Positions 1 to 24,489 of a DNA stretch of 24,489 nucleotides are shown here, piece by piece. The first letter of the stretch is position 1, and each line of letters opens with the position of its first letter. Both the position numbers and the translations under genes were made by a program. Source of the stretch: a virus. Its lineage: Duplodnaviria > Caudoviricetes. Where the stretch lies: positions 1 to 24,489 of the IMG/VR virus record IMGVR_UViG_3300017913_000211. One strand, 5' to 3'. The notes under the pieces are model-generated. The model worked only from the letters and a program-made list of their open reading frames with translations. It had not been told where the DNA came from and ran no database searches.

Positions 1-495
1 ACTACACTTATGTCTGCTGATTCAGACGTAAACGATGCTTCTTCAACAGCTTCCTCTTTTACTGCTGATAATATCACTACTGAAATAGGAAAGTTAGTAG
101 ATGCAATTCCAAATGCAGTACTATACCAAGAAGATTTGTGTATCTATGTACCTAACAATGTTTACCAATTATACTTAAGAGCTTTAGGTGGATTTGGTGC
201 TAATGGTTTAGGTGCTAATGGTTACGAGGGTAGAGGTAATAACCAAGCTATCCCAAGCCTAATGTTTGATGGTATCGAGATTTTCCGCGCACCAGGTATG
301 CCAAGCGACCATATGGTAGCTGGACAGAAGTCTAACCTATTCTTTGGTACTGGTTTGTTATCAGACCTACAAGAAGTTAAGGTTATTGATATGGGAGATA
401 TCGATGGGTCTCAAAATGTGAGAGTAGTGATGAGAGGAACTGCTGGAGTACAATATGGTATTGGCTCTGACTTGGCTCTTTACACACTATCATAA
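1..495 (+). CDS. Major capsid protein, C-terminal part (5' end lies outside the window)
   Basis: The frame is open from base 1. C-terminal motif NLFFGTGLLSDLQEVKVIDMGDIDGSQNVRVVMRGTAGVQYG is typical of capsid proteins of Bacteroidota siphoviruses. A terminator and the tail tube gene follow. Confidence 0.85.
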   Translation, partial: TTLMSADSDVNDASSTASSFTADNITTEIGKLVDAIPNAVLYQEDLCIYVPNNVYQLYLRALGGFGANGLGANGYEGRGNNQAIPSLMFDGIEIFRAPGMPSDHMVAGQKSNLFFGTGLLSDLQEVKVIDMGDIDGSQNVRVVMRGTAGVQYGIGSDLALYTLS

Positions 496-513
496 TAAAT
501 AATTAACTAACAC

Positions 514-546
514 AAAAGGGGGTGGGGGATTACCCTACCCTTTTTT
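514..546 (+). terminator. Rho-independent terminator after the capsid gene
   Basis: Stem GGGTGGGG (520-527) / CCCTACCC (533-540) followed by T6. Confidence 0.85.
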
Positions 547-563
547 ATTTAAAATAATATAAT

Positions 564-1112
564 ATGGCTTGTACATTATCAACTGGACGTAACTTATCTT
601 GTAACGATACAGTAGGTGGAATTAAGTCTGTATTCTTTTGTGAATATGGGACTATGGGAACGCTTACAGTAACTGCTGGAGAAGTAACGACTATCGGTGG
701 TACTCCAGACTTCTACGAATTTAAAGTTAGAGGGGGAGTATCCAGCCTTGAGCAAACGATTACTGGATCGAGAGAAAATGGTACTGTCTTTTACGAACAA
801 GTACTTAATTTGACTTTACAAAAGTTAGATTTAGCTACTCAAGAAGAGATAGTAAAAATTGCTAAAGCTCGTCCACACGTTGTAGTCCAAACACACAATA
901 AAGTAGGGGATACTACAGAAAACGTATATTTAATGGTAGGTGCAGTACACGGAGCTGACGTAACTGGAGGCACTATTGTAACTGGAGCTACTATGGGAGA
1001 CTTAACTGGATTTACACTAACATTAAGCGCACAAGAGTCTATACCAGCTTACTTTGTAGATGGTACAGAATTTGAAACTTACATTAATACTTCTGACTTA
1101 ATTACTCCGTAA
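564..1112 (+). CDS. Major tail (tube) protein
   Basis: 182 aa. MAC..GR...C.D.VGGIK N-terminus plus SRENGTVFYEQVL and GDLTGFTLTL motifs; Thr/Gly-rich; lies after the capsid gene. Confidence 0.75.
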   Translation: MACTLSTGRNLSCNDTVGGIKSVFFCEYGTMGTLTVTAGEVTTIGGTPDFYEFKVRGGVSSLEQTITGSRENGTVFYEQVLNLTLQKLDLATQEEIVKIAKARPHVVVQTHNKVGDTTENVYLMVGAVHGADVTGGTIVTGATMGDLTGFTLTLSAQESIPAYFVDGTEFETYINTSDLITP

Positions 1113-1131
1113 TATTTGATTAGTTTAGATT

Positions 1132-1163
1132 AAGAGGGATGCTTTAGGGTGTCCCTTTTTTTT
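1132..1163 (+). terminator. Rho-independent terminator
   Basis: GGGATGCT-TTAG-GGTGTCCC followed by T8. Confidence 0.85.
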
Positions 1164-1172
1164 ACTATTAAA

Positions 1173-1234
1173 TGTTAAAGTTTTGTTAAAGTTTGTTAAT
1201 TATTTGTTTATAAGTATTAAATTTTGTATATTAT
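1173..1234 (+). promoter_or_regulatory. Host-type promoter with three phased TGTTAA boxes upstream of the moron ORF
   Basis: TGTTAA at 1173, 1184 and 1194. TTTG (1203-1206)-N20-TATATTAT (1227-1234) is a variant of the Bacteroidota -33/-7 consensus. Confidence 0.55.
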
Positions 1235-1258
1235 TATATATTAATTAATAAAACAATT

Positions 1259-1411
1259 ATGACAAACAAAGTAACAATTAGAAAAGATGGCAGACACTAC
1301 TATTGTACAAACCGAGAACACCTCATTAACGATAGTTGGTTTCATCACGAGGACTTAAAAGACGTAAAAAAATATTACGTTGATAAAGGTTACGAGGTAG
1401 AAATCTTATAG
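1259..1411 (+). CDS. 50-aa hypothetical protein (moron-like; not in the ORF track)
   Basis: MTNKVTIRKDGRHYYCTNREHLINDSWFHHEDLKDVKKYYVDKGYEVEIL*. A-rich start context (aaaacaattATG), with its own promoter and terminator. Confidence 0.75.
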   Translation: MTNKVTIRKDGRHYYCTNREHLINDSWFHHEDLKDVKKYYVDKGYEVEIL

Positions 1412-1430
1412 TGCATAAAATCACTGATAC

Positions 1431-1459
1431 AACCCTTACAGAAATGTAGGGGTTTTTTT
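1431..1459 (+). terminator. Rho-independent terminator
   Basis: AACCCTTACA-GAAA-TGTAGGGGTT plus T tract; GNRA loop. Confidence 0.85.
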
Positions 1460-1470
1460 ATATATTTGTA

Positions 1471-1538
1471 GTAAGTATTTTTTTTCAAGATTAAATTTGG
1501 TTTGTTAAGACCCTTGCAGAGATGTGAGGGTTTTTTTT
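1471..1538 (+). ncRNA. Putative small RNA (U-rich body plus terminator)
   Basis: Perfect -7 element TATATTTG at 1461-1468, about 40 nt with no ORF, then a terminator at 1510-1538. No matching -33 TTTG is visible. Confidence 0.4.
1510..1538 (+). terminator. Rho-independent terminator (near-duplicate of 1431-1459)
   Basis: ACCCTTGCA-GAGA-TGTGAGGGT plus T tract. Confidence 0.85.
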
Positions 1539-1540
1539 AT

Positions 1541-1566
1541 CTAAATACTAAAATTAGTACGTTATA
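1541..1566 (+). promoter_or_regulatory. Putative phage late promoter (AAA-N12-TACGTTATA), copy 1
   Basis: CTAAA-14 nt-CGTTATA. The same spacing recurs at 15787, 17327 and 24469. Confidence 0.7.
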
Positions 1567-1571
1567 TTAGT

Positions 1572-1928
1572 ATGAAGATTATAGGTACAAGTGGGACAAA
1601 GACTTTTAAGGTAATTCCAAGACAGTATGTAGATGGTCAAGTAAACGTTAAACTAACTAATGAAAGTACTGGAGGAGTTACTACTGTTTCTGCTACTGCT
1701 TCAACAGACCGAAACTATATGAGCTTTAATGCAGTTTTTGGTACACTAAAAAAAGATGTCTTTTACACTATGGACGTGCTATTATTTGGCACTACTACAG
1801 TGATATATAAAGACAAAGTATTTTGCACCGATCAGACTATAGACCAGTCTAATAACGATTACTATACTATAAACGAAAACGAGTACACTACAGAGGATAG
1901 TTACGATAATGATTATATAATAATATGA
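1572..1928 (+). CDS. Virion structural / head-tail associated protein (hypothetical)
   Basis: 118 aa, directly upstream of the portal gene with an ATGA overlap. Contains YKDKVFCTDQ and an acidic Y/I-rich C-terminus. Confidence 0.55.
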   Translation: MKIIGTSGTKTFKVIPRQYVDGQVNVKLTNESTGGVTTVSATASTDRNYMSFNAVFGTLKKDVFYTMDVLLFGTTTVIYKDKVFCTDQTIDQSNNDYYTINENEYTTEDSYDNDYIII

Positions 1929-3754
1929 GTATAAAAATAGTAAACTTAAGCACTTACACTACTCCAGAGATTAAGGAGTTAAAAAACAAAGAGTGGGTAT
2001 CGTATGGTGCAGACAACAATTACTACCAATACTTAATTGACCGATACAACGGAAGTCCAACAAATAACGCTTCTATTAATGGTATTAGTCAGTTAATCTT
2101 TGGTAAAGGTTTAGATGCTACAGACAGTAGCCAAAAACCAGAAGAGTATGCACAAATGAAGTCTTTATTAAAGGACTCTTGCGTAAGAAAGCTATGCTAC
2201 GATTTAAAGCTTATGGGTCAGTGTGCTATGCAAGTTATCTATAATTCAGATCACACAAGAATAGTAGAGGTAGCTCACTTTCCTATAGAGACTTTGCGAG
2301 TAGGTAAAGCTAATGAAGAGGGAGAAATAGACTCTTACTATTATATGGCAGACTGGCAAGATATCAAGCCTATGGATGAGCCAGAGAGATTTAGTGCTTT
2401 TGGTACTTCAAGTGATGAGATAGAGATATACTGTGTAAAACCATATAGAGCTGGTTTTTACTACTACAGTCCAGTAGACTATCAAGGTGGTTTACAGTAT
2501 GCAGAATTAGAAGAGGAGATAGCTAACTACCATCTTAATAATATTATGAACGGACTTTCTCCATCTATGATGATTTCGTTTAATAATGGTGTCCCAGATG
2601 AGGAGACCCAAGAAATGATAGAGAGAAAGATTAGAGACAAATTCTCTGGTAGCTCTAACAGTGGTAAGTTTATTTTAGCCTTTAACGATGGTAAAGAAAA
2701 TGAAGCCTCTATAGAACCAGTGCAATTAAGTGATGCACACCAGCAGTATCAGTTTTTAAGTGAGGAGTCTATGCAGAAAGTAATGGTGTCCCACAGAATT
2801 ATCTCTCCTATGTTATTAGGTATTAAAGATAAAACTGGTTTAGGTAATAATGCTGATGAGTTAAAGACTGCTTCTATACTTATGGATAACACTGTAATTA
2901 AGCCGTTTCAAGACCTTTTAATTAGTGCCTTTGATGATATATTAGCTTATAACGAGATAGTGCTTAAAATGTACTTTAAAACGCTTCAGCCACTTGAATT
3001 TGTGGACTTGGAGAACGCTATGACTAAAGAGCAAGTAGAAGAGGAGACTGGACAGAAACTATCTACACAATTAAAAGACAAAGATGACCCTTGTCAAGCT
3101 GGATACGAGCAGTATGGTACTAAAATAAAGGATGGTAGAGAAGTGCCTAACTGTATACCTTTAGCTGAAATAGATAGAATGAAAGAGGACTTATATGAAG
3201 CTTTAGAAAATATAGAGGATGAGGACTTATCTGACTACGAATTAATAGACGAGAGACCAGCTAACGAGTACGATGACTTAATACACAAGACACTAAAGTT
3301 TGCAAGTGTAGTCTCAAGCAGTCCTAATCAGACCAGTGAGCAAGATACAAGCATACTTAAGATTAGATACAAGTACACTGCTGGTAGAAGCACTGCTGGA
3401 AAGAGTAGAGATTTTTGCTCTAAAATGATGAGTGCTAATAAGGTATATCGTAAAGAGGATTTAGATAGCTCTGACCCTAACTATAATGGTAATGCTAATA
3501 ATGTAAATGAGGGGTTTGGTTTAGATGGTGCAGATAACTACAATATTTGGCTATATAAAGGAGGAGTTAATTGTTCTCACTACTGGATGAGACAGACATA
3601 CTTAAGAAAAAATAATGAGAGAATATCAGTAACAGAAGCACGACAGAAGATTATGGAGCTTGACCCAAGTCTACGGAGTGAGGCAAAAATACCAGTAAAC
3701 GAGCCAGAAGTAGCACAGATATCCTCTGCAAGAAATAACTATTGGAGAAAATAA
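1925..3754 (+). CDS. Portal protein with fused C-terminal minor-head (Mu gpF-like) domain
   Basis: First ~375 aa carry portal motifs (WVSYGADNNY, NNIMNGLSPS, FSGSSNSGKFIL, VSHRIISPMLLGI). The C-terminus has SRDFCSKM...KGGVNCSHYW. Confidence 0.85.
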   Translation: MSIKIVNLSTYTTPEIKELKNKEWVSYGADNNYYQYLIDRYNGSPTNNASINGISQLIFGKGLDATDSSQKPEEYAQMKSLLKDSCVRKLCYDLKLMGQCAMQVIYNSDHTRIVEVAHFPIETLRVGKANEEGEIDSYYYMADWQDIKPMDEPERFSAFGTSSDEIEIYCVKPYRAGFYYYSPVDYQGGLQYAELEEEIANYHLNNIMNGLSPSMMISFNNGVPDEETQEMIERKIRDKFSGSSNSGKFILAFNDGKENEASIEPVQLSDAHQQYQFLSEESMQKVMVSHRIISPMLLGIKDKTGLGNNADELKTASILMDNTVIKPFQDLLISAFDDILAYNEIVLKMYFKTLQPLEFVDLENAMTKEQVEEETGQKLSTQLKDKDDPCQAGYEQYGTKIKDGREVPNCIPLAEIDRMKEDLYEALENIEDEDLSDYELIDERPANEYDDLIHKTLKFASVVSSSPNQTSEQDTSILKIRYKYTAGRSTAGKSRDFCSKMMSANKVYRKEDLDSSDPNYNGNANNVNEGFGLDGADNYNIWLYKGGVNCSHYWMRQTYLRKNNERISVTEARQKIMELDPSLRSEAKIPVNEPEVAQISSARNNYWRK

Positions 3755-3755
3755 T

Positions 3756-4256
3756 ATGGCTACAGTACTTTTTATAAAGAGATCGGACATAGTAAAAAAC
3801 AGTATTTTAGATGGGTCAGTAGATACTGATAAATTTATTTACTTTATTAAAATAGCACAACAGATGCACATACAGAACTATCTGGGTACAAAGCTATACG
3901 ATAAAATTACTAACGATATTTCTACGGACAGTTTAACTGGTAATTATCTTACTTTAGTGAATGAGTATGTACAACCGATGCTAATACACTTTGCTATGGT
4001 AGACTATTTACCTTTTGCAAGTTTTGAACTAAAGCAAGGGGGACTACTAAAACACACTGCTGAAAATAGTCAAAACGCTACAAAACAAGAGGTAGACTTT
4101 TTAGTCCAGAAGCATAGAAATTTTGCAGACTTCTACACAAGAAGATTTATAGACTATATGAGCTTCAACAATAATTTATATCCAGAGTATAATTCTAATC
4201 AAAATGACGATATGTACCCAGATAAAGAAGCTAACTGGGTAGGGTGGGTTTTATAA
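3756..4256 (+). CDS. Head-tail adaptor/connector protein (putative)
   Basis: 166 aa after the portal; contains AQQMHIQNYLGTKLYDKI and YPEY motifs. Confidence 0.6.
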   Translation: MATVLFIKRSDIVKNSILDGSVDTDKFIYFIKIAQQMHIQNYLGTKLYDKITNDISTDSLTGNYLTLVNEYVQPMLIHFAMVDYLPFASFELKQGGLLKHTAENSQNATKQEVDFLVQKHRNFADFYTRRFIDYMSFNNNLYPEYNSNQNDDMYPDKEANWVGWVL

Positions 4257-4257
4257 T

Positions 4258-4392
4258 ATGAAATACAATATAAAAGAGTTAAATCTTAAGAAACTAATAG
4301 AGTACAAATATGCCGATACCAGAGCCAAGAAAGAACGAGAAGCAGAGAGATTTTATGAGCAGATGCGTATCAAGTATAAGCAAGGAGTATAA
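4258..4392 (+). CDS. 44-aa basic hypothetical protein (not in the ORF track)
   Basis: MKYNIKELNLKKLIEYKYADTRAKKEREAERFYEQMRIKYKQGV*. Starts 1 nt after the previous stop. Confidence 0.5.
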   Translation: MKYNIKELNLKKLIEYKYADTRAKKEREAERFYEQMRIKYKQGV

Positions 4393-4441
4393 ACAAGATC
4401 AAGCAGTAGCTATATGCTACAATAAATGGCAAAATAAATAA
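4310..4441 (+). CDS. 43-aa protein with MPIP..F.SRC...QAVAICY..W motif (not in the ORF track)
   Basis: MPIPEPRKNEKQRDFMSRCVSSISKEYKQDQAVAICYNKWQNK*. I recognise this motif from phage head-morphogenesis regions. Its stop lies 1 nt before the next ATG. Confidence 0.65.
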   Translation: MPIPEPRKNEKQRDFMSRCVSSISKEYKQDQAVAICYNKWQNK

Positions 4442-4442
4442 T

Positions 4443-4532
4443 ATGGGATACGGAAGTATATATAGCGAAAGCTGGTGGGGAAACCCTACAGAAACTGGCT
4501 GGGGTAATAGTTACTATGAATACACAGAGTAA
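4443..4532 (+). CDS. 29-aa Trp/Gly/Tyr-rich peptide (not in the ORF track)
   Basis: MGYGSIYSESWWGNPTETGWGNSYYEYTE*. TAATG-coupled to the next gene. Confidence 0.65.
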   Translation: MGYGSIYSESWWGNPTETGWGNSYYEYTE

Positions 4533-4981
4533 TGATAAGTAGTTTAGCGAGAGCAAAAAATAGAACAAAAATAGACAGAGGTGCTACCACTGAAAAAATG
4601 CTTATAAATTGGAGGCACTATCATAGCTCTGCATCTACAAGAACTTTGTATGATACTGGTATGACTACTGCCTTTCCTTATGCTTATGGTACTATACCAG
4701 TACCTTTTGACTGCTATGTTTCGAGTGTTACTTTTACTGCTAATAAATACAGTAGCTATGGTACACCAACTGGTACAAGCTCTACAGTCTATATTTACAA
4801 AGGTTTAAATACTTTAGTAACGTCTCAAGCTCTAACTTACACACCAAGTCAAGGGATGCAATTAACACACGAATTAGGTACAAGTGCATCTATAAACTCT
4901 GGAGAGAAGATAACAGTAAGGTGGTATACAAATGGTATTTGGAGGTATATGAATAGTACAATAATATTAACAGAGAGATAA
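4532..4981 (+). CDS. Hypothetical virion protein (beta-rich)
   Basis: 149 aa, S/T/Y-rich, translationally coupled to both neighbours in the fibre region. Confidence 0.5.
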   Translation: MISSLARAKNRTKIDRGATTEKMLINWRHYHSSASTRTLYDTGMTTAFPYAYGTIPVPFDCYVSSVTFTANKYSSYGTPTGTSSTVYIYKGLNTLVTSQALTYTPSQGMQLTHELGTSASINSGEKITVRWYTNGIWRYMNSTIILTER

Positions 4982-6195
4982 TGAGTAAACCAATATTAGC
5001 ACTAATACCAAGTGGATACAAAGATGAAGTAGTATACTCTATTCTACCTAATAATGGAGATGGAGACTTTGAATTTGATAGAGCATCAAAAGGTACAAGA
5101 GTACGCAAAGATGGTTTATTAGAAGAGGTAGGCTCTGCTTCTACAGATATACCAAGATTAGACTGGTCTGATGGTAATTGTCCAAGTTTACTTTTAGAGC
5201 CACAAAGGTCAAATCAAGTTATAAAATCAGAAACATTAACTGACACAAGTAATGCTACTACTGGATGGGATAGTGCAACTTTTGGTAGCGGAACTATTTC
5301 AGTAGATAGTGGCTTTATATCTCCAACTGGAGAACTAAATGCTTATAAATTTACTATCGGTGGTGTAGCTTCTGGTAATAATGGATGTCTACATACTCAC
5401 GATAATTATTTAGGTACAAGATTCAACGATGCTGGAGACTATTCTATTAGTGTTTGGTTAAGGGGAGAAGTAGGGGGAGAAATAGTACCAATAGATTTTA
5501 GAAGTAGAACTTCATCTGGTTTTACTGGAGATGAATTTACTTTAACTACAGAGTGGAAACGATACACAGTAACAGTAAATAAAGCAACTGCTTCAAATAC
5601 AAGTGGTGGATTTCAGTTTAGATTTTACAATAGGACAGATATTGCAGACCAAGTATTTTACGCTTTTGGTTGTCAAATAGAAAAAGCATCTTATGTGTCA
5701 AGCTATATTAAATCAGACGATGGTAGTGCAATTAAAACAAGGGTAAAAGATGAGTGTTTTAATGGTGGGGATAGTGATTTATTTGATATTACAGAGGGTA
5801 CTTTTTTTGTAGATAGCTATGTTTATGATAGTGGAAACCAAACTACAATAGGTTTAAGTGATGGAAGTGATAGCAATAAAATTGTACTTATATTTCAAAC
5901 TAATGGCACACAAGTAAGAGTATTTTCAAGTGGAAGTGTAGATAGTTATTTAAGTTTAACGTTTGACCAACGAAATAAAATAGCAGTTACTTTTAAAGAA
6001 AATGAATACAAGTTTTTTATAAATGGCAGTTTGTCTGGTAGTGATACAAGTGCTACTGTACCAAGTGGAATCGATAGACTAAACTTTAGTAATAGGACAA
6101 ACACTGCAAATCATTTTGAGGGTAAAGTACACGATGTGAGAGTTTACGATAGAGTATTAACAGAAACAGAAGCAATAGAATTAACAACACTATGA
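4981..6195 (+). CDS. Fibre/spike protein with carbohydrate-binding-like central domain and C-terminal LamG/ConA-like domain
   Basis: 404 aa. Contains PRLDWSDGNCPSLLLEPQRSN, LTTEWKRYTVT, GCQIEKASYVSSYI and a LamG-like end (NKIAVTF...FINGSL...VRVYDRVLTETE). Confidence 0.75.
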   Translation: MSKPILALIPSGYKDEVVYSILPNNGDGDFEFDRASKGTRVRKDGLLEEVGSASTDIPRLDWSDGNCPSLLLEPQRSNQVIKSETLTDTSNATTGWDSATFGSGTISVDSGFISPTGELNAYKFTIGGVASGNNGCLHTHDNYLGTRFNDAGDYSISVWLRGEVGGEIVPIDFRSRTSSGFTGDEFTLTTEWKRYTVTVNKATASNTSGGFQFRFYNRTDIADQVFYAFGCQIEKASYVSSYIKSDDGSAIKTRVKDECFNGGDSDLFDITEGTFFVDSYVYDSGNQTTIGLSDGSDSNKIVLIFQTNGTQVRVFSSGSVDSYLSLTFDQRNKIAVTFKENEYKFFINGSLSGSDTSATVPSGIDRLNFSNRTNTANHFEGKVHDVRVYDRVLTETEAIELTTL

Positions 6196-6512
6196 TAAAA
6201 GTAGCAAAATACGAATTTAATGACGAGGCTCAAGCCAATAGCAAAATAGAAGCTCTTGGAGTAGATGAGGATGGAAACCCTACACACCCACACGCTATAG
6301 TAACACTTGGAAATATTGTTATTACAGAGGGGGAGTATGATGCTGATGGTAATGTAATTACAGAGCCAGTTTTAAGTGATAGATTTCACGTGGACGTTAT
6401 GTGGGTAGATCAAGATAGTCATCCTTACGGATGGCAAAGTTATGCAGTAACCCCAAGTGATGAGGGTATACACAGTTTTTATGGAGTAGATTATTCAACA
6501 AATAGATTATGA
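6192..6512 (+). CDS. Hypothetical protein associated with the fibre gene
   Basis: 106 aa, acidic. Motif GEYDADGN..TEPVLSD.FHVDV.W...HSFYG; ATGA overlap with the fibre gene. Confidence 0.55.
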   Translation: MIKVAKYEFNDEAQANSKIEALGVDEDGNPTHPHAIVTLGNIVITEGEYDADGNVITEPVLSDRFHVDVMWVDQDSHPYGWQSYAVTPSDEGIHSFYGVDYSTNRL

Positions 6513-6607
6513 TAAAAGGATTACGATATATAGCAGACAAATTAGAGCAGTTTAAAAATTGGCTTATAAATAAATGGAATAACTTTTTAGATAAAATTAA
6601 AATGTAA
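6509..6607 (+). CDS. 32-aa cationic amphipathic peptide (not in the ORF track)
   Basis: MIKGLRYIADKLEQFKNWLINKWNNFLDKIKM*. Coupled by ATGA upstream and TAATG downstream, filling the gap exactly. Confidence 0.7.
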   Translation: MIKGLRYIADKLEQFKNWLINKWNNFLDKIKM

Positions 6608-6885
6608 TGGAGGTAAACGAGAATACACAACTTACTTTAGACCTAAAAACTATAGCTATTATTATAGGGTGTGCAGTTAGTGTAGCTACTCTTTACTTTG
6701 CTTTACAAAAAGATATAGAGGAAGCTAAACGATTACCAGAGCCGATAATTAGTAGAACGGAGTATGATCTTAAAGACCAGCTTATACGCCAAACGATAAT
6801 GGATACCCAAAAAAAGGTAGACGAGAATGGCAATAAGTTAGACAAGATAGAGCAGAGGTTATACGACTTAACTTCAGAACAATGA
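6607..6885 (+). CDS. Single-TM plus coiled-coil membrane protein (lysis cassette; holin- or i-spanin-like)
   Basis: Hydrophobic segment IAIIIGCAVSVATLYFAL followed by a heptad-rich tail. Confidence 0.55.
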   Translation: MEVNENTQLTLDLKTIAIIIGCAVSVATLYFALQKDIEEAKRLPEPIISRTEYDLKDQLIRQTIMDTQKKVDENGNKLDKIEQRLYDLTSEQ

Positions 6886-7196
6886 GAATAGCAGTATTTT
6901 TATTATTTAGTTTATTAGTACATAGTCAAAGAGTAACAGTGTATCAGATTAATGCTGAATGGAACGCTAAAAACACATTACAGTTAAATCTAAAGGACTG
7001 TAAGTATATCTATGCTGATATAGAAGATTTAGCAAGTAAGATTAAAAGCCAAATTAAAAGCCTACCTACTATACTAATTTATAAAGAGGGTAGAAATAGG
7101 AGACAGTATATGGCTGGTATAGATATGAAATTAAGCGTAAGAGAGGAAGAGATACAAAACTTTATAAAACAATTAAATGGAGAAAATAAGCAATAA
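6882..7196 (+). CDS. Exported thioredoxin-fold-like protein lacking CXXC
   Basis: Signal peptide MRIAVFLLFSLLVHS|Q. VYQINAEWN sits where F.A.WC is expected, and IKSLPTILIYKEG resembles the cis-Pro motif. Confidence 0.55.
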   Translation: MRIAVFLLFSLLVHSQRVTVYQINAEWNAKNTLQLNLKDCKYIYADIEDLASKIKSQIKSLPTILIYKEGRNRRQYMAGIDMKLSVREEEIQNFIKQLNGENKQ

Positions 7197-7437
7197 AATA
7201 GTAGCGTTGTCTGGAACGCTTTTGTTAGGTGTAGCTGGATGGTTAGTTACTTCGGTTTACAGTATTCAAGTAGACACTACAATTATTAAAGAAAAACTAA
7301 ATAAAGTCTATGCTGAAGAATGTCCATATTGCGTACACGCAAGTCATAGCTCTATTGGAGAGCATCCACTATTAGCACCTACTATTAAACACGCACACCA
7401 GCACGTTGGTAAAGAAATAATTAAAGTAAATGACTAA
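7177..7437 (+). CDS. Single-TM protein with CPYC and His-rich tail
   Basis: TM IVALSGTLLLGVAGWLVTSVY, then ECPYCVHASHSSIGEH...KHAHQH. Confidence 0.55.
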   Translation: MEKISNKIVALSGTLLLGVAGWLVTSVYSIQVDTTIIKEKLNKVYAEECPYCVHASHSSIGEHPLLAPTIKHAHQHVGKEIIKVND

Positions 7438-7831
7438 AAATTTTAAGTATAAAGAGTTTAAGTGTAAGGGAGACTGTAAAAACTGTAAACAAAAAGGAGA
7501 GATGCCTTTAGAAGTTTACGAGAATATTATTAAGCTATCTCAACAGTTACAATTCTTAAGAGACTATACTGGTAGACCTATTAAAATTAATAGTGCTTAT
7601 AGATGTCCAGAGCATAATGCTAAAGTAGGAGGGTCTAAAAAATCCCAGCATATTTTAGGTAAAGCCAGTGATATTACTATACAGAGCTTAAAACCGTTAG
7701 AAGTATACGCTATGATAGAGGATTTAATTGATATGGGGCATATGCTACAAGGTGGACTTGGTTTATACGATACTTTTGTACACTACGACATAAGAAAAAC
7801 TAAAGCTCGTTGGGACTATACAACTAAATAA
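7430..7831 (+). CDS. Endolysin, peptidase M15 family
   Basis: Zn-ligand motifs NSAYRC.EHN..VGG...SQH..GKASDI and FVHYDIR. Confidence 0.9.
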   Translation: MTKNFKYKEFKCKGDCKNCKQKGEMPLEVYENIIKLSQQLQFLRDYTGRPIKINSAYRCPEHNAKVGGSKKSQHILGKASDITIQSLKPLEVYAMIEDLIDMGHMLQGGLGLYDTFVHYDIRKTKARWDYTTK

Positions 7832-7833
7832 TT

Positions 7834-8274
7834 ATGCCAAAAAAGAAGTTTAAAGATACTAAAGTAGGTCAGTTTATACTTAAGAAGCTACCTAACTTTG
7901 CTAAAGAAGTACTACCAAATGAGGGTGTTTTAGGCATCGTAAAGAACTTAATAGACGATGAGCCTACTCTGACTCCACAAGAAAAAGAAACGCTACATAA
8001 TGAACTTATAGAGCTTTATGAGATAGAAGTGGCAGATAGAGATAGTGCAAGAAACCGAGAGATAGAAGTAGCTAAAACTGGTAGCTTTGATCTTATGTTT
8101 AATCTAACTGGTTTAGTAGGTTTAGGAGCTTTCGCTTTTATAGTATACGCTATAGTTTATTTACAGATACCAGAAGATAATAAAGAGGTTTGGATACATT
8201 TGATAGGAATATGTGAGGGAATAGTCCTATCTATATTTGGTTACTTCTTTGGTAGTGCAGTAAGAAAAAATTAA
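7834..8274 (+). CDS. Putative holin (two C-terminal TM helices)
   Basis: EVADRDSARNRE motif, two TM segments and a GYFFGS end; follows the endolysin. Confidence 0.7.
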   Translation: MPKKKFKDTKVGQFILKKLPNFAKEVLPNEGVLGIVKNLIDDEPTLTPQEKETLHNELIELYEIEVADRDSARNREIEVAKTGSFDLMFNLTGLVGLGAFAFIVYAIVYLQIPEDNKEVWIHLIGICEGIVLSIFGYFFGSAVRKN

Positions 8275-8289
8275 ATTAGACTACATATG

Positions 8290-8404
8290 GATACTATATA
8301 GTATCAACTATATGGTACTATATAGATTCTACTATATAGTTAAATATATATAATTATCTATATAGAAGATACTATATAGTAGATACTATATGGTACTATA
8401 TAGT
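8290..8404. repeat. Array of eight ACTATATAGT-like palindromes (origin candidate)
   Basis: Copies at 8293, 8307, 8317, 8331, 8357, 8371, 8385 and 8395. A 36-bp direct repeat spans 8290-8325 and 8368-8403 with 3 mismatches. Confidence 0.85.
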
Positions 8405-8471
8405 AGTAATATAAACTAAACTTTTAAAAATCCTAATTTTTTTTTTTTTTTTATAAATATACTTTTGTCCT

Positions 8472-8870
8472 ATGCCTAAAAAGACTCCAAGAAAGAAGTT
8501 AATAAGTAAGTTAGATAATGTCTTTAGTCAGTATATAAGATTAAGGGAGTCTAAAAATGGTATAGTAGAATGCTTTACTTGTGGTAAGAAAGAGTACTGG
8601 AAAGGTAAAGGAATGCAGAACGGACACTTTATGTCCAGAAAGCACTTTAGTACGAGATGGGATGAGACTAACTGCCAAGTGCAGTGTGTAGGGTGTAATG
8701 TGTATGGTGCTGGTCAGCAGTTTATTTTTAGTAAAAACTTGGATCAAAAGTATGGAGAGGGAACTGCTGAAGCTATGCTACAACAAAGCAGACAGACAGT
8801 AAAGTATAGTAGTATAGAATTAGAAGAGAAAATAAAACACTATGAACATTTGGTTAAGAGTTTAATATAG
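8472..8870 (+). CDS. ninG: NinG/Rap-like recombination endonuclease
   Basis: LDNVFSQYIRLR, CFTCG, NGHFMSR, TRWDETNCQVQCVGCN. Confidence 0.85.
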   Translation: MPKKTPRKKLISKLDNVFSQYIRLRESKNGIVECFTCGKKEYWKGKGMQNGHFMSRKHFSTRWDETNCQVQCVGCNVYGAGQQFIFSKNLDQKYGEGTAEAMLQQSRQTVKYSSIELEEKIKHYEHLVKSLI

Positions 8871-8880
8871 GTTAATTTTG
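8849..8880 (+). promoter_or_regulatory. Bacteroidota consensus promoter driving the putative sRNA
   Basis: TTTG (8849-8852)-N20-TAATTTTG (8873-8880). Confidence 0.7.
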
Positions 8881-8883
8881 CTT

Positions 8884-8947
8884 AAACTTGCTTCAAGTTT
8901 GTTATCATTGTTCAGAAGAGAGTGTCCTAACGGATGCTCTTTTTTTT
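8884..8947 (+). ncRNA. Putative antisense small RNA (5' hairpin, 13-14 nt seed, terminator)
   Basis: Hairpin AAACTTG-CTT-CAAGTTT, unpaired GTTATCATTGTTCA, then terminator GAGTGTCC-TAAC-GGATGCTC-T8. No ORF inside. Confidence 0.6.
8914..8947 (+). terminator. Rho-independent terminator
   Basis: GAGTGTCC (8920-8927) / GGATGCTC (8932-8939) plus T tract. Confidence 0.85.
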
Positions 8948-8986
8948 GTTACTATTTTGTTAATTAAATAATTTTGTGTAGTTTTG
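8945..8986 (+). promoter_or_regulatory. Two overlapping consensus early promoters
   Basis: TTTG (8945)-N20-TAATTTTG (8969) and TTTG (8956)-N19-TAGTTTTG (8979). Confidence 0.7.
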
Positions 8987-9009
8987 AAGTGAATTAATGA
9001 TAACACAAT

Positions 9010-9216
9010 ATGAATTTACTACAAAGACTCAAGCCAGAGTACCAAAAAAGGCTACGACAAAAATCAGACGATCATCCTCAATTAGTATCTGAACTTATAG
9101 AAGTTTTAGAGACAGAGAAGTATGTTGGTAATTTAAGATACAATATAATTATTGACTTACAAGTTTTACTAAATAGTCCTACTCTTAACGCTTATACTTT
9201 TTTTGATGATATATAG
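9010..9216 (+). CDS. Hypothetical early protein
   Basis: 68 aa, first gene after the promoter pair; N-terminus MNLLQRLKPEY. Confidence 0.7.
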   Translation: MNLLQRLKPEYQKRLRQKSDDHPQLVSELIEVLETEKYVGNLRYNIIIDLQVLLNSPTLNAYTFFDDI

Positions 9217-9346
9217 TGCAGACATAAAAAGGATATCGAATAGTAGTTTAGTAGATTACCTTAACGTAAGAATTGAAGCTCTTGAAAGACGAGTAGAAGA
9301 GTTAGAGATAAAGTTAGAATTAGAAAAAAATAAACCTATATATTAA
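9206..9346 (+). CDS. 46-aa coiled-coil protein (not in the ORF track)
   Basis: MIYSADIKRISNSSLVDYLNVRIEALERRVEELEIKLELEKNKPIY*. Confidence 0.65.
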   Translation: MIYSADIKRISNSSLVDYLNVRIEALERRVEELEIKLELEKNKPIY

Positions 9347-9362
9347 CCTTTAATTAAATCAA

Positions 9363-9734
9363 ATGAAAAACGGTAGAATTAAGTACATTGACACTAACGG
9401 TCAGTGGAACGGTATGAACAAGTACCGAGTTACTTTTGCAGATGGAGAGGCTTACACCTTTTTTGCAAAGGGAGACTTTAAAGCATCTGTAGGGGACACT
9501 ATTAATTACACAGTGTCTAATGAGCAGATGAAAAATGCAAAGCTGGTTAGAGATAACTATGCTAACAAAAGCTATGGGGGTAGCAGACCTACTCCTAAAG
9601 ATGACGTGCAGAACTCTATTATTAAACAGACTTGTATAAAGGCTTCATCAGAGCTTCACGCATCGAGAGGTACAAGTGATGTACAAAGCGTAATAGAAGA
9701 TGCAGAAATAATGTTTAACTGGATAACACAATAA
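9363..9734 (+). CDS. Hypothetical replication/recombination protein (possible OB-fold)
   Basis: 123 aa: beta-rich N-terminus, linker, helical SIIKQTCIKA C-terminus. Lies next to the SSB-like gene. Confidence 0.5.
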   Translation: MKNGRIKYIDTNGQWNGMNKYRVTFADGEAYTFFAKGDFKASVGDTINYTVSNEQMKNAKLVRDNYANKSYGGSRPTPKDDVQNSIIKQTCIKASSELHASRGTSDVQSVIEDAEIMFNWITQ

Positions 9735-9736
9735 TT

Positions 9737-10018
9737 ATGAATAACAATATCGAATTTTTAAACTTCCTATACCCCAAGACTTCTAAATTAGATTTTATAG
9801 TAGCTAACGTATCTTTCAATGCAGAACAATTTGCAGAGTGGATACAGAAAAACAAAGAGAAAGCAGAAGCTAATAAAGGCTACTTACAATTTGACATATT
9901 GAGAAGTGGTAAAGACCCTAACAAATTTTATGCACGAGTATATGACTCTCCTAAAAAAGAAGCAGTTAGTACTAAAGAGCATATGCCAGACAGAGAAACT
10001 TCAGATTTGCCTTTCTAA
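9737..10018 (+). CDS. SSB-like protein
   Basis: 93 aa ending in an acidic SDLPF tail; upstream of the helicase. Confidence 0.6.
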   Translation: MNNNIEFLNFLYPKTSKLDFIVANVSFNAEQFAEWIQKNKEKAEANKGYLQFDILRSGKDPNKFYARVYDSPKKEAVSTKEHMPDRETSDLPF

Positions 10019-10036
10019 TTTTTAATTTGTTAATTT

Positions 10037-10066
10037 GGCTACTCGTAACTGGGTAGCCTTTTTTTT
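10037..10066 (+). terminator. Rho-independent terminator ending 5 nt before the helicase ATG
   Basis: GGCTACTC-GTAACT-GGGTAGCC-T8. Confidence 0.85.
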
Positions 10067-10071
10067 GAACT

Positions 10072-10998
10072 ATGATAATAAATTACAACCAACACATTGA
10101 GAAGTTAAGACAGATAAGAAATGGTAGCATAAAGGAGGGACTAAAATTAGACATACCTAATATAGATGACTACATAAGATTTAAGGATAATGCTTTTAAC
10201 GTTATATTAGGTCAAGCTAATGTAGGTAAGACTTCAGCAGTACTATTTTTAATGTTATGCTACACACTTAAACACAAAAAGAGGTGGCTAATATTCTCCA
10301 GCGAAAACCAGCCTCACAGTATCATAAGAAAATTAGTAGAGTACTTGGCTCGTAAACCACTAAACTTAATAGAGGAGGAGGAGTTTATAAAGCTAACTGA
10401 CTACATAGATAATTACTTTAAGATTATAGATACTGACAAGCTCTACACTTACAGAGACTTATTAGAATTAGGCATACAGTATAAAAATGCGTGGAACTAT
10501 GATGGGTTTATGATAGACCCTTATAACTCACTGGCAAAGGATGAGAAGCTTATGAAGAGTTTAGGAGGACACGAGTACGACTATCAAGCTACTACAGAGT
10601 TTAGACTCTTTTGTAAAAACAATAACATAACTATATGGCTTAATGTACACGCTAATACTGGTGCTATTCGTATGCTACATAGAATGGATCACGAGTACGC
10701 TGGATACCCTATACCACCAATGGCATCTGACGTTGAGGGAGGTGGTAAGTTTGTAAATAGAGCTGATGATTTTTGGGTAGTACATAGATACGTACAACAC
10801 CACTCTGACTGGATGTATACTCACATACACGTTAGAAAGGTAAAGGAAGTAGAGACTGGTGGAAAGCCTACAAGTTTAGACGAGCCGATACGTTTAAAGT
10901 CTATAATTAATAATGTAGGGTTTGAGATAAACGGACAACCTATAGTTAGGATGATAAGTGAGGACGTAAAGGCTACTAATTTTTTAAAAAGCGTATGA
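10072..10998 (+). CDS. SF4 (DnaB/T7 gp4-like) replicative helicase, no primase domain
   Basis: Walker A GQANVGKT, SSEN, Walker B IDPYN, VHAN and GGGKFVNRAD. Confidence 0.85.
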   Translation: MIINYNQHIEKLRQIRNGSIKEGLKLDIPNIDDYIRFKDNAFNVILGQANVGKTSAVLFLMLCYTLKHKKRWLIFSSENQPHSIIRKLVEYLARKPLNLIEEEEFIKLTDYIDNYFKIIDTDKLYTYRDLLELGIQYKNAWNYDGFMIDPYNSLAKDEKLMKSLGGHEYDYQATTEFRLFCKNNNITIWLNVHANTGAIRMLHRMDHEYAGYPIPPMASDVEGGGKFVNRADDFWVVHRYVQHHSDWMYTHIHVRKVKEVETGGKPTSLDEPIRLKSIINNVGFEINGQPIVRMISEDVKATNFLKSV

Positions 10999-11480
10999 TA
11001 GAAATAGATATTACTCCAGACCATATAGCAGAAGCTAAAGATTTGTATAACTTTAAGATACTTAAAAACAGTGTAACTCAAGGGGATGGTAATAAGGCTG
11101 GAGCTTTAGGAGAGGTTATAGTGAGACAGTATTATAATGCTATACAAAAAAACACTTACGACTACGACCTTATAATAGATGGTATAACAATAGATGTAAA
11201 AACAAAAAGGCATAGTGCTAAACTAACTCCCACTCCTTTATGGACTGCAAGTGTATTAGACTTTAACACTACCCAAAAATGTGAGTACTACTGTTTTGTA
11301 GGTATGGCAGATGACTACAAGAAAGCCTACATATATGGTTTTATAACTAAAGATAATTTTTATAAGACTGCTACTTTTAGAAAAAAAGGGGAGCTTGATC
11401 CATACGGAACTAAAAAGTTTTACTTTAGAGCAGACTGTTATACTATGAGAGTATCGGAGCTTGATGCCTATGTTAGTTAA
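10995..11480 (+). CDS. Putative PD-(D/E)XK-like nuclease
   Basis: GALGE...YDYDLIIDGITIDVKTK catalytic-like arrangement. Confidence 0.55.
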   Translation: MIEIDITPDHIAEAKDLYNFKILKNSVTQGDGNKAGALGEVIVRQYYNAIQKNTYDYDLIIDGITIDVKTKRHSAKLTPTPLWTASVLDFNTTQKCEYYCFVGMADDYKKAYIYGFITKDNFYKTATFRKKGELDPYGTKKFYFRADCYTMRVSELDAYVS

Positions 11481-11524
11481 AAAAATATTAAAAAAATATT
11501 GTAACTTTAAGAAAAAATTAAGTT

Positions 11525-11740
11525 ATGATATTATATGGCATAGTAGGTTTTATTATTCTACTGATATTTTTAATAGCTCTTACTGATAAGTATAACCCAG
11601 CTTTACAATTCCATATTATTACTGGGTTTGGTTTTTTGTTTCTATATGACGAGACAGAGACAGAGGATGGCTTACAAGTAATATATCAGCTTATGTTAGG
11701 TATAGTACTAATTTCAATATCCTATACCAGAAATGATTGA
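11525..11740 (+). CDS. Small membrane protein
   Basis: 71 aa with 2-3 hydrophobic segments; overlaps the start of the sigma gene. Confidence 0.6.
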   Translation: MILYGIVGFIILLIFLIALTDKYNPALQFHIITGFGFLFLYDETETEDGLQVIYQLMLGIVLISISYTRND

Positions 11741-12248
11741 GAAGTTACACAGATACGAGAAGCTTTGGCTTAAGTATATAACTGAATGTGGGTGTAACAT
11801 AGACACTGCAAAAGATATCTTACAAGAATTTTATATTAAAATGATGAACAAAGAGGACTACTCTTATGATGAGGATAGTCCTAATTTTTATGGGTGCTAT
11901 GTGGTATTAAGAAATATGGTGTTTGATTTAAAGCGTAAAGAAAAAAAGATACAGTTTGTAGAATTAGACTACTTAATAGAAGCAGAAGACGAGGGGTATA
12001 CAGAGGATGACTTTGATCTGAAAGTTAAAGCTATATCTAAATGGCTTGAGCATAACTCTATAGACTTCACTAAAGAATACATAGAATACAATAGAGACAT
12101 ACTCACAAAGGTATGGTATAAAGAGATTTATCAAGCTATATTTGAGAGTGGTATAAGTATGCTACAATTCTCAAAGGACACTGGTATAAGCTATGATACA
12201 GTGAGAGTAGCAGTAAGAGACATTAAAGAACAAATAAAAAACCAATGA
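11733..12248 (+). CDS. ECF-like RNA polymerase sigma factor
   Basis: Region 2-like TAKDILQEFYIKM and VLRNMVFDLKRK; region 4 HTH SMLQFSKDTGISYDTVRVAVRDIKEQI. Confidence 0.75.
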   Translation: MIEKLHRYEKLWLKYITECGCNIDTAKDILQEFYIKMMNKEDYSYDEDSPNFYGCYVVLRNMVFDLKRKEKKIQFVELDYLIEAEDEGYTEDDFDLKVKAISKWLEHNSIDFTKEYIEYNRDILTKVWYKEIYQAIFESGISMLQFSKDTGISYDTVRVAVRDIKEQIKNQ

Positions 12249-12379
12249 AAGTAGGCACTATATTAGAAAGGATATTTAAAGCTACTGGTATACAGTGGAT
12301 AGTAAAAAAGATTTGGGGGGATGACTGTGGGTGTGAAGAGAGAAGAGATAAATTAGATAATTATTTTGATAGAAAATGA
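12245..12379 (+). CDS. 44-aa DCGC-motif protein (not in the ORF track)
   Basis: MKVGTILERIFKATGIQWIVKKIWGDDCGCEERRDKLDNYFDRK*. ATGA overlaps at both ends. Confidence 0.75.
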   Translation: MKVGTILERIFKATGIQWIVKKIWGDDCGCEERRDKLDNYFDRK

Positions 12380-12585
12380 ATTTAGAGCAGTACAATAACT
12401 GGGAGAAGTTTAGAGAGGCTAAAGGAGAGATAAAAGTAAAAGAGGTTAAAATGATAGCCAGATACTATGCAGACTTATTTAATGAGAAGTATAGTGTCCC
12501 TTGCACTTGTAACAAGCGTATATGGAAAGAGAGAATAGAAGCTCTTAACAAACACTTCTTAAGTATAGAGAAACCAACAGAATGA
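12376..12585 (+). CDS. 69-aa PCTC-motif protein
   Basis: Contains YADLFNEKYSVPCTC; coupled to both neighbours. Confidence 0.7.
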   Translation: MNLEQYNNWEKFREAKGEIKVKEVKMIARYYADLFNEKYSVPCTCNKRIWKERIEALNKHFLSIEKPTE

Positions 12586-13022
12586 ATATAGAGCAATTAG
12601 AGAAAGCTACAGTACACTTACTAAATTTAGATGGGTGGGACTTGGAATGGTGTGGGGATCGTAATACATACTATGATGCTTATGGATACACTCCAAAAGG
12701 TTTTAAGTGTGTTTTAGAGATGAAATTTAGAAATAAGTACTATGAGACCAAGATGCTCGAAAAAGCTAAATACGACAAGCTAAAGAGCTTTGAGGGGGTA
12801 AGTATCTATTTTGTAAACGATACTAAAGGTAATTATCTATACTGGCTTAATAGTTTAGAGATGCCTACTATAAAGACTATGGACTGTCCTAAAACTACAA
12901 TGTGGGACAAAAGCAAAATAAAAAAAGAAGTATATATGTTAAAAGAGTCAGATGCTTCTATCATAAATAGGTATGAGGAAGATAAGCCAAGAGTATGGGA
13001 TGAGTACTTTAAAAAGAAATAA
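12582..13022 (+). CDS. Putative PD-(D/E)XK nuclease/resolvase-like protein
   Basis: YDAYG...VLEMKFRNKYY...MLEKAKYD and CPKTT. Confidence 0.55.
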   Translation: MNIEQLEKATVHLLNLDGWDLEWCGDRNTYYDAYGYTPKGFKCVLEMKFRNKYYETKMLEKAKYDKLKSFEGVSIYFVNDTKGNYLYWLNSLEMPTIKTMDCPKTTMWDKSKIKKEVYMLKESDASIINRYEEDKPRVWDEYFKKK

Positions 13023-13033
13023 TTGTTAGTTAA

Positions 13034-13065
13034 TTTGGAAAGTTATTAACAATTTACTATATTGC
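13034..13065 (+). promoter_or_regulatory. Host-type early promoter
   Basis: TTTG (13034-13037)-N20-TATATTGC (13058-13065). An imperfect palindrome GTTATTAAC lies in the spacer. Confidence 0.6.
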
Positions 13066-13080
13066 ATCATATTAATTTAA

Positions 13081-13215
13081 AAAAAAGCAGTCGAAACCTC
13101 TTTTTAGGTTACGCTACCACGCTGAATTAGTAGTTAGATACGGATATGGATACTAATGAAAGTCAGAATGAATGATGAACAATAGGACTAATTAGACTTA
13201 CTAAACTGCTTTTTT
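13081..13215 (+). ncRNA. Putative structured leader RNA / ncRNA
   Basis: Closed by a perfect 11-bp stem AAAAAAGCAGT/ACTGCTTTTTT. Internal stems AACCT/AGGTT, ATTAGTA/TACTAAT and AGTC/GACT. Lies between a promoter and the first ORF. Confidence 0.55.
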
Positions 13216-13231
13216 ATTTAAAAATAAAACA

Positions 13232-13336
13232 ATGATAGAAGATTTAAAATGTGAAATGTGTAACAGTCTAATGTCTTTAGAGGAGTATGACTTCTGTGAT
13301 ATATGTCCAGACTGTAGAGACCAAATGGACTTATAA
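13232..13336 (+). CDS. 34-aa zinc-ribbon micro-protein (not in the ORF track)
   Basis: MIEDLKCEMCNSLMSLEEYDFCDICPDCRDQMDL* (CxxC...CxxCxxC); TAATG-coupled to the next gene. Confidence 0.75.
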   Translation: MIEDLKCEMCNSLMSLEEYDFCDICPDCRDQMDL

Positions 13337-13581
13337 TGAATATTTTAGACAAGCAACTATTTGAAGCTAATTTCACTGCAATAGCTGAACAGTTTATTAA
13401 GTGGAAAGAGGCAAAGCCAGAGAATAAAACTTTAGACTCTTTGGCTCAATGTCTTTATGAGATGTACTCTTATACTAACTCTTTACAGATTAGAGAGATG
13501 GTTTTAGAGAAGCAGATCAAAAAACTAAAAGATGATAACTTTAACTTAAGAACAAATGCAAACGGAAGTAAACCTTTATGA
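13336..13581 (+). CDS. Hypothetical protein
   Basis: 81 aa, helical/coiled-coil, within a coupled gene run. Confidence 0.7.
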   Translation: MNILDKQLFEANFTAIAEQFIKWKEAKPENKTLDSLAQCLYEMYSYTNSLQIREMVLEKQIKKLKDDNFNLRTNANGSKPL

Positions 13582-13768
13582 TATTCTACTATGGGTAGAG
13601 TATGACTTTAGAGATGGAGAAGAGCAAACCTATGATTATGTAGGCAGTCCTCCAACAGTAGATATTTACTCTATTTATGTAGGTGGGGTAGATATTATGG
13701 ATATTTTTAGTAATGACCAATTAGAGTATATAGAAACAAAAATTATAAATCAACACATAGAACAATGA
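13556..13768 (+). CDS. Hypothetical acidic protein
   Basis: 70 aa with a GEEQTYDYVGSPPTVDI motif. Confidence 0.7.
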   Translation: MQTEVNLYDILLWVEYDFRDGEEQTYDYVGSPPTVDIYSIYVGGVDIMDIFSNDQLEYIETKIINQHIEQ

Positions 13769-13902
13769 CACACAAAATTTTAGCAACTGGATTACACTGT
13801 ATTATTAATAGTAAAGGTAGGGTATATGTCTTTACAGAGGACGAGTATCAGCACCTTTCTTGGTGGCAAAGTGTACTAATGAAATATGATTTAAAGAAAT
13901 GA
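13765..13902 (+). CDS. 45-aa hypothetical protein (not in the ORF track)
   Basis: MTHKILATGLHCIINSKGRVYVFTEDEYQHLSWWQSVLMKYDLKK*. ATGA-coupled. Confidence 0.7.
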   Translation: MTHKILATGLHCIINSKGRVYVFTEDEYQHLSWWQSVLMKYDLKK

Positions 13903-13973
13903 TTATAGTAGGTTTATTAATTGCTCTGGGACTATTTTTTATAGTAGTGGAGCTTCAACAATTAAAGAAATGA
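13899..13973 (+). CDS. 24-aa single-TM peptide (not in the ORF track)
   Basis: MIIVGLLIALGLFFIVVELQQLKK*. ATGA overlaps at both ends. Confidence 0.65.
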   Translation: MIIVGLLIALGLFFIVVELQQLKK

Positions 13974-14140
13974 AATTTGATTTAAAAATTGAAGATTTAG
14001 GTAAAAGAGAAGCTAAAGGGGATACTGATAAGTATATGTATCACTTAACCTTTAAAACGTATAACGCTGAAATAAGTGGAAAGTTTGAGAGGAGTGAGAT
14101 AAGACATATGATAGAACAATTAGACAACGCTATTATATGA
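13970..14140 (+). CDS. 56-aa hypothetical protein (not in the ORF track)
   Basis: MKFDLKIEDLGKREAKGDTDKYMYHLTFKTYNAEISGKFERSEIRHMIEQLDNAII*. Confidence 0.7.
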   Translation: MKFDLKIEDLGKREAKGDTDKYMYHLTFKTYNAEISGKFERSEIRHMIEQLDNAII

Positions 14141-14286
14141 AGTCACTTTGGAGAAAGTCAAAGAGTGGTAGATGGTATAAGCTAAAACCAGCCACTGACA
14201 AAGTAAGATACATAGCTTGTGATGAAGCGAGTCAAACTAATTATTACAGTAGAACTAATAAAAAAAGTACTTACAAAGAACTATGA
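14137..14286 (+). CDS. 49-aa basic protein (not in the ORF track)
   Basis: MKSLWRKSKSGRWYKLKPATDKVRYIACDEASQTNYYSRTNKKSTYKEL*. ATGA-coupled. Confidence 0.65.
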   Translation: MKSLWRKSKSGRWYKLKPATDKVRYIACDEASQTNYYSRTNKKSTYKEL

Positions 14287-14504
14287 GAGCAACATATAAG
14301 CACTATGAGAATGGTAAGGGGTATGATGTTATAGACTTTATCAAAGACTACGACCTTAACTTTAATAGAGGTAATGCTATAAAGTATTTAGTTAGAGCTT
14401 CACACAAAGGATCAGAAGAGCAAGATTTAGAAAAAGCTATAGACTACATACAAAGAGAGCTGGAGTATATTAGAGAAACAAAACAAGATAACCCACCTTA
14501 CTAA
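14283..14504 (+). CDS. DUF3310 family protein
   Basis: HY....DVIDFI....LNFNRGNAIKYLVRA.HK....QDLEKAIDYI. Confidence 0.85.
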   Translation: MRATYKHYENGKGYDVIDFIKDYDLNFNRGNAIKYLVRASHKGSEEQDLEKAIDYIQRELEYIRETKQDNPPY

Positions 14505-14650
14505 TGAGAAAGAATAAAGTAAACCAAGTACAAAGGATAGCCAGACTTGAGAGACTGTTTACACAGATGTACCTTAAGATAGAGGCTTTTAAAGTAAGAT
14601 TAGAACAATTTGAAAATAAGAACAATGAAGATAAAACTACTGGACAATAG
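14504..14650 (+). CDS. 48-aa coiled-coil protein (not in the ORF track)
   Basis: MRKNKVNQVQRIARLERLFTQMYLKIEAFKVRLEQFENKNNEDKTTGQ*. TAATG-coupled. Confidence 0.65.
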   Translation: MRKNKVNQVQRIARLERLFTQMYLKIEAFKVRLEQFENKNNEDKTTGQ

Positions 14651-15401
14651 TGTTCACGAGCAACAAGAACTAATAGACAATGCCTACAGTGATGAGTTTT
14701 ACTATGGGTATTTAGGAAAGACTGCTTTCTCATCAAGCAACCTTAAACTGTTATTAGATAGTCCTAAAAGCTATCACTACGCTATGACCTACGGAAACGA
14801 GTCAAGCTCACAAGCTCTACGAGATGGCTACTTATTTCATATTATGGTGCTCGAGCCATCAAAAATGGACGATATAGTATTTGTAGAGGTGCAGAGTAAA
14901 AACACTAAAAAGTTTAAAGAAGCAAAAGCAGAATATCCAGACGTATTTACTGCAAAAGAGAGAGACGATGCCGAAAGGCTTGTAGATGCTATAAGTAAAA
15001 ACTCAAGAGCTATGGAACTAATGAGAGATAGCAGAACTGAAATACCAGCAGTAGGTAATCTTTTTGGCTACCCTTTTAGAGCAAAGGCAGATATCCTAAA
15101 AAACAAAGGAGGTATCGTTGATCTTAAAACTACGATAGACGTTAGAAACTTTAATAGAAGTGCCTATAAATTCCGTTACTTTTTACAAGTCTATATCTAC
15201 TGCCAACTATTTGACTGTAGCTATGACCAGTTTAAATTCCTATGTATAGACAAGAAAAATTTAGATATAGCAGTATGGGATGTTTCTAAAGAGTTTTATG
15301 AAGTGGGAGAGGAGCAAGTACAAAGAGCAATAGAAATATATGAAGAGTACAAAAGAGAGGACTTTGATGTTAATGATTTTACTATAACTGGTACACTATG
15401 A
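14625..15401 (+). CDS. RecE/exonuclease VIII-like PD-(D/E)XK nuclease (DUF3799-like)
   Basis: FSSSNLKLLL.SP, G.LFH..VLEP, FRAKADI...IVDLKTT and Y.LQVYIY. ATG 14625 is preferred over TTG 14610. Confidence 0.85.
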   Translation: MKIKLLDNSVHEQQELIDNAYSDEFYYGYLGKTAFSSSNLKLLLDSPKSYHYAMTYGNESSSQALRDGYLFHIMVLEPSKMDDIVFVEVQSKNTKKFKEAKAEYPDVFTAKERDDAERLVDAISKNSRAMELMRDSRTEIPAVGNLFGYPFRAKADILKNKGGIVDLKTTIDVRNFNRSAYKFRYFLQVYIYCQLFDCSYDQFKFLCIDKKNLDIAVWDVSKEFYEVGEEQVQRAIEIYEEYKREDFDVNDFTITGTL

Positions 15402-15799
15402 CACAGAGACAAATAAAAGACCTAAACTACATAAAAGACAGAATAGAGTTTTACACTGGTTTAGACGTAAGGACAGATACAAGAAAAAGAGAGTATGTAT
15501 ATGCAAGAATAGTATTCTCTAAAATAATGAGAGATAGGTTTTTTATGACTTATCAAACTATAGCAGATTACTTGGGTAGATCACACTGCCTAATATTATA
15601 CTCTTTAAACAACTGGGATACTATAGAAAAATACGAGAAAGAGCTTTACAAAGTCTATCAATACATACTGTTAGAGATGGACTCTGAACAAATCTATATA
15701 GGACGTAAACCGATAGGAGAGAAGCAAGATATAGATAAAGATATACTAAAGGTAAGAGAAGCTATAATAGATGCAGTAGAGAGCCTACAAATGGTTTAA
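15398..15799 (+). CDS. DnaA C-terminal-like HTH DNA-binding protein
   Basis: TRKREYVYAR.......TYQTIADYLGRSHCLILYS resembles DnaA domain IV. Confidence 0.65.
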   Translation: MTQRQIKDLNYIKDRIEFYTGLDVRTDTRKREYVYARIVFSKIMRDRFFMTYQTIADYLGRSHCLILYSLNNWDTIEKYEKELYKVYQYILLEMDSEQIYIGRKPIGEKQDIDKDILKVREAIIDAVESLQMV

Positions 15800-15812
15800 A
15801 AGCTACGTTATA
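15787..15812 (+). promoter_or_regulatory. Putative late promoter, copy 2
   Basis: ACAAA-14 nt-CGTTATA upstream of terS. Confidence 0.7.
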
Positions 15813-15828
15813 ATATAAAAGAACGATT

Positions 15829-16176
15829 ATGGCATACGACACAGAAGAGATAAGAAAGGAAAGTATAAAAGTAATTACAGAGAAAAATCTTGTATTTATA
15901 GGAGATATCTTTGGATACACTGCTTTTAGTAAAAGAGCTTTCTATGACCACAAACTGCACGAATGTAACGAGATAAAAAGAGCTTTGTCAAAAAACAGAG
16001 TTAATATGAAAGTAGAAATGAGACAGAAGTGGTATGAGTCAGATAACCCTACACTACAAATAGGACTAATGAAACTGATAGCAGATGATGAGGAAGCACA
16101 TAGACTCAATGGTACAAAGAGAGAGATAAAGCACGATACAACCGATAAAGAGATAAACATAAAGATACATAGATAG
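15829..16176 (+). CDS. terS: Terminase small subunit
   Basis: Immediately upstream of terL; contains FYDH, KWYESDNPTLQIGLMKLI and an INIKIH tail. Confidence 0.75.
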   Translation: MAYDTEEIRKESIKVITEKNLVFIGDIFGYTAFSKRAFYDHKLHECNEIKRALSKNRVNMKVEMRQKWYESDNPTLQIGLMKLIADDEEAHRLNGTKREIKHDTTDKEINIKIHR

Positions 16177-17330
16177 TGGACGTAAATGTCAATGTAGTAT
16201 TTGAGCATCTTTACGACAGTCAAAAAAAAATAGTAGTAGAGCAAGGTGGGACGAGGTCTGGAAAGACTTATAACATTTTGCTCTTTATCATTTTTCACTA
16301 CTGCCAAGTAAACACTGGTAAGACTGTTACGATATGCAGAAAGACCTTTCCAGCTTTAAGATCAACTGTAATGAGGGACTTCATAGAGATACTTAAAATA
16401 CATAATAAGTACGATGAAGCAAACCATAACAAAAGTAATAGCGAGTATAAGTTAGATGGTAATTTAGTAGAGTTTATATCGTTAGACCAGCCACAGAAAG
16501 TAAGGGGGCGTAAGAGAGACTTCCTATTTTTAAACGAGGCTAACTCTTGTACTAAAGAGGACTGGAGACAGTTAGCTTTTAGAACAAGTGAAAGAATAGT
16601 AATAGACTACAACCCATCAGACTTCTACCACTGGATATATGACGATGTAATAACAAGGGACGATGTAGACTTCTTTATAACAACCTACAAAGACAATAAG
16701 TTTTTAGATGCCAGTATAATAGAAGAGATAGAAAGACTAAAAGAAACAGACGAACACTACTGGAGGATATACGGACTGGGAGAGAGGGGGTATAGTAAAG
16801 CAACTATCTTCAAATACTACGAGACAGACAAAGTGCCAGAGGATGCAGAGTTTGTTAGCTTTGGTTTAGACTACGGATACACTAACGATCCTACTGCTAT
16901 GGTAGGGGTATGGAGGAGAGGTTATGACTTATACATAAAAGAATACATATACCAGACTATGATGACTGGTAAAGACATACACTACAAGCTAAAAGAAATA
17001 GGAGTAGAGAGAGAGGTAATATTTGGAGACAGTGCAGAGCCGAGACTAAATGACGAGCTACGCAAAATGGGATGGAATATAAGAGCTTCAGTAAAAGGCA
17101 AAGACTCTATCAATGCTGGTATAGACCTACTCAAGAGATACAAGATACATATAACCAAAGATAGCACTAACGCTATACAAGAGTTTAGAGACTATAAATG
17201 GAAAGAGGACAAGAGTGGTAAACTAACCAATGTACCAGAGGATAGAAATAACCACCTAATCGATGCCTCGAGATATAGCACTTACTCTATTATAAGCCAA
17301 CCTAATTTTGGTAAGTATGCAATTCGATAA
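16176..17330 (+). CDS. terL: Terminase large subunit (PBSX-like), GTG start
   Basis: QGGTRSGKT, FLNEAN, IDYNP, GLDYGYTNDPT, GDSAEP and NHLIDASRY. Confidence 0.95.
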   Translation: MDVNVNVVFEHLYDSQKKIVVEQGGTRSGKTYNILLFIIFHYCQVNTGKTVTICRKTFPALRSTVMRDFIEILKIHNKYDEANHNKSNSEYKLDGNLVEFISLDQPQKVRGRKRDFLFLNEANSCTKEDWRQLAFRTSERIVIDYNPSDFYHWIYDDVITRDDVDFFITTYKDNKFLDASIIEEIERLKETDEHYWRIYGLGERGYSKATIFKYYETDKVPEDAEFVSFGLDYGYTNDPTAMVGVWRRGYDLYIKEYIYQTMMTGKDIHYKLKEIGVEREVIFGDSAEPRLNDELRKMGWNIRASVKGKDSINAGIDLLKRYKIHITKDSTNAIQEFRDYKWKEDKSGKLTNVPEDRNNHLIDASRYSTYSIISQPNFGKYAIR

Positions 17331-17352
17331 ACTACAAATTTTATACGTTATA
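17327..17352 (+). promoter_or_regulatory. Putative late promoter, copy 3
   Basis: ATAAA-14 nt-CGTTATA upstream of the tail chaperone gene. Confidence 0.7.
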
Positions 17353-17357
17353 TTATT

Positions 17358-17999
17358 ATGAAGCTAAAGATTAATGTGCCTAATGACTTGTCAGAGATAA
17401 AGCTATCTGACTATGTTAAGTATTTAAAAGTAATAGAGGCTAACCAAGACGATGAGTATAGTGAGGCTTTTGTCCACGAGAAAGCTTTAGAGATATTTTG
17501 TGGTATACCACTATTAGAGTCAGTCAAGTATAAGATGTCTGACGTGAGAAAGGTAGTAGCTATAATCACAGAGACTCTAAATGACAAACCAGATTTAGTA
17601 AAGACTTTTAAGTTAGGAGATACCGAGTTTGGATTTATACCAAAGCTTGACGATATGACTTTTGGAGAGTATGTAGACTTGGATAGTAACTTGGGGGGAT
17701 GGGACAATATGTACAAAGTTATGGCAGTCCTATACAGACCTATCAAGCAAAAGGTAGGAGACAAATACCTAATAGAAGAGTATAGAGGAGATGCCTACTA
17801 CGATGCTATGTTACATACACCTATGGATGCAGTTATAAGTAGTATGCTTTTTTTTTACAATTTAGGGAGAGAATTGTCGATAGCTATGACGAAATATTTG
17901 GAGGAGGGGGAACTGGAGGACTCGATGCTCTCTCAAACTTCAATAATAAATGGGGATGGTATCAGAGCATACAAGCACTTGCTGGATTTGACATTATGA
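17358..17999 (+). CDS. Tail assembly chaperone (gpG-like)
   Basis: FGFIPKLDDMTFGEYVDLD and MAVLYRPI motifs; contains a T9 slippery run. Confidence 0.7.
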   Translation: MKLKINVPNDLSEIKLSDYVKYLKVIEANQDDEYSEAFVHEKALEIFCGIPLLESVKYKMSDVRKVVAIITETLNDKPDLVKTFKLGDTEFGFIPKLDDMTFGEYVDLDSNLGGWDNMYKVMAVLYRPIKQKVGDKYLIEEYRGDAYYDAMLHTPMDAVISSMLFFYNLGRELSIAMTKYLEEGELEDSMLSQTSIINGDGIRAYKHLLDLTL

Positions 18000-18109
18000 A
18001 AATAGATGAGGTTACAAGCCAGAATGTACACAAGTGCCTTTACGCTTTAGCCTTTATGAAAGACAAAACACAACTTGAGAGGAAACAAATAAAAAAGAAC
18101 TTTAAATGA
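17855..18109 (+). CDS. -1 frameshift extension of the tail chaperone (gpGT-like)
   Basis: After T9 (17848-17856) the -1 frame reads LQFRERIVDSYDEIFGGGG...KWGWYQSIQALAG...CLYALAFMKDK...NFK* and ends in an ATGA overlap with the gene at 18106. Confidence 0.8.
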   Translation, partial: LQFRERIVDSYDEIFGGGGTGGLDALSNFNNKWGWYQSIQALAGFDIMKIDEVTSQNVHKCLYALAFMKDKTQLERKQIKKNFK

Positions 18110-18585
18110 CCGCAATAAGACATAGAGGAGCTATAGCTTACTATGATGTAATGGAAACCCTTAAAGACCTACTACTGGCTGATCTGAATGTTAATACAGT
18201 AACTAAAGGAGACATTACACAAGTAAACCTAAACAAGCAAGATATCTTTCCGTTATGCCACATAATGATAAACAATATATCGGAGGATGGACAGACTATG
18301 ACCTTTAACTTTAGCATACTTGCTATGGACTTGGTAGACGTAAGTAAAGAGCCTACTACTGATATCTTTAGAGGTAATGATAATGAGATGGACGTACACA
18401 ACACACAGTTAGCAGTACTAAATAAATTTATACAACAGTTAAGACGAGGCAGTACACATAGAGAGGGATACCAAGTAGATGGTAGTACAACCTTTGAAGC
18501 CTTTAAAGATAACTTTGGAAACCAGTTAGCTGGGTGGTCAGTTACGTTCTCTTTAATAGTAATGAATAATATAGATATCTGTTGA
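18106..18585 (+). CDS. Tail terminator/completion protein (putative)
   Basis: 159 aa with IFPLCHI and F.DNFGNQLAGW motifs, in the tail module. Confidence 0.6.
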   Translation: MTAIRHRGAIAYYDVMETLKDLLLADLNVNTVTKGDITQVNLNKQDIFPLCHIMINNISEDGQTMTFNFSILAMDLVDVSKEPTTDIFRGNDNEMDVHNTQLAVLNKFIQQLRRGSTHREGYQVDGSTTFEAFKDNFGNQLAGWSVTFSLIVMNNIDIC

Positions 18586-19148
18586 GAACTGATAACTTTA
18601 AAAAAGAGTTAGAGAAGATTAGAGACCAGATAATTAAGGACTCTAAAAAGAATTTAGCGAGTCAAGGTAAGACTGGTCAGCTATATGAAAGTTTAGAAGC
18701 TACACCAGTAAAACAAACTAAAGACAGTCTATCCTTTCAAATTAAAATGGAGGACTATGGTAAGTTTGTAGACAAAGGGGTAAAGGGTAAAGACCCAAGT
18801 AAAGTAAAAGGAGGAGATAAAGCTATAAGAGGACAACAAGCTCCTAACAGTCCCTACAAGTTTGGTAGTGGTAATATGAGAGGTACTTTTGATGTCTTTG
18901 CAAATAGTGTAGGAGACTGGGCAAAGAGACGTAACTTTAGATTAAGAGATGAAAAAGGTAGATTTGTTAGAGGCACTTATGAAACTATAGGAAAGATTAT
19001 AGCTGGTAATATATATAACAGAGGTTTAAAGCCGAGTCTATTTTTTACAAAGGCTTTTGAGAAAGCACAAGAGACTACTACAAATAAACTGGAGAAAGCT
19101 CTAAAAATAGATGCAGAAAATATGATAGAAACAACTACAAGTAAATGA
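18582..19148 (+). CDS. Neck/tail-completion protein (putative), TTG start
   Basis: Basic; contains TGQLYESL, MEDYGKFVDKGVKG and IYNRGLKPSLFFTKAF. Confidence 0.6.
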   Translation: MRTDNFKKELEKIRDQIIKDSKKNLASQGKTGQLYESLEATPVKQTKDSLSFQIKMEDYGKFVDKGVKGKDPSKVKGGDKAIRGQQAPNSPYKFGSGNMRGTFDVFANSVGDWAKRRNFRLRDEKGRFVRGTYETIGKIIAGNIYNRGLKPSLFFTKAFEKAQETTTNKLEKALKIDAENMIETTTSK

Positions 19149-20281
19149 GTAAGATAAACACAAGAAGTCCGTACTATATACACGATACAGTAAGTGGGTT
19201 AGTTACTGATAGAATAGATTTATATATATACACTGGTACACAAGGTGTAGGAGCTACTGCAAATGACAGACCCTCTGACCCTACCTACCAATTAAGTAGT
19301 AACGCTATAGATGACAAAGTAACGTTTGAGATTAGCGAACTAATAAAAGACTACTTTACTAATGAGTTTGATGGAGACTATGCCAGTGATTTCTTTTGGG
19401 TAGACTATGAGATATACAGAAGCACTGCATCTACACCAGATTTCACAAGTCAAGGATGGGTACAGAAAAAAGGATTTTATGGTTATGGCTACTTTGAGGA
19501 TGGTGTAAACCCACAGAATGATAGTGGACTATTACAAACCAATACTAAAATAGTTAAGCTGGACGATGCACCAGCAGTAATACCAGTAGACACGTCAAAG
19601 GCTACACAAGTAACCTATGAGTTAAATGGAGAGCAGATATACACAAAAGCTATAAGCAGTAGTACAGAGAGTGATGAACAAATAGAATATGTTACAAGTG
19701 GTGTTAATGGTGCTGATGAGTTTGAGGATCGAGTAATACAAGATGGTGGTACTTTTGAGGGTAGTGTCTGTTTAGATGCTTTTGCTAATGAATTTACACT
19801 ATTTGACTTTGACACGATATATGTCGATACAGATGATGGTGTAATTAAGATTACAGTAGACAATATAGAGGAGTGTAAGTACCAGCCATACAAAGTAACC
19901 TTTATCAATAAGTTTGGAGCTTTACAAGATATATGGTTTTTCTTGGCAAGTAGAGAAACACTATCTACAAAAAAGGAAGAGTACAAACGTAACACAGTAG
20001 TAGATGGCAGTTACAGTATAAGCAAACACCAGCAAAAGATATTAGTTAAGAATGGTAAAGAGAAGCTATCACTAAACACTGGTTACTATCCAGAGGAGTA
20101 TAATGATGTATTTAAAGAAATGCAGTTAAGTGAGGACTGTTGGATAGAGGTAAATAGTCAAACTCTTCCTATAAACATATCCAGTAGCTCTTTAGCTTAT
20201 AAGACACACCTAAACGACAAACTAATAAACTACACTATAGAGATAGATTACGCTTTTGATACTATAAATAACATACGTTAA
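19145..20281 (+). CDS. Tail/baseplate protein (distal-tail-like)
   Basis: 378 aa; contains INTRSPY, FINKFGA.Q and LNTGY...YN..F.E..LSE..W. Confidence 0.6.
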   Translation: MSKINTRSPYYIHDTVSGLVTDRIDLYIYTGTQGVGATANDRPSDPTYQLSSNAIDDKVTFEISELIKDYFTNEFDGDYASDFFWVDYEIYRSTASTPDFTSQGWVQKKGFYGYGYFEDGVNPQNDSGLLQTNTKIVKLDDAPAVIPVDTSKATQVTYELNGEQIYTKAISSSTESDEQIEYVTSGVNGADEFEDRVIQDGGTFEGSVCLDAFANEFTLFDFDTIYVDTDDGVIKITVDNIEECKYQPYKVTFINKFGALQDIWFFLASRETLSTKKEEYKRNTVVDGSYSISKHQQKILVKNGKEKLSLNTGYYPEEYNDVFKEMQLSEDCWIEVNSQTLPINISSSSLAYKTHLNDKLINYTIEIDYAFDTINNIR

Positions 20282-22626
20282 TGCAGATAATAGAGCTTTA
20301 CATAAATGACACTAAAGTAGATTTGTTTAGTGATGAGAGTGTAACTATAACGGACTCAATACAGAACGTTAGAGACATAAGCAAAATCTTTGTACCCTTT
20401 AGTCAGCAGTTTAACCTACCAGCTTCTAAAACAAATAACAAGCTATTTAGCCACTACTACAACTATGACATAGATAATGGCTTTGATGCGAGGTATAAGG
20501 CTAATGCAGAAATAAAGCTAAACGGAGTAAACTACAAGAAAGGTAAGATAAGGTTAAACAGTGTTGATCTGAAAGACAATGCACCATACTCTTACAAGGT
20601 AGTATTCTTTGGAGATACTGTAGAGCTTAAAGAGAAGTTATCAGAACGTATGCTTAAGGATTTGCCTTATGATGAGAATATGAACTTTACCTACAATGCT
20701 ACTAATGTTTACTCAAAATTTACAACTGTAGAGAGTGGCAGTCCAGACGATGTAGTAGTACCTTTAATTACACACAGTAAAAGATTTGAGATACACGGAA
20801 ACGACAAGTATAGAGATAACGATAATAACGATTTAGATTATTTAGATTTAAAACCAGCAGTAAGGGTTAAAAAAATTATAGAGGCTATTGAGAGTGATGA
20901 CAGTATAGGTATAACTTTTAGTAGCGAGTTTTTTAACAGTGAAGAGTTTAATAACCTTTATTTGTGGCTACATAGAAACGAGGGTTATATCTCTAACGCT
21001 GATGAGGGTGGAGGTGTATTAACAGTTTTTAATAGAATGCACTTAAGCACTGACGAAAATGCTTGGGACTATGATAGTGCAGACCCTTTATCTGACCAAG
21101 ACTTACGTCCTTTAGACTTTGCTTACTTTCAAAATAACTCAACGTTTGTACAGAATGGAAACTTTGTAGGTAGATATGCTTTCGAATGGGATATTACAAC
21201 TTCAAGTACAGAGCCTTACACAATGACTGTAACCGATCCTAATGGAGTGGTACAAACACAAACTTTTGATGGTGGTTTAGACCAAACTTTAACTTGGGAG
21301 AGTCAGCCAATTAACTTGTCTACTTTAAACTATCAGCTACCTAACCCTTTAAACTATTTGTGTAAGGTAGAGAGTACTAATACGTTTACAATGACTCAAA
21401 CGTTAAGAGTAGATTTACAGTATAAGAGTCCATATGATGAAACTTACACTAACTCTCAAACTGCTATATACGATGCTTCCAGTAATGATATTACTAATAC
21501 ATTTTTTGTAGGAGAGAATATGCCTAAAATGAAAGTTTTTGATTTTCTTATAAATCTATTTAAGATGTTTAATCTGACTGCATATAAGGAAGATGACAAA
21601 ATTAGAGTAGAGACTTTAAATGACTTCTACAATGCTGGTAAAAGGTACGATATAACAAAGTATGTAGATATGAGTAAAAGCACTGTATCAAAGCTATTAC
21701 AGTATAAAAACATACTATTTAATTTTAAGTCTAAAGTAAGTCAGTTAGTACAATTCTCTGATGAGCTACAAGGCATACCTTTTGCACAAGAAAGCTATGG
21801 ATATGATCAGTGGGATGGTGGAGACTATAAGGTAGAGTTAGACTTTGAAAAGATGATGTACGAAAGGTTATTCGAGGCTGATGGTAGTACACTTACTCCA
21901 GTATGTCAAGGCACTATGATAGATAAAAAGGGAGAGCCTACTATTGGTCAGCCTTTATTATTGTATTGTATAGACACTGACCCAGATGACTATATAAATT
22001 TACAGAGTGGAGGGGGTACACCTACTAACTACAAAAGACCATCACAAATATTTGAGAACGCAAGTAATAGGACTGCACTTAATTTTGGTTTAGAGTCTGA
22101 CGAGTTTGAGTTTGAGCCTATAGGTACAAACCTATTTGAGAACTACTACAGAGACTATGTTGTAAGCCTATTCCACGTTAAAGGTAGAAAGGTAAATGTA
22201 AGTGCTTATCTACCACTACAAATCATATTAAGGTACAACCTAAACGATAGATTTATTATAGCTGGTAAGAGTTATAAAATAAACAGTATTAAGACTAACC
22301 TACTAACTAACAAAAGTGATTTAGAATTAATAAACGAGTTACAAAGTATTAGCGAGTTAGAAAGTGGTATAAACCAATTCGCTGGTAGAGTAGCACAACC
22401 TACAGTAACAACTAAAGATGCAAGTAGTGTAACATTATCTTGGGATGCAGTGAGTGGAGTAGCTGGGTATAAGTTATACATAGATGATTTATACGACCAA
22501 ACTGTATTAGGTACTTCTCACAAGTTTAGTCCTTTAGAAAGTGGTACTACATATAAGTTAGGGGTACAAGCTTCTTATACTAATTTTGATGCTAAAATTA
22601 CAGACACATTTGAAACAACAGACTAA
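20281..22626 (+). CDS. Tail tip / baseplate hub protein with C-terminal fibronectin type III domain
   Basis: N-terminus VDLFSDESV.ITDSIQNVRDI and FSQQFNLPAS..NN..F. C-terminal SVTLSWDAVSGVAGYKLY...LESGTTYKLGVQA is FN3-like. Confidence 0.7.
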   Translation: MQIIELYINDTKVDLFSDESVTITDSIQNVRDISKIFVPFSQQFNLPASKTNNKLFSHYYNYDIDNGFDARYKANAEIKLNGVNYKKGKIRLNSVDLKDNAPYSYKVVFFGDTVELKEKLSERMLKDLPYDENMNFTYNATNVYSKFTTVESGSPDDVVVPLITHSKRFEIHGNDKYRDNDNNDLDYLDLKPAVRVKKIIEAIESDDSIGITFSSEFFNSEEFNNLYLWLHRNEGYISNADEGGGVLTVFNRMHLSTDENAWDYDSADPLSDQDLRPLDFAYFQNNSTFVQNGNFVGRYAFEWDITTSSTEPYTMTVTDPNGVVQTQTFDGGLDQTLTWESQPINLSTLNYQLPNPLNYLCKVESTNTFTMTQTLRVDLQYKSPYDETYTNSQTAIYDASSNDITNTFFVGENMPKMKVFDFLINLFKMFNLTAYKEDDKIRVETLNDFYNAGKRYDITKYVDMSKSTVSKLLQYKNILFNFKSKVSQLVQFSDELQGIPFAQESYGYDQWDGGDYKVELDFEKMMYERLFEADGSTLTPVCQGTMIDKKGEPTIGQPLLLYCIDTDPDDYINLQSGGGTPTNYKRPSQIFENASNRTALNFGLESDEFEFEPIGTNLFENYYRDYVVSLFHVKGRKVNVSAYLPLQIILRYNLNDRFIIAGKSYKINSIKTNLLTNKSDLELINELQSISELESGINQFAGRVAQPTVTTKDASSVTLSWDAVSGVAGYKLYIDDLYDQTVLGTSHKFSPLESGTTYKLGVQASYTNFDAKITDTFETTD

Positions 22627-22766
22627 TGATTAGAGACATATTAGATGCTTTAGAGTTTGACTTTAAAGGACATTACATAGACATAGCAAAAGGCAAATAC
22701 AAAATGCCAGAGACACTAAAAGAGGGTTTACAACAAATTAAGAAAGAGGTATGGCACAACAAATAG
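22626..22766 (+). CDS. 46-aa protein before the tape measure gene (not in the ORF track)
   Basis: MIRDILDALEFDFKGHYIDIAKGKYKMPETLKEGLQQIKKEVWHNK*. TAATG-coupled. Confidence 0.7.
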   Translation: MIRDILDALEFDFKGHYIDIAKGKYKMPETLKEGLQQIKKEVWHNK

Positions 22767-24469
22767 AGTTAAATGTAATAGCTAAAACTAAACAAGCTGA
22801 AAAATCTCTATCTGATCTGAATAAAAATCTTGAAAAAGTAGCAGAGACTGGAGATAAAAACAGAGAGGGGTTTGAGTTACTTGATAAAGCTACTGGGGGA
22901 TATGCTGGTAAGATAAAAGATTTAGCTGGTAATATCACTGGTGCTATAAAAGGTGTTAAAGGTTTTGTAACTGCCTTAAAGGGAGTTAAAGGAGTTTTGT
23001 TAGCTACTGGTGTAGGTGCTTTAGTCGTGGCTTTAGGAACTATCATAGCTTATTGGGACGAAATAGTAGAATTGTTTGACAATGGTACTAAAGCTCTACA
23101 AAATCAAGAACAAGAGCATAGAGATATATTAGCAGTTACTGAACAAGAGTTAGCAGTAGCAGAAAATAACCAAAGAATATTAGAACTACAAGGCAAAAAT
23201 ACTACTGCTATTATAGAGGAGAAAAAGAAACTCCTTAAACAACAAATGTCAGAAAATGACCTACTGGTAGAAAATCTAAAAAACCAATTAGAGATTCTGT
23301 TAGCAGAGCAAAAAAGGTTTAAGCTATTTAGAGATAGAGAAGAGGAAGCAGAGGAGATAGCTAAAGTAGAGGAGAAGATTAACAAAGCTATACTTAATAG
23401 ACAAAAGTTAGAGATTAATCTTTTAGGTATAGAGAAAAAAGCTCAAGACGATAAAAAGAAAGCAGAGGAGGAGGATAAAAAGAGAAGAGAGGAAGCTAAT
23501 AAAAAAAGAAAGGAAGATCAAGAGAAAGCAAATAAGGAAGAGGAAGAGGCAGAGAAAAAGAAACAAGAAGCTCTTGAAAAAATTAGACAAGGCGAGATAG
23601 ACACAGAGGCAGAGAGAAGAGAAGAGGAAAAACGTAAAGTAGCACAACACTATAAAGAGTTAATAGATTTAGCCAAGTTATATGGAGAAGATACAAGTGC
23701 CTTAATAGAAGCACAAGCTACTAAAGAAAGAGAACTACAAGAAAAGTTTGACCAAGAGGATAAAGATAGGGTAAAGAAAAAGCAAGAAGAGGATAAGAAA
23801 AAGCGTGAGGAAGAGCAAGAAAAAAAGATAGAACAATTAGAGCTTGATAGAGAGTTTGATACCCTTACTTTTGATGAGCAGAGAGCTTTATTACAAGCTA
23901 GAGAGGATATACTTAAAGAAGATAAACTTTTAAGCACTAAACAACAAGAGGAGCTAGAGCAACAATTTGCAGATGCTAGAGTTAAAATAGCTGATGCTGA
24001 ATTTGAACAAAAACAAATGGCACTACAGACTTACGCTGGTGCTTTGTCAGATATTAGTGGGGTTATAGGAGAGGAAACTCAAGCTGGTAAGATGTTAGCA
24101 GTAGCATCGTCTTTAATTAGTACTTATTCTGCTATAGCTGGTCAGTTAGAAGCTTTTAGTGGAGTGCCAGTACCAGGTTATGCAATAGCACAAGCGATAG
24201 CAACTGGGGCTGTAGGATTTGCTAATGTTAAGAAGATTTTATCTACTAAAGTACCGACTAAATCTGGAGGTGGAGGAGGTGGAGGCTCTGTACCTACTGC
24301 ACAACCCCAAGCACCAAGTTTTAATATAGTAGGAGCTACAGAGACAAGCCAATTAGCAGAGGCAATAGGAGAACAAACACAAGAGCCAGTACAAGCGTAT
24401 GTAGTAGCTAATGACGTTACTACTGCACAGAGTCTACAGAACAATATTGTAGAGGGTGCTACACTTTAA
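22751..24469 (+). CDS. Tape measure protein
   Basis: 572 aa. Hydrophobic LLATGVGALVVALG segment, long E/K coiled coil, poly-Gly linker and C-terminal PVQAYVV..DVTTAQ. Confidence 0.85.
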   Translation: MAQQIELNVIAKTKQAEKSLSDLNKNLEKVAETGDKNREGFELLDKATGGYAGKIKDLAGNITGAIKGVKGFVTALKGVKGVLLATGVGALVVALGTIIAYWDEIVELFDNGTKALQNQEQEHRDILAVTEQELAVAENNQRILELQGKNTTAIIEEKKKLLKQQMSENDLLVENLKNQLEILLAEQKRFKLFRDREEEAEEIAKVEEKINKAILNRQKLEINLLGIEKKAQDDKKKAEEEDKKRREEANKKRKEDQEKANKEEEEAEKKKQEALEKIRQGEIDTEAERREEEKRKVAQHYKELIDLAKLYGEDTSALIEAQATKERELQEKFDQEDKDRVKKKQEEDKKKREEEQEKKIEQLELDREFDTLTFDEQRALLQAREDILKEDKLLSTKQQEELEQQFADARVKIADAEFEQKQMALQTYAGALSDISGVIGEETQAGKMLAVASSLISTYSAIAGQLEAFSGVPVPGYAIAQAIATGAVGFANVKKILSTKVPTKSGGGGGGGSVPTAQPQAPSFNIVGATETSQLAEAIGEQTQEPVQAYVVANDVTTAQSLQNNIVEGATL

Positions 24470-24489
24470 CAAACTTAAAAATTAATACG
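24469..24489 (+). promoter_or_regulatory. Putative late promoter, copy 4 (cut by the window end)
   Basis: ACAAA-14 nt (ending TA)-CG at the final bases. Confidence 0.5.

Follow-up and report, generated by a model that had tools for sequence, protein, structure and literature searches.

A predicted small RNA downstream of ninG as a candidate trans-acting antisense repressor of early genes in a family of uncultured phages

To our knowledge, how early genes are shut off in repressor-less phages with host-type promoters is largely open outside a few coliphages. This question is raised by the virus record IMGVR_UViG_3300017913_000211, of which we analysed a stretch of 24,489 nt (24.5 kb, hereafter the window). 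Every gene of the window lies on the same strand, with portal, tail and lysis genes, ninG, an early/replication block, the terminase and further tail genes. An initial annotation had proposed that an ORF-less unit following ninG encodes a small RNA which pairs with start codons of the phage's own early genes, as a switch for dormancy, immunity or early-gene shut-off. The element is real, conserved and covarying, and the candidate is very likely a regulatory antisense RNA. Our main reading, to which we assign a probability of roughly 0.76, is that the unit would yield a trans-acting antisense RNA, here predicted from sequence, that blocks early-gene translation and most likely acts as an early-to-late timer.

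The predicted host is a member of the Bacteroidota, probably of the Flavobacteriaceae. We infer the phylum because the promoters are of the TTTG/TAnnTTTG type, the nearest cultured portal protein is that of Nonlabens phage P12024S, and the bins of relatives are mostly Bacteroidota (6 of the 7 relatives among the genome matches were binned with Bacteroidota metagenome genomes). Complete relatives measure 29-34 kb, and searches of cultured phages by helicase, ninG and portal returned distant relatives only. The earlier remark that no repressor or integrase is visible held in a wider sample: among 29 virus records, 27 of them at least 90% complete, we found neither a tyrosine integrase (serine recombinases and partition genes lay outside this search) nor an HTH_3 repressor above cut-off. 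A search of 185,579 species genomes gave no chromosomal prophage; its seven matches were all short contigs (0.6-29.7 kb) in metagenome bins. Contigs of three runs of unrecorded kind were compared with 8200-11000; the two that cover the unit show no listed difference at 8763-9086, which bears on the assembly and not on expression. The features of the unit and its surroundings are as follows.

8472-8870, plus strand: ninG/rap junction endonuclease gene (PF05766, E=1e-13; phrog_5034)
8849-8880, plus strand: Bacteroidota primary-sigma promoter over the ninG stop codon (-33 TTTG at 8849-8852, 20-nt spacer, -7 box TAATTTTG at 8873-8880)
8885-8947, plus strand: predicted small RNA of about 63 nt, ORF-less (from the fold and the promoter and terminator calls)
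8884-8900, plus strand: 5' hairpin of 7 bp (predicted fold)
8899-8914, plus strand: single-stranded seed, with the core TTATCATTG common to 29 loci
8914-8947, plus strand: intrinsic terminator, with a 14-bp stem (8914-8945) and a U-run
8945-8986, plus strand: tandem host-type promoters of early operon 1 (-7 boxes at 8969-8976 and 8979-8986)
13034-13065, plus strand: host-type promoter of early operon 2 (TTTG, 20 nt, TATATTGC; read from sequence)
early/replication block, plus strand: helicase at 10072, sigma factor at 11733, exonuclease at 14625

Promoter, hairpin, seed and terminator were thus all recovered where the initial annotation had placed them. Transcription of the unit is predicted to start at 8885-8886, using the promoter consensus and the 4-5 nt spacing given in the accessible text of PMC6847099. 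The unit folds with z = -4.45, and none of 200 shuffled sequences folds equally well; seed bases 8900-8913 have an unpaired probability of 0.85-1.0. The unit shows the features of the small RNA class, namely its own promoter, an intrinsic terminator, no ORF and a single-stranded seed that is more conserved than the flanking structure. A general sigma-70 promoter scan found 47 promoters against 47.3 expected and is uninformative in this phylum. We rejected a minus-strand gene starting from the AUG of the seed: the mini-ORF has 3-20 codons and is not conserved, and CAT is present in just 17 of 38 lineage bodies.

What could such a seed recognize? The sites found in the window are listed below.

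8996-9005, plus strand: leader site of the first early gene (AUG 9010), 10/10 pairs, opening cost 1.1-1.5 kcal/mol in the predicted transcript
10066-10079, plus strand: site over the AUG of the DnaB-like helicase (10072-10998; phrog_18375, phrog_19), 13/14 pairs, one of them G-U
13228-13237, plus strand: site over AUG 13232 of the first gene of early operon 2, 10/10 pairs
13760-13768, plus strand: site over the AUG of a conserved 45-aa early gene (13765), 9/9 pairs
14620-14628, plus strand: site over the AUG of the PD-(D/E)XK exonuclease (14625), 9/9 pairs
6877-6885, plus strand: 9-nt match over a late-region gene start (6882), opening cost 5.7 kcal/mol

The two perfect 10-nt matches and the 13 of 14 pairs at the helicase start are as the initial annotation had described them. 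Its extension of the helicase pairing to 21 of 22 bases is formally present but probably not real, and we rejected it: it could form only if the terminator stem opened, its partner is the U-tail of a second terminator, and relatives have not kept it. The three 9-nt matches all exist as well, but that at 6882 is probably incidental, because the gene has no orthologue among 28 close relatives and the site is poorly accessible. The site at 8996-9005 is retained in close relatives, and the helicase site, directly behind a terminator at 10037-10067, changes with the seed between sub-clades. The exonuclease site is the best accessibility-corrected site of the window; conservation among its orthologues is patchy (at least 9 nt in 5 of 11 distinct contexts). 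The second conserved early gene (9363) is not a target of the seed.

All five plus-strand sites with a Watson-Crick match of at least 9 nt to 8901-8914 are located at a start codon or immediately ahead of one; on the minus strand of the window, the only such match is the seed itself. Four of the 21 early starts carry a match of this length, whereas 500 shuffled seeds gave 0.06 on average and at most 2, the control that the initial annotation had proposed. Mean duplex energy at the 21 early starts was -7.7 kcal/mol versus -4.4 kcal/mol for shuffled seeds (p=0.002), and at 25 late starts it was -5.5 versus -4.6 kcal/mol (p=0.06). Pairings at the bare sites span 9-14 nt, are AU-rich and reach -9 to -12 kcal/mol.

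The evidence is much stronger across the family than in the window alone. We collected related loci in four scans (the best 80 of 148 matches, the best 80 of 117, 7 of 7 and the best 80 of 594), which gave 236 sequences: 18 without ninG, 6 too short, 27 without a called terminator and 185 with the unit. The unit therefore stands 3' of ninG in 185 of 212 scorable loci, representing 38 lineages, and ninG, the last gene ahead of it, is its constant upstream neighbour. The 27 loci without a called terminator comprise 20 distinct sequences, of which 10 have a terminator that is visible by eye but had escaped the script, 8 belong to a differently arranged lineage with a leaderless gene 3' of ninG, and 2 are without the unit. 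A relaxed -7 box precedes 161 of the 185 units (a strict one, 131), compared with 28 of 296 coding windows of roughly similar length; the box is missing in 4 of 38 lineage representatives, and some lineages have no good box even further upstream. In relatives, the median length of the predicted RNA is 70 nt, and a -7-like box lies between the terminator of the unit and the next start in 34 of 38 lineages. A DNA pattern scan with the window's seed returned 28 stretches, 22 of them with ninG within 300 nt; the other six were three RNA units near contig ends and three unrelated chance matches. About 2500 stored stretches carry a ninG pattern of this kind.

Across seven aligned close relatives, TTTGG and TA..TTTGC are invariant and the distance between the boxes is fixed, while the spacer bases vary. 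The 5' hairpin changes in sequence and maintains its pairing, and the terminator likewise differs in sequence and retains its hairpin. As the promoter boxes and the seed core stay fixed while the hairpin and terminator sequences change, the seed appears to be under selection, in line with the conservation that the initial annotation had asked for. Family-wide the 5' hairpin is optional, and in 11 of 32 lineages it clearly outperforms shuffled sequences (z<-1); where present, it usually begins at the predicted first base. As separate observations, in one locus (L127, 1150-1215) ninG runs straight into an early promoter, the RNA unit having been lost naturally; L018-type phages have a different gene order, with a leaderless gene placed after ninG; and L011, L201, L214, L222 and L233 have an extra conserved GCTAACCAG-type stretch between seed and terminator.

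We then compared each seed with start regions of its own and of foreign lineages, the lineages being defined by NinG identity alone, independent of the seed. At the adjacent gene the longest complementary run averaged 8.2 nt with the own seed versus 6.2 nt with foreign seeds (38 lineages; 0/100000 permutations), and a first pass with 11 hand-made groups had given -13.6 versus -8.9 kcal/mol. When the adjacent gene was excluded, 8.6% of distant early starts had a match of at least 10 nt to their own seed versus 1.6% to foreign seeds (31 lineages, 556 windows; p<1e-5, 0/100000 permutations). In 22 lineages absent from the first set, two of which share the window's seed, the distant early starts gave 7.8% versus 1.35%. 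Late starts gave 1.4% versus 0.8% (p=0.13), with a weak trend in the new lineages (p=0.07). In ten whole genomes, 22 of 212 early and 9 of 317 late starts were matched (p=5e-4); several of the nine late matches are small genes in an island after terL, and others use the hairpin arm and not the seed, as in G025. Internal AUGs were matched in 9 of 1157 cases, compared with 66 of 613 early starts. When G-U pairs and bulges were allowed, the own genome ranked first for 8 of 31 seeds and among the top three for 13 of 31 (p=2e-5). The covariation that had been put forward as a check is thus present and lineage-specific at both adjacent and distant early genes.

The 3' end of the seed varies in step with its targets. 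Within the window's group, seeds ending in GUUC go with G at position -5 in 7 of 10 early AACA-AUG starts, whereas seeds ending in GUUU go with A in 21 of 21 (contrast p=5e-5), and the switch can be seen directly at the orthologues of the helicase and of the 13765 gene, the latter with a compensatory G/A between sub-clades. This compensation is one seed change (U to C) between two sub-clades, mirrored at several separate target genes. Early operon 2 has promoter boxes similar to those of the window in 11 relatives, and in 11 of 12 close genomes its leader contains a site of 9 nt or more, ahead of six different kinds of first gene; as the site survives these gene swaps, the tag belongs to the regulatory position rather than to one gene. 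Elsewhere, complementarity between the seed of L066 and the leader adjacent to it extends to 19 bases, and several further early genes of L013 are preceded by the tag TCACTAAAA and close variants of it. The seed bases that pair are the exposed ones (unpaired probability 0.71 versus 0.51, higher in 23 of 30 lineages), and single mismatches lean to G-U (9 of 16 versus 4.3 expected, p=0.012), both as expected of RNA-RNA pairing. Since the seed mirrors the early starts and changes in step with them between lineages, the unit probably encodes a single small RNA by which these genes would be turned down jointly. The trans-acting anti-start-codon reading of the initial annotation is therefore supported by shuffled seeds, by seed conservation and by covariation that includes distant genes, for what is still a predicted RNA.

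How might such an RNA work? Host RNA polymerase would transcribe it from the moment of infection, since its promoter is of the same host type as those of the early operons. The 5' hairpin and the terminator would stabilise the RNA enough for it to accumulate, and the exposed seed would pair in trans with early and replication mRNAs and block their translation. Its targets would be covered, often including the AUG, in the A-rich region from -20 to +5, on which Bacteroidota ribosomes depend instead of a Shine-Dalgarno sequence. According to the accessible text of PMC6847099, what counts for initiation in Bacteroidota is not Shine-Dalgarno pairing but an open structure with adenines at -3, -6, -12 and -13; the matches start mostly 10-20 bases before the AUG and therefore cover these positions. 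Accumulation of the RNA would then silence the helicase, the exonuclease, several small genes and whichever gene comes first after each early promoter. The terminator also ends any ninG or late transcript, so late transcripts through ninG could add further seed, as could gene dosage after replication. Read-through RNA would in addition fold the seed onto the adjacent leader in cis; in the modelled read-through RNA the seed pairs with 8990-9012 at a probability of about 0.86. The overall logic would be a delayed negative loop, in which early genes are translated first and then damped, and the same pairing would block a later-arriving phage of matching seed type.

That the unit encodes a putative base-pairing repressor of early translation is a shade more probable than the main reading as a whole. 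Given such a repressor, we lean towards a timer or damper of the lytic cycle; control of superinfection or of a carrier state is the less probable role, though a serious one. Genes under the phage's own sigma factor would escape the RNA. A CGTTAT-like motif lies upstream of 35 of 317 late and 2 of 212 early starts, with CGTTATA a few bases before late-gene starts at 1560, 15806 and 17346 of the window and in relatives. It is presumably a candidate late promoter for the phage sigma factor (11733-12248), and late genes with this motif lack the seed tag.

The same RNA could instead be an RNA-only immunity or dormancy switch, through which a resident genome, in a carrier state or as a plasmid, silences its early genes and blocks phages of the same seed. 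This is a possibility that we hold only tentatively. Seeds diverge strongly between lineages while their targets follow, the helicase and the leading genes of the two early operons are among these targets, and a protein switch is not evident because the 29 records have no HTH_3 repressor above cut-off. However, the same records are without a tyrosine integrase, the seven genome matches are all short metagenome-bin contigs, and nothing indicates a way of switching the RNA off. Among the purposes suggested by the initial annotation, early-gene shut-off thus fits best, whereas dormancy and immunity are without positive evidence, with neither a tyrosine integrase nor a chromosomal prophage found. 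It is also conceivable, although unlikely, that the seed acts in trans as the 3' end, or a cut piece, of the ninG or late mRNA, only late in infection and with the promoter match being secondary. The shared terminator, the lineages without a clear -7 box and a late timing that would suit early-gene shut-off agree with this, but the promoter boxes are conserved at a fixed distance across variable spacer bases and the hairpin tends to begin at the predicted first base. Slightly less likely again is a safety catch in cis only, in which the seed in late or ninG read-through RNA masks the adjacent early leader and prevents early re-expression. The modelled read-through pairing and the strong covariation with this leader are in its favour, yet it leaves unexplained why many genes at distances of 1-7 kb, beyond other promoters and terminators, match the seed of their own lineage, and most elements have a dedicated promoter directly ahead of the seed.

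Two further readings dispense with an antisense RNA. The motif might be a DNA site with one inverted and many direct copies, serving as an operator or recognised by an RNA-guided protein, as the shared leader motif recurs before many early genes and often right behind promoters. We consider this very improbable: early regions hold 104 coding-strand complements versus 16 sense copies, start windows contain 56 of these complements although they make up 7.7% of the length, several sites lie mid-operon, mismatches favour G-U, and next to the lack of an HTH_3 repressor, PHROGs and Pfam scans of the window gave no Cas12f- or TnpB-like protein. Least probable of all, and already largely refuted, is that a U-rich stretch before a terminator meets the A-rich start regions of Bacteroidota by chance, a concern that the initial annotation had itself raised for its 9-mers from common start contexts. 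Seeds are indeed U-rich, and reversed seeds still gave 30 matches, compared with 77 for the true seeds and 17.5 for shuffles, because many seeds are of low complexity; taken singly, just 13 of 31 lineages differ significantly from shuffles, and in 6 of 31 a distant 9-nt match is absent. Gene starts were taken from a simple ATG-only caller, which misses GTG starts. Nevertheless, the own-versus-foreign tests preserve composition and still give p<1e-5, a compensatory change recurs at separate genes, and late, internal and putative-host starts are without signal. In 20 pieces of one Lacinutrix bin, a putative host only and with 9 of these pieces belonging to contigs that were chosen by size or because they contain a motif match, none of 191 starts had a match of at least 10 nt to the window's seed, and across 38 seeds a mean of 0.8% of the same starts was matched. 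These host counts likewise leave a general anti-host RNA unsupported.

The preferred reading, a trans-acting antisense repressor of early genes, invites comparison with RNA-based immunity in temperate phages, namely the c4 RNA and the related system of the P4 CI RNA. In both, the RNA is processed from the leader of its own target operon and immunity specificity is set by differences between seed and target. The c4 RNA of P1 and P7 (immI region) lies upstream of and co-directional with the gene that it controls and is needed to repress icd-ant, as described in the accessible part of PMC8198154. The phage unit is alike in being upstream of and co-directional with a gene putatively controlled by short pairing. 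In contrast to c4, which controls one antirepressor operon within the protein-repressor circuit of a temperate phage, its single seed matches many early and replication starts, and its own terminator followed by new promoters separates it from the target operon. Neither the window nor 20 related loci matched the c4 or P4 CI models of Rfam; at E<=1 the window had a single irrelevant Rfam match at 3831, and the 20 loci had none at gathering score. No icd/antirepressor or kil family was found among the window proteins (45 scanned with PHROGs, 20 with Pfam).

The closest design within the phylum is GibS of Bacteroides thetaiotaomicron, which, in the accessible portion of PMC7366714, represses mRNAs without Shine-Dalgarno sequences through a single-stranded seed over the start codon. 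The phage RNA, predicted from sequence, resembles it as a stand-alone, trans-encoded small RNA and shares its short complementarity to unlinked mRNA start regions beyond chance. GibS is host-encoded, about 145 nt long, has two metabolic targets and a conserved seed, whereas the phage unit is phage-encoded, about 60-75 nt long, without an Rfam match and aimed at the phage's own regulon, with a seed that diversifies together with its targets. Known phage RNAs also tune the phage cycle or exclude superinfection by pairing; those covered by the accessible part of PMC12197685 are the antisense RNAs sar, sas, OOP, aQ and STnc6030 and the trans-acting PreS, VpdS and 24B_1. There they belong to temperate phages of Proteobacteria and are either cis-antisense to one gene or Hfq-dependent and largely host-directed, and that part of the source contains no phage RNA that silences a set of its own early starts via a shared tag. 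We found no description of a ninG-linked anti-start RNA in the literature searched, in which subscription papers were sparsely covered. The abstract and a part of the supplement of PMC10690425, a catalogue of candidates from IMG/VR, contained neither the seed nor NinG; its 10,006 unnamed candidates may include the unit or the terminator. The closest cultured phage, Nonlabens phage P12024S (Inhavirus), has a portal protein 38.7% identical to that of the window, a similar late-gene order and a sigma-70-region-2 protein, but no annotated ninG and no hairpin-seed-terminator unit at its late/early junction (11107-11277), and therefore does not offer itself as a test system.

For an abundant uncultured group, the predicted unit offers a concrete answer to the shut-off question: one short RNA and a lineage-specific start-region tag on early genes. 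The family is large, uncultured and likely to infect Flavobacteria, and its natural seed/target pairs are a ready set of compensatory variants that illustrate antisense control where ribosomes ignore Shine-Dalgarno sites. They could supply compact, mutually independent translational repressors for the engineering of Flavobacterium and Bacteroides. It is tempting to speculate, although we find it rather doubtful, that a single programmable RNA constitutes a protein-free master switch between growth and a silent carrier state, in which tagged early genes are enrolled and seed changes create immunity groups; if true, this would amount to a protein-free lysis/persistence and superinfection system in a very large family of marine and freshwater Bacteroidota phages.

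Several further observations concern the same genomes. Just before ninG, positions 8285-8412 of the window hold nested palindromic CTATATAG-type repeats with 64-nt arms, followed by a long T-run, an origin-like arrangement; these repeats are abundant only in close relatives. At 8460-8474, a -7 box TACTTTTG stops 4 bases short of the AUG of ninG, which suggests that the ninG mRNA is leaderless. Within 10037-10072, an intrinsic terminator ends 4-5 bases before the helicase AUG, also in close relatives, and the helicase therefore seemingly stands behind both a terminator and a seed site. The leader of early operon 2 contains a structured insert of about 140 nt (13080-13215) with a long-range closing stem (-25 kcal/mol); a partly similar insert precedes the same gene in L002, and most relatives have none. 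In G019, G022, G003, G012 and G030, strong matches to the seed, the longest of 17 nt in G022, occur in small ORFs located after terL and ahead of the following late gene, which suggests that this island is a third early-type operon under the same predicted RNA. Finally, two tandem, similar units of hairpin and U-run (1425-1459 and 1503-1537) follow a 50-aa gene of the window, with -7-like boxes at 1461 and 1492.
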